Positions 1-64,000 of a stretch of DNA of 64,000 bases are shown one piece after another. A program made the position numbers and the translations under genes. Origin of the DNA: Candidatus Latescibacterota bacterium. GTDB lineage: Bacteria > Latescibacterota > UBA2968. How positions within the stretch are numbered: position 1 is the first letter of the stretch; the number at the start of each line of letters is the position of its first letter. Location of the stretch: contig OZ240241.1 in NCBI GenBank assembly GCA_965198115.1, positions 1,280,001 through 1,344,000 on the forward strand, given 5' to 3'. The notes below the pieces were generated by a model that worked only from the letters and a program-made list of their open reading frames with translations, made no database searches and was not told where the DNA came from.

Positions 1-657
1 CATCGGCAAATCTTGCAAAGCGCCGCGGGCAACGTTCTGTTCCGACCGGGTCCCCCATTGAACGGTCGCCACGGGGGTCTCGGGTGAGGCTCCTCCCTCG
101 ATCAACAAAGGAACATACTCGGCTCGCTTGCCGACCCCCATATAGATCACGAGCGTTCCACCTGCCGCGCCAAGGGCCCGCCAATCGACCTGCGCGTCAG
201 GCTTGGTCGGATCCTCGTGTCCGGTAACGAGGGTCACCTGAGTGGCCACACCTCTATGCGTCACCGGGATGCCTGCGTAGGCCGGTGCAGCGAATCCACT
301 CGTAATGCCCGGCACGACCTCGAACGGAATCCCCTCTGCCTGCAGGAAGAGCGCCTCTTCGCCACCGCGTCCGAAAACGTAGGGGTCGCCACCCTTCAGT
401 CGAACGACGTGTCGCCCCTCTCGCGCGTGATCGACGAGTAGCTGGTTCGTCTCTTCCTGCGACTTCGCCTTGAACCCCGATCGCTTCCCAACGTAGATGC
501 GTTCGCATTCCCGACCGACGTACTCGACCAGATCCGGATGCGCGAGATCATCGTAAAGCAAGACCTCCGCCGCCTCCAGGCAGGCCAACCCTCGCAGAGT
601 GATCAGCCCCGGATCCCCTGGCCCGGCCCCAACGAGACTGACCCTGCCCACGCTCAT
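1..657 (-). CDS. cobA: Uroporphyrinogen-III C-methyltransferase (SUMT), possibly a CobA/HemD fusion; runs off the window
   Basis: Hand translation (absent from ORF track): MSVGRVSLVGAGPGDPGLITLRG...VVRLKGGDPYVFGRGGEE...VVPGITS. ATG overlaps the hemC stop (ATGA). Confidence 0.93.
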   Translation of the reverse strand, partial: MSVGRVSLVGAGPGDPGLITLRGLACLEAAEVLLYDDLAHPDLVEYVGRECERIYVGKRSGFKAKSQEETNQLLVDHAREGRHVVRLKGGDPYVFGRGGEEALFLQAEGIPFEVVPGITSGFAAPAYAGIPVTHRGVATQVTLVTGHEDPTKPDAQVDWRALGAAGGTLVIYMGVGKRAEYVPLLIEGGASPETPVATVQWGTRSEQNVARGALQDLPM

Positions 658-1574
658 CGGGCAAGCACCTCGTCCAGTACCTTCCTCGCTCCGTCGGACA
701 AAAGTCCTTCGGCCAACGCGACCCCCACCGCCGTAGCTTCATTCGGATCACCCGTCTGACGCCTGCGAAGCGGAGAAGATCCGTCCGGATGGGCGACGAC
801 GCCGTCCACCGTCAGATTTCCCTCTATCAAACGCGCCCAGGCTCCGAACGGAATCCGACATCCGCCGCCCAAGTGGTTGAGCGCCGCCCGCTCCGCGTCG
901 ACTGCCACCCTGGCCGATGGGTCGTTCAGACACGCGACAGCATCGATTGTCGATTCGTCACTCTGACGACAGACCACACCCATCGCGGCTTGCCCCGGCG
1001 CCGGCACGAAAGACTCGGGCGACAATCGTTCCGTGATCATCCCGTCCAATCCGAGACGCTCGAGCCCGGCCGCGGCCAGAATGATGGCGTCGAGATCTTC
1101 GGTCTCGAGCTTTTTCACACGCGTATCGACGTTGCCGCGCAGCGGACGCAGTTCCATATCCGGTCGAAGAGCTCTGACCAGAGCCTGACGCCGGAGACTG
1201 CTCGTGGCCACGCGTGACCCCGGGCGAAGTTTCGCCAGGGTTTCGCCCTGTCGGGAGATGAGGGCGTCGCGCACGTCGGCACGGGGGCTGGCGGCAGCCA
1301 GGGTCAACCCTTTTGCGAGATCGGTTGGAAGGTCTTTCAAGCTGTGAATGGAGAGATCGGTCCGACCGGCGAGGAGAGCTTCGTCCACCTCCTTGGTAAA
1401 CACGCCTTTCCCTTCTATCTGGGCGAAAGATTCGGCCTGATCCCTGTCTCCCTGCGTTCGAATGACCTCGATCGTCACATCCGCGTCAGGGCAGTCGGCA
1501 CGAAGCGTCCGCCTCGCCCATTCTGCCTGCCACAAGGCAAGCTTGCTGCCCCTGGACCCGATCACCGCTCGCAT
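654..1574 (-). CDS. hemC: Hydroxymethylbilane synthase (porphobilinogen deaminase)
   Basis: IGSRGSKLALWQA, KGVFTKEVD, HSLKDLP, LRGNVDTR, GGGCRIP motifs. Confidence 0.97.
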   Translation of the reverse strand: MRAVIGSRGSKLALWQAEWARRTLRADCPDADVTIEVIRTQGDRDQAESFAQIEGKGVFTKEVDEALLAGRTDLSIHSLKDLPTDLAKGLTLAAASPRADVRDALISRQGETLAKLRPGSRVATSSLRRQALVRALRPDMELRPLRGNVDTRVKKLETEDLDAIILAAAGLERLGLDGMITERLSPESFVPAPGQAAMGVVCRQSDESTIDAVACLNDPSARVAVDAERAALNHLGGGCRIPFGAWARLIEGNLTVDGVVAHPDGSSPLRRRQTGDPNEATAVGVALAEGLLSDGARKVLDEVLAR

Positions 1575-2884
1575 CAGCCTTCGACCTTTCGTCTGCCGGA
1601 TTCCTGTCGGAGTCCTTCCCGAATGGCGTCGGACAGGCTGAAAAGCTCGATCAGCGTGTCGACGTGTGCGGCTCCGTCCCCCTGCTCCGCCGAGGCTTTG
1701 AGACGGGTCGTCGGTGCGTGAAGCAGCTTGTTCGTGAACTGGCGCAGCAGTAGAGCGACCCGTTCCTGCTGCTCGTCCGTCAGGTCGGTCAGCTTGGCGC
1801 GCTCGAGCTCGGCCATCATAATCTCGTGGAAGGCTTTTCGCAGAGCGACCACCGCGGGTTGCACGTCTAGGCTGGCGAGCCAGGCGTTGAAGCTGTGCAC
1901 TTCCTCCTCGACGATGGCGCGTGCCTTTTCTCCTTCCTCGCTCCGCTTCTGGATATTCTCCCCCACGACCGCCTGCAAGTCGTCGATGTCGTAGAGGAGA
2001 ACGTTGTAGATCTCTCCGACGTCGGGCGCAATGTCACGTGGCACGGCAATGTCGATCAGGAACATCTGGCGATTCCGTCTACGCTGCATCGCCGAAGCAA
2101 CCTGCTCCTGCCTGAGGATGTGATGGGGTGCGCTCGTCGAGCTGATGACAATGTCCGCCCGGTGCAGATCCTCGATCGCGGCGTCCCAACCGAGCGCCTT
2201 TCCTTCGACTGCCTGGGCGAGCTCCTCCGCGCGAGACGCGGTCCGGCTCGCCACGAGAAGATCGGTCACGCCGTTCTCCGCCAGATGTCGAGCCGTCAGC
2301 TCACTCATCTCGCCCGCACCGAGCACGAGAGCGGTCGTGTTCGACAGATCACCAAAAATCTTGCGGGCCAACTCGACCGCGGCAAAGGACACCGACACAG
2401 CACCCGCGGCGATTTCCGTCTCCGTCCTCGCCCGTTTGGATGCTTCTACCGCCGACCGGAAAAGTCGATTCATCACACGCGACGAACACCCCGACTCGAG
2501 GGCGAGGCTGCCGGCCTCCTTCACCTGGCCAGCGATCTGGGGTTCCCCCATTATCATCGACTGGAGGCCAGATGCCACACTGAACAAATGCCGCACGGCT
2601 TCGGTATCCCCGTGGACGAACAGGTGGGTGTCGAGTTCGTCCACCGTCATCCCGCTCCGGTCGCACAGAAATCCGACCACTTCATTCCGCGACGCATCCG
2701 GGTCACGCGTAACCGTGTAGGCTTCTGTGCGGTTGCAGGTGGATATCAAAGCCCCCTCGTCGACCGTTTCGAGGGCGAGCAGCGACTCCAGCGCTGTCAG
2801 CGCCTCGCTCGAAGGAACGGCGACACGGTCCCTCACATCGACAGGTGCCGTCTGATGAGATAAGCCGATTACGAGGATAGACAT
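1574..2884 (-). CDS. hemA: Glutamyl-tRNA reductase
   Basis: GLSHQTAPV, STCNRTE catalytic motif, GEPQIAGQVK, GAGEM, IDIAVPRDI. Confidence 0.97.
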   Translation of the reverse strand: MSILVIGLSHQTAPVDVRDRVAVPSSEALTALESLLALETVDEGALISTCNRTEAYTVTRDPDASRNEVVGFLCDRSGMTVDELDTHLFVHGDTEAVRHLFSVASGLQSMIMGEPQIAGQVKEAGSLALESGCSSRVMNRLFRSAVEASKRARTETEIAAGAVSVSFAAVELARKIFGDLSNTTALVLGAGEMSELTARHLAENGVTDLLVASRTASRAEELAQAVEGKALGWDAAIEDLHRADIVISSTSAPHHILRQEQVASAMQRRRNRQMFLIDIAVPRDIAPDVGEIYNVLLYDIDDLQAVVGENIQKRSEEGEKARAIVEEEVHSFNAWLASLDVQPAVVALRKAFHEIMMAELERAKLTDLTDEQQERVALLLRQFTNKLLHAPTTRLKASAEQGDGAAHVDTLIELFSLSDAIREGLRQESGRRKVEG

Positions 2885-3510
2885 TGCGTCACCCGTTCCT
2901 CGATTGCACGATCGTTGCCCTCTTTCACCCAGTCGACCATCTCCCAGCTCACCAGGTCGTTCCAGAACGCCCGACGGCGGGACGGATCATCCGGAAAACG
3001 CTCCATCACGCGTGGTCTCAGACGCTCGAGCAGGTCCACGACGTCACCGTGTTCGGGACCGAAAATCTCCTCGAGTCGTTCTCGGACGAGCCGTGCGTAA
3101 GTGGGGCTCCCCCCGCTGGTCGAGGCGGCCAGTGTCAGCCCGCCCCGCCGCAGGGTAGAGGGCACGACGAAATCGCAACGATCGAGCGTCGTGGCGTCGT
3201 TGTAGAGAGCTCCTACCGCACTCGCGGCCATCGCGACAGCTTGGTTGACTCCGTCATCGTCGGTCGCCCCGAAGACGAGCCGTGCATTGGCGACGTCACC
3301 GCTTTCGAACCTGCGCCTGTGCCAGACCACCTTCCTGCCTGCAGCCATTTTGGTCAGCTCGCCCGTGACCTCGGGCGCGACGACCTCGACGGCCGCCCGG
3401 GCCTCCAGAAGGGCAGAGACTTTGCGCTCGCCGACGCGCCCTCCTCCGACCACGAGACACCGCTTGCCTTCGATGTCCAGAAGCAGTGGGTAGTGCCGGG
3501 CTGAAGACAC
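2869..3510 (-). CDS. Precorrin-2 dehydrogenase/sirohydrochlorin ferrochelatase (SirC/Met8/CysG N-terminal type)
   Basis: YPLLLDIEGKRCLVVGGGRVGERK, CDFVVPS, STSGGSP. Start placed at GTG 3510, next to the upstream stop. Confidence 0.88.
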   Translation of the reverse strand: MSSARHYPLLLDIEGKRCLVVGGGRVGERKVSALLEARAAVEVVAPEVTGELTKMAAGRKVVWHRRRFESGDVANARLVFGATDDDGVNQAVAMAASAVGALYNDATTLDRCDFVVPSTLRRGGLTLAASTSGGSPTYARLVRERLEEIFGPEHGDVVDLLERLRPRVMERFPDDPSRRRAFWNDLVSWEMVDWVKEGNDRAIEERVTQCLSS

Positions 3511-3511
3511 G

Positions 3512-4327
3512 TCAGCCTCCAAACGGATGGTGACCGCTGAAAAAGACACCGACGACGGGAAAGGCGAGAATGACGAGTGTGAATCCGGCGATCGACAGGA
3601 ACGCAGCCCGCCTGCCCTGCCACCCCAACGCGTAACGTGCGATCACGTGTCCTCCGTAAATGACCCAGGTCAGGAGCAGCGGCGCGACCGTCGGTTCTGC
3701 CCAGACCCACGCCCTGTTCATTTCCTGATAGGCCCAGACCGTGCTCGAAACAACGCCCGCCGTCAACAGAATGTAACCGAATGTGGCGGCCCTGTTGTTC
3801 AACAGATCGAGCACGTCGAGCGAGGGAAGTCGCTCGTAGAAGTAACCCAAGTGCTTGTGTTGAATCTCACCGAGCAGCATCACATACATCACTGCGTTAA
3901 CGCAGGAGATTGCGAAAGCGGCGTAGGCGAGGATGTAGGCGAGGACGTGCAACCGAAACCAGCCCCCGCTATGGGGCGCGGCAGCCGCTTCGACGCCGTA
4001 GAGTTGCGGAATGGCGAGCAGGTGGAGCAGCCATACAATCGGGACGATCAGCGCGCCGAGGGACCGCTCCCGCGACGTCAACTCGAGATACAGGTAGACG
4101 ATCACGATCAGCCAGGCACAGAGCGCCGGCAGCGCTTCCTTCGTGAGCGGGACACTCCCGCTCTGCGCAGTCAGCAAGCCCAGAAAGAAGGTCTGCGTCA
4201 CCCAGCCAGCCAACATCGCCGACGTACCGACCGAGCCCCTTGCAGCCGACCTCGTCTGGAAATTCAGAGCGTAGGCGCCCGCGCTCACCGTGTAAAGCAG
4301 CGCCGATAGGATGAGCAGCGTATCCAA
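3512..4327 (-). CDS. Cytochrome c assembly protein (CcsA/HemX-like membrane protein)
   Basis: Multiple TM segments, LHVLAYILAYAAF, RLPSLDVLD, WVWAEP, GWQGRRAA. Typical position upstream of hemA. Confidence 0.85.
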   Translation of the reverse strand: MDTLLILSALLYTVSAGAYALNFQTRSAARGSVGTSAMLAGWVTQTFFLGLLTAQSGSVPLTKEALPALCAWLIVIVYLYLELTSRERSLGALIVPIVWLLHLLAIPQLYGVEAAAAPHSGGWFRLHVLAYILAYAAFAISCVNAVMYVMLLGEIQHKHLGYFYERLPSLDVLDLLNNRAATFGYILLTAGVVSSTVWAYQEMNRAWVWAEPTVAPLLLTWVIYGGHVIARYALGWQGRRAAFLSIAGFTLVILAFPVVGVFFSGHHPFGG

Positions 4328-4915
4328 CCGTCTCCCTCAAAAACCAAGACCTCTGGATCCGGCGGATCCAAAGGTCGAAAAGCGCCACACAGCCAACGAA
4401 TCGAAAATGGTTTAGCCAGGCACCTCGAGGTAGTCCTCGACCTCGACCTTAAAATGCCGTGGGTCGTCTGCGCCGACGATCGCGCGCGACCCGTCGGCAC
4501 CACGCTCGTTGAACTCTTTGTAGAGATCGACAACAAAGGGCGAGGGCCGACGTTTGCCGAACTGCGTGAAGATCACCCCGACCTTGGGTCGCAACGAATC
4601 CAGTGGGTTCACTTCCATCACGACGCCCATCTCTTCGGTGTTCAACTTGACGAAGCTTCCGACCGGATAAATCCCGAGCTGTTTGATGAAGGTATCGACC
4701 ACGTCGGTGTCGAAATCTGTGCCCTTGCCATCGAAGATCACGCGCAGGGCGACGTGCGGCGGCAACCCTGGTTTAATGGACGCGCAGAAGTCAGAGCGTC
4801 GTAGACGTCGGCCACGGCAGCCATCTTCGCCCAAGGGTGCATCTCGTCGCCCGCTATCCCGCGAGGATAGCCCTTACCGCTGACCTTTTCGTGGTGTTGG
4901 CCGGTGATATAAAAA

Positions 4916-6335
4916 GGCTCTATCCGGGTTTCTCAACGGTGAAACTATAGAATGACAAGGTCATAGATCGTTCCCTACGCTTGGTTGTGTGTGTAGGACA
5001 ATCAAAGCGAAGGGGGTGCGACCTATGACCGGGAGCAGATTACTATCGAAACTGCTGAGATTCAAGGGGTTCCGTGTTGTCAGCTGGTGGTTTGAGGGGA
5101 GAAGCTGCTTCGTCATCGCCGTAAAGCCACATAAGAATGGTTGTTGTTGTCCGGAGTGCGGCCGTCGAGGTAAAATCGTCCGCACAATGCCCCATCCGCG
5201 TCGGTGGCGTGACATTCCGGTGTGCGGGTGGAGGGTCTGGCTTCTCTACCATCCTCGGGAGATTCGGTGTCCTACCCACGGTCGTGTGGTCGAGGAGATT
5301 CCGTGGGCGGAGCGGTTCTCTCGGGTGACGTATCGCTTCGAGTATGCCATGCTGCGCTACTGCCAGACCATGACGCAGAAGGCGGCGTCCGAGTTACTGC
5401 GCATCTCTGCCTCGACGCTGTCGGATCTCCTTCACCGATCCATCACGCGGCTTCGTGAAGGTCATCGTATCCGAGGGCTCAAAACCATCGGGATCGACGA
5501 GATCTCCTACGCCAAGCGTCACAGGTACGCCACGCTCGTTTACGATCTGGACCGCTCCTGCGTGGTGTGGGTTGGCCGCGGCAGGGCGCGTAAAACGATC
5601 GATCGGTTCTTCACAGAGGCTCTCAGTCCCTACCGGAGATCCAAGATCGAGTGGGCCTGCTGCGACATGAGCGAAGCTTACATCGGAGCCATCCAGGAAC
5701 ACTGTCCGAATGCCAAGCTGGTCCTCGATCGCTTTCACATCGTCAAGGCTCTCAATGCCGCCGTTGACGAGGTCCGTAAGGACCAGTGGCGTAAAGCTGC
5801 CCCGGATGAGCGCAAAGCCATGAAGGGCCTCCGATGGCTCCTCTACCGGCACTCAGCGACACGCTCCAGAGGGGATACTCGGACACTCAAAGCACTGGAG
5901 AAGGCGAACTACCGAATCTATAGAGCCTGGAGACTCAAGGACGAGTTCGAGCAGTTCTGGGAATACAAAGCGCCCTGGGCTGCCGAACGCTTCCTGAAAT
6001 GCTGGACGACGTCCGCACTCAGAAGTCGACTTGAACCCCTGCGAAAGTTCGTCAGGACCCTGCGACAGCACTTCTTCGGCGTCCTCGCATTCGTGAACAC
6101 GCGTCTTACCAACGCCATCGCCGAAGGCCTCAACCGAATCGTCCAAATCGTCAAGAACCGAGCCAGCGGATTCCGCACACTCGACGCATTCAACGATATG
6201 ATCTTCCTTACCGTCGGAGACATAAACATCCCTGAGCAGATTCCGAAGAGGTTCCGCACACTCTAACCGCGCCCCCATGCCAGGAACCACGGCACCTTCA
6301 CCCACTTCAGCTCGTTGAGAGATCCGGATATAGCC
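4916..6335 (+). mobile_element. ISL3-family IS, copy 1 (1420 bp)
   Basis: Imperfect IRs GGCTCTATCCGGGTTTCTCAACG / GGCTATATCCGGATCTCTCAACG. 8-bp TSD TATAAAAA at 4908-4915 and 6336-6343. Confidence 0.96.
4989..6266 (+). CDS. ISL3-family transposase
   Basis: CPECG zinc finger, IGIDE, CDMS, DRFHIV, TNAIAEGLN. True start may be ATG 5025. Confidence 0.96.
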   Translation: MCRTIKAKGVRPMTGSRLLSKLLRFKGFRVVSWWFEGRSCFVIAVKPHKNGCCCPECGRRGKIVRTMPHPRRWRDIPVCGWRVWLLYHPREIRCPTHGRVVEEIPWAERFSRVTYRFEYAMLRYCQTMTQKAASELLRISASTLSDLLHRSITRLREGHRIRGLKTIGIDEISYAKRHRYATLVYDLDRSCVVWVGRGRARKTIDRFFTEALSPYRRSKIEWACCDMSEAYIGAIQEHCPNAKLVLDRFHIVKALNAAVDEVRKDQWRKAAPDERKAMKGLRWLLYRHSATRSRGDTRTLKALEKANYRIYRAWRLKDEFEQFWEYKAPWAAERFLKCWTTSALRSRLEPLRKFVRTLRQHFFGVLAFVNTRLTNAIAEGLNRIVQIVKNRASGFRTLDAFNDMIFLTVGDINIPEQIPKRFRTL

Positions 6336-7202
6336 TATAAAAAGCCTCCTCCGGGACATTTCCCATCGTCTTGAGGATCTCTTCACCGAAGAGCGGATGG
6401 CTCATGATGACCTTCCGCTCGTCGTCTGTGAGCGGGCCGGGCTTGTCGAGCACCGACAACGGAATCTTGGCCTTTCCCACGTCGTGCAGCAATCCACCCA
6501 CGCCGATGACTCCGGCCTCCTCTTCGGTCACGCCCGACGCGTAAGCGATTGCAAGCGTGAGACAACACACGTTGACCGAGTGGGTGTAGGTATGCTCGCT
6601 GTAGTCTTTGAGTGCCGTGAGGCTGAGGAGAGCGTCAACGTTGCGGAAAACACTGCCCGTGAGCGTCTTGGAAGCCAGCTCCACTTTTTCGTGGTCGATG
6701 CTTCCACCCTGGGCGGCGTTGCCCATGAAATCTTTGACGATTTTGACGGACGCGCCGCGAATCTTGCGGGCAACTTTGATCTCGTCTTTGTAGAAAGTCT
6801 GTCGACCCGCAGGAGGCACGGCCTTCTTGACTTCCTTCATCACGACAGGTGCCGCTTGAACGCGGCCCGCCGCGGAATCCTTGCCCTTCGACGTGTCGAT
6901 CGTGACTTCGTTCAGCCCGGCTTCCTTTAGTCGCCGAACCTGGTTCTGCGATGTGACGAGCATCCCCTTGCCAAGCAGGAGCACGTTCTTGCCCGACGCT
7001 GGCGTCGCTCCCTTGCCCTTGGCGGCATCTCGGACGTCGGCCTCGATGAACATTCCGACTTCGATACTATCGATTGAGATCTTCTTCTTAGCCATCACTC
7101 AACTCGAAAGGGCATCTATGCGAAAAGTGAAACTGTGCTAACCGCAGGATAATCGGAAAGTTACGAAAAGGCCCTACCCTAATCAACACAAAACACCCGC
7201 CG

Positions 7203-8348
7203 TCAAGCCGTGATTTGCCCCAAAACAACGGCGCGTGAGGCACCTGTCACACGCGGTAGGTTACCCGGTCGTCCCGCCATCGTTTCCGTCGCGAGAATGG
7301 CGAAGGCGACCGCCTCTTTGACATCCGGATCCAGTCCAAGACGATCGGACGAGTCGACACGACACCAGGGTAGCGCAGACACCAACCCGTCCATAAGCGT
7401 AGGATTGTTCCTACCTCCACCACTGACATAAACTTCATCAGGATCGAAGACCGGACGAACGAAACGATCGACGCTGAGTCCCACGCTTTGTGCCGTCAGC
7501 TGTGTAGCGGTCGCGACCTGATCCTGGAACGAGACGTCTTCGCTCATCGCCTGAAATCTTTTCAGAAACGAATCCCCGAACAACTCACGACCGGTCGATT
7601 TGGGCGGCGATGCATCGAAATACGGATGCCCCAGAAGCTCTTCAACGATCGAAGCTTGAGCCCTCCCGGCACGAGCGATCTTTCCGTCCCGATCGTATGA
7701 TTCGCTCGCGTCGGACAAACCGACGAGTGCGTCGATGAGCATGTTACCAGGGCCCGTGTCGAATGCGAAGACATCATCGCGCGAACAACCGGGTGCCAGT
7801 GCGGTCAGGTTGGCGATGCCACCCAGGTTCAGCATCACGCGACCGACAGTCTCCGATCGGCAGAGCAGATAATCGACGAGTGGTACGAGCGGCGCGCCCT
7901 GCCCGCCTACCGCGATGTCACGGCTCCTGAAGTCGGAGACCACCGGGACTCCCACCATTTCGGCAATCGTCGCGGCATCGCCGATCTGCAAGGTCGACCG
8001 AACTGATATGCCGTAGACGTCGACCGCCTCTGGCAGATGGTGAATCGTCTGGCCGTGCGATCCGATAACGTCGACTCGCGAGGGCTCGACGTTCGCCCTC
8101 TCGCAAGTCGCCAACGCTGCCTCGCCGAAGTAGCGACCGACGAGCACGTTCAGTCGGCAGATCTCGTCCACCGAGCCTCCACCGGGATGCGCGACAGCGA
8201 TCAGGGCGTCGCGCACCTCGGCCGGATACGGTTCGCTGTGAAACGACATCAGCGAGAAATCGACTCGATCGGCCTCCGACGCGAGCTCCACGAGTGCCGC
8301 ATCGACACCATCCGCGGATGTTCCCGACATCAGCCCGATCGCCAGCAT
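7203..8348 (-). CDS. anmK: Anhydro-N-acetylmuramic acid kinase
   Basis: GLMSGTSADGVD, GSHGQT, GGQGAPLVP, FDTGPGN, PPKSTGRE. Confidence 0.96.
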   Translation of the reverse strand: MLAIGLMSGTSADGVDAALVELASEADRVDFSLMSFHSEPYPAEVRDALIAVAHPGGGSVDEICRLNVLVGRYFGEAALATCERANVEPSRVDVIGSHGQTIHHLPEAVDVYGISVRSTLQIGDAATIAEMVGVPVVSDFRSRDIAVGGQGAPLVPLVDYLLCRSETVGRVMLNLGGIANLTALAPGCSRDDVFAFDTGPGNMLIDALVGLSDASESYDRDGKIARAGRAQASIVEELLGHPYFDASPPKSTGRELFGDSFLKRFQAMSEDVSFQDQVATATQLTAQSVGLSVDRFVRPVFDPDEVYVSGGGRNNPTLMDGLVSALPWCRVDSSDRLGLDPDVKEAVAFAILATETMAGRPGNLPRVTGASRAVVLGQITA

Positions 8349-9355
8349 TAGATAGCTTCCGTTCCCTTGTCAGGCCTGCGCCTCAACACGAAGGCAATAC
8401 CTCCTGCCAGGCTGGCCGCGATACCAGCCAGATATCCGATGAACATCATCGCCAGCGCCTCGGGCGTCCCGACACCGACCCGGGCGAACAGAATCGCACC
8501 GAGATTCTCCCGAACGCCGATCCCGCCAAACGAAATCGGGACGGCTGCCACGATCGCGATCAGCGGTATAAAGACCAGGAAGTGAACGTATGCGACGTCT
8601 AAACCCATTCCCCATCCCACTGTGAAGTAGACAGCCACACGGCTGAGCTGGACGGTGGCGGCCACGAGCCCGACGCAAAACAGAAGCCGGTAGGCGTGCC
8701 GATATTCGATGAACCCGTCTCGAATGTCTCCGAGTATACGAAGAACCCGTTCGGGTAGAATTTTGGCACTGACCATAAGCGTCCAGGCACTCAGCCGCCT
8801 ACTGAACCCGAAGGAAAGGATGCCTAAGATGGCGACGGCAAGGGCTGTCATCGGTGCAACGAGACCGGGTGTCCACAGGCCGGGTTTCGTGGCAAACGCG
8901 ACGATGCAGAATGCGATGAGCGTGAAAAGGCCGATGAACCGGTCCATGAAAACCGCCGCAAACCCAGCTGTTGCCCGCCCAGTCAGCGACTTCAGATCGT
9001 AGACGCGCACCGCGTCCCCCCCAATGTTGCTGACGAGAAAGTTGTTGAAGAAAACGCCCACGAAGTAAATCGTCAGCACGGATCGAAAGGGCAGGTGAAT
9101 GTTTTGACCCCGCAATAGCAGAGCCCACTGCACGGCCCCCAGCACATTACTCAGCGCGAAAAGTAACGCACCTAACACCCACGCCCGCAGCGAGATACGG
9201 CGAGCGGCCTCGGTCAGGTCCTGAAGTTCGATCTGATGCAGAAACAGCCACACGAGCAACGCGCTGATGGCGAACTTGAGCCCAGCGAAAAGAACTGTCT
9301 TCGTGTTCAAGACGCGCCCTCGACCCCTGCGTGCCCAGGGCAATCTGCGCACCAT
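8348..9355 (-). CDS. Flippase-like membrane protein (lysylphosphatidylglycerol synthase TM / UPF0104)
   Basis: FFNNFLVSNIGGDAVR, MDRFIG, PISFGGIGVRE. Start uncertain (9355 or 9310). Confidence 0.85.
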   Translation of the reverse strand: MVRRLPWARRGRGRVLNTKTVLFAGLKFAISALLVWLFLHQIELQDLTEAARRISLRAWVLGALLFALSNVLGAVQWALLLRGQNIHLPFRSVLTIYFVGVFFNNFLVSNIGGDAVRVYDLKSLTGRATAGFAAVFMDRFIGLFTLIAFCIVAFATKPGLWTPGLVAPMTALAVAILGILSFGFSRRLSAWTLMVSAKILPERVLRILGDIRDGFIEYRHAYRLLFCVGLVAATVQLSRVAVYFTVGWGMGLDVAYVHFLVFIPLIAIVAAVPISFGGIGVRENLGAILFARVGVGTPEALAMMFIGYLAGIAASLAGGIAFVLRRRPDKGTEAI

Positions 9356-9389
9356 CGAAGGGCTTCCCAGCTCCTCCGCCCAGAATGCC

Positions 9390-10448
9390 TCATCCTTGTT
9401 CTCCCACCAATTCCGTCGCCGTCTTCTTCCCTGAAAGGTAGTAGGCCCACACGACCGATCCAGAATACATCGCTTTCTCAACCACTCGATCGCTCACCCC
9501 CCGCGCCTTCTGGGATTCCCTTCGTCTTCTGAGCACGTGGATCGGATGCGTTGCGACCCACAATACGCCGGCCCAGGCGGCAGCTGCGCGCTTCCAATCG
9601 CCTTTGAGAAGGGCGGCCCCGGTCACAAGCTCGATCAAGAGTCGGATCGGCAACCGTTTCAGGAGGGATCCGAGCGAAGCGTTCTTGATCAGCATCACCA
9701 GACTGTTCCTGTGTTTCAGATAAAGTCGCTGAAACGATTCGGCAGTCAGACTGAACCCACCCCAGTGGTAAACGATCGACGTCGGCACGGACACGATCCG
9801 GAAGCCTGCCAGATGAAGGCGCCAGCACAGGTCGATCTCTTCCATATGCATATAGAACGCTTCATCGAGATGGCCGGTCACTTCCAGAGCTTCCATCCGG
9901 ACGAACATCGCGCCTCCGAGTGCCCAGAAGATGTCTCGTTGGCGATCGTATTGTCCCTCATCTTCCTCCACTGTATCGAACATCCGACCTAAACAGAACG
10001 GGTAGGCATAGACATCGATCAGTCCGCCAGCCGCTCCCTCCGAGTCGAGCCGATGCTTCTCACGCATCGATCGAACCTTCGGCTGCGCTGCGCCGATCTC
10101 GGGATCCGAATCAGCCGCTACGACTAGGGCCTCGAGCCAGCCTTCGGTCACCTCGACGTCATTGTTCAATAGCATCGCATAACGACCCCGGGCCACCTCG
10201 AGACCTCGATTGCAGCCGGAGGCAAGTCCCTTTGTTGGGAGACCGTTTCCGCCCCCTGTTTTGACGACACGAATATCGGGCCACCGTTCGAGTGCTCGAC
10301 CGATGCTGCCGTCATCGTGCGGTTGATCGTCTGCCACGATCACCTCGAACGACGGGCCATCCGTGTTCTCGTAGATCGACGCGAGACAGTCGCCCAGGAT
10401 ATCCCCGAGGTAGTGAGGAATGATGATGGAGACGTCGATGTCGGACAA
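9390..10448 (-). CDS. Glycosyltransferase family 2
   Basis: VSIIIPHY, LLNNDV, FYMHMEEIDLCWR. Confidence 0.92.
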   Translation of the reverse strand: MSDIDVSIIIPHYLGDILGDCLASIYENTDGPSFEVIVADDQPHDDGSIGRALERWPDIRVVKTGGGNGLPTKGLASGCNRGLEVARGRYAMLLNNDVEVTEGWLEALVVAADSDPEIGAAQPKVRSMREKHRLDSEGAAGGLIDVYAYPFCLGRMFDTVEEDEGQYDRQRDIFWALGGAMFVRMEALEVTGHLDEAFYMHMEEIDLCWRLHLAGFRIVSVPTSIVYHWGGFSLTAESFQRLYLKHRNSLVMLIKNASLGSLLKRLPIRLLIELVTGAALLKGDWKRAAAAWAGVLWVATHPIHVLRRRRESQKARGVSDRVVEKAMYSGSVVWAYYLSGKKTATELVGEQG

Positions 10449-10681
10449 AGAAGCCTACCACGAAAGACACGAAACACAACGAAAGGAGGACGCAGGACTA
10501 CCGACCCCTGTCACCGGATAGACTACAATAGGAAAGAACGACTACGGAGGAGAAGGGCGAGAACAGTTACCATGACAAGGACATTGCGTTCATTCTAACG
10601 ACTTGATCGACGCTATAGCGGAGAGAGGACTATGGTCAGCCGAAATCCCAGTAGGGGAACGGATCCGGCGTGGTTCCTGAC

Positions 10682-10705
10682 AAAAGTGGCCCCGGGGCCA
10701 CTTTT
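10682..10705. repeat. Perfect 24-bp palindrome, possible bidirectional terminator
   Basis: AAAAGTGGCCCCGGGGCCACTTTT, with T-tracts on both strands. Confidence 0.6.
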
Positions 10706-10907
10706 TCGGTCCGCAAGATTAACTACTGTAAATATTCGTGTTATTCGATGGAGCTTGTCGAGAAATTGGAAAGAGAAACGGGCGGCCCGAGACCGCACAG
10801 GATCCTCTAAGAGCCATCTACCTCGTCTTCGTATGATCTGGGCACGACCTTACAGCAGCTCGCAAGGACCGACACTTCCACTCCCGCTCGGTGTGACGGT
10901 TCAGTAG

Positions 10908-12032
10908 TCAGTCTCCCGAAATCCGATACTTCTCCAATGCTTCCCGATCCAACTCGCACCCCAACCCCGGAGCCATCGGCACAACCGCGCTCCCACTATC
11001 AAACTGAATCCCCTCGACGATCAGATCGTCTTCACGCGTCCAACTCCCGACGAAGTCGCTCGGCATCACACAATTCCTTGGGACGCTCGCGGCGTGGAGA
11101 TAGGACATCTCCATAATGCCCAGATCGTTTCCGGACCCGTGCCAGATCGGAATGCCGGCAGCATCGGCAATGGCGGCGTTCTTCACGAAATTCCACATAC
11201 TTCCGCCCAGGTTGAGGATGTCCACCGCTTCCACCTTGATGGCATTGATGATGTCGTGGGGACTCCCGAGGTGGAGTGCGATGGGGATCGTCGTGGCGGC
11301 ACGGAGCTGGCAATACCAATCCAGGTTCCACTTTGCCATCGGGTCCTCGAGCACACCGACGTTGCCCACTTCCTCGAACTGTTTCGCCAGCGCGATCGCC
11401 TCGGACGGCCGATAGAACCGTTGATTCGGGTCGACCGTACACTTGAAGGACATATCGGTCGCGTTCAGGATCGCCCGGACGCGTTCGATCATTGGCTCGT
11501 CGGATGTGCATTTCATCTTCACACCGTGAAATCCACGGTCGTAGCCGAGTTTCGCATTGGTCGCCGAATCCTCCGGTGTCTGGTGGCCGATCCAGTAGTC
11601 GGCCGCCACCCGATCTCGATAGGCGCCACCCAGCAGCGCGTGGACCGGTACCCCGTGAACCTTTCCGACGATGTCAAACACGGCCATTTCGAAGGCATCG
11701 TAGCCAGCCCCGCCAGCACCCCATCCGCTCAGGCCCTCCCAGTCCCGCGTTCCCGATGCGTCACCTCGATGATGCGCAGCGTCGACAAAGACATTCTGGA
11801 GACTCAGATTCAAAGGGTCGCGACCTTCGAGTCGTTGGAATCCCTCGTGTACGGCGTCGATCGATGTCCCGCGACCCGTTTCACCCAGACCGAAAACGCC
11901 TTCGTCCGTGTGCAAGCGAATGATGTGCTTGGATACGCGGTCCCAACCGGCCGGGCCGAAGACTTCGCTATGCACGCGGCCGGGGATGGTGGGGACAACG
12001 ACCGTCCAGATGTCGATGGTGATGATTTTCAT
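10908..12032 (-). CDS. Mandelate racemase/muconate lactonising enzyme family (enolase superfamily)
   Basis: GLGET, EMAVFDIVGK, KMK catalytic motif, VDPNQ, LEDP, PGLGCELD. Confidence 0.9.
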   Translation of the reverse strand: MKIITIDIWTVVVPTIPGRVHSEVFGPAGWDRVSKHIIRLHTDEGVFGLGETGRGTSIDAVHEGFQRLEGRDPLNLSLQNVFVDAAHHRGDASGTRDWEGLSGWGAGGAGYDAFEMAVFDIVGKVHGVPVHALLGGAYRDRVAADYWIGHQTPEDSATNAKLGYDRGFHGVKMKCTSDEPMIERVRAILNATDMSFKCTVDPNQRFYRPSEAIALAKQFEEVGNVGVLEDPMAKWNLDWYCQLRAATTIPIALHLGSPHDIINAIKVEAVDILNLGGSMWNFVKNAAIADAAGIPIWHGSGNDLGIMEMSYLHAASVPRNCVMPSDFVGSWTREDDLIVEGIQFDSGSAVVPMAPGLGCELDREALEKYRISGD

Positions 12033-12130
12033 AGTCGATCTCTACGACATTCGTGATTGTGCGCCGAGGGACTGTTGGTTCGGCGAATTCTTCTCCTTAG
12101 CGCGGCGCTTTCGCTGCTCCCTTCTCGATA

Positions 12131-12177
12131 CCCGGGGCTGGCGCCCCGGGCTAAGATATCCCGCCCTTTCAGGGCGG
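12131..12177. repeat. REP-like double-hairpin repeat, copy 1
   Basis: CCCGGGGCTGGCGCCCCGGG-CTA-spacer-CCGCCCTTTCAGGGCGG. Relatives at 15121 and 35952. Confidence 0.75.
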
Positions 12178-12199
12178 AAACCTTGGCAGCCACGCAAAT

Positions 12200-12221
12200 C
12201 CCGGCCGGAGGCCGGTCCTAC
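12200..12221 (-). repeat. GTAG-type REP-like hairpin
   Basis: Minus strand GTAGGACCGGCCTCCGGCCGGG: GTAG foot followed by a GC hairpin. Confidence 0.5.
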
Positions 12222-12272
12222 CTTAGCACACCCGACAAAACCATAACCACGCCTGCTCGCCAGTTCGCATGC

Positions 12273-13211
12273 TCAGGGCGTCCACGTTTTCATCAGCTCG
12301 GCGTATTCCTTTGCCTGTTGCGCAATGTTGACACCGACCTCCTCCGACCACGCGTTCAGGACTCGCGTGTAGATCGGGCCCGGTTTGCCATCGCCTATGG
12401 TTCGGAAATCGAAACACGTAATCGGGATCATCGCGAAGGGTGTGCTCGTCGCCCACATTTCATCCGCTGTGCGCGCATCGTACGGTTCGATATCCACTTC
12501 ACGAACGGGTATCCCCAACTCGCCAGCGAAGTCCATACAGGCCTGGCGTGACACTCCCCGAAGAATATCGTGTGGTTTCGGCGTGAGAATCTCTCCGTCC
12601 TTCGCGATGAAGACGTTGCTACCGGTCCCCTCGGCGAGAAATCCGCGCTCATCCGTCATCACTGCCATCGCACCGTCTTCCAACCGCGTGGCGTGCAAAC
12701 TGGCCAACTGATAGTGCAATCGACTGCGATTCTTGGCCTTCGGGTCGATGTAACGGGCCGGGACCGTTGGTTGGGGCGTGACGACGAAATGGCCACCCTT
12801 CTCATATGTCTCCGCCAGCCCACCGACATGCCTGACCAGCGGCAACATATTGATCGACACGATCGGATCGGTTCCCTCTTTGACGAGCGTATTGTAGAGC
12901 CCGCCGGAGCCCCTTGTCACGTCGTGCATAATCTGGAAATCGAGCCCTTCCAACTCGGGCAGGTTTCGATCCACTGCCTCGTAGGTTGCCGCTTCCATCT
13001 CGTCGATCGTCAACCCGCAATCGATTTCCACGTAGTCGAGCGATGCGTAGAGACGCTCGAGGTGTTCGCGCAAACGGAACGTCTTTTGCCCGAACGAACG
13101 TGTCATTTCGAACACCATATCCCCGAACATCAGGGATGAGTCGAAGATGGATATGCGCGCTTCTATTTCCGGGATGAAGTCTCCGTTCCAGTAGACAACG
13201 CGGTTTGGCAT
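12273..13211 (-). CDS. Class IV PLP-dependent aminotransferase (branched-chain amino acid/D-Ala type)
   Basis: FGDMVFE, FRLREHLERL, AKNRSRLHY, EGTGSN, ILRGVSR. GGGAGG RBS before ATG 13211. Confidence 0.9.
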   Translation of the reverse strand: MPNRVVYWNGDFIPEIEARISIFDSSLMFGDMVFEMTRSFGQKTFRLREHLERLYASLDYVEIDCGLTIDEMEAATYEAVDRNLPELEGLDFQIMHDVTRGSGGLYNTLVKEGTDPIVSINMLPLVRHVGGLAETYEKGGHFVVTPQPTVPARYIDPKAKNRSRLHYQLASLHATRLEDGAMAVMTDERGFLAEGTGSNVFIAKDGEILTPKPHDILRGVSRQACMDFAGELGIPVREVDIEPYDARTADEMWATSTPFAMIPITCFDFRTIGDGKPGPIYTRVLNAWSEEVGVNIAQQAKEYAELMKTWTP

Positions 13212-13584
13212 TGGGTCCTCCCAATGGGTGATCAATCGGGTGTGGCACCGAAAAACAAGGGAACCACAGATGAACACAGATACACACAGATGTGAGTGTC
13301 CCGGGGATCGAGGCTCTATTCGGGAATATAGTTCGGTGCTTACGGGCTACTGTGTACGCAACATCGATGACATCCCCGCGGGCGCAGAATATGCGTCCTC
13401 CAATTACGTGGGTCCGAACACGAGCGGATCGCGATCCGCCCTACGCACCCGGGATTACTGTTTGGTCTTCGTCTACCGTCCACTGTCAACCGTTCTACCT
13501 GCTTGTTCGCAGCCAGGAGGTACATCCTGAGCCCCTCGACTTCGCTCGGGATAAACTCCGTCGAAGGGCTGCTCCTACCCGAAA

Positions 13585-15042
13585 TCAGATCGTCTGAACA
13601 TCGGGTTCGCGCATCGTTTCGATCCCGGGATGGACGTCTGCCTCGATAACACGCATCGATTTCCACTTTCCGCCTCTGAACCGCAGGTAGAAGCAGATGG
13701 CCAGGATGACGAGGTAGGCCGTCGCAAAACACCACGCTGGATAAAGTCCCATTCCATACATCGTGACGCCTACCCATACGGGAATGACCATCACGCTGAT
13801 GGACACTGCAAGGGTCACCCACATCACAAAGCGCGTATCTCCCGCTCCTTTGACGGCCGCTGAGAAAATGATATAGAGCCCGTCGAGCAAGGAATAGGCA
13901 GCCACGAAGCGCAGCAAGACCACAGTGTACGCTCGGATGGGTTCGAACAACTCTGGATCCGCCTTGACCTCGTAGGCTGCCAAAAACAGGCCCGGAGTCA
14001 GCACATAGGACGCTGCGATCAGGCCCATATAAACAAGACTGACGTGGACGGCCGACCACGTCGCTCGTTCGGCGGTCTTGGGGTCATCCTTCCCGAGATA
14101 CTGACCCACCAGAGTCGATACGGCGACACCCAGGCCTACCATCGGTAGGAACGCAAGCGTGTTGATGTTGAAGGCCACATTCGTCGCCGCCAGCTCAACC
14201 GTTCCCAGCCGACCAACGACCAGAATGAACAGAGTAAAACCACCGATCTCGACAAAAAACTGAACTCCATTGGGCGCACCATACCGAATCATCCGCCTAA
14301 AGAGCGGCCTATCCAACCGCCATCCGCTCAACGTACTGTAGGCTTCGCGATGAGGCTTCCGAAGGAACAACACCACGAACACCAGGGCTCCGACGCAGTG
14401 AGCAAGGACGGTGGCCCAGGCGGCACCCTCGATCCCCATCTCCGGAATGCCGTATGCCCCGAAGATGAAAAAATAATCCAGAACGACGTTGACGCCGGCA
14501 GCCACGAAATTCCCCCACATCACAGTTTTCGTGTCGCCGCGACCGCTGAAGAACGACGATACGGCCGGCATCACCAGACCCGGACCCCAACCGATCATCA
14601 GGATCTGAAAGTAGATCACTTCGTGAGTCTGAACGACAGGTTCGTGGCCGACCGTCTCGAAGATCCAGGGCGCCAGCGGAATCGGTACAAGCAACAGGAG
14701 ACCAGCGAGTATCGAAAAATGGATCCCTTGCCAGACAGAAGCTCCCACACGCCCGGGTCGATTCGCGCCCGTGTACTGTGCGACGAACGTGTTCACGTAG
14801 CCGGCCATCCCCAGAAAAAAAGTCCCGAGCGTGAAGCTCAGGATGCCGGCAGGGAGCGCGGCCGCGAGTGCGTCGCGATCGTACCACGTCAGGAACACCC
14901 GGTCGATGAAGTGCATCAGGCTCCACGATCCAAAGCTCAGAATCATTGGAAGCGCGAGGTTGAGCACTTCTCGATAGCCGCCTGGACCGTCCCATCGTGA
15001 CTGGGATTCCTCTTCTTCTTGCACCGACCCTCCCTGTTTCAT
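13585..15042 (-). CDS. MATE-family efflux transporter
   Basis: About 12 TM segments, FVAQYTGA, GRGDTK, MGIEGAAWAT, GAGDTR. Confidence 0.92.
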   Translation of the reverse strand: MKQGGSVQEEEESQSRWDGPGGYREVLNLALPMILSFGSWSLMHFIDRVFLTWYDRDALAAALPAGILSFTLGTFFLGMAGYVNTFVAQYTGANRPGRVGASVWQGIHFSILAGLLLLVPIPLAPWIFETVGHEPVVQTHEVIYFQILMIGWGPGLVMPAVSSFFSGRGDTKTVMWGNFVAAGVNVVLDYFFIFGAYGIPEMGIEGAAWATVLAHCVGALVFVVLFLRKPHREAYSTLSGWRLDRPLFRRMIRYGAPNGVQFFVEIGGFTLFILVVGRLGTVELAATNVAFNINTLAFLPMVGLGVAVSTLVGQYLGKDDPKTAERATWSAVHVSLVYMGLIAASYVLTPGLFLAAYEVKADPELFEPIRAYTVVLLRFVAAYSLLDGLYIIFSAAVKGAGDTRFVMWVTLAVSISVMVIPVWVGVTMYGMGLYPAWCFATAYLVILAICFYLRFRGGKWKSMRVIEADVHPGIETMREPDVQTI

Positions 15043-15120
15043 TACATCACAGAGCGCCGTGGTATCTGGTTGCCAAGTTTCTTTCCCAGTACCGGCGCTT
15101 GTTGCCTCCCCTCGCGAGAA

Positions 15121-15170
15121 CCGGGGGCTGGCGCCCCCGGCTATTTTCGGACGCCCCTACGGGGCTCACA
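15121..15170. repeat. REP-like double-hairpin repeat, copy 2
   Basis: CCGGGGGCTGGCGCCCCCGG-CTATTTTCGGAC-GCCCCTACGGGGC-TCACA. Confidence 0.75.
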
Positions 15171-15265
15171 CCTCCATCCATCTTCGTTCTCCACAACCTC
15201 TGCGTTGAAAGCCCTTCTTCGTATCTTGGTGTCGGAGCCTGTCCTGAGCGTAGGCGAAGGGTGGT

Positions 15266-16354
15266 TCAGCCTTTCGGTTCGAGCCGATGTTTGATGCCCA
15301 ATTCTTCCGCGATGTCGTTGAGATTCTTTACGTGACCCTCGTGCATCGGGATACCGCTTTCGATCCAGGCTTCTTTCTTCAGCCATTCGATCTCACCTGG
15401 GAGGTAAACGCGATCGTGGCCTTCCCGGGGTTTTGCAACTCGCACCGTCTTCCACAGTTGATCGATTTCGGCCTTGAACCTGTCGAGATCCTGGAACTGC
15501 TTGATGTCGATGGCCTGGAAGAAGTGGCTCCCCTGCTGCTGGCCGGAAAAGTCATCACCCCACCGATGCGGCGTGGCGATCCCGCAAGGCAGGACTGAAG
15601 CGAGAATGTCATTCATAATGGCCAGACCGGATCCCTTGACGGTGCCAAACGGCAGTAGGATGGCCGCTTCGTTCGGGTCGTCGGTCGGCTTGCCCTCTTT
15701 ATCGAGCACCCAGTCCATCGTGAGTTTCTTCCCGTAGAGCCGCATCGTCCCGATTCGCCCCCACGCGCTGACGCCGCTGGCCATATCGAGGACAAGAGGA
15801 CGCTCTTTCCCAGCTGGGACCGCATAAGCCACGGGATTGTTTCCGAGCATCCGCTCCGCCCCGCCCCAGGGAGCCAGGCCGGGTGAGCTGCTGGAGATCG
15901 CGATGCCGATCATATCCTCTTTCGCGGCCTGCATCGCGTAATTGAAGGCGGCCCCGAAGTGACGGCTCTGAACGACCGTCCCTATCGCAACGCCCGTCGT
16001 TTTCGCCTTCTCGATTGCCATTTCCATCGCCAGCGTGCTGCCCAGGTGTCCCATCCCGCGATCGTTGTCGACAATCGCGAACGCCCCGCCTTCCTTGGTC
16101 ACAGTGATCTCCGGGACTGGATTCGTGTGCCCGTCCATCATCCGTCGCACGTAACCGGGGGCAACGCGCGTCCCGTGCGAAGAGACACCTCGCACATCGG
16201 TCTCGACCTGCAGGTCCGCCATCAGCTGGGCGTGTTCTTCGGAAACCTTCGCCGATCGATAGACCGCCTTGACGTGCGCGTGCAGATCCGCGTGACCGAC
16301 GAGCACTTCTTGATCTCGGGGTTCCGTCCATACGGCGGGATCCAACTCTGCCAT
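15266..16354 (-). CDS. Ldh_2-family oxidoreductase (malate/L-lactate/ureidoglycolate dehydrogenase-like)
   Basis: RGVSSHG, HFGAA, GNNPVAYAVP, LDMA, KGSGLA, VYLPGE. Confidence 0.92.
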   Translation of the reverse strand: MAELDPAVWTEPRDQEVLVGHADLHAHVKAVYRSAKVSEEHAQLMADLQVETDVRGVSSHGTRVAPGYVRRMMDGHTNPVPEITVTKEGGAFAIVDNDRGMGHLGSTLAMEMAIEKAKTTGVAIGTVVQSRHFGAAFNYAMQAAKEDMIGIAISSSSPGLAPWGGAERMLGNNPVAYAVPAGKERPLVLDMASGVSAWGRIGTMRLYGKKLTMDWVLDKEGKPTDDPNEAAILLPFGTVKGSGLAIMNDILASVLPCGIATPHRWGDDFSGQQQGSHFFQAIDIKQFQDLDRFKAEIDQLWKTVRVAKPREGHDRVYLPGEIEWLKKEAWIESGIPMHEGHVKNLNDIAEELGIKHRLEPKG

Positions 16355-16495
16355 TCCAACCTCCTGCGTGGTTTGCTAAACGGTACTGGGCTGGGTATGT
16401 TCTGTCGCTCAAAACCTGAACTCGAAGGCGCGAAGACGCGAAGGAAGGATGATTCCGGCGCCTTTCACACCACAGTACTCAGGACCAAGAAGACG

Positions 16496-17869
16496 ATGGA
16501 TTACGATGTCATTGTCATAGGCGGCGGCAGTGCTGGTTATGCAGCAGCACGAACCGCCACGGAACTCGGGGCAAAAGTCGCCATCGTCGACAAGGGTCCG
16601 CTCGGCGGTCTGTGCATCCTTCGCGGGTGTATGCCCTCGAAAACGTTGCTGCGGACGTCGGACGTGATGTCCCTGATGAGACGCGCGAAGGAGTTCGGTC
16701 TCCGTGCCCAGAAGCTGGGCGTGAATATGGCGGCAATCAACGATCGCAAACGTGCTCTGATCAAGGAATTCGCCGACTACCGTGCCAGTCAGCTAAAGCA
16801 GCCTCAATACAACCTCATTCGGGGCAAAGCGCAATTCCTCGATGCTCACACGGTCAAAGTGGGACGGCGAACCTACTCTGCGAGGGCCTTCATCATCACG
16901 ACTGGGTCGGACAACGCAAAGACTCCGATCCCAGGGCTGGAGGAAGCCGGCTACATCACGAGCGACGAAGCGCTCGATTCACGAACCTTGCCCAAATCGA
17001 TGATCGTCCTCGGGGGCGGGCCCGTCGCTACGGAGCTTGGGCAGTTCTACTGTCGCCTCGGAACGAAAACAACGATGATCCAGCGGAGCCATCACATCCT
17101 CAGCGCAGGAGACGAGGATCTGGCGAGGCCCCTCGAAGACAGTCTTCGGCACGACGGAATGAAGGTCTTCACTGGAACCCGGATCACAAACGTGAGCAAA
17201 AAGAACGGGAGAACGACCGTCTCCTTCGAGCACGAAGGCCAGAATCGAAGAGCGACGGCCGACGTCCTGTTCAACGGTCTTGGACGAGCACCCGCCATCG
17301 AGGGCCTCGACATAGAGAAGGCGGGCGTGGAGCTCGAGGGGCGTCGCGTTCGAGTCGACGAGACGATGGTCACCAGCGCCCCACACATCTTCGCGGCGGG
17401 CGATGTCGTGGGAATGCACGAGATCGTCCACATCGCCATTCAGCAGGGCGAGGTGGCCGGCCACAACGCTGTTTCTCCAGACAGGAAACGCGTGGACTAC
17501 CGACTAAAGGCGGAGGTGACGTTCACCGATCCAGCCGTCGCATCGGTCGGCCGAAGCGAGAAGGAATGCCACACCGATGGCTGTCCCTATCTCGTCGCAA
17601 CTTACCCATTCGACGACCACGGCAAGTCTATGGTGATGGGTGAAACCCGAGGCTTCGTCAAGATTCTCTGTGATCCGATGTCGGGCGAGATCGTTGGAGG
17701 ACACATCGTCGGCCCAGAGGCGGGAGAGCTGATCCACGAACTGATCGCGTTCATGTACTTCAAAGGCACCGTGATGGACCTTGCCCAGATGCCGCACTAC
17801 CATCCGACCCTGTCAGAGATCTTGACCTATCCGGCAGAGGAACTCGCCGAGCAGATGGAAACGGGATAG
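16496..17869 (+). CDS. Pyridine nucleotide-disulfide oxidoreductase (dihydrolipoyl dehydrogenase/MerA-like)
   Basis: IGGGSAG, GGLCILRGCMPSK redox disulfide, AAGDV, HYHPTLSE. No MerA C-terminal CC pair. Real start ATG 16496 lies inside the longer ORF. Confidence 0.9.
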   Translation: MDYDVIVIGGGSAGYAAARTATELGAKVAIVDKGPLGGLCILRGCMPSKTLLRTSDVMSLMRRAKEFGLRAQKLGVNMAAINDRKRALIKEFADYRASQLKQPQYNLIRGKAQFLDAHTVKVGRRTYSARAFIITTGSDNAKTPIPGLEEAGYITSDEALDSRTLPKSMIVLGGGPVATELGQFYCRLGTKTTMIQRSHHILSAGDEDLARPLEDSLRHDGMKVFTGTRITNVSKKNGRTTVSFEHEGQNRRATADVLFNGLGRAPAIEGLDIEKAGVELEGRRVRVDETMVTSAPHIFAAGDVVGMHEIVHIAIQQGEVAGHNAVSPDRKRVDYRLKAEVTFTDPAVASVGRSEKECHTDGCPYLVATYPFDDHGKSMVMGETRGFVKILCDPMSGEIVGGHIVGPEAGELIHELIAFMYFKGTVMDLAQMPHYHPTLSEILTYPAEELAEQMETG

Positions 17870-17874
17870 AACCG

Positions 17875-17910
17875 AACGCCGAATGTCGAACCGACTCGAC
17901 ATTCGGCGTT
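17875..17910. terminator. Hairpin between convergent genes
   Basis: Perfect 15-bp stem AACGCCGAATGTCGA / TCGACATTCGGCGTT with a 6-nt loop. Confidence 0.6.
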
Positions 17911-17935
17911 GGTCAATTGGTGTTGGGCGTTCGGT

Positions 17936-19282
17936 TCATTTCACGGCGGTGAGTTTCCCTGCGATGTAGATGGCAACTGGCACGAAAGCCAGGGCCACGA
18001 TGAACATATTCTGATACGAGATGAGTGCGACGAGGGCGCCGGCGAAGATGGGCAGCACGCCCTGGGGCAAAACGAACGCATTCATGAAGTTGGTGTAGGT
18101 CGGACGCCGATCCTCGGGCGCAATGTCGAGGATGTAAGTCATGCGGCCGGTGTACATCCCGCTCTGGGCGAAACCCGAGAAGACGAAGGTCAAAGCGTAG
18201 TAGGCAATACGCGCGTCAAAGGGGTAGGAAAGACCCACGAGCGCCGTCGGATCCACGGCCATCCGTGGCACCCACGCTACGGTAAGGGGAACGAGGATCG
18301 ATACGCCGAGGAAGTAAGTGCCCACCGCCAGGAGGGCGTGATTTCCCTTCTTCTGCCCGATCCACGCCCAAACGACGTTCGAAGAGATCGAGCTGAACTG
18401 GGTCACCGCCACGAAGAACCCCACGAACGTCACGTCCATCTCGAGATCCTGAATGGCGAAGGGTACATAAAAGGGCGACCCCATCATCGAGAACGCCCAC
18501 AGGAACTGGAGCACGCACAGCCTCCGGTAATTCGCATCGTCCTTGAGCAATTTCACGCCGCTCCGGAGGTGAGCACCCAGAGACAACCTCCTTTCCGCGT
18601 CCTGTTTCACCGGCTCATCAATGAGGGCGAAGACTGCAACCGAGAGTCCTGTGCCCGCGCCCGAAAGGATGAACAGGAGCCCGTAGTTGTCGGGAAACAC
18701 GAGACCGCTTCGCTCACTCAGGATGTAGCCGATGGCCACACCCGCCGCCATCGACGTTATGCTCCCGGCCAGCCTACGAAAGGCGAACATCCTCGCACGA
18801 TCGGATGCGGGAACCGCCTTCCCGATGATATCCATCCACGGCACACTGGTGATGCCCATAAAGGAGGTGGCCACGGCGTAGCAGATCATGAAAACTGGCA
18901 GTAACAGATCGGGCCGATCTGTTCCCATCCACATCGTAAACACGCCGACCAACATCCAGACAAGCGTGCGGCACGTCCCCGCGTAAGCGAAGAAACGCAT
19001 CTTCCGCGGCATCGGCTCGACGATCCTCGAAATGAACACCTGAGGCCACGCCCAGCCGATGCGAATCAGGGCGCCTGCGAGTCCGACCATCACGCTCGAT
19101 GTCGTGAGCGTCTGAACGAAGGCCGGCAACACGAGGTCGGAGCTCACGAACGTCATCGCGGAGTGCATTGTTGCGCCGTTCGCGACTAGAAACCAGAAGT
19201 TGCGTCGAAGATTCTTCGCTTCCCTCTGGTGCATCACGCGATCGTGAATGGAGGGTTGAGCAGTGGTCGCCGATTCACGCAT
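17936..19282 (-). CDS. MFS transporter (paralogue A)
   Basis: About 12 TM segments, VLPAFVQTLT, WMDIIGKAVP, DIAPEDRRPTY. Confidence 0.88.
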   Translation of the reverse strand: MRESATTAQPSIHDRVMHQREAKNLRRNFWFLVANGATMHSAMTFVSSDLVLPAFVQTLTTSSVMVGLAGALIRIGWAWPQVFISRIVEPMPRKMRFFAYAGTCRTLVWMLVGVFTMWMGTDRPDLLLPVFMICYAVATSFMGITSVPWMDIIGKAVPASDRARMFAFRRLAGSITSMAAGVAIGYILSERSGLVFPDNYGLLFILSGAGTGLSVAVFALIDEPVKQDAERRLSLGAHLRSGVKLLKDDANYRRLCVLQFLWAFSMMGSPFYVPFAIQDLEMDVTFVGFFVAVTQFSSISSNVVWAWIGQKKGNHALLAVGTYFLGVSILVPLTVAWVPRMAVDPTALVGLSYPFDARIAYYALTFVFSGFAQSGMYTGRMTYILDIAPEDRRPTYTNFMNAFVLPQGVLPIFAGALVALISYQNMFIVALAFVPVAIYIAGKLTAVK

Positions 19283-20642
19283 CCCCTTCCTCCAACACCA
19301 CCGGGTCCAGTTTGCGCGATAAAACAATGGCGAAAGGCACGAACGCAGCCGAGATCAAGAACACATTCGTGTAGGAGATCAGCGCGACCAGCGCGCCGCC
19401 AAGGATGGGAAGGATGCCTTCGGGCATCATAAAGGCGTTCATGAAACTCGTGTAGGTCGGTCTTCGGTCGTTCGGGGCAATGTCGAGAATGTAGGTCATC
19501 CGCCCCGTGAACATTCCCGACCACGCGGCTCCCGAAAAAACGAACGTCAGCGCGAAATAGCCTACCCGCAAATCGAATGGATAGGTGAAACCGATCGCCG
19601 CCGTCGGATCGACCTGAACGACCGGTATCAGACCCACCGTAAGCGGTATGAGTATCGAGAAACCCAGGACATAGGACCCGAATGCGAGCAGCGCGTGATT
19701 GCCCTTCCGCTGACCGATCCACGCCCACAGCACGTTGGATGAAATCGAACTGAGCTGCATCACGATCGCGAAGAACCCCACGAACTCGGCTCCCATCTCG
19801 AGATCCGTGAGTGCGTAGGGCACGTAAAACGGGGTCCCCATAGCAGCAAAACCCCACAAAAACTGGAGCCCACAAAGCCGACGGTAATTGCGGTCCTCTT
19901 TCAGCACGCCCACACCACGTTTTACATAGTCTCGCAGCGACATCCTGTCGCCGCGAGTGGGCTGTTCGATCGGTTCCCGGATCATCGAGAACGAAGCGAC
20001 CGACAAGCCGATGCTGAGGCCGGCCAGCGTGAACAGCACGCCATAGTTGGTAGGGAATCCGAGACCACTCGCGTCCGAGAGAACATATCCGATCGATACG
20101 CCGGCGATCATCGCCACTCCTCCGCCCCCGAGACGACGCATCGCGAACACACGGGGTCGATCCCTCGCCGGGATCGCCTTCCCCATAATGTCCATCCGCG
20201 GAACGCTGGCGATCCCCATACACGCAGCAGCAAGCGCATAAAGCACGAGAAAGGACATCAGCAGGACCTTCGGATTCGACATACCGAGAAGGATGGTCAC
20301 GGCTCCGATGGCGATCCAGAAAAGGGATTGAAACGTCCCGACCGCCGAGTAGACCGGCATTTTTCGTGGCAGCGGCTCGACGATGCGCCCGATGAAGACC
20401 TGCGGAAAGGACCACCCGATCCGCATCAGAGCCCCCGTGAGACCGACGAGGATGCTCGATGTCGTCAGAGTTTGCACAAAAGCCGGCAGCACAAGGTCCG
20501 AGCTCGCGAACGTGAACCCTGCGAACATCGTGGCACCATTGGCCACGAGCAGCCAGCTGTTGCGCTTGAGCTCGCGCCCCTCCCGCTGCCGGTCCACACG
20601 CTCCTGCAGTGATGGGGTTTCTGTGATGGCTGATTCACGCAT
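19275..20642 (-). CDS. MFS transporter (paralogue B)
   Basis: Closely similar to paralogue A along its whole length. Confidence 0.88.
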   Translation of the reverse strand: MRESAITETPSLQERVDRQREGRELKRNSWLLVANGATMFAGFTFASSDLVLPAFVQTLTTSSILVGLTGALMRIGWSFPQVFIGRIVEPLPRKMPVYSAVGTFQSLFWIAIGAVTILLGMSNPKVLLMSFLVLYALAAACMGIASVPRMDIMGKAIPARDRPRVFAMRRLGGGGVAMIAGVSIGYVLSDASGLGFPTNYGVLFTLAGLSIGLSVASFSMIREPIEQPTRGDRMSLRDYVKRGVGVLKEDRNYRRLCGLQFLWGFAAMGTPFYVPYALTDLEMGAEFVGFFAIVMQLSSISSNVLWAWIGQRKGNHALLAFGSYVLGFSILIPLTVGLIPVVQVDPTAAIGFTYPFDLRVGYFALTFVFSGAAWSGMFTGRMTYILDIAPNDRRPTYTSFMNAFMMPEGILPILGGALVALISYTNVFLISAAFVPFAIVLSRKLDPVVLEEGDA

Positions 20643-20769
20643 CAGAGACGATTGTCTAGTCGTGAAAAGTAGAGTTCACCTAATAACTGGAACCGCGAAC
20701 CGGGGTTCTTCCAGCTCACGGCCGACGGTTCTCGGTTCACGGAAGTCTGCGCTCTCTGCTGTGACGGTC

Positions 20770-22089
20770 TTAGCTCTGTTGCTGAATCCGATGTGCGAGG
20801 AGAATAGCTGGAGGGAGGAAGCAGAGGCCCGCTAAGAATACGTGACCAAACGATAGCCAAGCGGCCAGCACCCCGCCAACGATCGGCAACAGGCCCTGGA
20901 GCACGCCGAGCGTATTCATAAAGCTCGTGTAAGTGGGTCGTCGATCTTCTGGCGAGAGATCGAGCACGAGCGCCATCCGGCCCGTGTACATTCCGCTCGT
21001 GGCGAAGCCGTTGCACAAAAACGTCAGACTGAAAAAGAGCACTTGCGTGTCGAACGCGGCTACACCGAACACATCGAGTGGGCTGATCGCAATGCTCGGG
21101 ACGAACGGTGTGAGTAGCGGCACGGCCAGCGATGCACCCAGGAGGTACGTTCCGTAGATCATGAGGGAGCGACTGCCTCCCCGCGTGCCGACCCATGCCC
21201 ACAGGGCATTCGAAAGAATGGAGCTGACCTGCGTGACAGAGACGAAGAGCCCAATGTAAACCGTCGAAATGTGCAGATCGGTCAGCGCGTAGGGAACGTA
21301 AAAGGACGTTCCCATCATCGCGGCTGCCCAGAGATATCGCAGGATGAACAGCCGCCGATAATCCGCGTCCTCCTTGAGCAGACGAAACCCACTGGCAAGG
21401 TAGGATCGCATCGGTTCTCTTTCGCGTGCGACGTTCTCGATCGGCTCCCGGATCATCCGGAAAATCGACAGAGAGATGAGCGTGAAGGACCCGCTCAACA
21501 CGAAGAGAACCGCATAACCCCTCGGAAACACCAGACCCGAGGCATCGCTGAGCAGATAGGAAATGGCCACACCGGTCCCGATTGCCAGGCCGCCGCCAAG
21601 CAGCCGGCGCAGGGCGAACACGCGTGCCCGGTCTCCCGATGGAATCACCTTCCCAATCACATCCATCCACGGGACGTTCTTGATGCCCATCAACGACGTG
21701 GCCAGCGCGTAGAGTAGCAGGTAAAGCCCCAACAGAACGTTCGGTGACTCATCAGCCAGCATCCACGTCCCCACCCCGATGCCGATGGTGACCGAGCTCT
21801 GGAGCAGACCCGCGAGCACGAACACGGGCAGCTTGCGTTCCCGTCCCTCGATCAGATTGGAAATCAGGATCTGCGGCCAGGCCCATCCGACGCGCATCAT
21901 CGCGCGTGAAAGTCCGACGAGCACGCTCGATCCCGTCAGCAGCTGGATGTAGGCTGGAATCACCGCCTCGGAGCTCGAGAACGAATGCGCAAACTGCATC
22001 ACTCCGCCGTTGATAATGATCAGACGAGAGTTGCGCCTCGCGTCTCGTTCGTCCGTCGCTGCGGGCCGTGGTAATGCCGCCTCAGACAC
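20770..22089 (-). CDS. MFS transporter (paralogue C)
   Basis: Same motifs (WMDVIGKVIP, DLSPEDRRPTY), more divergent. Confidence 0.88.
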   Translation of the reverse strand: MSEAALPRPAATDERDARRNSRLIIINGGVMQFAHSFSSSEAVIPAYIQLLTGSSVLVGLSRAMMRVGWAWPQILISNLIEGRERKLPVFVLAGLLQSSVTIGIGVGTWMLADESPNVLLGLYLLLYALATSLMGIKNVPWMDVIGKVIPSGDRARVFALRRLLGGGLAIGTGVAISYLLSDASGLVFPRGYAVLFVLSGSFTLISLSIFRMIREPIENVAREREPMRSYLASGFRLLKEDADYRRLFILRYLWAAAMMGTSFYVPYALTDLHISTVYIGLFVSVTQVSSILSNALWAWVGTRGGSRSLMIYGTYLLGASLAVPLLTPFVPSIAISPLDVFGVAAFDTQVLFFSLTFLCNGFATSGMYTGRMALVLDLSPEDRRPTYTSFMNTLGVLQGLLPIVGGVLAAWLSFGHVFLAGLCFLPPAILLAHRIQQQS

Positions 22090-22298
22090 GTTGGGTCATT
22101 TGATTGGGTGATGTATCTGTTGAGTATCCCGATTTGGAGCCGCTTGGCCGGCAGCTCGCAACAGCGCCCCCGGGCAGAGCCCAGGGGCGAGCGAGCGCAT
22201 TGCCCAATTATCACAAATAGAGCGTACGCTCGTCCCTGTGCTCCGCACGGGGACGCCTTGGTTTATCGCCTGATGATTACTCACACTCTACGTCCCAG

Positions 22299-23954
22299 CT
22301 AAACTCCGAGGGCGTAGCCATCGCGTCTGGGATCGGCGCCTCCCATCATCGCGCCCGAATCGGGATCGACTGCAATGCCCTGCGCGCCTCCTACCGCTGC
22401 CGAGAAATCAGGCAGAGCTTCGATGTCGTGTCCCTTCGCGATCAGAGCTTCCCAGACTTCAGCGGGAACCCGGCTCTCCATCACGATCCGTTTGCCCGGC
22501 GCCCCGAACCGGAACCGAGGAGCTTCGATCGCAGCCTGAATGTTCATTTCGTAATCGATGAAGTTCGTCGTGAACTGGGTCGTTGTCTGCTGGATGCCCC
22601 AGCTCCCGGGCGTCCCGAGCGCTGACACGAGCCGGCCGTCTCGCCAAATCTGGCACGGCGAAAGACACATATCGACTTTCTTGTGGGGTTCGATGCAGTT
22701 CGGACTGCCGGGAACGACGTCTCCCCACTTGATGAAGTTGTTGAGAAACATACCGGTCTCGCCCAGCGCCACACCGGATCCGAATCCAGATCCCAGACTC
22801 TGTGTGATGGCCACCGAATTGCCGTCCGCATCGACCGCGTCAAAATGCGTCGTGCACTCGTTGATCCAATCTGATTCGGTGCCTGCCGGCACTGCTCCGC
22901 CCACGGGTTCCGGCGGAAAATACTCGCCACCGGTCACGCTCGCTTCCTCACCGATCATTGCACGGCGTTTGGCCGCGTAGCCCTTCGACAGGAGCCCATC
23001 GATCGGGGCGTCGTCGCCCTGGGCCGCATACTGAACCCGGTCGGCGTTGCTGAACTTGAGGGCCTCGATAAACAGATGCAACCCCTCTACCGAGTGATGG
23101 CCGATCGCCGCCAGATCATCTCCTTCGAGCATATTCAAGGTCTGTAGGATCTGGAACCCGGAGCTTGGTGCCGGTGGCGTAAAGACATCGAACCCACGAT
23201 AGTTGGTGCGGATCGGCTCGACCCAGATCGGCTCGAAATCGGCCAGGTCCTTCTCGCTCAGATAGCCTCCTTCGGACTGTACGAAGGATGTCATCTCCGC
23301 GGCCAGGTCTCCGCGGTAGAAGACATCCCGCCCTCCTTCGACGACACGCCGGAAAGATCGAGCAAGATTGCCCTGGACGAGAATATCGCCGGGTGCGGGA
23401 CCCGACCCGTTCGGGGCAATGATGGCAGCACCTGTCGGCCGCATTCGGGGAACCGAACTGGACATGAACGTATGGTTCTTGACCGTGACGGCGTAGCCAT
23501 TCTCCGCGAGTTCGATGGCCGGCTGGAAAACGGTCGCGCGATCCATCGTGCCGTGACGTTCGAGCAGCTCGAGCCAGCCGGCGCAGGCGCCGGGAACGAG
23601 ACAGGACGTCACACCCCCTTCCTGCAGGTCTTCGGTCGGAAATTTGTCTGCCGTGGCCTGATACGGCGTCGGGCCGCAATAGTCGAGAACCGAAAGCTTC
23701 CCCTCCTCGGCGGAATGAATCAATGCATAACCGACGCCCGCGATTCCTGACATATAGGGTTCAACCACGTTCAGCGCCGCCGCTGTCGCCACGATCGCGT
23801 CGAAGGCGTTCCCGCCTTGCAGTAGCATACGCACGCCCGCAAGCGTGGCGAGAGGGTGTGCGCTCGCAACCATTCCACGTGTGCCCGTGACTGTCGGCCG
23901 ATGGACCGTGCCCTTCGCGGAAAACGCCATACTCATCTCCTTGAAATCGACCAT
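22299..23954 (-). CDS. ggt: Gamma-glutamyltransferase
   Basis: GGNAFDA, VVEPYMSGIAG, CTTHFDAVD autocleavage Thr, GGADPRRDG. Confidence 0.93.
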   Translation of the reverse strand: MVDFKEMSMAFSAKGTVHRPTVTGTRGMVASAHPLATLAGVRMLLQGGNAFDAIVATAAALNVVEPYMSGIAGVGYALIHSAEEGKLSVLDYCGPTPYQATADKFPTEDLQEGGVTSCLVPGACAGWLELLERHGTMDRATVFQPAIELAENGYAVTVKNHTFMSSSVPRMRPTGAAIIAPNGSGPAPGDILVQGNLARSFRRVVEGGRDVFYRGDLAAEMTSFVQSEGGYLSEKDLADFEPIWVEPIRTNYRGFDVFTPPAPSSGFQILQTLNMLEGDDLAAIGHHSVEGLHLFIEALKFSNADRVQYAAQGDDAPIDGLLSKGYAAKRRAMIGEEASVTGGEYFPPEPVGGAVPAGTESDWINECTTHFDAVDADGNSVAITQSLGSGFGSGVALGETGMFLNNFIKWGDVVPGSPNCIEPHKKVDMCLSPCQIWRDGRLVSALGTPGSWGIQQTTTQFTTNFIDYEMNIQAAIEAPRFRFGAPGKRIVMESRVPAEVWEALIAKGHDIEALPDFSAAVGGAQGIAVDPDSGAMMGGADPRRDGYALGV

Positions 23955-24661
23955 CGACCGATGCCGTCAACGGTCATAAAAGCGGCCCCCGACAGGATTG
24001 AAATCCTTGCGCCGGAGGCCGGTTAACCAACGTAACAGTCGGGGGTTACTCGCCTGAATCGGGAAACAGCTGGCCAGAAGCGGATCGTCCGGCGAAAGCG
24101 TCTGAACCCGCTCTTTCAGCTGCGAAACCTGCCCGCGCAGCGCCTCGACTTCCTGGTTGACATCGTAGAGCCGCGCATAGAGCAGCTTGATGAGGTTCGC
24201 CAGCATATGGTTCCCCATCTGCGGGTCTTCTTCGAGCATTTCGTCAAGACCCTCGGAGCTCAACAACAACACGTCGGACGTTTCGTCCACAATGATCCGC
24301 GTGGATCGAATCTGTCCCGTGAAGACACCCATTTCGCCAGTCATGACCTCCGGCAAAGCCGGAGGCTTGAAAACTTGTGAACCGCTCAAAGCGGTTGGAA
24401 ACCAAGCGCCACCTAAAGGTGGCGATTACCTGAAAATGTTGAGCTGGTCGAGACTCAGGTCCTCCCGCTCCTGGTTCTGGATATACTCCCGAACCGTCTG
24501 TTCATCCTTGCCAACGGTGGAGACCCAGTAGCCTCTTGCCCAGAAATGCTGCCCGGTGAAGTTCGACCTGCGTCCCAGATAGTTCCGAGCAATGTGAATC
24601 GCACTCTTTCCTTTGATGAACCCTACCGTCTGAGCTACTGAGTGCTTCGGCGGGATCGAAA

Positions 24662-26035
24662 GAGCTCAGGTCAATAGGTGTGTAAAAGAAATCAGGCGGC
24701 CATCTTCCCGGCTTCGACCTGCGGTCCGGTTGAGTGTTTCTGATCGTAGACTTGTTGTAGCAAGTGTGGCGCGGTGAGTTTCCTGAATCGGCTCTCTGCG
24801 ACCTTGAGCGTACGCCAGATGAGAGTCGTGGCGTTCCTGACTTTCTTGAATCGCCTGGCGGCGTTTGTGCGAAGCCGAACGGAAGCAAAGGGGCTCTCGA
24901 CGACGTTCGTGGTTCTCAGGTGTTTCCAGTGTTCCTTCGGGAAGTCGTAGAACGTGACCATCCGATCCCAGTCTCTTTCGAGCGTCTCCACGGCGGCAGG
25001 GAACTGTGAGCGATACCGTGCGGCAAAGCGTTTCCGGAGCTTCTCGGCCTCCTTTTTCGTGCCGGCATAGGGGATCTGGACGAGCAGTGCGCGGGCTTCA
25101 GCCTGTGCACGCTTGGCGACCTTGTCGAGCACGTTGAGGATCTTGTGGTTCCAGCACCGTTGTTGCCGGCTCTCTGGCCAGACCTGATCAACGGCCGCCC
25201 AGATGCCCATATTCCCGTCCGCGGCGATCAGGACAGGATGTTCGAGCCCGCGATCCCGGAGATCCCGGAGCACCGTGAGCCAGGATTCTGTAGACTCTCG
25301 ATAACCGGGTTCTATCGCCAGGATCTCCTTGCTGCCGTCGCTCATCGCGCCGATCACGACCAGCAGACACGCCTTCTCGCGCTCGAGCCCGGCTTTGACG
25401 TAGATGCCATCAGCCCAGGCGTAGACCAGTTCGCGATTATCCAGACGCCTTTCTTTCCAGTCCTGGAAGTCGACCTCCCACTTCCCTCGAAGACGAGCGA
25501 TCGAGGTCGGCGAAAGCGGCGCGCCATCACCGAGCAGCGCACGCAAAGACAACTCGAAGTCGCCCTGGGAGAGACCGTGGAGATAAAGGTCGGGAAGCAG
25601 ATCTCCAATGGCCCTGGTTCTCCGGGCGAACAGGGGGAGGATGCGGCTTTCAAACCGCTCTTCCAGACCACGAACCCGGGGACGCCGGACCTTGATCGTT
25701 CCGCAGCTCGTCGAGAGACGCCGGGGCTTGCCGTAGCCGTTCCTGTAGCCCGTGGAGCTATCGACCTCGGCTCGGCGCTCATACCACGACCGGCCCAAGA
25801 ACGCGGTCGCCTCCTCCTCCAGAATGGACTGGAACCGGCCCTGGATCTCTTCACGGATCCAATCGTCAACCGTCTCCCACGTCGGCATGGACTTCAATGG
25901 GGCTCTATGCGTATGTTCCTTCACGGCGATCCTCCTTCCCAACCGGGCCTCTCACCCGGTTTTGTGTGAATCAACTATCTCACGGGAAGGGTAGGGTCGC
26001 CCTTTCTCTTTTTCCACACCTTTTGATTATAGCTC
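24662..26035 (-). mobile_element. IS256-family IS type A, copy 1 (1374 bp)
   Basis: IRs GAGCTCAGGTCAATAGGTGTGTAAAA / GAGCTATAATCAAAAGGTGTGGAAAA. 8-bp TSD GATCGAAA. Confidence 0.95.
24692..25942 (-). CDS. IS256-family (Mutator) transposase
   Basis: GYRNGY, WADGIY, DLRDRGL, QRCWNHK, LRTTNVVES. Confidence 0.95.
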   Translation of the reverse strand: MGRRIAVKEHTHRAPLKSMPTWETVDDWIREEIQGRFQSILEEEATAFLGRSWYERRAEVDSSTGYRNGYGKPRRLSTSCGTIKVRRPRVRGLEERFESRILPLFARRTRAIGDLLPDLYLHGLSQGDFELSLRALLGDGAPLSPTSIARLRGKWEVDFQDWKERRLDNRELVYAWADGIYVKAGLEREKACLLVVIGAMSDGSKEILAIEPGYRESTESWLTVLRDLRDRGLEHPVLIAADGNMGIWAAVDQVWPESRQQRCWNHKILNVLDKVAKRAQAEARALLVQIPYAGTKKEAEKLRKRFAARYRSQFPAAVETLERDWDRMVTFYDFPKEHWKHLRTTNVVESPFASVRLRTNAARRFKKVRNATTLIWRTLKVAESRFRKLTAPHLLQQVYDQKHSTGPQVEAGKMAA

Positions 26036-26787
26036 GATCGAAATCAACGTGTGCACATGGTCGGATCGCAGGTGACCCTCTTCCACACGGCATTCCTTCT
26101 GTGCGGCCAGATCCCGAATCACCTCGCCCAGATAGCGACGAATTTCACCATACAACACTTTTCTACGATACTTCCGAACCCAAACAACGTCATACTTGCA
26201 CTCCCATACCGTGTGACGTAGACTCCTTACGTTGTTCATTAGAGAGCCTTCCTTCCGTGTGCTTTGAGCGGTCCACGGCAAGGGAGGCTCTTACATATTT
26301 CTGGAACTGTCAAACTCTGGGAGTCTCCCCGGCAGAGCCGGGGGCTTACCAAGGTTTAGTTACATCAGCGTACAGGGTCCAGATGGTCCAGAAATTCTCC
26401 GGATGCGGACTCCAAACGGAGTCGGCCATCGAGTATCACGATCAGCCACTCGTCGATGGTTCTCGGCTCGGAGAGGACGGTACCCGGCTGGACCGTCTTA
26501 CGTTCGCCCAGGTCGAGCAAGGCCTGGATCTGCTGGTAATCCAGATCCTCGAACAAGGGAACATCGAGAAGCACTTTCACGAGCTGTACATCGTCCGACA
26601 TGCCCGGTCCTTTCCGGCTTATAACACACCAAAGGGGTTGAAGATCGCCCCCGATCAAGAGCACATAAGAAAGCCGCCGGGCACCCCAAAGTCAAGACTT
26701 GAGATGTGGGAAAGGGGTCGCGTCCACGGTCGCACCGGCCTATATTGGCGCCCGAATCACGAAACCCCAGCCCAACAGGAGCCCTGA

Positions 26788-27915
26788 GTGATGAACGTCA
26801 TAGAGATGACCGGCGAATTCGTCTCCCACAATTCGGCAAGCCAGCTGACCAACGTGCCCGTTTCAAAGGCGATCGCCAAGCGTATGCGGGAGGCCGGGAT
26901 GACGGTCGAAACTCTCCGCTATGATGATCCTCGCGGCGTACCGAAGATGTCCGTCGTCGGAAAAAAGGGTAGAGGCACGGGCGGTCTTGCCCTGATGGGG
27001 CATTCGGATGTCGTACCGGCCGAAGGATGGGCTTGGGATCCGTTCAAGCTCACGAAAAAAAAGGGGAAACTTTACGGGCGTGGCAGTGCGGATATGAAGG
27101 GCTCGGTCGCGTGCATGATCGCCGCTACAGACCGCTTTTCGTCTCGAGATCTGAAGCAGCCCATCTACGTTGTGGCGACTTCCGACGAGGAAATCAACTG
27201 CGGTGGCGCCGACCAGGTACATCGCCATTCGAAAACTCTCAAGGAGGGTAAAGTCCGCTACGGCATCATCGGAGAACCGACGCTGCTCGACGTCGTCGTC
27301 GCCCACAAGGGCTCCTTCAAAGCCGACGTCACCGCCCGCGGGAAGGCGACACACAGCAGTACAGGCAGAGGGTTCAACGCGAACCATAAGATGGTCCCCT
27401 TCCTGAACGAAGTCATCGAGCTTGGGAAGAAGCTCGACAGAGACCCGAAGTTCCGCGACGACCGTTTCACGCCCCCGAACTGCACGATGAACATCGTGAT
27501 GGGCGATGGGGACACCGCCGCGAACATCACAGCGCCATTGAGCAGGGCAACCGTCAACTGTCGGGTGATGCCGGGTCAGAACTGGGCGCCGATCGCGAAG
27601 CGGATCCGAGCCCTCGCAAAGAAGCACGACGTGACGGCCAAAATTTTCGACAGCCTCAAACCGCTCGACACGCCGGTCGACTCCCGCGTCGTCCAGGAGG
27701 CCCTCGCCGTCACGGGCAAACGGACGACGAAAACAGTCTCTTATGGCACCGACGGAATGGTCTTCGGAAAGTCGATCGAATGCGTCGTCCTGGGTCCGGG
27801 TGACATCAAGCAGGCCCATACGATCGATGAATGGATACTGCCGGAGCAGCTCAAAAAGGGCGTTGATGTCTTCGGTCAGATGGTTGCACGGTTCTGTATC
27901 GAAGACCCCTCTTGA
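26788..27915 (+). CDS. M20 peptidase / acetylornithine deacetylase (ArgE-like)
   Basis: GHSDVVP, GRGSADMKG, DEEI, IGEPT, AHKG, QAHTIDE. Confidence 0.9.
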   Translation: MMNVIEMTGEFVSHNSASQLTNVPVSKAIAKRMREAGMTVETLRYDDPRGVPKMSVVGKKGRGTGGLALMGHSDVVPAEGWAWDPFKLTKKKGKLYGRGSADMKGSVACMIAATDRFSSRDLKQPIYVVATSDEEINCGGADQVHRHSKTLKEGKVRYGIIGEPTLLDVVVAHKGSFKADVTARGKATHSSTGRGFNANHKMVPFLNEVIELGKKLDRDPKFRDDRFTPPNCTMNIVMGDGDTAANITAPLSRATVNCRVMPGQNWAPIAKRIRALAKKHDVTAKIFDSLKPLDTPVDSRVVQEALAVTGKRTTKTVSYGTDGMVFGKSIECVVLGPGDIKQAHTIDEWILPEQLKKGVDVFGQMVARFCIEDPS

Positions 27916-28139
27916 GAAACTGAGCGGGGGACGAGGAGAACGCGTGAGGCGATTGCCTCGACTTGGCGAGCAGGCGTGGCAGCGGGCCCCCTCTGGACGA
28001 TAGCAATGACCCGATAAATTCGATCGGCATGCGGGTGCTCCACCGACTGAAAGCAATCCAAACCTCACGCTCTCCGCGCCCTCTATTCCCCATCTCTATC
28101 TCGATCCATTGCCCTCCGTGACCTCCGTGGTAAGTTTTC

Positions 28140-30430
28140 ATGCCTTCATCTCCCCTGATCGCCGGTCTCGACGTCGGGACGACCAACATCAAGGCTCTGA
28201 TCGCCGAGCCTGATGGCACGGTCGTTTCTCTGACGTCACGACCCACCCCTGTGCACCACCCGAGTACCGGGCGAGCGCACTACGAGCCCGAGGAAATCTG
28301 GTCGGCCGTCTGCGACGTCCTCAGGGCTGCCACCTCTACGATCAGCGACACGAGCAGAATCACGGGGATTGCCGTGGCCAGTGTGGGCGAGACCGGTTTT
28401 CCGGTCGATGTGGACGGAAATCCTACACACCACGCTATCGCCTGGTTCGACACGAGGAGTGAGCCGCAGGCAGCGTGGGTCAGAGAGCGGATCGGTTCGG
28501 AACGTATCTATCAGATCTGTCGAATGCCGGTGAAACCGATCTTCGGACTGTGCAAGCTGCTCTGGATTCGGGACAACGCACCGGACGCTTACGCCCGCAC
28601 AACTTCCTGGCTGAACACGGCCGACTACGTGGCGTTCCTACTTTCCGGGGAAAAAGCCTCGGACCCGTCGCTCGCCTCCGAACCCTCCTCTTCGACATCG
28701 CGGCCGGAGATTGGTCATCCTACATCGTAGAGCAAGCCGATCTGCCGTCGGATATTCTCCCGCCGCTTCGGCGGTGCGGAGAGGCGATCGGGAACATCCT
28801 CCCTCGTGTTGCCGAACAGACCGGCCTGCCAACGACCTGCCGCGTGGCCGTGGGGGGGCACGACCACGTCTGCGGCGCACTGTGCGTGGGGGTCGTGGAG
28901 CCCGGGGACGTGCTGAACTCGCTAGGCTGTGACGCCTTGCGATAATTCTCCGCCCAGCTTAAGCTATTCGCAGAATAGGCAGAATCGTTTCAATACGGTT
29001 AACAGTGGAGACCGTTCCCTAATGAGTTGAGGGTCACCTAAGATCTGGCGGCCATGCGACATAGTGCCATAGGAGTACTTACAAGGCGCAACGGCCAAAA
29101 GCGGTTGTCGGACCTACGCCTGATGTCCCTTTCTTTACGCGAACGCGTTTGGCACATTCCGGGGGATCGGGACGCGAAACGCTCTCGACCTCCGACGGGT
29201 CCGCCATCGGCAGCACCGCCAGGGAGACGGCCGATTTTCTACCCCGCTTCGCCATTTTCGGGAAGCACCTTCAAAGCCGCCTTGTCGACAGACGCAAGCT
29301 CTTGTTTTTGAACTGGTTTAAGTGTTTCCGACACCTGAAAAACCCCCCTTTCGTCGACAACGGCCGCGATGCGCCAGTCCGGGACTGAAATTAGGACGGA
29401 TTAGCAAAAGAAACGGGACATGACCGGTCTCCGGTCGGACGGCCACAGGTTTTCCGCACCCCCCTATGCCCGCTGGGACCTGGCCTGGCCACGTCTTGAG
29501 CCTAATCGGTCGAAACGCGCTATTTTCGCGGTTCGAGAGCCTATTTCTCGGGCGTGTGGGAAAATGAAAAGGGCGCGGTCTACATCGGAACGCCCAGAGA
29601 GTTCATCCCCCTTATCTCCGGGTCGTCAGTTCTTGGTGCGTGAGAATGCGAATAGCGTAATCTGGGCGGGAATCTATCGTAAGCCGTAACAGCTAGGCAC
29701 CGCAGAAGCCGTCTTCCTATCGACCCTCGAGCCCATCGACGAACCCGAACTCGGCGATCAGGGCTATAGCGTCGGAGGTCACGTCGCTTGGGACCGGTAT
29801 TATGCTCTGGGTGGCCTCTACTCGTCAGGCGGATGTGTAGATTGGGTATCCTCCCTCCTCGGGGGACTCGACCGGGAAGACTTGCTCGATCGCGCGCAAC
29901 CGGTGCCTCCGGGGAGTCGAGGCGTCACGTTTCTGCCCCATCTCTGGATGTTGAATCCTCCCTACGGTGACGCGCCTTCACGAGCCGCATTCGTCGGTCT
30001 GACGGGAGACACAGATCAGGCGTGTCTGTATCGATCCGTCCTCGAAGGCATCGCTTTCGAGTCGCATCTTTGCCTCAACGGCCTGACACGTGTGGGTCCC
30101 ATCGATCGCATCCTTGCCATCGGGGGATCCACTCGCAATGACCTGCTCATGCAGATCAAGGCGAGCGTCTACGGCGGACCCATCACCGTCGTGAAGACAG
30201 AAGAGGCCGTCGCCCTAGGAGCGGCGATGTTGGGTGGTCTCGGGGCCGGCGTCTATGCCGATATCGAGGATGCGATCAACCAGGTCCGAATCGAAACACG
30301 CAGTGTAGACCCCGACCCTGTGATGGTTCAGCGATATGCCGAACTCTTCGAGCACGTATATACGCACGTGTATCCATCCCTCACGGACTTGAATCGACGT
30401 ATTCACGCGGCACAGAGCGATCCGGGGTAG
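28140..30430 (+). pseudogene. FGGY carbohydrate kinase (xylulokinase-like), frameshifted near 28680 and interrupted by a 764-bp element
   Basis: GLDVGTTNIK, AWFDTR, GGHDHVC. LNSLG|TAEA is rejoined on removing the insert. SVLEGIAF, IGGSTRN, ALGAAMLG follow. Confidence 0.92.
28928..29691. mobile_element. Non-autonomous (MITE-like) element, 764 bp, TGT...ACA ends, no transposase
   Basis: About 45-bp imperfect terminal IRs (37/46 identical, counting one flanking base). Direct repeat GCTAGGC at 28921-28927 and 29692-29698. Host frame restored on excision. Confidence 0.88.
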
Positions 30431-30496
30431 ACCGATCGGATCAATGATAGGTTGGAAGGTGGGAGAAACTACGGCGGGGGCAGGAAGAGCTACTAA

Positions 30497-31758
30497 GTGC
30501 ATGGTTTCATAAACATTATTACGTATGTCCTGAACATTATTTGTAGCTTATGTTCTCCTTCAAAAGGAGGAGAACAATGCCAAGACGTTCGCCTTATGTG
30601 GTGCTACTGTCTGAGAAGGAACGGGTCGACCTCGAGCGAATGGCTGGACAATATACGTTACCGTATTATCAAGTGATCCGATCGAAAATCGTGCTTCTCG
30701 CCGCCGAGGGATTATCCAACAAGATTATCGCCCAACGGTTGGATGTCCCGCGTCCGATCGTAAGCAAATGGCGTAAGCGCTTTTTCGAAGAGCGTCTTTC
30801 GGGACTCGAAGATAGATCTCGTCCCGGGCGCCCGCCCGGTTTTCCCCCCTCAGGTGGTCGTTCAGATCAAGGCGCTGGCGTGTGAACTACCGAGCGAGAG
30901 CGGGATACCGCTCTCGCGGTTCAGCTGTTCCGAGATTGCCGCCGAGGCAGTGCAAAGGGGCTTCGTTGCCAAGATCAGCGGCGCCACTGTCTGGCGCTGG
31001 TTGAACGAGGACGCGATTCGTCCTTGGTATCATCGCTCCTGGATTTTCCCACGGGACCCGGACTTCCAAACCAAAGCAGGTAGAGTCCTTGATCTGTATC
31101 ACCGCCAATGGCAAGGAAAGCCTTTAGGGCCGAGGGAATATGTACTTTCTGCCGACGAAAAGACCAGTATTCAAGCACGAGCTCGCAAGCACGTTACCCT
31201 ACCGCCAGCCTCGAACAGAGCGGCACGCGTTGAAACACGAATACGAGCGGAAAGGAGCCCTGGCCTATCTGGCTGCTCTCGACGTGCACAATGGTCGAAT
31301 CTTCGGTCTCTGTGAGTCTTCTTCGGGTATCGAGCCCTTCAACCGGCTCCTGAGCCTGATCATGAGCCGGAAACCCTATTGCTCGGCAAAGAAAGTCTAC
31401 CTCATCGTGGATAATGGCTCCTCGCACCGAGGGCAAACATGCATCGACCGTATCCAGGGGAAGTGGCCAAACATCCACCCCGTTCACCTTCCGATCCACG
31501 CAAGCTGGCTCAATCAGATCGAGATCTACTTCTCGATCCTCAAACGCAAGGCTCTGACACCTATCGAATTTGCATCGCTCGAAGAGCTTGAGGCAAGAAT
31601 CCTCGGTTTTCAGGAACGCTACGGACGTATCGCCACACCCTTCAAATGGAAGTTCACACGAACAGATCTCGCGGAGATGATCGACAAACTCAGGTTCTAC
31701 GATACGCCCTTGGCAAAGTCTGCTTAGAATACGTCACCGTATTTGAGAACAGGAGTAC
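30497..31758 (+). mobile_element. IS630-family IS (about 1262 bp)
   Basis: Weak IRs GTGCATGGTTTCATAAA / GTACTCCTGTTCTCAAA, flanked by TAA on both sides. Ends approximate. Confidence 0.75.
30577..31727 (+). pseudogene. IS630 transposase (orfA/orfB with TTTTCCCCCC shift site, plus an extra frameshift near 31233)
   Basis: HTH KWRKRFFEERLSGLEDRSRPGRP, SADEKT, HEYERKG, VDNGSSH, HASWLNQIE. Confidence 0.9.
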
Positions 31759-32016
31759 TAAGGTGGTCAGATTGGGGCAGTCATCCCGGTTGTGTGTTGA
31801 GCCAGGATCCGGGTCCCTCTTGCCAGATCCATAGTGACCAAAAATGGGCCCCGGCTAAGAAGCGTACCGGGGTGACAATGCTTCAGCGCGGGCTCTGATT
31901 TGCGACTAGCATTGAGTCAGTCGTAGAAGTGTCAACATAGGCCCGTTATCGGAGCAGGCTCCCAAGAAATTGGGACAATGCTTTGCATAACCATTTTCTG
32001 TAAGTCTGTCCTCTGG

Positions 32017-33429
32017 TCAGAGCGCCATTCGCATCTCGTAGGACAGGCGTTTGCTCTCGACTTCCTTCGTGATGGTGAAGCCGATCGACTCGTAGAGTGC
32101 GATTGCGCGTTCGTTGTCGGTGTTGACCGACAGCCGCAAACCAGGCTTCCTCAGATTCCGTGTCGTGGCCACGCAGGTTTCCATCAAGATTCGTCCGACG
32201 CCCTTGTCCTGCCACGCGTCGGCGACGCAGATGCCGAGTGTCGGGATCTCAGATTTGATGCTCTGCAGCCAGACATATCCCGCCACTTCTTCGCCGACCC
32301 ACAGGAGGTGGCATCTTATGCTCGTATCCTCCGCGACCTGTCGACCCGATTCGGCTGTCAGCGGGTATGGATAGAAGTAAAGGGCCGTTTGCTCCGAACA
32401 GGATTCGAGCATTCGTCCGAGGGCTCCGCCATCGGACGTCCGCTTTAGCCGGACCTCCCCGACCGTGCCATCCTTGAGCTCCACCCTTATCCGTTCACTG
32501 GCATAGGCCTCGGCGACCAGCTCGATGTTCCGCAGTCCGTCCAAGCCGCTCGCGAGCGGCTCGCCTCCCTCTTCCACGCAGACCACGAACTGATCGAGCA
32601 ATCCGCTGAAGTAGTCGGGGAAAACCACATCTTCCTCCTCTTCCCCAGCCTCCGTCACGATTCGTAAAGTCGATCCGAGAAAGATCGACCCCTTCGTTCC
32701 GTAAATCTCCAGCACGTTGCCGTTATGAGGCACCACGATGGTGGCAGTAATCGTGCCGTGACCGCCGTTTTCGAACGCCGTGAGTGTGTGTGATGTTTCC
32801 TCGACCTCGATGTTCAGAACGGGGCTGCCCCCGCGATTGACGATCTCGGTGATCTCCCCGAATAGGAAACGGAATAGGTCGAGATAGTGCGTTCCGATGT
32901 CGACCAGAACGCCTCCGCCGCTCAGGGACACATCCCGACGCCACGACCCGTCTTCCCACGGTATCCATTTGGCCAGATGGGCCCGCACGGAGACGAACTG
33001 ACCGATCGTGCCATCGCTGACCATCGTCTTCAGTCGTTGATAGATCGGCCATCCTCGAAGCACAAAGCAGACCTGCAGATGAACCTTCGCCTGCTCGCAC
33101 GCCTTGATGATCTGCCGGCACTCGTTCGGCGTCAGGGCCATCGGCTTCTCGCACAACACGTGTTTGCCCGATTCGGCCACCGCAACGGCGTGCTCCGTGT
33201 GCAAACTGACGGGCGATGAGACGTAGATGGCGTCCAGCTCATCATCTGCCAGCAGGTCATCGACGGAAGCGTAGGCTCGCGGAATCTTCAGTTTCTCTGC
33301 CAGCGCCTCGGCACGCCCCTGGTCACGAACCATCAGAGCGCCAATCTCGCACGACGCCAACGACTGCATCGATGGGATGACCCGTCGTTGCGCGACGCTT
33401 CCTGCACCAAGGATGCCCCAGGTTAGCAC
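32017..33429 (-). CDS. Gfo/Idh/MocA oxidoreductase fused to a C-terminal GNAT acetyltransferase
   Basis: WGILGAG, HVLCEKP, GGGVLVDIGTH, then LGICVADAWQDKGVGR...NERAIALYESIGF. Confidence 0.85.
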   Translation of the reverse strand: MLTWGILGAGSVAQRRVIPSMQSLASCEIGALMVRDQGRAEALAEKLKIPRAYASVDDLLADDELDAIYVSSPVSLHTEHAVAVAESGKHVLCEKPMALTPNECRQIIKACEQAKVHLQVCFVLRGWPIYQRLKTMVSDGTIGQFVSVRAHLAKWIPWEDGSWRRDVSLSGGGVLVDIGTHYLDLFRFLFGEITEIVNRGGSPVLNIEVEETSHTLTAFENGGHGTITATIVVPHNGNVLEIYGTKGSIFLGSTLRIVTEAGEEEEDVVFPDYFSGLLDQFVVCVEEGGEPLASGLDGLRNIELVAEAYASERIRVELKDGTVGEVRLKRTSDGGALGRMLESCSEQTALYFYPYPLTAESGRQVAEDTSIRCHLLWVGEEVAGYVWLQSIKSEIPTLGICVADAWQDKGVGRILMETCVATTRNLRKPGLRLSVNTDNERAIALYESIGFTITKEVESKRLSYEMRMAL

Positions 33430-33529
33430 GATAAACCTCTGTGCCCGAACGGGCGAGCCCACCTTCGCGAAAAGCGCTTCGGCGGGCAGGCACGAGAGCA
33501 GGCGTGGCAGTGGGTGTACATCTGTCGTC

Positions 33530-34823
33530 TTAATGCCTTTTTTCGAGTTCGATAACCGCGCGGGTTTCCATCGCCTTGTCCGCCGAGAAGCCGATCAGGT
33601 GGCCGGAAACGGAGTCTTCGATGCGGGTGCAAGCGAGAGATGGGCTTCCCCCACTGACCAGGTCCACGAAATCCGCGACGAGGCGTTCGTCACCGCCGCC
33701 GTGCCCCCCGAACGCCCCGTGCAGGTCACCTTCGGCGTGGAGGTCCACGACTTCCTCGGAGTACTCGTGACCGGGCCGGGGATCGATGTGTCGTATTACG
33801 AAACGTCCGTCGTCGAACACGCCCTGGATCTCTCCCTCCGTTCCGATCAGATGGATCGCCCTCGAAGGACGGGCGGTTCCTCCCACAAGGTTATGTGTCG
33901 CCGTAGCGCCGTCTTCGAATTCGATTGCGACCGATTGATGGTCCACGACGTCGTTGTCGCATTTCCACACGCATCGACCGTATGCGTTGTCCCCTTCGAG
34001 GGAAGCGACCTTGTCCTCGATGGTCGGCGCGGCAATGTGCTCCAGTGTATCCCACACGTAGAACGACCATCGATCCGGATGATCGATGTAGTGCTTCCGG
34101 GCGGAGTAGAGACAGTCCGGCTCGATCTCGCAATCGACGAGACAGCGCGATCCCGCGCCTTCCGGCGCTCTCTCCTCTCTGAAGTAAGTGTTGGTGCCGA
34201 AGCTGCTGACCGCGACCGGTGAGACACCGGCCTTCATCCACGCGATCAGGTCGAGATCGTGACAGCACTTGGCCATCAGCATCGACGAGTGACAGCGCTC
34301 GCGGTTGTTCCACTTACCCCGAACGAACCCAAACCGCCATATGGTGATAGCTCACGTGCTCGATCGTCTGCACGTTGATCACCTGGCCGATTTCGCCGGC
34401 AACGACCCTTTCCTTGATGGCGAAGTAGAACGGCGCGTATCGCAGAACGTGACAAATCATCACCTTCCGATCGAGTCGAACCGCCGCCTCGGTCAACTGC
34501 CACATTTCGTCCTCATCCGTGGCGAAAGGCTTCTCCAACAGCACGTCGTAACCGGCTTCGAGCAGCGGCAGAGTGGTCGTAACGTGCTGATGATCCATCG
34601 TCCCGTTGATCGCGCAATCGGCGAACTTCGGCTCGCCTGCGAGTTGCTCGGACGACCTATAGCATCGATCGAGCGGGATTTCGAAACGTTCCGACGTCTG
34701 CTTTCGACGAAGGTCGATCGGATCCGCCATTCCCACGATCCGTAGCTTGTCTGGATGCGTCTCCGCGAAGGATGCGTAGGTCAGCGCACGGTGGCCGGCG
34801 CCAATGATGACAGCGGTCAGCAC
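33530..34823 (-). pseudogene. Gfo/Idh/MocA oxidoreductase, frameshifted near 34325
   Basis: IIGAGHR, VLLEKP, CHVLRY in one frame; KCCHDLD, HGGGD in the next. An extra T in a TTT run explains the shift. Confidence 0.88.
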
Positions 34824-34824
34824 T

Positions 34825-35826
34825 CTAAACCCTGAACGGGAGGAAGGGTGGGCGGGTGAGCGGGAGATGGGTCCTAAGAACGCAGAGCAGGCGAGCAGAC
34901 GAGCAGGCGTGACAGCGGTTCGACGACCAGACCCTACGTTCCGGAAAAGAGGCTGTTGATTCGTGTGCATCCGGGTTCTTTTGGGGTTGTTCTTTCGGGT
35001 ATAGATCCAAAGCGTTGAACCAGCTGATGAACTTCGGGAACATCTCCTCGGGGTCGGGCAATTCACGGTGCCAGCGCTTTTCCCACTCGAACGTCACGTA
35101 GCCGTCGAACGATCGATCCTTCATCAACGAAAGAGCTTCCTCGAGAGGCAGCTGGCCGGTACCGGGCTCGACGTAACGCCATCCGTCCTTCATCGCTTCC
35201 GGGTGCGATGTGTCGTGGATCGCGTCCTTGACGTGAATGTAGTAGACCCGGTGATCGAACGCCGCAAGAGACGCCTCCGGATCCTCGCCTCCCACTCGGG
35301 CGGTATGCCCGACGTCCCACAGGATGCCAAAGGCCTCGTCAGGAACACGATCGAGCAGCAGCCTGCACTCTTCGGACGAGATCCACAGATCGTGCGTTTC
35401 CAGCACCCACCGAAACGCATTCGCTCCGTCGAGGGCCAGGACCTGATCCATCATCGACTGACCGATGTCGGCCATCTCTGCCTTCGTCTTTCCTTCGGCG
35501 ATGCCGCCCCCGAACACACGCAGGAGTGGAACGTCGAGTTCACCCGCGATCGGGATCGTCCGCTTGGCCTCTTCCAGATTCGAATCGACGCGCGTCTCGT
35601 CGCAAATCCTGAGACTCGTACTGATCCCGCAGACCGCCAGATTGGCATCGGCGAACCTTCTCTTTGTCTCGGCGATGCCCGTCGTAAACGGCCTCAGGTG
35701 TGTCACATCAATCTCTTCCTGCAGACCCCGAAAGTCGACCCCACTGAATCCGTAAGCGGACCCGTTCTGTATCACGGTATCCAGATCCCAGTCGGGGCAG
35801 CCCAGCGTGGTAAAGGATGGCTTCAC
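34825..35826 (-). CDS. Sugar phosphate isomerase/epimerase (xylose isomerase-like TIM barrel)
   Basis: FTTLGCPDW, LETHD, WDVGH, IHVKD, FEWEKRWH. C-terminal tail runs through repeat-like sequence. Confidence 0.88.
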   Translation of the reverse strand: MKPSFTTLGCPDWDLDTVIQNGSAYGFSGVDFRGLQEEIDVTHLRPFTTGIAETKRRFADANLAVCGISTSLRICDETRVDSNLEEAKRTIPIAGELDVPLLRVFGGGIAEGKTKAEMADIGQSMMDQVLALDGANAFRWVLETHDLWISSEECRLLLDRVPDEAFGILWDVGHTARVGGEDPEASLAAFDHRVYYIHVKDAIHDTSHPEAMKDGWRYVEPGTGQLPLEEALSLMKDRSFDGYVTFEWEKRWHRELPDPEEMFPKFISWFNALDLYPKEQPQKNPDAHESTASFPERRVWSSNRCHACSSARLLCVLRTHLPLTRPPFLPFRV

Positions 35827-35951
35827 GATCTCCTCAGATAGACACTCACTTCAACCATACGCCTCGTGCACAGTGCGCCGTCGGGTTCTCTTCCCAAGCT
35901 GTGTTCCTGCGACGGCGGCGCGGCCCCCCCCCCCTCGGCCTCGTCAGCAGA

Positions 35952-36030
35952 CCCGGGGCTGACCCGCCTTCGCCAGGCTTCGGCGGGCAAACGCCCCGGG
36001 CTATTTTCGGACGCCCCTCCGGGGCTCACA
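35952..36030. repeat. REP-like double-hairpin repeat, copy 3, with a 29-nt hairpin inserted in its loop
   Basis: Matches copy 2 closely apart from the insert at 35964-35992. Confidence 0.8.
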
Positions 36031-36082
36031 CCTTTCATACCTGTTCTACTTACTCTGGCTTCTGGCAAGCGAACGATTCGGT

Positions 36083-37747
36083 CTATGATTCGTCGTCCTT
36101 GCCCCCAGTCACAACGCCGTACTCGCGCTCGGCCGCTTCCACCGAAACACGTCCTTGCCGAACATCTTCCTGGACGGCTTCGCGATTTCGCTCGGACGGT
36201 TTCCCGTGGCCCGCACCGCCGGGCAGACGCAACGTGACCGTTTGACCGGGTTGGAGATCGTATGTGCTCTTGGGTGATAGTCTCGTGCCGTCCGACAGAA
36301 ACAGTTCGCCGGCCATCCCGTCCGCGCCCCCCGCGAAGCCTCGCGGGGCTCTACGCGTTCGATCGTACATGCAGGAATGCTGGGCCGGTCGACCCGAGTC
36401 GACCGTCAAAACCATCTGCTGGCTCAACCCACCGCGGTATTTGCCAGCGCCCCCCGAATCACGGATCAGTTCCCGTCGTAACATCCTCACAGGGGACACG
36501 GATTCGATCGCCTCGGCCGGGACACCTCGGATCCCACTCGGGAAAGCCGTGGCCGACAGACCGTCTGCGGTCGGGCGCGCTCCCATCCCTCCGGCGGAAA
36601 AGAAGATGTAGGCGAACCGCTCTCCGCGGAGGTCGACCCCCTCGAGCTGTGTGTTCCAGAGGCCGGCTGATCCGTCCGCAATCACCCTGTCGGGAATGGC
36701 CTTACTCAACGCTCCGAAAACCGCTTGGGACAGAAAATGTCCCACGAGGTGTCGCGCTCCGACCGCGCAGGGGAATTGTGCGTTGAGGATACAACCTTCG
36801 GGAGCCGTCACCAGAACGGGACGAAAGCTTCCCTCGTTGTTCGGGATGGTTGGGCTGATCGCGCATTTCAGCGGATACGTCGTGTAGGCGTGGGTGTAAT
36901 TGTAGACGACGTTGATTCCCCATCCCACCTGCGCCGAACTGCCTTCGTAATCCACGTGCAGATCGCGATCACCGATCTCGATCGACGCCCTGATCACGAG
37001 CGGCTCGTCGAAGCCGTCGATCTCGACCTCATCCTCGTAACGACCGTTCGGCACGGCCTCGATCGCCTCCCGGGTCGTCGACTCGGAACGATCGAGAATC
37101 GCCACGGCCAGATCTTCGATGTCCTCGAGGTCGTACTCGTCCATCATCACGATCAGCTTCTCGGCTCCGACATCGTTTCCGGCTTGCTGTGCATAGAGAT
37201 CGCCGACGACTTGATCCGGCTCCCTCACGTTCGCACGAAGGATGGCGATCAGATCCTCGTTGATCTGTCCCTCGCGGAAGAGATGCATGATGGGCACGTT
37301 GACGCCTTCTTCGAACACCTGCCGGGCTCCGGCCCCGAGCGTACGGCCGCCGATGTCCATCGCGTGACACGTATTCGCAAACCAGCCGATTCCCTTACCA
37401 CGGTAGAAGACAGGTGTGACGACCGTAATGTCGTGCAAGTGTCCTGAACCGAGCCAGGGATCGTTCGTCAGCAGGCTGGCACCAGGCTTCAGCGTGTCGA
37501 CCGGATGCTTCTTCACAAAATGCGCCACACACGTCGCCATCGTGTTGATGTGCCCAGGTGTACCCGTGACCGCCTGCGCAAGCATCCTCCCCTGCCGGTC
37601 GAACACACCGGCCGAAAGGTCGCCGGCTTCTCTCACGACGGTCGTGAAGGAAGCGTGCATCAGTGCTGCGGCTTGCTCGTTCACGATCGAGATCAGGCGG
37701 CTCCAGAGAACTTCTAAAAGCACGCCCTCGTAGCTGCGCTCAGGCAT
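36083..37747 (-). CDS. Hydantoinase B / 5-oxoprolinase beta-subunit family
   Basis: VVREAGDLS, NDPWLGSGHLHD, DSGGAGKYRGG, PGGAGHG. Confidence 0.93.
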   Translation of the reverse strand: MPERSYEGVLLEVLWSRLISIVNEQAAALMHASFTTVVREAGDLSAGVFDRQGRMLAQAVTGTPGHINTMATCVAHFVKKHPVDTLKPGASLLTNDPWLGSGHLHDITVVTPVFYRGKGIGWFANTCHAMDIGGRTLGAGARQVFEEGVNVPIMHLFREGQINEDLIAILRANVREPDQVVGDLYAQQAGNDVGAEKLIVMMDEYDLEDIEDLAVAILDRSESTTREAIEAVPNGRYEDEVEIDGFDEPLVIRASIEIGDRDLHVDYEGSSAQVGWGINVVYNYTHAYTTYPLKCAISPTIPNNEGSFRPVLVTAPEGCILNAQFPCAVGARHLVGHFLSQAVFGALSKAIPDRVIADGSAGLWNTQLEGVDLRGERFAYIFFSAGGMGARPTADGLSATAFPSGIRGVPAEAIESVSPVRMLRRELIRDSGGAGKYRGGLSQQMVLTVDSGRPAQHSCMYDRTRRAPRGFAGGADGMAGELFLSDGTRLSPKSTYDLQPGQTVTLRLPGGAGHGKPSERNREAVQEDVRQGRVSVEAAEREYGVVTGGKDDES

Positions 37748-39827
37748 CCGATGCTCCTTCGTGGGTCAATACCAACGCACCACAGTCTTGGACGACAAAG
37801 CGCCAATCGGGTGGAACGACCGTCGTCGATTCGGCTTCCTCGAGGATGGTGGGACCTGACGAATGAAATCCACTTTCCAGTGCGTATCGTGAGAACACGG
37901 GCGTGGTGATGGGTGTCTCGTAACCGTCGAATAGAACGTCTCGCGCGCCCCTTTTCGGGTCTTCTGACTCGGCTGAGACGTTCACGGGAGGAGCTTCGGG
38001 CTTGGGACCCGAAACCGTCACACGCCAGTGTACCGTCTCGACGGGCACACCGTCGCATATTCGACCGAAAGCCCTTCGATAGGCGTCGTCGAACGCGCGC
38101 TGGATGACGCAAACAGACGAATCCTCGAGGGTTCCCTCGGGGATCGGTACGCTGATCTCGTGACCCTGTCCGACGTAGCGCATATCAGCGCTGCGTGTGA
38201 CTCGGATCTCCCTGCTGGCGACGCCTCCTGCCGTAACCACAGCGTGGCCATCTGACTCCATTTCGGTGTAGAGCTCGTTGACCATCGCCACATCGATCCC
38301 CTCGAGTCGTCCGACCTGGCTTCTCGCGAAATCGAAGGAAACCGGGGCCAGGAGCAGTCCGTAAGCCGACCCGACACCCGCGACAGGAGGAACGACGACC
38401 TCCGTCAGTCCAAGCAACCGGGCGACGCCGGTCGCGTGGACAGGGCCGGCGCCCCCCGTGGCCACGAGCGCATAGGGTCTGACATCGACGCCGCGTTCGG
38501 CCGCGTGAACACGAGCGGCGTTGGCCATGTTCTCATTCACGAGACGATGGATTCCACGGGCGGCCGTGAGGACGTCGCCACCGAACGCATCGGCGATCGA
38601 AGCGATCGCCCCCCTGGCCTGTTCTTCGTCGAGGGCCATCTCCCCACCCAGGAAGTGGTCCGCGTTCAGGTATCCAAGAATGAGGTCGGCGTCGGTCACC
38701 GTCGGGTCGTGGCCACCGCTTCCGTAGCACGCAGGACCGGGCACGGATCCCGCGCTCTCGGGACCGACGGCCGGCAATCCCAGATCGTTGAGGTGGGCAA
38801 TACTCCCACCGCCTGCGCCGATCTCGATCATGTCCATCACCGGAACAAGCAGAGGCAGCCCGCTCCCGCGTTTGAATCGGTAGACGCGTGCGACTTCCGA
38901 TTCGGTCGTTACGGGAAAGACGCCCCCGTCGGACAGCATCGCCTTGGCGGTCGTTCCACCCATGTCGAAAGCCAGCACTCTCGAGTGTCCACACTGTCGC
39001 CCCCACTCGGCTGCGGCCAGCGCCCCTCCGCACGGCCCCGACTCCACTAGCCGTATCGGATGGCGACGCGCCGTCTCCGTCGAGCAACTTCCCCCGTTGG
39101 AAAGCATGATGTGGAGAGGCGAACTCAGACCCAGATCCCGCAACCCCGACGCGAGACGTTCCAAGTAGCGTTCCACCAGGGGCTGCACGTAGGCGTTCGC
39201 CACGGTTGTCGAAGTCCGCTCGTACTCTCGCAACTCAGGCGCGATGTCGTGCGAACAGGTCATCGGAACTTCCGGCCACGTCGCCTGAATCTGGTCGCGG
39301 ACACGACGCTCGTGCTCGGAGTTGGCGTAGGCGTGGAGCAGACAGACAGCGAGGGCTTCAACCCCTTCCTCACGCAAACGAACGATGGCCTTCGTTACAT
39401 CCGCTTCGTCGAGCGGGATTCGGATCGAACCGTCCGGATTGATCCGCTCGACCACTTGCATCCGATGCCGACGCTCGACGAGGGGCTCGGGCAACTCCAA
39501 CCAGAGATCGTAGATGTCGTATCGACCCTCGCGTCCGATCTCGAGCGCGTCACGGAAGCCGTCGGTAGTGATCAGCCCCGTCTTGGCGCCCTTCCGCTCG
39601 ATAAGCGTGTTGGTCACGAGCGTCGTTCCGTGAAGCACACGGTCGACTCCCGCCGGATCGTGACCCGTCTCCGCCAGCACGCGCTGGGTCCCAGCGAGAA
39701 CTCCGTCGGAAGGATCCGGATAGGTCGTCAGCAGCTTGACGATCGACAGGTCACCGGTCGCGCGGCTCAGCAGCACCACGTCGGTAAAGGTGCCACCGAT
39801 GTCTATCCCTAATGCGAACGTAGACAA
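37740..39827 (-). CDS. Hydantoinase A / 5-oxoprolinase alpha-subunit family
   Basis: GIDIGGTFTD, HGTTLVTN, EYERTSTT, FDMGGTT, IGAGGGS, GPESAG. Confidence 0.93.
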   Translation of the reverse strand: MSTFALGIDIGGTFTDVVLLSRATGDLSIVKLLTTYPDPSDGVLAGTQRVLAETGHDPAGVDRVLHGTTLVTNTLIERKGAKTGLITTDGFRDALEIGREGRYDIYDLWLELPEPLVERRHRMQVVERINPDGSIRIPLDEADVTKAIVRLREEGVEALAVCLLHAYANSEHERRVRDQIQATWPEVPMTCSHDIAPELREYERTSTTVANAYVQPLVERYLERLASGLRDLGLSSPLHIMLSNGGSCSTETARRHPIRLVESGPCGGALAAAEWGRQCGHSRVLAFDMGGTTAKAMLSDGGVFPVTTESEVARVYRFKRGSGLPLLVPVMDMIEIGAGGGSIAHLNDLGLPAVGPESAGSVPGPACYGSGGHDPTVTDADLILGYLNADHFLGGEMALDEEQARGAIASIADAFGGDVLTAARGIHRLVNENMANAARVHAAERGVDVRPYALVATGGAGPVHATGVARLLGLTEVVVPPVAGVGSAYGLLLAPVSFDFARSQVGRLEGIDVAMVNELYTEMESDGHAVVTAGGVASREIRVTRSADMRYVGQGHEISVPIPEGTLEDSSVCVIQRAFDDAYRRAFGRICDGVPVETVHWRVTVSGPKPEAPPVNVSAESEDPKRGARDVLFDGYETPITTPVFSRYALESGFHSSGPTILEEAESTTVVPPDWRFVVQDCGALVLTHEGASDA

Positions 39828-39904
39828 GAAACCTCCTGTATGATCAGACGCGACGTAGTATACTCTTCGGCCCCATCCAGATCAACGGAGCACCGCGCGA
39901 CGCG

Positions 39905-40621
39905 TTGACTTCGATCAGACCTCAGGCTATACTCTCCGCGTTCGAGAGCATCGGCCCATTCCTCCACGCAAGCAGCATCCTCCATGAACTTCATCGATGC
40001 CGTCAACCAGGTGCTCAGCGGTCAGGACGCAGCCAATCCCGAGGATTATGTTCAGCTCCTCGGGCTACCGGGACGGTTGATCGGCACGGATATCGCCGTC
40101 CTCCAGGACGATCTCGCGGCGCACGGCAACACCATGGCCGAACAGATCTGCCGCCCCGTTCACCCTGCTGTCGCCTTCCTCGATTTCCTCGGCCTCGACA
40201 CGGTCGAGGACTTCTGTATTCTGAAAAAGACGTCCTTTCAAAACTTGCTGCAGGCCGCCGTCTACGACCGGCTGACGGGACTCTTTTCCAGGAACACCAT
40301 GGAGTCCCGACTCCACCAGGAATTCCAACGGGCTCGCCGCTATAGCCTGCCCCTGTCGTTGCTCTTCATCGATTGCGATGACTTCAAGAACATCAACGAC
40401 ACGCACGGCCACAGCGAAGGGATCGTGTGCTGTCTTTCATCGGTCGGTTTATCCTCGATCACTTGAGGGAGGTCGACTTCCCGGTACGATATGGCAGTGA
40501 AGAGTTCGTCGTAACTCTTCCGCACATGAACGGAGAGACGGCACTGTCCCTCGCACACCGACTCCACGACAGCATCACCGACGCGGAAAAGAGGGCCAAG
40601 TTGCTCAGCCCCGTTACGATC
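39905..40621 (+). pseudogene. GGDEF diguanylate cyclase, frameshifted and truncated by IS256
   Basis: YDRLTGLFSR, DCDDFKNINDTHGH. Shift near 40418 to RYGSEEF...PVTI, then the IS end. 5' start uncertain. Confidence 0.88.
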
Positions 40622-40640
40622 GGTGAGGTCCCTATCCTAG

Positions 40641-42194
40641 GAGTCTGTCGGGTTACACCCGGAAGCTCGTTGAGATTAAGTCCAGCTGAGTCTGTCAGCG
40701 ACCGGTTACCTTCGTTTTTTCCTTGAGCCGAGTTCCTCTTCGGGATCAGGTAGCCAATGAGAGTCGATAGAGTTTCAGAAGGTTGTGTGTGAGACAGATC
40801 AGGTTCCATTCTCTGATGACTTTGTGGATTCGGCGGAATGAGAATCGGGTGAAGTTCCGAACGGATTTGATCTGTCCAAACACGGGTTCGATGATCTGTT
40901 TTCTTTTCCAGTAGGTGCAGCGACCTTTCTGTGTGAGAAGCTTTCTCGCCATTTTGTCTTTCGTCGTTGCGCCCTTGGGGATCCGTCCCCTGGGGCAGGT
41001 CGCGATGGGCGTTCCATGTTTTTGTTTTGTCGTCGCCACATAGAGGTCGACGCCATCTGATTGAACCTGATCGACCTGACTTTGGTTGAAGTATCCGGTG
41101 TCGGCAGTGAGGTGCTTGGGTGTCGTGCCGCCCATATTCGCTCTGATCTGGTTGACCATAGGTGTCATCTGGTTCTTGTCATCAGCTTCTTGGGTGACGT
41201 CGGCAGCAACGACAATCTGGGCCTTGTCATCCACAGCAGCTTGGCAGTTGTAGGCTTGAAGGAATTGGCCCCCTGAGACCATGATCCGTGAGTCGGGATC
41301 GGTGAAGTTCAGTTGTTCCTTGGAGTCGGGCTCTTTCGATGGAGGCTTGGGCTTACGTCCACGACCGCCGCGGCGCTCCCGGGCCTTTACCTTCTCTTCA
41401 TACGCTGCCTGCTTCTCAGGAAACTCAGCCTCCGCTTCGGCTTCGATCTCGGCTATTGCGTCGCGGATTACTTTGAGTCGAGTCTCCCGGTGCTGCAACT
41501 CCTCGGGCAACTCGTCGCCGCGGTTGTCCTTTCCGTAGAGTTCGTCTTCGGCCGCGTCAGTGGCTTCGGCCTCGGTCAAGAGTCTGCGCACTTCGGCCTC
41601 GATCTCGGCTTCTTTCTTCTTCATCCGGCCGTAGCTCATCGCTTTGTGTTTTGAGGCATTTGCTTTGACTTTCGTGCCATCCAACGCCACGTGTCCCAGC
41701 TTCACCAGACCTGCCTTCACGCAGAGACACAGCACTTGCCTGAACAGACCTGAGAGGGCATCCAGATGCCGTTGACGAAAGGTCGATATCGTGTCGTGAT
41801 CAGGATGCTGATCCAGGCTGAGCACACGGAAAGCAACCGAGTCATAGGTCGCACGCTCGATCTTGCGGGAACTCCTGATGCCTTCACAGTAACCATACAG
41901 CAGTAGGCTCACCATCATCCGGGGATCATACGGTGGCTGGCCACCTTGAGACCCATCGTAGGTCTCGTAGATCGCGGACAAATCAAGTTGTCCGACGATA
42001 TCCAGAATGAAGTAGGTCGGATGACCCTTGGGAAGCCAACTCCGGAGATCCGGAGGCAGCAACATCAACTGAGCCGGATTGTAGACACGAAACCGAGTAG
42101 AAGTGCTCAACGGAAACCTCCAATTCAGAGTCGGAACCTTGATCGCACTTCTACAATACGAAATCTTCCTCCGGCTGGGTACTCCGACAGGCTC
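40641..42194 (-). mobile_element. IS1182-family IS (1554 bp)
   Basis: IRs GAGTCTGTCGGGTTA / GAGCCTGTCGGAGTA. 4-bp TSD CTAG at 40637-40640 and 42195-42198. Confidence 0.93.
40746..42110 (-). CDS. IS1182-family transposase
   Basis: PYDPRMM, PDHDTI, LDGTKVKANAS, TDPDSR, ADTGY, IEPVFGQIK. Confidence 0.94.
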   Translation of the reverse strand: MSTSTRFRVYNPAQLMLLPPDLRSWLPKGHPTYFILDIVGQLDLSAIYETYDGSQGGQPPYDPRMMVSLLLYGYCEGIRSSRKIERATYDSVAFRVLSLDQHPDHDTISTFRQRHLDALSGLFRQVLCLCVKAGLVKLGHVALDGTKVKANASKHKAMSYGRMKKKEAEIEAEVRRLLTEAEATDAAEDELYGKDNRGDELPEELQHRETRLKVIRDAIAEIEAEAEAEFPEKQAAYEEKVKARERRGGRGRKPKPPSKEPDSKEQLNFTDPDSRIMVSGGQFLQAYNCQAAVDDKAQIVVAADVTQEADDKNQMTPMVNQIRANMGGTTPKHLTADTGYFNQSQVDQVQSDGVDLYVATTKQKHGTPIATCPRGRIPKGATTKDKMARKLLTQKGRCTYWKRKQIIEPVFGQIKSVRNFTRFSFRRIHKVIREWNLICLTHNLLKLYRLSLAT

Positions 42195-42274
42195 CTAGTT
42201 GAAACTTAAAGGGCTCCAAACTTACGTTGTGGGTACGCGTGTGAGAGCGTGTACCCGTAAGAAAGGAGCCCACG

Positions 42275-43522
42275 ATGGAGAAGCTATTTGCAGGGGATGG
42301 CGAAGTCAAGGTTGGGTCAGACGTTATGGATTTGGAGACGCGTTTATCGGTGATCCGGGCGCTGATTCCGCTGGGTCTGGAGGCCGTTGCCGACGTGCTC
42401 CAGCAGGAGGTGGAGCAGCTCGCAGGCGTTCGGTATGCGCGTAAGGGTTCAGAGCAGTCGCATCGTCGATGGGGAAGCCAGAAAGGGTCCGTGTATCTGA
42501 TGGACCAGAAGCTGCCGATGGCCGTTCCCCGTGTGCGCGACGTCGAGTCCGATACGGAGGTTTCTCTGGCCGCATACCGGGGGATGCAGAGGCCCAGAGC
42601 GATGGATGAGAAGCTGCTGCTTCGTGTGCTCAAGGGAATCTCCTGTCGCAACTACAGAGCCTGTGCAGAGTCGGTACCCGAAGCGTTCGGAATCTCGGCA
42701 TCCTCCGTCTCGCGACGGTTCATCAAAGCCACCGCAAAGAAGCTGAAGCAGTTCCAGGAACGACCGCTCGACGACTACGACTTGGTCGCCCTGTTCATCG
42801 ACGGAAAGAGCTTTGCCGACGAAGAGATCGTGATCGCTCCGGGCGTCACGACGGACGGCCAGAAGATCCCCCTGGGCTTCGTCGAATCGGCGACGGAGAA
42901 CGAACGGATCTGCCGTCAGCTGATCCAGGATCTCATCCGGAGAGGCCTGTGCTACGACCAGGGCCTTCTCGTTGTGCTGGACGGCTCAAAGGGACTCCGC
43001 AGTGCCGTCACCAAAGCCCTCAAAGGGGATGTGTGCGTGCATCGCTGTCAGTGGCACAAGCGCGAGAACGTCGTCAGCTACCTCCCGGAGGCAGAACGTC
43101 CAAGAGTTCGACGGAAACTTCAGAAAGCCTATGACTGCGACACCTACGAGGAGGCAAAGGCCGCACTCGAATCACTCAAACCCGAACTCAAGCTGATGAA
43201 TCAGTCTGCCGTGGCAAGCCTCGAGGAAGGACTGGAGGAAACCCTGACCCTCCACCGGCTGGGGATGCTCCCGTTCTTGAAGCGAAGCTTCCGAACCACC
43301 AATTGCATCGAGGCGCTCAACAGCATGACCGGCAACCTGATACGGAAGGTCAACCGCTGGAACAACTCTCCTCAGCGACACAGATGGGTCGCGGCCGCAC
43401 TCCTCGACATCGAACCACGCCTGCGACGCGTGAGCGGATACAAACACCTCCCGCTGCTCAGGCAAGCACTGAAAAACAACCTGAATCTCGGCGACAATCA
43501 AGATGCTCGGCAGAGAGCATGA
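42275..43522 (+). CDS. IS256-family transposase (type B)
   Basis: VPRVRD, FIDGK, LDGSKGL, HRCQWHK, RTTNCIE. Confidence 0.93.
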   Translation: MEKLFAGDGEVKVGSDVMDLETRLSVIRALIPLGLEAVADVLQQEVEQLAGVRYARKGSEQSHRRWGSQKGSVYLMDQKLPMAVPRVRDVESDTEVSLAAYRGMQRPRAMDEKLLLRVLKGISCRNYRACAESVPEAFGISASSVSRRFIKATAKKLKQFQERPLDDYDLVALFIDGKSFADEEIVIAPGVTTDGQKIPLGFVESATENERICRQLIQDLIRRGLCYDQGLLVVLDGSKGLRSAVTKALKGDVCVHRCQWHKRENVVSYLPEAERPRVRRKLQKAYDCDTYEEAKAALESLKPELKLMNQSAVASLEEGLEETLTLHRLGMLPFLKRSFRTTNCIEALNSMTGNLIRKVNRWNNSPQRHRWVAAALLDIEPRLRRVSGYKHLPLLRQALKNNLNLGDNQDARQRA

Positions 43523-43567
43523 ATACCACGGAGCCCGATGAGTTTCAACTGACTATGGGACTTGACC

Positions 43568-44653
43568 AAAGAAATCGTTGTATTGAGTGATCCAGTGGCT
43601 TTTGATTTCTCCGATCAGATTCTTCCAGAATCCCCGAAGGTAGAGATCGGGCCTTTCAAGAACGATCTCATACCCCAACGTGCCGCACGCGACGTTTGCT
43701 TGAGGAAGTCCCCCGTACTGATCGATCGCGAAGTGCCACGACTTGGACCACTTCTCCATTGGCGAAGGAACGGCCGGCCACGTCTCCTGGATCTGCTTTC
43801 GAAGCTCTTGGTAGGGACCTTCGGCGTTCAGAGCCTCGTGCGCCTCAGGACTTCTGGCGGCCACCAAAAGAATGACTGCCCGACCCACAGGCGAGAGGCC
43901 GAAGAAAGACTGAATGCGGTAGTTGATCGCACTCCAGCTTCCATAGAGCACCAGTACCGGTACGACAAAGGAGATACTCCTCACGACCCTTCGGTGCGAT
44001 GGACTGCTAAGCAGGAGCCAGAGTAGCCCTATCGCAGGCATAAGGGCCTATGCCGGCCGAACGAGACCGGCATAGGCTCCGGCGGCGCCTGCCCACGCCG
44101 CCGTCTTCCAGCCATTTCCATCGTCTCTCTGTAACTTCCCACACAGATACAGCATGAGTAGGTCGAAGAATACGCCAACGGTCTCTGCGAGAAACGAATT
44201 CGCCATGGAATTCGGCATCAGGTCGATACCATAGAGCACGGCGGTCAGACCCGCGACCCATTTCGAAGCACAAAGAAGGTATACCGTTCGGTAGGCGAAG
44301 TATGCGGTAAGGACTGTGAGTGCGTGCTGGAAAACAACGATGAGTATCGCGGTGGGTTCTCGTCCTTGAGCGATCAGTGTGGCAACCGAGACGCTCCGGG
44401 GCAGATCCGCGTCGCCGCCTGTAACGATGGCCAGAAGAGCGAGGACCATCGGATAGCCCGGTGTACGAAAGTTGATCCGATTCGAACTCAGTTCGCCCTC
44501 AAGAATACCATTAGCGAACTTGGTGTAGGGTTCGAATCCGGTGTCGCTTATGGGGACGAATAAAGTCCAGGCCAGCTGCCAGCACAGGATCGCAGCAATG
44601 CCCACACGCCACAAGACCTGCGCAGCGCTAATCTGATCCTTAGTGGCTCCCAT
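43568..44653 (-). pseudogene. ArnT/PMT-like (GT39-type) membrane glycosyltransferase with in-frame TAG at 44048-44050, truncated by IS256
   Basis: FRTPGYP, LAET, LVRP motifs. The two ORFs are in the same frame across one amber codon. Confidence 0.72.
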
Positions 44654-44671
44654 CTGTTAGTGGCTCCCATC

Positions 44672-45523
44672 TCATCTTGGCAGGAGGATCCCGTTTATGG
44701 ATCCGTTCTTCGGTATGTGAGCGGAAATAAACCCTTCAGTAAGTTCGATATTGGCCATGTTTCTTTCGTCGACTAAGCGATAGCCTATGAACCTGATCGC
44801 CGAGATGAACTCGGCAAGGCCATATCCATATTCCCTGAACGAACGGGGACATATCTCGCAGATGATTGCAGGCCGAAACCTCCTCACCGATTCGGCGGCC
44901 CCCTGGAGAACCTCCAACTCGAAGCCGTCTACATCAATCTTGATAAGATCGACACGACCAATGGTGTTACGCTTGATGAAGCCATCGACGGTATCAGCTG
45001 CCGCACCATCAGCGCGCTTGAGACGGCCACCGTGATCCGGATGCGTGCTGCAGGGAGTTCGCTTAAGGTCCCAGCTAGCATGGAATCCTGTTTGGGACAG
45101 CACGCGCCCATCAGCGTTCATGTATGCCTGCACCAGCGTGATGATCTGACCAAAGGCAGGATTCAACTCGATGCTGCTTCTCGCCCTGTCCATGGCGTAA
45201 CTCGTTGGCTCGAATGCGTAGACTTTCCCGCCCTGGCCTACCTGTTTGGCCATCTGCAAAGCGAACAAACCGACATTGGCTCCAATGTCGAAGGCTATGT
45301 CGCCCGGTGCAAGGAGGTCGACTACCCTCTGCAGCGTGCGGCGCTCGTAAATACCCAGGTAAAAAGCGAGGTCGATTCCCTCAGCGAGATCTAGCGCATA
45401 GTGGATACCGTTCCTCGAAATGGCGACCCGATCCTGGAGACCCGAAATCGCCCTTGGTACGCTAATCGCGCTGTACAGGAGTCTGGCAAGGCGCAGCTTC
45501 TTCTTCGTGCTGAGCCGCAACAT
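44672..45523 (-). CDS. FkbM-family methyltransferase
   Basis: FDIGANVG, VYAFEP, IKIDVDGFE. Confidence 0.92.
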   Translation of the reverse strand: MLRLSTKKKLRLARLLYSAISVPRAISGLQDRVAISRNGIHYALDLAEGIDLAFYLGIYERRTLQRVVDLLAPGDIAFDIGANVGLFALQMAKQVGQGGKVYAFEPTSYAMDRARSSIELNPAFGQIITLVQAYMNADGRVLSQTGFHASWDLKRTPCSTHPDHGGRLKRADGAAADTVDGFIKRNTIGRVDLIKIDVDGFELEVLQGAAESVRRFRPAIICEICPRSFREYGYGLAEFISAIRFIGYRLVDERNMANIELTEGFISAHIPKNGSINGILLPR

Positions 45524-47087
45524 CAGGTGATACCTGGACCCGACTGCTGTTGTGCGACAAAGCTCCCGATCCCCAGTACATCGAAACCCGTGCGCTGAAA
45601 GCAGGCGATCGCTTCCTTCGGGTGCATCACGATCGGTTCGTTCTCGTTGAAGGACGTGTTGAGCAAGACGGGAACGCCGGTCAGCAGTCGGAATTCCTCG
45701 ATGAGGTGCCAGAAGGTCGGATTCGCATCCCTCCGTACCACCTGTACTCTGGCCGTACCGTCCTTGTGTGTGACGGCGGGAATCACTCCCCTCTTGTCCG
45801 ACTTGACGTTGGACGTGATTACCATGTAGGACGAGTCGCCCACCAGCTCAAAGTAATCATCCGCGTATTCCGATAATACCGCGGGAGCGAATGGTCGAAA
45901 CCACTCACGCTTCTTGATTCGGAGATTAAGGACCTCCCGTACGCCTGCATCTCTGGGGTCAGCCAGAATGCTCCGGTTTCCAAGTGCCCTAGGTCCGCAC
46001 TCCATCCTTCCCTGGAACCATCCAGCGATCTTTCCCTCGGCAATGAAGGCAGCCACTTCCCTGGCGACGTTCGATGAACGGTGATAGTGGATGCCGGCGC
46101 AGTTTAAATCACGCTCGATTTCATTGTCTGAGTAGTGTGGACCCAGGTAGACACCATCGAACACGTGCTCCCGAGGCAACCCTTTCAAACTGTGAGTGTA
46201 GTAGAGAGCGCTGCCTAGAGATGTCCCAGCGTCGTGTGCGAGGGGCTGAATAAAGATCTGCCTGACCCCCCCCTCTTCCGCAAGCTTCTGGTTCATCAGG
46301 CAGTTAAGAGCGACACCGCCCGCCACGACAAGGTTGTTGGCGCCTGTTTCCTCGCGCAGCCACTTGGCTGTTTTCAGGACTACATCCTCCGTGACCCTCT
46401 GAACAGCAAACGCGATGTCGCACGCCCTCTGATTTACATCTTCATTCTTCGCCCGACTGGGGCCGAATCTGTTGACGAACGCCTCGGAATGCCAACGACT
46501 GCGGCCGTGAGTATGGAAGGAGAAGTACTTGAGATCCAACCGCAGGCTACCATCCGGGCACAAGTGAACCAATTCCTTGAAGTCATCGTAGAATCGGTCG
46601 CTACCATAGGCGGACAGTCCCATCACTTTCCATTCATCGTGAAAAGGCCTGAAGCCCAGGTAATCAGTCATGACCTCCGGCAAAGCCGGAGGCTTGAAAA
46701 CTTGTGAACCGCTCAAAGCGGTTGGAAACCAAGCGCCACCTAAAGGTGGCGATTACCTGAAAATGTTGAGCTGGTCGAGACTCAGGTCCTCCCGCTCCTG
46801 GTTCTGGATATACTCCCGAACCGTCTGTTCATCCTTGCCAACGGTGGAGACCCAGTAGCCTCTTGCCCAGAAATGCTGCCCGGTGAAGTTCGACCTGCGT
46901 CCCAGATAGTTCCGAGCAATGTGAATCGCACTCTTTCCTTTGATGAACCCTACCGTCTGAGCTACTGAGTGCTTCGGCGGGATCGAAATCAACGTGTGCA
47001 CATGGTCGGATCGCAGGTGACCCTCTTCCACACGGCATTCCTTCTGTGCGGCCAGATCCCGAATCACCTCGCCCAGATAGCGACGAA

Positions 47088-48475
47088 GGTGTTGTGCCTA
47101 TCGTAGTTGAAACTTAGAGGGCTCCAAACTTACGTTGGGTAGACGTGTAGGAGCGTATACCCGTAAGAAAGGAGCCCAGATGGAGAAGCTATTTGTAGGC
47201 GATGGTGAAGTCAAGGTTGAGGGCGATGTCATCGATTTGGAGACGCGTTTGTCGGTGATCCAGGCGTTGATCCCGTTGGGTCTGGAGGCAGTGGCAGACC
47301 TCCTCCAGCAGGAGGTCGAGCAGCTCGCAGGCGTTCGGTATGCGCGCAAAGGTTCGGAGCAGGCGCATCGTCGGTGGGGAAGCCAGAAGGGATCCGTGTA
47401 TCTGATGGACCAGAAGCTCCCGTTAGACGTTCCCCGGGTGCGCGACGTCGAGGCCGACGCAGAGGTTTCCCTGGCTGCATACCGGGCTCTACAGACGCCC
47501 AAGAAGACGGACGAGGGGCTGTTGCTTCGTGTTCTCAAGGGGATCTCGTGCCGCAACTACAAGGCCTGTGCCGAATCGGTTCCAGAAGCGTTTGGTATCT
47601 CAGCGTCCTCCGTCTCGCGGCGGTTCATCAAAGCCACCGCGAAGAAGCTGAAGCAGTTCCAGGAGCGTCCCCTCGACGACTACGGCTTCGTGACCCTGTT
47701 CATTGACGGAAAGAGCTTTGCCGACGAAGAGATCGTGATCGCTCCGGGGGTCACGATGGACGGCCAGAAGATCCCCCTGGGCTTCGTCGAATCGGCGACG
47801 GAGAACGAACGGATCTGCCGCCAGCTGATCCAGGACCTCATCCGGAGAGGCCTGTGCTACGACCAGGGCCTTCTCGTTGTGCTTGACGGCTCAAAGGGAC
47901 TCCGCAGTGCTGTCACCAAAGCCCTCAAAGGGTATGTGCGCGTTCATCGCTGTCAGTGGCACAAGCGCGAGAATGTCGTCAGCTATCTCCCGGAGAGGGA
48001 ACGTCCAAGAGTTCGACGGAAGCTCCAGAAAGCCTATGACTGCGACACCTACGAGGAGGCAAAGGCCGCACTCGAATCACTTAAACCCGAACTGAAGCTG
48101 ATGAATCAGTCTGCCGTAACGAGCCTCGAGGAAGGCCTGGAGGAAACCCTGACCCTCCACCGGCTGGGTATGCTCCCATTCTTGAAACGAAGCTTCCGAA
48201 CCACCAACTGCATCGAAGCCCTCAACAGCAGGACCGGCGAGCTCACTCGGAAGGTCAGACGCTGGAACAACTCTCCCCAGAGACACAGATGGGTGGCTGC
48301 CGCACTCCTCGACATCGAACCTCGCCTGCGACGCGTGAGCGGATACAAACATCTTCCCCTACTCAGGCAAGCACTGAACAAAGATCTGAATCTCGACAAC
48401 GAACAGAATGCTCAAAAGAGAGCCTGACCAAACTACGGGGCCCGATGAGTTTTCAACTGACTATGGGACTTGACC
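47088..48475 (+). mobile_element. IS256-family IS type B, copy 2 (1388 bp)
   Basis: IRs GGTGTTGTGCCTATCGTAGTTGAAA / GGTCAAGTCCCATAGTCAGTTGAAA. 8-bp TSD GCGACGAA. Confidence 0.95.
47135..48427 (+). CDS. IS256-family transposase (type B)
   Basis: Close homologue of 42275-43522. Likely start is the MEKLF ATG near 47180. Confidence 0.93.
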   Translation: MGRRVGAYTRKKGAQMEKLFVGDGEVKVEGDVIDLETRLSVIQALIPLGLEAVADLLQQEVEQLAGVRYARKGSEQAHRRWGSQKGSVYLMDQKLPLDVPRVRDVEADAEVSLAAYRALQTPKKTDEGLLLRVLKGISCRNYKACAESVPEAFGISASSVSRRFIKATAKKLKQFQERPLDDYGFVTLFIDGKSFADEEIVIAPGVTMDGQKIPLGFVESATENERICRQLIQDLIRRGLCYDQGLLVVLDGSKGLRSAVTKALKGYVRVHRCQWHKRENVVSYLPERERPRVRRKLQKAYDCDTYEEAKAALESLKPELKLMNQSAVTSLEEGLEETLTLHRLGMLPFLKRSFRTTNCIEALNSRTGELTRKVRRWNNSPQRHRWVAAALLDIEPRLRRVSGYKHLPLLRQALNKDLNLDNEQNAQKRA

Positions 48476-48590
48476 GCGACGAATTTCACCATACAACACT
48501 TTTCTACGATACTTCCGAACCCAAACAACGTCATACTTGCACTCCCAAACCGTGTGACGTAGACTCCTTACGTTGTTCATTAGAGAGCCT

Positions 48591-49964
48591 GAGCTCAGGT
48601 CAATAGGTGTGTAAAAGAAATCAGGCGGCCATCTTCCCGGCTTCGACCTGCGGTTCGGTTGAGTGTTTCTGATCGTAGACTTGTTGTAGCAAGTGTGGCG
48701 CGGTGAGTTTCCTGAATCGGCTCTCTGCGACCTTGAGCGTACGCCAGATGAGAGTCGTGGCGTTCCTGACTTTCTTGAATCGCCTGGCGGCGTTTGTGCG
48801 AAGCCGAACGGAAGCAAAGGGGCTCTCGACGACGTTCGTGGTTCTCAGGTGTTTCCAGTGTTCCTTCGGGAAGTCGTAGAACGTGACCATCCGATCCCAG
48901 TCTCTTTCGAGCGTCTCCACGGCGGCAGGGAACTGTGAGCGATACCGTGCGGCAAAGCGTTTCCGGAGCTTCTCGGCCTCCTTTTTCGTGCCGGCATAGG
49001 GGATCTGGACGAGCAGTGCGCGGGCTTCAGCCTGTGCACGCTTGGCGACCTTGTCGAGCACGTTGAGGATCTTGTGGTTCCAGCACCGTTGTTGCCGGCT
49101 CTCTGGCCAGACCTGATCAACGGCCGCCCAGATGCCCATATTCCCGTCCGCGGCGATCAGGACAGGATGTTCGAGCCCGCGATCCCGGAGATCCCGGAGC
49201 ACCGTGAGCCAGGATTCTGTAGACTCTCGATAACCGGGTTCTATCGCCAGGATCTCCTTGCTGCCGTCGCTCATCGCGCCGATCACGACCAGCAGACACG
49301 CCTTCTCGCGCTCGAGCCCGGCTTTGACGTAGATGCCATCAGCCCAGGCGTAGACCAGTTCGCGATTATCCAGACGCCTTTCTTTCCAGTCCTGGAAGTC
49401 GACCTCCCACTTCCCTCGAAGACGAGCGATCGAGGTCGGCGAAAGCGGCGCGCCATCACCGAGCAGCGCACGCAAAGACAACTCGAAGTCGCCCTGGGAG
49501 AGACCGTGGAGATAAAGGTCGGGAAGCAGATCTCCAATGGCCCTGGTTCTCCGGGCGAACAGGGGGAGGATGCGGCTTTCAAACCGCTCTTCCAGACCAC
49601 GAACCCGGGGACGCCGGACCTTGATCGTTCCGCAGCTCGTCGAGAGACGCCGGGGCTTGCCGTAGCCGTTCCTGTAGCCCCTGGAGCTATCGACCTCGGC
49701 TCGGCGCTCATACCACGACCGGCCCAAGAACGCGGTCGCCTCCTCCTCCAGAATGGACTGGAACCGGCCCTGGATCTCTTCACGGATCCAATCGTCAACC
49801 GTCTCCCACGTCGGCATGGACTTCAATGGGGCTCTATGCGTATGTTCCTTCACGGCGATCCTCCTTCCCAACCGGGCCTCTCACCCGGTTTTGTGTGAAT
49901 CAACTATCTCACGGGAAGGGTAGGGTCGCCCTTTCTCTTTTTCCACACCTTTTGATTATAGCTC
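48591..49964 (-). mobile_element. IS256-family IS type A, copy 2 (1374 bp)
   Basis: Near-identical to 24662-26035. 8-bp TSD GAGAGCCT between the IS200 tnpA RBS and start codon. Confidence 0.95.
48621..49871 (-). CDS. IS256-family transposase (type A)
   Basis: Two amino-acid differences from copy 1. Confidence 0.95.
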   Translation of the reverse strand: MGRRIAVKEHTHRAPLKSMPTWETVDDWIREEIQGRFQSILEEEATAFLGRSWYERRAEVDSSRGYRNGYGKPRRLSTSCGTIKVRRPRVRGLEERFESRILPLFARRTRAIGDLLPDLYLHGLSQGDFELSLRALLGDGAPLSPTSIARLRGKWEVDFQDWKERRLDNRELVYAWADGIYVKAGLEREKACLLVVIGAMSDGSKEILAIEPGYRESTESWLTVLRDLRDRGLEHPVLIAADGNMGIWAAVDQVWPESRQQRCWNHKILNVLDKVAKRAQAEARALLVQIPYAGTKKEAEKLRKRFAARYRSQFPAAVETLERDWDRMVTFYDFPKEHWKHLRTTNVVESPFASVRLRTNAARRFKKVRNATTLIWRTLKVAESRFRKLTAPHLLQQVYDQKHSTEPQVEAGKMAA

Positions 49965-50825
49965 GAGAGCCTTCCTTCCGTGTGCTTTGAGCGGTCCACG
50001 GCAAGGGAGGCTCTTACATATTTCTGGAACTGTCAAACTCTGGGAGTCTCCCCGGCAGAGCCGGGGGCTTACCAAGGTTTAGTTACATCAGCTACAGGTG
50101 ACCAAGTGAATGAGGGACGGCCCACCTTCTCAACTCTGTGATGGTGTTCCCGTTACCCGCTGCCATCAGTGCGGTCGATGACTCTCCTCGGCCATCCACC
50201 GTCAGAATCGCCGAGTTGTCGAATGGGGAAACATAGAAGCAAGATGCCGCGTGGCTGAGGTGATGGTCGACGAACCGGAAATCGATCGCAGAATCAATGC
50301 CCTCGATGCAGTTCAGAACGCGCTCTTTTACCCTGAGCATGGAAAGTATGCGGGATGGGAAACCCAGGTCGTCTGAACCGCTACCACCTGCCAGGAGTGA
50401 CAAGCTGCGAGGGAAGTGCTTCAGGAAGTGGGCTGCGTTTCCTGTCAGCTCGGTCCACGGATTCCAGAAGAATGTGATCGCCGATACTTCAGACGGGTGA
50501 ACGTCCGACACCGAGAAGACTTCCCTGATCGCACCCTCGGGGAATCGCCACGTATGCTTCTCTCTGTTGACCCTCTCTTCTTCTTCTACCAGGGCCAGAG
50601 CGATGCCATTCCTGACAATGCATGCCGATGCTTCGTGTGCATATGCAGACAGCCCGAGCACAACCATCTTGGGCCCTCACATCAATGACGGTTAAGCATC
50701 AGGGACGGCCCAGGGGTTGCGCCCCCGAAGGGATATTTCGTACGGTGTGGTGGTGAGGCGAGGAGAATTCGGGTGGTGGGCGGTTTAGGTCGCAGGTATA
50801 AAGACCTCTTGTGGTCTTCACCAAG

Positions 50826-51584
50826 TCACGCATACGTGGGAAACAATTTGTCCTTCTCCATCATCTGCTCGACCAGCATCAGGTCTTCGGGCGTATCGAC
50901 TGCGTGCGTCTCGAAAACGGTTTCGATCATCTTCACCCCATAGCCATGTTCGAGGCAGCGGTTCATATCGATCGATTCGGCGATTTCCAAGGGTGTCGGC
51001 TCGAGCTGAACGTACGTGAGCAGGAACTCGCGACGGAAGGGGATGATGCATACCTGTTTGTAGATGGGACTGTCGGAGTAGAACCCTTGAGCGCCGCGCG
51101 TGGTAGGAATCGCCTCTCGCGAGAAGTAGAGGGCGAATCCGTTACGATCCATCACGACCTTGACCGTGTTCGGGTCCTCGAACTCCTGTTGACTCCGGAT
51201 GCGCGCAGTCAAGTTCGAACAGACGATCGACTCGTCTTCGATGAGGGGATCGACGGCGAGATTGATCATGTCGGGATGCGTGAGCGGCTCGTCGCCCTGC
51301 ACCATGCAGACGATGTCGACGTCCAGCCTTTCCGTCGCTTCGGCGGTTCGATCGCTCGCCCGCTGGTGAGTGTCTGCGGTCATGATCGCTTTTCCACCGA
51401 ACGCCTCGACGGCATCCACGATCTCCTGATCGCAGGTAGCGATGTAAACACCATCGAGCCCGCTCGCCATAGCGACCCGCTTGTAGATGTGCTCGAGCAT
51501 CGTCAGTCCACGAATCTTCGCCAGGGGCTTGCCCGGAAAACGTGACGACCCCATCCTCGCAGGAATCACTGCGGCAGTCTTCAT
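50826..51584 (-). CDS. kdsB: KdsB-like cytidylyltransferase (CMP-Kdo synthetase family)
   Basis: IPARMGSSRFPGKPL, VQGDEP, VKVV, YFSR, AVDT. Substrate may differ from Kdo. Confidence 0.8.
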   Translation of the reverse strand: MKTAAVIPARMGSSRFPGKPLAKIRGLTMLEHIYKRVAMASGLDGVYIATCDQEIVDAVEAFGGKAIMTADTHQRASDRTAEATERLDVDIVCMVQGDEPLTHPDMINLAVDPLIEDESIVCSNLTARIRSQQEFEDPNTVKVVMDRNGFALYFSREAIPTTRGAQGFYSDSPIYKQVCIIPFRREFLLTYVQLEPTPLEIAESIDMNRCLEHGYGVKMIETVFETHAVDTPEDLMLVEQMMEKDKLFPTYA

Positions 51585-51609
51585 TCCACTCTCCCTTTTC
51601 AGCGGGGAC

Positions 51610-52509
51610 CTAAAGGACTACTTTGTCCCCGTAGTAGGCCTGCCACGCCTCGAAGTGCTTCTCACCCATAAGCGTTCCCTGAACGTCACACACGTTGCAG
51701 GGCTCGAATCCACGGTCGGCACACGCGAGCTTCTTGCGCACGAACGACAGCGCCTTTCCATTCCATACTTCGATCAGGGACTGTTCGTTCAGATTACCGG
51801 CACGGATCTTCTTTCCCCAATCGTGTGGGCATAGGAGGACAGAACCGTCCCAGTCGACGGTAATCTGGTAGTGTGGGTAGAAGCAGGGATGGCCCATGGG
51901 TTCATCGAGCTTGCCGACACCAAGATCCTCGATCTGTATGTTCCCCGCCCGGTTCGACATCGTCAGTCCAAACTGCTCTTCACGAGACAAGTAACGGACG
52001 CGCGTGATGAGCTGATCCTCGGTGAGCCCCGCTTCTTCCCTTATCGTGTCGAACGTTTCCTTCTGCTCCGGACCGTCATACATGCTCACCAGGAGCGTGT
52101 CCAGCCCGCTATCGAACAGGGAACGCGCGCGTTCTACCGTAAGGAAGTCCCCGTTCGTCACCGACTCGATGCGGGCGTCCGGACAGTGGGTTCGGAGCAG
52201 GCCGATGAGGGATTCCAGTTCCTTGTGCAGGAGGGGCTCGCCGAAGGCCGAGAACAGCGCCTTGCCCGCGTAGCCGAACGCTCCCAGTTGAACCGCGATC
52301 TTCTCCATCAGCTCGGGGCTCAGGAAGAGGTTTCGGTTGGGGTACACTTCTGGATCGACCCGGGGGCAGAACTCGCACGTCCTGTTGCAAAGCTCCGTTG
52401 GATTGAATTCGATGAGCGAGAAAGTGGGGACCCCCGAGATGTGATGTTGCACATCGAGATGCTCATCGATGATCGCGCTCTTCCGCTCGATGTTGGGGTC
52501 GATATTCAT
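51610..52509 (-). CDS. Radical SAM protein with SPASM/twitch domain
   Basis: CNRTCEFC, FGEPLLH, TNGDFL, CFYP...LCPHDW...PCNVCD. Start MNIDP overlaps the upstream stop. Confidence 0.9.
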   Translation of the reverse strand: MNIDPNIERKSAIIDEHLDVQHHISGVPTFSLIEFNPTELCNRTCEFCPRVDPEVYPNRNLFLSPELMEKIAVQLGAFGYAGKALFSAFGEPLLHKELESLIGLLRTHCPDARIESVTNGDFLTVERARSLFDSGLDTLLVSMYDGPEQKETFDTIREEAGLTEDQLITRVRYLSREEQFGLTMSNRAGNIQIEDLGVGKLDEPMGHPCFYPHYQITVDWDGSVLLCPHDWGKKIRAGNLNEQSLIEVWNGKALSFVRKKLACADRGFEPCNVCDVQGTLMGEKHFEAWQAYYGDKVVL

Positions 52510-53347
52510 ACGGGCTTGCTTTGGGCGACTCCCGCCAGGTCTCGGGAGGGAAGGAGCACCTCGGGCAGATTCTTCAGCGTGTTTTCGTGGACGCGCTCCC
52601 AGGCCGCAGGGCTGCTGTTTGAGTTGTGGGGCGCCATCAGGCAGTTCTCCAAATTCCGCAGTGGGCTGTCTTCTGGAAGGGGCTCTTCCTCGAACACGTC
52701 GAGCCCTGCACCGGCAATCGCGCCCCGGCTCAGGGCGGAAGCCAGCGCCGCGTTGTCCACGAGCGGCCCACGTGCGGTGTTTATCAGGAACGCGGTCGAC
52801 TTCATCAGATCCAACGCGGCCGCGTCGACAATGTGGTGGCTCGTGGCGTTGAGCGTGCAATTCAAAGACACGAAATCCGACCGCTCGAGCAGGTCTTCCT
52901 TCGACGTCATCACGGTCCCTGTCTCGTCGAGGAAGTCGGTGGGCGGTTCCCGCTGCGCACCTCCCTGTCCATCCGCGGAATGTTCCGTGCGAAGGAGAGG
53001 ATGTAACCCAGCACGGTATCGGAAACAGGATCGGTGAAGGCGTTCGGGGTGTTCCTTACGACAATCCCCAACCGGTCGGCGGCCTCTTGGTCGATGGAAT
53101 CGATGCCAGTGCCCCACTTCGAGATGACCTTAAGGTCTGTGGCTTTCTCCAGCACCCGGGCAGTGAACCGATCGTCCCCGCCAATCACGCCGTGAATGCC
53201 GTCGATCAGCCCGACCAGCTCGTCTTCAGACAGGCGCTCCCTGACTTCGGGCACGATCGGTTCGAGGTCGTTCTCCTCGAAAACAGACCGGAATCTGTCG
53301 AGGACAGGCTGAAAATAGGGGGCCGAAACCAGCACTTTGAAAGGCAT
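52506..53347 (-). pseudogene. D-2-hydroxyacid (phosphoglycerate) dehydrogenase-like, with internal deletion and frameshift
   Basis: ISKWGTGIDSID..RNTP and INTARGPLVD..GAGLDVF..PHNSN are in different frames. The GxGxxG segment is missing. Confidence 0.88.
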
Positions 53348-53460
53348 CGGATGCTCTTACTCCACAGGCCAAGGGCACCGTTTCCAAAGGTAACGCTTGG
53401 AAAGGTCCCGAACAAGGGAAATGTTTCTTTTGGTAACAACCAAACCAGAGGACCGCAATT

Positions 53461-54405
53461 TCACCTCTGTAGCGCCTGTCTGAGGCGACCATCGGATCGA
53501 ACGCGGCTGCCGTAGTCAACGACGAACGCGGCAAGAAGGGCGACGAGCACGCCCACGCCGGTCCCGAGCATCAGTCGTTTCCGGAGGGACGGGCCTGCTC
53601 TTTCGGCGTCTTCCGCGCTGGCGTAGCTGAGCACCCTGAAATCCGGCCTGCCCCGCTGAGCCTCGATTCGGATGGCCTCCTGACGAGAAAGAAGGTTGTT
53701 GTACACGTTCTCCCAGGACGACACGCGGCGCTGTCGCCACTCGAGATATCTTTCCGTGTCCAAGCGGCCGCGATTCCTCGCCCGAAACGTCAGCAGAGAA
53801 TCCTCGGCTTCACGCAGCCAGCGTTCCACTTCCAAAAGGCGGCTGTCAATGTAATCGAGTTCCTCATCCGCTTTAATCTGTTTCTCTTTCTTGAAATAAT
53901 GTGTGAGTGCGTAGACGTAGGCGTTAGACATACCAGCAGCTACAAGCGAATCCTTGTCGGTCACTGCAATCGAAATAAGGCCCCCCTCCGCCTGTGTGAT
54001 CACGGTCCTATCGTTCAGAGTTTGCAGGGCCCGCCTTATTGTCTGCCCCCCCAACCACCCGAGAACCGTGATGGAATCCCCATGAGATCGCGGATTGGGC
54101 ATCAGCGTTGACAGTACGATTTGCCCGATACCGAATCCTGAGATCATGGTGGGACTTATCGGGGGCGTGGTCCTCCCGTCGAGGCGTGGTGGCTCCACCG
54201 CCAGCAGGTTGACCTCGGCTCGGAACGGCGGCGGGTCCGCGAAGTATCCACTTACCCCGCCCATTACGGTAAAGAGCACGATGACCCAAATGATCAGCCA
54301 CCTGCGCCGCACAATCACCGCGATCAAGTCGATCAAGTCGATCTCGTCGTCGTGTCGATGGCCAGGGTGCTCCTGATGCCCGGTGTCTCCTTGTTGCTCT
54401 TCCAT
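53461..54405 (-). CDS. Wzz/GumC-like polysaccharide chain-length determinant
   Basis: DDEIDLIDL..RRRWLI, N- and C-terminal TM, coiled coil LREAEDSLLTFR. Confidence 0.82.
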   Translation of the reverse strand: MEEQQGDTGHQEHPGHRHDDEIDLIDLIAVIVRRRWLIIWVIVLFTVMGGVSGYFADPPPFRAEVNLLAVEPPRLDGRTTPPISPTMISGFGIGQIVLSTLMPNPRSHGDSITVLGWLGGQTIRRALQTLNDRTVITQAEGGLISIAVTDKDSLVAAGMSNAYVYALTHYFKKEKQIKADEELDYIDSRLLEVERWLREAEDSLLTFRARNRGRLDTERYLEWRQRRVSSWENVYNNLLSRQEAIRIEAQRGRPDFRVLSYASAEDAERAGPSLRKRLMLGTGVGVLVALLAAFVVDYGSRVRSDGRLRQALQR

Positions 54406-55427
54406 CAGTTCCAGTGCGCTTCCGGTTGAAATGACCTCAGTTCCTCTATCTCCCACGGAATCGATAGGCCCCGGGTGATCTTATGCTCAGCTTCAGCAGA
54501 GAGAGCGTGCGCGCGCTCGAGCAAGACGTCGCTGGTATACCTCATCTCACTCAGCCCCATCCCCCCCTCCGCAATCCCCAGATAATGATGCCCCGGCGAA
54601 AACTCCCCACTTTTTGCATCCTCAATCGCCCCAAACACCGCCACATCGATCCGCTTCAACACACTCACCAACACCTTCCCCGGCGCCAGGTCGTCCTGAT
54701 CCAAATCCGCCCCGATCGCAAACACCCTTCCTTCGGCCTCTTTGACCGCCTCGATCACACCCAATCCCGAATTCCCCGCAAGCTGCAGGACGATATCGCA
54801 TCCCTGCCCAATCAATCCCTGGGCGAGGGCCTTGCCACGCGAGGGATTATTGAAATCCCCGATCGTCGCCGACAGATACTCGACGCTCTTGTTCTCCCAT
54901 TCGTTGACTGCTTTGATGCCAGCCCGATACCCAACCTCATAGGCTCGAACCGGGGGAATATCCATTCCCAGCACACACCCCACTTTCCCAGTGTGCGTCG
55001 TCATCGCCGCGATAATGCCGGCGAGGAAGGCGCCCTCCTGCGCCTTGAAGTCGAAGCTCGCAACGTTTTTGCCTTTGACCTCACCATCGACGAAAATGAA
55101 CTTCGTGTTCGGATGGTTCGGCGCAACCTGCCCGACGGCGTCGATCATCAAAAAACCCATCGCAACGACGACATCGGACTGTTGAGCAGCCAACGTCAGG
55201 TTCGCGACATAGTCCGCTTGTTCGTTCGACTGCAGGTAGGTCGCCTCAACGCCCAGCTCCTCAACCGCCTTCTGAACACCCGTCCAGCCGGCATCATTGA
55301 AGCCCTTGTCCCCCAGGCCCGCCATGTCCAACACCATCACCACCTTGAAACGGTCAGAACGAGTCGTTTCGTCACCACTGGCGCAGCTGGAGAGCAGGAG
55401 AATAAGGAGGAATCTGATCAGCTTCAT
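54405..55427 (-). CDS. BMP/PnrA-family ABC substrate-binding lipoprotein
   Basis: Lipobox LSSC, GLGDKGFND, EGAFLAG, IGADLDQ, SVLKRID. Confidence 0.92.
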   Translation of the reverse strand: MKLIRFLLILLLSSCASGDETTRSDRFKVVMVLDMAGLGDKGFNDAGWTGVQKAVEELGVEATYLQSNEQADYVANLTLAAQQSDVVVAMGFLMIDAVGQVAPNHPNTKFIFVDGEVKGKNVASFDFKAQEGAFLAGIIAAMTTHTGKVGCVLGMDIPPVRAYEVGYRAGIKAVNEWENKSVEYLSATIGDFNNPSRGKALAQGLIGQGCDIVLQLAGNSGLGVIEAVKEAEGRVFAIGADLDQDDLAPGKVLVSVLKRIDVAVFGAIEDAKSGEFSPGHHYLGIAEGGMGLSEMRYTSDVLLERAHALSAEAEHKITRGLSIPWEIEELRSFQPEAHWN

Positions 55428-55770
55428 GGATAGGCCCACGCGGGTGTGCTCAACGGCCAAAAGATGCGCTTGGGCTTGTTCGAAGTCAAGGAAAGACAAG
55501 CATTTGACGATCTATAAGACAGTTGCCAGTCCTCGGCAAACCGATGGACAACTCCTTGCCCTCGACGATTTCTATCAAACCCGCGGCTGAAAGAGGAGCT
55601 ACGGAAATAACGTTCGTAGCAACCTGCGACCGGGTCGGGTTCAAACCACTTGCCGACGAATCTCCTCGGAGCTACTTTTTGCCAAGTGGGCCGACGGGCG
55701 AATCAATCCCCGGTCCTGTTTTTACTTAGAGTCTTCGCATCTTCGTGGTTCAAGTTTTAAGGTCTCCACT

Positions 55771-56779
55771 ATGGGTTACATGCAGGCTTACCGTGTCGGG
55801 AATTCCCGTGGGGAATCGCCACTGGGCAAAATCTCACGTCTTCTGAGTGAAGGGATCGATTGCGACGACCTTGGCGATACTCAGCCTGAAAATGGATGTG
55901 TCTTGATTGACTTCACAGCCGGCGAGGATCTTGTCCATCAAACCCGGAACTCCGTTCCCCAACTGCCACAGGTTCTTGTTGCGAGCACACAGACCCTCGG
56001 TTTCCGTCAGCTCGATCTGGCGGACGACTTTGTATCTCCTGACATGCCAGCCGCGGAAGTGATTAGTCGTGTGGAATGCCTGACGAATGCAGCGGTTCGT
56101 ATCGTCGAAGAAGTCCCTGAAGCGAATCAAACAAGGATCCTACTGGACGGCGAAACTGGTGAGGAGGGATCGCTCAGGACTCTCGCGGAGCTGCTGACCG
56201 AAAACGAAATCGAATGGACTCAGCTCGAGGATAAGAACGATCCGGAGGGTACGGGGCTGATTTACGCGCACTACCGTCGGTCATCCTATGCCCGCTTTTT
56301 GCAAGGTGACTTCCCCGGGTACCTTCACATACAGATGACAACACGCAAAGTTTCTACAAATGCTCGAACGCCTCCGCGACCCGGATGCGCAACGAAGCGC
56401 GGGTGAAACGGCCGGTGGCGCGGATGCGATCGATGTGCTTTTCGTCGGCGATCGCAACGTCGGGAGCAACCTCAAATCGGGTATAGGAGATGACGTCAAC
56501 CTGTCGACGATGGCTTCGACTGCCGGGGGCATGGCTCAGGCAAAGAAGAACGAACTCGTCTTGATCCACCTAGGAGGAAAAGACGACGCCAAAGAGCGTC
56601 TTGCTTTTCTGCAGATGCTCATCAAGGACCCCGAGCATCCAGATCTGGCATTGTTGTTCCTCAAAGAGGCCCCGGATCAGTTGAGAGTATTCTGTGAGAA
56701 GAGCAACGTGGCCGTCATCGAATCGAAGAACGCAAGTGAGATTCGGGACGCGATCGTGAGTATGTTCGAAGAGGCTTGA
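55771..56779 (+). pseudogene. Hypothetical protein with degenerate receiver-like segments, apparently frameshifted near 56355
   Basis: Two consecutive protein-like ORFs. ADDFVSPDMPAAEVISRV resembles the end of a REC domain. Confidence 0.45.
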
Positions 56780-56959
56780 AAAGCGCCCCTGAGAACACTG
56801 AAAGGTATCCAGTAGTAGACCCTGGCTACCGGTCCTCGATAGGGAAATGGGGAAGGCCGAGACGAGGTAACGTCTCGGCCCTTTTTGTTGCACGCAGAAC
56901 CTGTCCTTCATCGTCTCTCCACTCTTCTTTCAGTGGCCTCAGTGGCTGTCTTTGGTTTT

Positions 56960-57139
56960 TCAGAACAAAGTGTAGACGAAGGGGGCGAGGGCGGTTCCCT
57001 GAGTAAACACGATCAGAACACCGAATAGCATCAGCACCAGGACCATGGGAATCATCCACCACAGTTTCCGTTCCCAGAAGAAGACCAGAAGCTCCCCTAT
57101 GATGCCGAGTCGTGCGATGACGCGTTGGACGTAGCTCAC
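56960..57139 (-). CDS. DUF5989-family small membrane protein
   Basis: FFWERKLWWMIP...GTALAPFVYTLF, the family typically found after carbamoyltransferase genes. Confidence 0.85.
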   Translation of the reverse strand: MSYVQRVIARLGIIGELLVFFWERKLWWMIPMVLVLMLFGVLIVFTQGTALAPFVYTLF

Positions 57140-57233
57140 TGTGGGTTTCCTTGATACAAACGATACCGGAGTCACTCCCGAACCGTTCGTCCTTCGATAC
57201 GACGTGCTCTCGATTCAGTCGCTTGAAATAAAA

Positions 57234-58653
57234 GGCTCTATCCGGGTTTCTCAACGGTGAAACTATAGAATGACAAGGTCATAGATCGTTCCCTACGCTT
57301 GGTTGTGTGTGTAGGACAATCAAAGCGAAGGGGGTGCGACCTATGACCGGGAGCAGATTACTATCGAAACTGCTGAGATTCAAGGGGTTCCGTGTTGTCA
57401 GCTGGTGGTTTGAGGGGAGAAGCTGCTTCGTCATCGCCGTAAAGCCACATAAGAATGGTTGTTGTTGTCCGGAGTGCGGCCGTCGAGGTAAAATCGTCCG
57501 CACAATGCCCCATCCGCGTCGGTGGCGTGACATTCCGGTGTGCGGGTGGAGGGTCTGGCTTCTCTACCATCCTCGGGAGATTCGGTGTCCTACCCACGGT
57601 CGTGTGGTCGAGGAGATTCCGTGGGCGGAGCGGTTCTCTCGGGTGACGTATCGCTTCGAGTATGCCATGCTGCGCTACTGCCAGACCATGACGCAGAAGG
57701 CGGCGTCCGAGTTACTGCGCATCTCTGCCTCGACGCTGTCGGATCTCCTTCACCGATCCATCACGCGGCTTCGTGAAGGTCATCGTATCCGAGGGCTCAA
57801 AACCATCGGGATCGACGAGATCTCCTACGCCAAGCGTCACAGGTACGCCACGCTCGTTTACGATCTGGACCGCTCCTGCGTGGTGTGGGTTGGCCGCGGC
57901 AGGGCGCGTAAAACGATCGATCGGTTCTTCACAGAGGCTCTCAGTCCCTACCAGAGATCCAAGATCGAGTGGGCCTGCTGCGACATGAGCGAAGCTTACA
58001 TCGGAGCCATCCAGGAACACTGTCCGAATGCCAAGCTGGTCCTCGATCGCTTTCACATCGTCAAGGCTCTCAATGCCGCCGTTGACGAGGTCCGTAAGGA
58101 CCAGTGGCGTAAAGCTGCCCCGGATGAGCGCAAAGCCATGAAGGGCCTCCGATGGCTCCTCTACCGGCACTCAGCGACACGCTCCAGAGGGGATACTCGG
58201 ACACTCAAAGCACTGGAGAAGGCGAACTACCGAATCTATAGAGCCTGGAGACTCAAGGACGAGTTCGAGCAGTTCTGGGAATACAAAGCGCCCTGGGCTG
58301 CCGAACGCTTCCTGAAATGCTGGACGACGTCCGCACTCAGAAGTCGACTTGAACCCCTGCGAAAGTTCGTCAGGACCCTGCGACAGCACTTCTTCGGCGT
58401 CCTCGCATTCGTGAACACGCGTCTTACCAACGCCATCGCCGAAGGCCTCAACCGAATCGTCCAAATCGTCAAGAACCGAGCCAGCGGATTCCGCACACTC
58501 GACGCATTCAACGATATGATCTTCCTTACCGTCGGAGACATAAACATCCCTGAGCAGATTCCGAAGAGGTTCCGCACACGCTAACCGCGCCCCCATGCCA
58601 GGAACCACGGCACCTTCACCCACTTCAGCTCGTTGAGAGATCCGGATATAGCC
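57234..58653 (+). mobile_element. ISL3-family IS, copy 2 (1420 bp)
   Basis: Same IRs as copy 1. 8-bp TSD AAATAAAA at 57226-57233 and 58654-58661. Confidence 0.96.
57307..58584 (+). CDS. ISL3-family transposase
   Basis: Two amino-acid differences from copy 1. Confidence 0.96.
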   Translation: MCRTIKAKGVRPMTGSRLLSKLLRFKGFRVVSWWFEGRSCFVIAVKPHKNGCCCPECGRRGKIVRTMPHPRRWRDIPVCGWRVWLLYHPREIRCPTHGRVVEEIPWAERFSRVTYRFEYAMLRYCQTMTQKAASELLRISASTLSDLLHRSITRLREGHRIRGLKTIGIDEISYAKRHRYATLVYDLDRSCVVWVGRGRARKTIDRFFTEALSPYQRSKIEWACCDMSEAYIGAIQEHCPNAKLVLDRFHIVKALNAAVDEVRKDQWRKAAPDERKAMKGLRWLLYRHSATRSRGDTRTLKALEKANYRIYRAWRLKDEFEQFWEYKAPWAAERFLKCWTTSALRSRLEPLRKFVRTLRQHFFGVLAFVNTRLTNAIAEGLNRIVQIVKNRASGFRTLDAFNDMIFLTVGDINIPEQIPKRFRTR

Positions 58654-58774
58654 AAATAAAATACACGCTCGATGACGTCACTCAGGATGAACGGTCCGAA
58701 CGGCGCAACGGCAAAGTGTTTACTTCGACCCGATAGATGACGGGGTTTCCTTCTGTCTGCTGTCTGCTCCCTTC

Positions 58775-60544
58775 TCACTTCCTAACAATCGTATTGCCCA
58801 TCACCAAGACGTCCATCTCGCTTCGCAAGAACGTGCTGTAGGCGTTCTTAGGTGTGGTGACGATGGGTTCCCCACGCAAGTTGAATGAAGTGTTCAGCAC
58901 GACAGGCACTCCCGTAGCCTCGCCGAACCGCCTGATCAGCTCGTGGTACCGTGGGTTTGTCTCCAAGAAAACGGTTTGGACACGGGCTGTGCCATCGACG
59001 TGCGTGACGGCGGGCACATCCGACTTCTTGTCATCGTGAACGTCTGAAACGAGCAACATGAACCGCGCCGGGTCCTGGTTCCTCGCGTCGGGTAGATTGA
59101 AGTAGGACTCGGTGGCTTCGGCAAGCACCGATGGCGCGAAGGGCCGGTAGGGTTCACGAAACTTGATTTTCGTGTTGACGACGTCTTTCATTTCCTCGCG
59201 TCTTGGATCGGCGAGGATGCTGCGATTACCCAACGCCCTCGGTCCCCATTCGAATCGTCCCTGATACCAGCCAATGACCTTCCCGGTTGAGAGTGCATCG
59301 ACAGTCTGGTCGATAACCGCGCTCTCGTCCAGATCCTCGAACGCCACGTTCTCCTGCTTCAAGAATCCAGCTTCCTGCCCTTCGAAAGACTGACCCCAAA
59401 ACGCGTGGTCCATCGTCATCGAGCGCGGGTGGTTCAACAGGGTGTGGTAGGCATATAGCGCTGCCCCCAGCGCGCCTCCCGAATCGCCGGCCGCCGGCTG
59501 GATGTAGATGTGCTCGAATCCTGATTCACGAAGAATGCGACCATTGGCGACGCTGTTCAACCCCACGCCTCCGGCGATGCAAAGATTCGACTGTCCAGTC
59601 CGCTTTCTGAGCGCGCGCGCTGAGTTGAGCAGAATCTCCTCAGTTACCTTCTGGATCGAAGCAGCGATATCGGCGTAGTGCTGGTTTTCCTTACATAGGA
59701 AATCATAATTGCCTGGCTTCTCGCCGAAATAGCTCGGGAATCCAGTCGAATCGGTAAAAAAGAGTGTCTCTGGCGTTCTTGGTTCGCCAAACAGGTGCGT
59801 GAATTTAGGGCCGAAGGTTCGGTGTGTAGAGTGGTGGAAAGTAAAGTAGTCCATGTCGAGTCTGAACGATCCATCGTCGAACATCTCCACGACTTTCCAG
59901 ACTTTATCGACATACCGCGGCTCCCCGTAGGGTGCCATCCCCATCACTTTATACTCACCCTCGTTGACCTGGAACCCGAGGAATGCGGTGAACGCGCTGT
60001 AAAGCAGTCCAAGCGAGTGGGGGAAGCGAATCTCGTGTGTCAGCGTAATGTCGCATCCCTGGCCGAGTCCCGTCGTTGCCGTTGCCCACTCGCCGACGCC
60101 GTCCACCGTAAGGAGAGCTGCCTCCTCGAAAGGCGAAACGAGGAAGGCGCTAGCTGCGTGCGAGGCGTGGTGCGGCACGAATAGGATTCTGTCCCGTGGA
60201 ATCCCCAGTTCCTGCTGGATCAAGTGCCGAATCCACAACTTATCTCCCATCCACGTCAGCATCGACTCTCGGAAGACTTTCCACGAGCGAGGGTAAGTCT
60301 GCAGGCAGGAAGAGAGGATCCGCTCGAATTTCTCGAACGGCTTTTCGTAGAAAACGGCATAGTCGAGCTCACTCGCCTGAACGCCAGCCTCTTCCAGACA
60401 GAATGCGATTGCGCGCGTCGGAAAGCCGAAATCGTGCTTCACTCGACTGAAGCGCTCTTCTTCCGCGGCGGCGATGAGCTGGCCTTCGGACAGCAGCGCA
60501 GCTGCAGCATCGTGGTAATGACAGGAAATACCTAGAATTTTCAT
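58775..60544 (-). CDS. Carbamoyltransferase (NodU/CmcH family), intact
   Basis: YHDAAAA, EEERFSR, HHASHAAS, VDGVGE, PHSLGLLY, EYKVMG, GPRALGNRS, LNTSFN. Confidence 0.95.
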   Translation of the reverse strand: MKILGISCHYHDAAAALLSEGQLIAAAEEERFSRVKHDFGFPTRAIAFCLEEAGVQASELDYAVFYEKPFEKFERILSSCLQTYPRSWKVFRESMLTWMGDKLWIRHLIQQELGIPRDRILFVPHHASHAASAFLVSPFEEAALLTVDGVGEWATATTGLGQGCDITLTHEIRFPHSLGLLYSAFTAFLGFQVNEGEYKVMGMAPYGEPRYVDKVWKVVEMFDDGSFRLDMDYFTFHHSTHRTFGPKFTHLFGEPRTPETLFFTDSTGFPSYFGEKPGNYDFLCKENQHYADIAASIQKVTEEILLNSARALRKRTGQSNLCIAGGVGLNSVANGRILRESGFEHIYIQPAAGDSGGALGAALYAYHTLLNHPRSMTMDHAFWGQSFEGQEAGFLKQENVAFEDLDESAVIDQTVDALSTGKVIGWYQGRFEWGPRALGNRSILADPRREEMKDVVNTKIKFREPYRPFAPSVLAEATESYFNLPDARNQDPARFMLLVSDVHDDKKSDVPAVTHVDGTARVQTVFLETNPRYHELIRRFGEATGVPVVLNTSFNLRGEPIVTTPKNAYSTFLRSEMDVLVMGNTIVRK

Positions 60545-60698
60545 TGGCTATTGCGTCGGCTGGAGTTCAGAAAACCAAGTGCAGAGTAGCGACTTCCGAG
60601 TGATGAGCTTCGAGGGGGTGTGTTTAATCCGAATACCGCCCAGGGTGTAAGACCTCAGGAGAAGACTCCGTGCACCTCTGCACGCGATGAGAGATCCC

Positions 60699-62629
60699 TC
60701 ATCGCGTCGTCGCGTTACACAGTGGCTGTGCGATCGGCCTTCCATTGCGATTCGGGATGACAGCTGGTACGTCCGTGGCTGCGAAAGAGGTCTTTTCTTC
60801 GAGTCTTGGCGTCTTAGTACAACTTTGATGTTTAAGACTGTCGACAGACCGAAAACCTGCCGAGAGTTTACGGGGATTCACCCGGTAATCCAAAACCATC
60901 TCGCCCCCTGGATGTAGATGAATTCGCTCGACACAGGCGTGGATGATGGCCTTGCGCATTCGAAACTGCTTCAGCTGAAGATCTGAGTAGCTTCTATTCT
61001 TTACGAGAAAAGATGGAACCGTATCGTCGACATCGACTAGCGAGAGGATGCCATCGCCCGCAATCGTCAGCGCGTGGGCGAGACTATCCTTAAGTGCGTC
61101 GGCCCCCTCGCGCGCATCCAGCTTGACAGTTATCTGATGAATCTCTTGATCCAGGTGCACGCCTTCTGCTTGGATCCTGTCCACTTGCTTCTGATACCGG
61201 GTACCCGTCAGCGGCCCGGACACATACGCATCGTCTGCCCTCTCAAGCTGTCCGGTAAGACCGTCCCTCTTCTTTCGTAGCTTTTCGAGTCGCTGTGCCA
61301 TCGCCTCTGCGTCACCCGAATCGAACTGTGACTGCCAGATCTGCAAGATTTTCACGGGCTTCATTAACATCCGATGAACCTGTCTACAAACTCGCGTGTT
61401 CACATCGGAGATTTTTTGGCTGGGCGCGCTGCACCTCTTACCGAACTGATTGTATTTGGCGTTGCAGTAGAGGCGTCCGTCGATCAGGTTCGACCGTTGG
61501 CCATAGATCACGCGTCCCTCACCGCGGTAATCTCGGCCTTCTTCGTGACAGACTCCGCAACGGAAGAGCTTGCCCAACAGATATTCGGTCGCGTCGGTGC
61601 GGACGCCCTGAGACTTGCGTCCATCCTTTGAGGCAGACTGGGCCTTCTTCCACAGAGCGTCCTCGATGATTCTGGGTACGGTGCACGAGACCCATTCAGA
61701 CCGAGGCTTGGGTTGTCTTTTCTTGATTCCCGTGACAGGTCCGTCGTAAAGCGCTGCTTGTTGTAGTGAAAGGTGCCCCGATAGGTCTGGCAGGCCAGAA
61801 TGTCCCTGACGTGAGGCGGACGCCACACACTACCACTCGGCGAGGTCAACCCCTCCGCGTTCAGAGATAGGGCGATTGAGTGCGACGTCACGCCGGAGAT
61901 GGCCAGTTCGTAAATCCTGCGAACCAGAGCCGCACCCTCATCATCGATATCAAGGACAGAGCGTGCGCCTTGTTTACCTCTCCCGGTCCCACCCGTCAGC
62001 TTCAGGCGATAGCCCACCGGAACGCACCCCCCCGGCCAATAGGCCTGCTCAGCGGCGGCGAGCTTCCCCTGCACCATCCTTCGGTGGCGCGTGTCCGCGT
62101 CAGCTTCAACGATAGAGAGGCGGATGGACGTCTCCAGTTTATCCGGAGGAAGCCAACCATCGTTGAGGGTGTAGATCGTGGCCTCCAGCTCCAGAAGTCG
62201 CGCGATGAACTCCCCGCGTTCCCTCGACTTTTCTGGCGACCCCCCTTTTAGCCGGATCAGTCGGTCGAGGAACGTGGCCCGCAACACGGGCACGCGGCCG
62301 GATGCGTGGATTTTGACAGCCTTCTCCAAAAGCACACGCCCGGCGGGTCGCTCCCAGAGTGCGGCCTGTTCGGCGGAGACGGCAAGGTCGAGCAACACGG
62401 TATGGGTTTCATCGACGAATACCGTTCCGTCGACCCGGCCCTTTTGACGCTCTTGGTCCGGCTTGTAGGACGGCAAGTCCTCGAACCTGTGTAGGGGCCA
62501 GTTGTGCTTTTCGGCGTCTTCGCGCAGGGCCTTCAGGTGACCGGTGTGCGTCCCCCGCTCACGCTGATCCTGGGATGAGGATCGATGGTAGCTCAGCAAC
62601 ACGGCATTCTCAGGTAGTGCACCGTTCAT
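60699..62629 (-). pseudogene. Large serine recombinase (about 640 aa), one frameshift near 61738
   Basis: YHRSSSQDQ catalytic region, LDRLIR, GGCVPVGY, recombinase domain, PRIIEDALW, LFRCGVC zinc ribbon and coiled coil. Confidence 0.88.
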
Positions 62630-62687
62630 TTCTCCCCCTCGTATTTCGATCAATTTGCCCTTCAGGCTTCAGCTTTCACATACGTCT

Positions 62688-62909
62688 TTACACAAGTCGA
62701 TTCTCTTCGAGTTCGCGTTTCGAGTAGTTGGGGTTGGGGTCGTAGACCTTCAGATCGTCAAACCGGGTTAGAGGCCAGTCGTGCTTGGCGGCGTCCTCCC
62801 CCAAAGCTTTGAAGTGTCCCTCGTGGGTCCCCCGCTCACGTTGATCTTGCGAACTCGATCTATGATAGGTCGGCACCCTTATATTCTCAGATGTGTCTTT
62901 CTGCAACAT
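62688..62909 (-). CDS. 73-aa paralogue of the recombinase N-terminus
   Basis: GGAGGTGA RBS. 34 of 44 residues identical to the recombinase from YHRSS to YxP. Confidence 0.65.
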   Translation of the reverse strand: MLQKDTSENIRVPTYHRSSSQDQRERGTHEGHFKALGEDAAKHDWPLTRFDDLKVYDPNPNYSKRELEENRLV

Positions 62910-63010
62910 TTCACCTCCTGTATCCAATGATTCAGATGCCCGGCTCTCCAGGAATCGCGTCCGATTCAGACTCCTCTCTTTGTCGGTCAGCCACACACGA
63001 ATCGCAGAAT

Positions 63011-63041
63011 GAGGTCCCGGAGGCGTGTCACCCGGGACCTC
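63011..63041. terminator. GC-rich hairpin next to the ISL3 insertion site
   Basis: GAGGTCCCGG...CCGGGACCTC 10-bp stem. Confidence 0.45.
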
Positions 63042-63051
63042 TCATAAATAT

Positions 63052-64000
63052 GGCTCTATCCGGGTTTCTCAACGGTGAAACTATAGAATGACAAGGTCAT
63101 AGATCGTTCCCTACGCTTGGTTGTGTGTGTAGGACAATCAAAGCGAAGGGGGTGCGACCTATGACCGGGAGCAGATTACTATCGAAACTGCTGAGATTCA
63201 AGGGGTTCCGTGTTGTCAGCTGGTGGTTTGAGGGGAGAAGCTGTTTCGTCATCGCCGTAAAGCCACATAAGAATGGTTGTTGTTGTCCGGAGTGCGGCCG
63301 TCGAGGTAAAATCGTCCGCACAATGCCCCATCCGCGTCGGTGGCGTGACATTCCGGTGTGCGGGTGGAGGGTCTGGCTTCTCTACCATCCTCGGGAGATT
63401 CGGTGTCCTACCCACGGTCGTGTGGTCGAGGAGATTCCGTGGGCGGAGCGGTTCTCTCGGGTGACGTATCGCTTCGAGTATGCCATGCTGCGCTACTGCC
63501 AGACCATGACGCAGAAGGCGGCGTCCGAGTTACTGCGCATCTCTGCCTCGACGCTGTCGGATCTCCTTCACCGATCCATCACGCGGCTTCGTGAAGGTCA
63601 TCGTATCCGAGGGCTCAAAACCATCGGGATCGACGAGATCTCCTACGCCAAGCGTCACAGGTACGCCACGCTCGTTTACGATCTGGACCGCTCCTGCGTG
63701 GTGTGGGTTGGCCGCGGCAGGGCGCGTAAAACGATCGATCGGTTCTTCACAGAGGCTCTCAGTCCCTACCGGAGATCCAAGATCGAGTGGGCCTGCTGCG
63801 ACATGAGCGAAGCTTACATCGGAGCCATCCAGGAACACTGTCCGAATGCCAAGCTGGTCCTCGATCGCTTTCACATCGTCAAGGCTCTCAATGCCGCCGT
63901 TGACGAGGTCCGTAAGGACCAGTGGCGTAAAGCTGCCCCGGATGAGCGCAAAGCCATGAAGGGCCTCCGATGGCTCCTCTACCGGCACTCAGCGACACGC
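63052..64000 (+). mobile_element. ISL3-family IS, copy 3 (partial, runs off the window; transposase from about 63125)
   Basis: Near-identical to copies 1 and 2, preceded by AT-rich ATAAATAT. Confidence 0.95.

What the first reader, a model, noticed from the sequence alone, without database searches (positions are those of the whole stretch)
28921..29698. 764-bp transposase-less element with long TGT...ACA inverted repeats and a non-coding interior
Seen: it sits in the FGGY kinase at LNSLG|TAEA, bounded by about 45-bp imperfect IRs and the direct repeat GCTAGGC. The duplication could also be read as 5 bp with CTGT...ACAG ends or 3 bp with GCTGT...ACAGC ends. Each IR contains two related sub-repeats about 22 bp apart (CTTGCGATAATTC/CTTAAGCTATTC; CTTACGATAGATTC/ATTACGCTATTC). 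The ~670-bp interior has no credible ORF but holds an IHF-like site (AAACAAGAGCTTG, minus strand, 29295-29307) between inverted TTGTCGAC/GTCGACAA motifs, plus short hairpins such as GACCGGTCTCCGGTC. The ends match none of the five IS families in the window. Established: TG...CA ends with reiterated transposase sites typify IS21, Tn5053 and Tn7-like DDE elements. Inference: an undescribed non-autonomous transposon, large for a MITE, whose cargo may be a structured RNA, a recombination site or a promoter module mobilised in trans.
Basis: partly seen in the sequence, partly recalled or inferred. Interest (0 to 1): 0.7.

Follow-up and report, generated by a model that had tools for sequence, protein, structure and literature searches.

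The report
Mini-Mu transposon carrying phage packaging sites
This 764-base gene-less jumping element, present in 18 copies, has the ends of a Mu-like phage wrapped around a DNA-packaging (cos-type) site and a broken packaging-gene start from an unrelated phage, so it likely borrows one phage's transposase to jump and would let another phage package it, with neighbouring host DNA, into virus particles.

Summary
Real: 28928-29691, TGT...ACA, 46-bp inverted repeats, 7-bp target duplication (exact in 12 of 18 full copies). The ends match those of complete 40-kb Mu-like prophages (27-28/46 identical). A frameshifted transposase of that family lies between two identical copies that moved 11.3 kb as one unit. 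The interior is not a structured RNA. Read right to left it is the cos region of an HK97-like phage plus the first 32 codons of a terminase small subunit. A profile built from 13 outside phages ranks the resident prophage's cos first and element copies at 18 of the next 20 places genome-wide. The stub belongs to phrog_12559, whose genes follow the same motif and precede terL. A second, weaker cos-like module lies nearer the right end. Copies differ most at the predicted cohesive-end bases. Best reading: a natural mini-Mu 'transposable cos cassette' needing two helpers. Anatomy is shown; transposase pairing, cos cleavage and packaging are inferred. Mu and B3 duplicate 5 and 6 bp, and a distant family member 6 bp, not 7.

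The parts
28921..28927 (+). Left copy of the 7-bp target-site duplication
28928..28983 (+). Left Mu-like end: TGT, transposase-site-like repeats at positions ~9-20 and ~32-43; interior sequence found elsewhere without this end starts at 28984
   Evidence: end alignment; contigs of 3 studies start at 28984
28984..29159 (.). Unassigned captured segment downstream of the terS stub; occurs outside the element in other metagenomes and (from 29057) in an island at C1:8402803
29160..29255 (-). First 32 codons of a phrog_12559-type terminase small subunit (ORF runs on to 29079 in unrelated sequence)
29256..29400 (-). cosB-like spacer: inverted GTCGAC motifs (29282-29289, 29353-29360) around an IHF-like site (29295-29307); swapped for other alleles in some copies; role inferred
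29401..29470 (-). cos module B: G-run (29464-29459), ACCG (29428-29425), variable predicted cohesive-end core (about 29424-29415), then a T-rich tract that matches the first bases of phage contigs that start just before terS
29550..29615 (-). cos-like module A (weaker): G-run 29611-29607, ACCG 29579-29576; resembles the resident prophage's cos upstream half and phage D3's left end; may be degenerate
29623..29691 (-). Right Mu-like end (46-bp inverted repeat plus ~23 bp); seen with a different interior in another study
29692..29698 (+). Right copy of the 7-bp target-site duplication
28140..30430 (+). Host FGGY-type sugar kinase gene interrupted by the element (also broken upstream near 28700)

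Best explanation
The element is a gene-less mini-transposon made of two Mu-like phage ends around a cos-type packaging region and a terS stub from an unrelated HK97-like phage, and it likely uses two helpers: a Mu-like transposase to insert and a cos terminase that would package it and adjacent DNA. SHOWN: ends, 7-bp duplications, 18 copies, end homology to Mu-like prophages, cos-type anatomy, terS stub, allelic variation at the predicted cohesive end, and an 11.3-kb unit bounded by two identical direct copies and one duplication. INFERRED: (1) the DUF3102-A transposase family found inside that unit is the mobiliser, supplied by a now-lost prophage; (2) a phrog_12559-type terminase binds and cuts module B, starting packaging leftwards through the element into flanking DNA; (3) DNA between two like cos sites would re-circularise after injection with one hybrid copy, and replicative transposition of that copy gives the observed cointegrate; (4) recombination with related cos regions of satellites swaps the specificity cassette.
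For: Ends: 27/46 and 28/46 identical to the G108 prophage tail end, reached by 5-8 per million of 393,152 positions; same RCGATAA register in ends from G108, G168, G169 and G004. A 41-bp end pattern, built from the element and G108 ends, hits 3 of 168 phylum genomes; reversed controls 0. G108 genes: terminase, portal, protease, repressor, DUF3102, A, B. The only Mu-like genes found in the host are DUF3102 + A inside the composite. Composite: 0 differences between its two copies, the only identical pair of 17 aligned; junctions and the empty site with 7 shared letters are seen in short-read contigs. cos: region between HNH and terS of the resident prophage aligns to modules B and A with scores 47 and 42, against at most 39 in 2998 of 3000 random windows. 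A profile from 13 outside phages ranks the resident cos 1st and element sites 18 of the next 20 among ~16.8 million positions; module B scores >=17.6 in 17 of 18 copies. HK97 and D3 record ends show the same grammar. terS stub: 37 distinct viral ORFs start with the same motif, 34 have a terL homologue downstream, 3 of 3 tested are phrog_12559, and similarity extends beyond the search seed (0-9 of 5000 shuffles). An independent ~660-bp version in another study keeps both ends and diverges exactly from the ACCG of module B to the terS start. Cloned cos sites make plasmids transferable, and a PICI carries two cos sites (PMC6739421, passages).
Against: No packaging or cleavage data. No helper with the matching terminase is in this genome: the single resident cos prophage has a phrog_83 terS and a 10-nt core, module B a 12-nt core between the symmetric AC...GT bases. 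ACCG-to-terS spacing is 173 nt against 48-81 nt in phages. No complete parent with these exact ends was found. The local transposase is frameshifted near residue 455 and no B gene follows; it is only 39% identical to the G108 protein. The one complete relative with measurable flanks (G168, about 30% transposase identity) duplicates 6 bp, not 7. Recombination among copies is widespread and shows no clean hot spot at the cut site. The composite can also arise by composite transposition or from any circle.
Confidence: 0.55

Rival explanations
1. Mini-Mu MITE with inert cargo: two Mu-like ends captured a piece of a cos phage or satellite by accident; the cos and terS stub are fossils and the element spreads only within the chromosome by transposition.
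For: terS is truncated; no matching helper here; the same cos region lies as debris in islands at C1:8396846, 8400662, 8403224; 1 of 18 copies has a damaged module B and 3 of 18 a damaged module A; general recombination explains the mosaic.
Against: Module B is intact in 17 of 18 copies while carrying at least three different cores; two cos-like modules of different type sit in tandem; an independent version in another study swaps exactly the core-to-terS cassette and keeps the rest.
Confidence: 0.28
2. Packaging decoy: the scattered cos sites are functional but are kept because they divert terminase and heads to host DNA and lower the burst of cos phages; transfer of the element is a by-product.
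For: 18 dispersed copies with several core alleles; satellites use cos and terminase interference (PMC6739421, passages).
Against: 7 of 12 single insertions tested interrupt fully open reading frames, as expected of a selfish element; no protective data; one site per 0.5 Mb is few beside a replicating phage.
Confidence: 0.1
3. The ends belong to an unidentified IS21/Tn5053/Tn7-like or other TGT...ACA transposon rather than to a Mu-like phage.
For: 7-bp duplication is not the 5 or 6 bp of Mu and B3 (PMC8705779, passages); the genome holds other rve-type transposases including an IstA-like pair; no parent with identical ends found.
Against: No other element in the genome has similar ends; the best outside matches are the exact termini of Mu-like prophages whose transposase family has its only local member between two copies.
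Confidence: 0.07

Closest known systems
Bacterial MITEs (non-autonomous IS derivatives; PMC11389934, passages)
   Same: Short, terminal inverted repeats, target duplication, no transposase, multi-copy, moved in trans.
   Different: Ends derive from a transposable phage; 750-820 bp; carries cos-type packaging modules, whereas the review treats MITEs as hitchers of intragenomic mobility only.
Transposable phages Mu, D3112, B3 and engineered mini-Mu (PMC8705779, passages)
   Same: TG...CA ends with repeated sites, A-type DDE transposase with DUF3102 upstream, host DNA moved between two direct copies.
   Different: 7-bp duplication instead of 5 or 6; natural and gene-less; interior comes from an unrelated cos phage. 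Laboratory mini-Mu vectors with lambda cos exist (recalled, no call).
Gram-negative cos PICIs such as EcCICFT073 (PMC6739421, passages); PICMI (as described in PMC11389934)
   Same: Two cos sites in one element, altered cosB-like region, reliance on helper terminase.
   Different: No integrase, replication or interference genes; inserts at many sites by transposition; about one-fifteenth the size.
HK97/D3-type 3' cos region with phrog_12559 terS
   Same: G-run, about 27 nt, ACCG, short core, T-rich tract, then terS start.
   Different: About 110 extra bases with inverted motifs and an IHF-like site before terS; terS cut off after 32 codons; no HNH or terL.

Membership tests
MITE | Terminal inverted repeats and target duplication | tested here: met
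MITE | No transposase; multi-copy | tested here: met
   18 full copies of 751-823 bp (one 3598 bp with two IS inside)
MITE | Cognate transposase acting in trans | tested here: inconclusive
   Candidate family identified by end homology; local gene frameshifted; no parent with identical ends
Transposable (Mu/B3-like) phage derivative | Ends homologous to transposable-prophage termini | tested here: met
Transposable (Mu/B3-like) phage derivative | 5- or 6-bp target duplication | tested here: not met
   7 bp; distant relative G168 gives 6 bp; G108 flanks are rearranged
Transposable (Mu/B3-like) phage derivative | Replicative transposition (cointegrate) | tested here: inconclusive
   One cointegrate-like unit with identical direct copies; 13 simple insertions
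Transposable (Mu/B3-like) phage derivative | A, B and virion genes | tested here: not met
   None in the element; only DUF3102 + A elsewhere in the genome
HK97-like 3' cos site | Conserved G-run/ACCG grammar directly upstream of terS | tested here: met
HK97-like 3' cos site | Staggered cleavage by terminase and initiation of packaging | not testable with these tools
   Only contigs, no virion reads
PICI / phage satellite | Integrase, excision and replication module | tested here: not met
   No such ORF in the element
PICI / phage satellite | Helper-dependent packaging | not testable with these tools
   Sequence anatomy only
IS21 / Tn5053 / Tn7 derivative | Ends shared with an autonomous member | tested here: not met
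   No other such ends in the genome; no match in plasmids or phages; ISfinder itself not available
Structured ncRNA cargo | Rfam match or folding beyond shuffles | tested here: not met
   expression not tested

The most novel reading that the evidence does not exclude
A new class of phage satellite reduced to cis signals only: a natural, transposable cos cassette that hijacks a Mu-like transposase for insertion and unrelated cos terminases for packaging, switches helper specificity by swapping its cohesive-end cassette, and turns arbitrary chromosome segments into in-vivo cosmids that re-integrate as cointegrates; its parent would be a transposable-phage lineage with a 7-bp target duplication.
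Probability: 0.4. Interest if true: 0.9.

Novelty: new variant of a known kind. Interest (0 to 1): 0.75.

Why it matters
MITEs are regarded as intragenomic passengers, and cos phages as poor transducers because host DNA lacks cos. A MITE that scatters cos sites would join the two: it gives a gene-less element a route between cells and lets cos phages move host DNA from any site where it lands. It also supplies natural mini-Mu ends and a candidate transposase family with a 7-bp duplication for a phylum without genetic tools, and a sequence profile with which cos-carrying hitchhikers can be sought in other genomes. The papers I searched describe no such element (listings and abstracts, open-access library only).

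Tried and rejected
Structured RNA: one Rfam hit at E 4.3 only; whole-element z -2.15/-2.57 vanishes once the inverted repeats are removed. Promoter/terminator scan: 0 and 0. Element DNA not found in 60 relatives, genome contigs, plasmids or phages; end and central patterns gave 0 in viral contigs. A 17-mer of module A gave 6 viral hits, none in a cos context: chance; blastn of module A against phages gave only E 5 noise. A third cos module near 29211 scored 5.5: rejected. A recombination hot spot at the cut site: four-gamete incompatibility was 46-65% left of it, 9-34% right of it, 49-66% across it, so inconclusive. tblastn/tblastx of the stub against phages and the first viral set gave nothing; the Atlas gave no hit for the stub or the 177-aa island ORF; the homologue search returned only the same DNA from another assembly. 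The HMMER search of representatives could not be run. G108's duplication could not be measured. The whole-genome repeat catalogue was too fragmented to list IS ends. Four times the 10,554-bp copy spacing approximates the 42.8-kb resident prophage, but almost any short unit would fit, so I give it no weight. Earlier-findings look-ups returned nothing.

Full report
OBSERVATION. The element is at window 28928-29691 (764 bp), begins TGT and ends ACA, and has 46-bp imperfect inverted repeats. Removing it and one copy of the flanking repeat restores the FGGY kinase frame. The host genome (8.43 Mb, one contig) holds 18 full copies of 751-823 bp, one swollen to 3598 bp by two IS insertions, plus three partial ends. 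The duplication is 7 bp: exact in 12 of 18, one mismatch in 1, shared by 2 as a composite, absent in 3. Of 14 target sites, 7 fit N-S-W-N-W-S-N against 5.3% background; the pattern was chosen after seeing the sites. In 7 of 12 single insertions tested the empty site gives a fully open frame, so genes are being disrupted.

THE ENDS ARE MU-LIKE. Two copies (C1:1426120 and 1436674) lie in direct orientation, differ at 0 of 794 positions (the only identical pair among 17 aligned) and bound an 11,348-bp unit flanked by one 7-bp repeat. Short-read contigs of a run that may be the source sample cover both inner junction regions, and uninterrupted copies of the target IS skip the unit with 7 shared letters. 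Inside are an ECF sigma factor, a 1069-aa RNA-polymerase-like ORF, IS debris, and DUF3102 followed by a 460-aa DDE transposase. Its homologues are about 538 aa and up to 60% identical; the local gene keeps D154, D240 and E276 but is frameshifted near residue 455. An alignment search hit 7 of 168 phylum genomes. In G108 the homologue lies in a 40.8-kb prophage with terminase, portal, protease, repressor, DUF3102, A and B. Both G108 termini were located. They match the element ends in register: 27 and 28 of 46 for the tail end, 22 and 27 for the early end, where 5-8 per million of 393,152 positions reach 27-28. The same register holds in a complete 40,029-bp prophage in G168, one end in G169 and two solo ends in G004. 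A 41-bp pattern built from the element and G108 ends hits only G000, G108 and G004 among 168 genomes, with 0 for the reversed control. Against a simple fit: G168 duplicates 6 bp, Mu 5 bp and B3 6 bp (PMC8705779, passages); G108's flanks are rearranged; no B or virion gene of this family is left in the host; no parent with identical ends was found.

THE INTERIOR IS A COS REGION. RNA and promoter readings fail. A profile of the central alleles gave a weak outside hit at C1:663.7 kb, which lies between an HNH gene (with a HicAB pair inserted) and terS-terL of a 42.8-kb resident prophage. That 300-bp region aligns to two places in the element read right to left, with scores 47 (module B) and 42 (module A); 2998 of 3000 random windows scored at most 39, and the two higher ones (112, 215) were not inspected but are probably element copies. 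The ends of the HK97 and D3 records show the same grammar: G-run, about 27 nt, ACCG, short core, T-rich tract; HK97 is a 3' cos phage (PMC5557969, passages). For an outside test I took 38 viral loci with relatives of the resident terL and 3 phylum terS loci. A regular expression, written after seeing the motif, hit upstream in 20 of 41 loci, against 5 on the opposite strand and 8 inside terL. I dropped 7 near-duplicates and 2 off-position hits and built a profile from 11 plus HK97 and D3, with neither the element nor the resident prophage. Over about 16.8 million positions it ranks the resident site first and element sites at 18 of the next 20 places (17 module B, 1 module A). Module B scores at least 17.6 in 17 of 18 copies, module A at least 15.7 in 15 of 18; a third module is not supported.

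THE TERS STUB. 173 nt after the ACCG of module B, the minus-strand ORF at 29255 starts MAKRGRKSA. Its only PHROG match was a terminase small subunit, phrog_12559, at E 0.23. A back-translated scan gave 43 viral loci and 37 distinct ORFs; 34 have a terL homologue downstream, and all 29 with enough upstream DNA show a G-run/ACC-type site 48-81 nt before the start. Three tested are phrog_12559 at E about 1e-42. Similarity runs past the nine-residue seed to residue 32 (0-9 of 5000 shuffles for five proteins) and then stops. Eight contigs begin within 70 nt of terS, as expected for physical left ends; several begin with the tract that follows the variable core of module B, and that 13-mer occurs 8 times in the host, 7 in element copies and 1 in a related island. 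This places the predicted cut in about 29424-29415, where copies carry at least three alleles.

BEYOND THIS GENOME. Words of the element occur in 23 runs of 10 studies. Of 4 runs from other studies laid on it, one holds a 733-bp contig with both ends in which 170 bp, from the ACCG of module B to the terS start, are replaced by 75 others; three hold the interior from 28984 without the left end; one holds the right 69 bp with another interior; all four hold the central 55-80 bp in other contexts. The same cos region, with other alleles, lies in islands of the host at C1:8396846, 8400662 and 8403224, and a truncated copy sits in an integrase-plus-terS island at C1:5976 kb. The interior was therefore captured from a cos phage or satellite. 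The sigma/RNA-polymerase-like cargo occurs at about 90% identity in another study on a 5445-bp contig whose aligned part holds no element.

MECHANISM. Shown: a gene-less unit of Mu-like ends plus cos region that has transposed many times and once moved 11.3 kb. Inferred: a Mu-like A protein from a lost prophage moves it; a phrog_12559-type terminase would cut module B and package leftwards into host DNA; DNA between two like sites would circularise with one hybrid copy and re-insert as a cointegrate, which would give identical direct copies, one outer duplication and unmatched inner flanks, as observed. The resident prophage is not the matching helper for module B (different terS family and core length), though module A resembles its site. 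Recombination among copies is general and does not single out the cut site. I put functional packaging at 0.55, inert captured cargo at 0.28, decoy defence at 0.10 and a non-Mu parent at 0.07.

COMPARISON AND VERDICT. It meets the definition of a MITE, works like a natural mini-Mu but fails the 5/6-bp criterion, and resembles cos PICIs in cis signals while lacking their genes. EcCICFT073 carries two cos sites and cloned cos makes plasmids transferable (PMC6739421, passages). A 2024 review lists MITEs as intragenomic hitchers (PMC11389934, passages). Marine encapsidated elements mostly encode integrases (PMC9618062, passages). Five searches found no cos-carrying MITE or natural mini-Mu of this kind (listings and abstract starts). 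Verdict: real, a new variant of a known kind, with a 0.4 chance of being a new signal-only satellite class; interest 0.75.

Noticed in passing
L034:5406-9187 (C1:1427405-1431186): ECF sigma factor followed by a single 1069-aa ORF with RNA polymerase beta (Rpb2_3, Rpb2_6) and beta' (Rpb1_2) domains, carried inside the composite; about 90% identical copy in another study. A compact fused polymerase-like gene of unknown role.
   Followed up: partly
G108:C2:4131971 to C1:33336; G168:C219:22409-62437; G169:C208: Family of 40-kb Mu-like prophages; in G108 late genes diverge from a central repressor, one end starts TAT rather than TGT, and a second partial copy is present. G168 has a 6-bp duplication.
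   Followed up: partly
G004:C1:364609 and 2568124: Two solo ~154-bp ends close to the element's right end, with a hairpin inside, and no partner end or transposase nearby.
   Followed up: partly
G000:C1:641601-684468 (L135, L136): 42.8-kb HK97-like prophage in a tRNA gene with a HicAB pair inserted between HNH and cos.
   Followed up: partly
L031:6800-13600 (C1:8396800-8403600): Island with three related cos regions, ParA/ParG-like genes and a 223-bp insertion with a ~10-bp direct repeat in the start of the terS stub; probably debris of satellites.
   Followed up: partly
L033:5700-14000 (C1:5973700-5982000): PICI-like island: tyrosine integrase, two terS-like ORFs, and a truncated element copy with its own cos allele.
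   Followed up: partly
G000:C1:117762-118008, 4614919-4615130, 5660750-5661089: Scattered 95-97% identical fragments of the Mu-like transposase 3' end, two with the same frameshift, so the remnant was once multi-copy.
   Followed up: no
G000 whole genome: Extreme IS load: several families at 60-240 copies, many nested.
   Followed up: no
C1:1426914-1427051: Inverted 138-bp left-end fragment directly abutting the right end of another copy: insertion of the element into itself.
   Followed up: no
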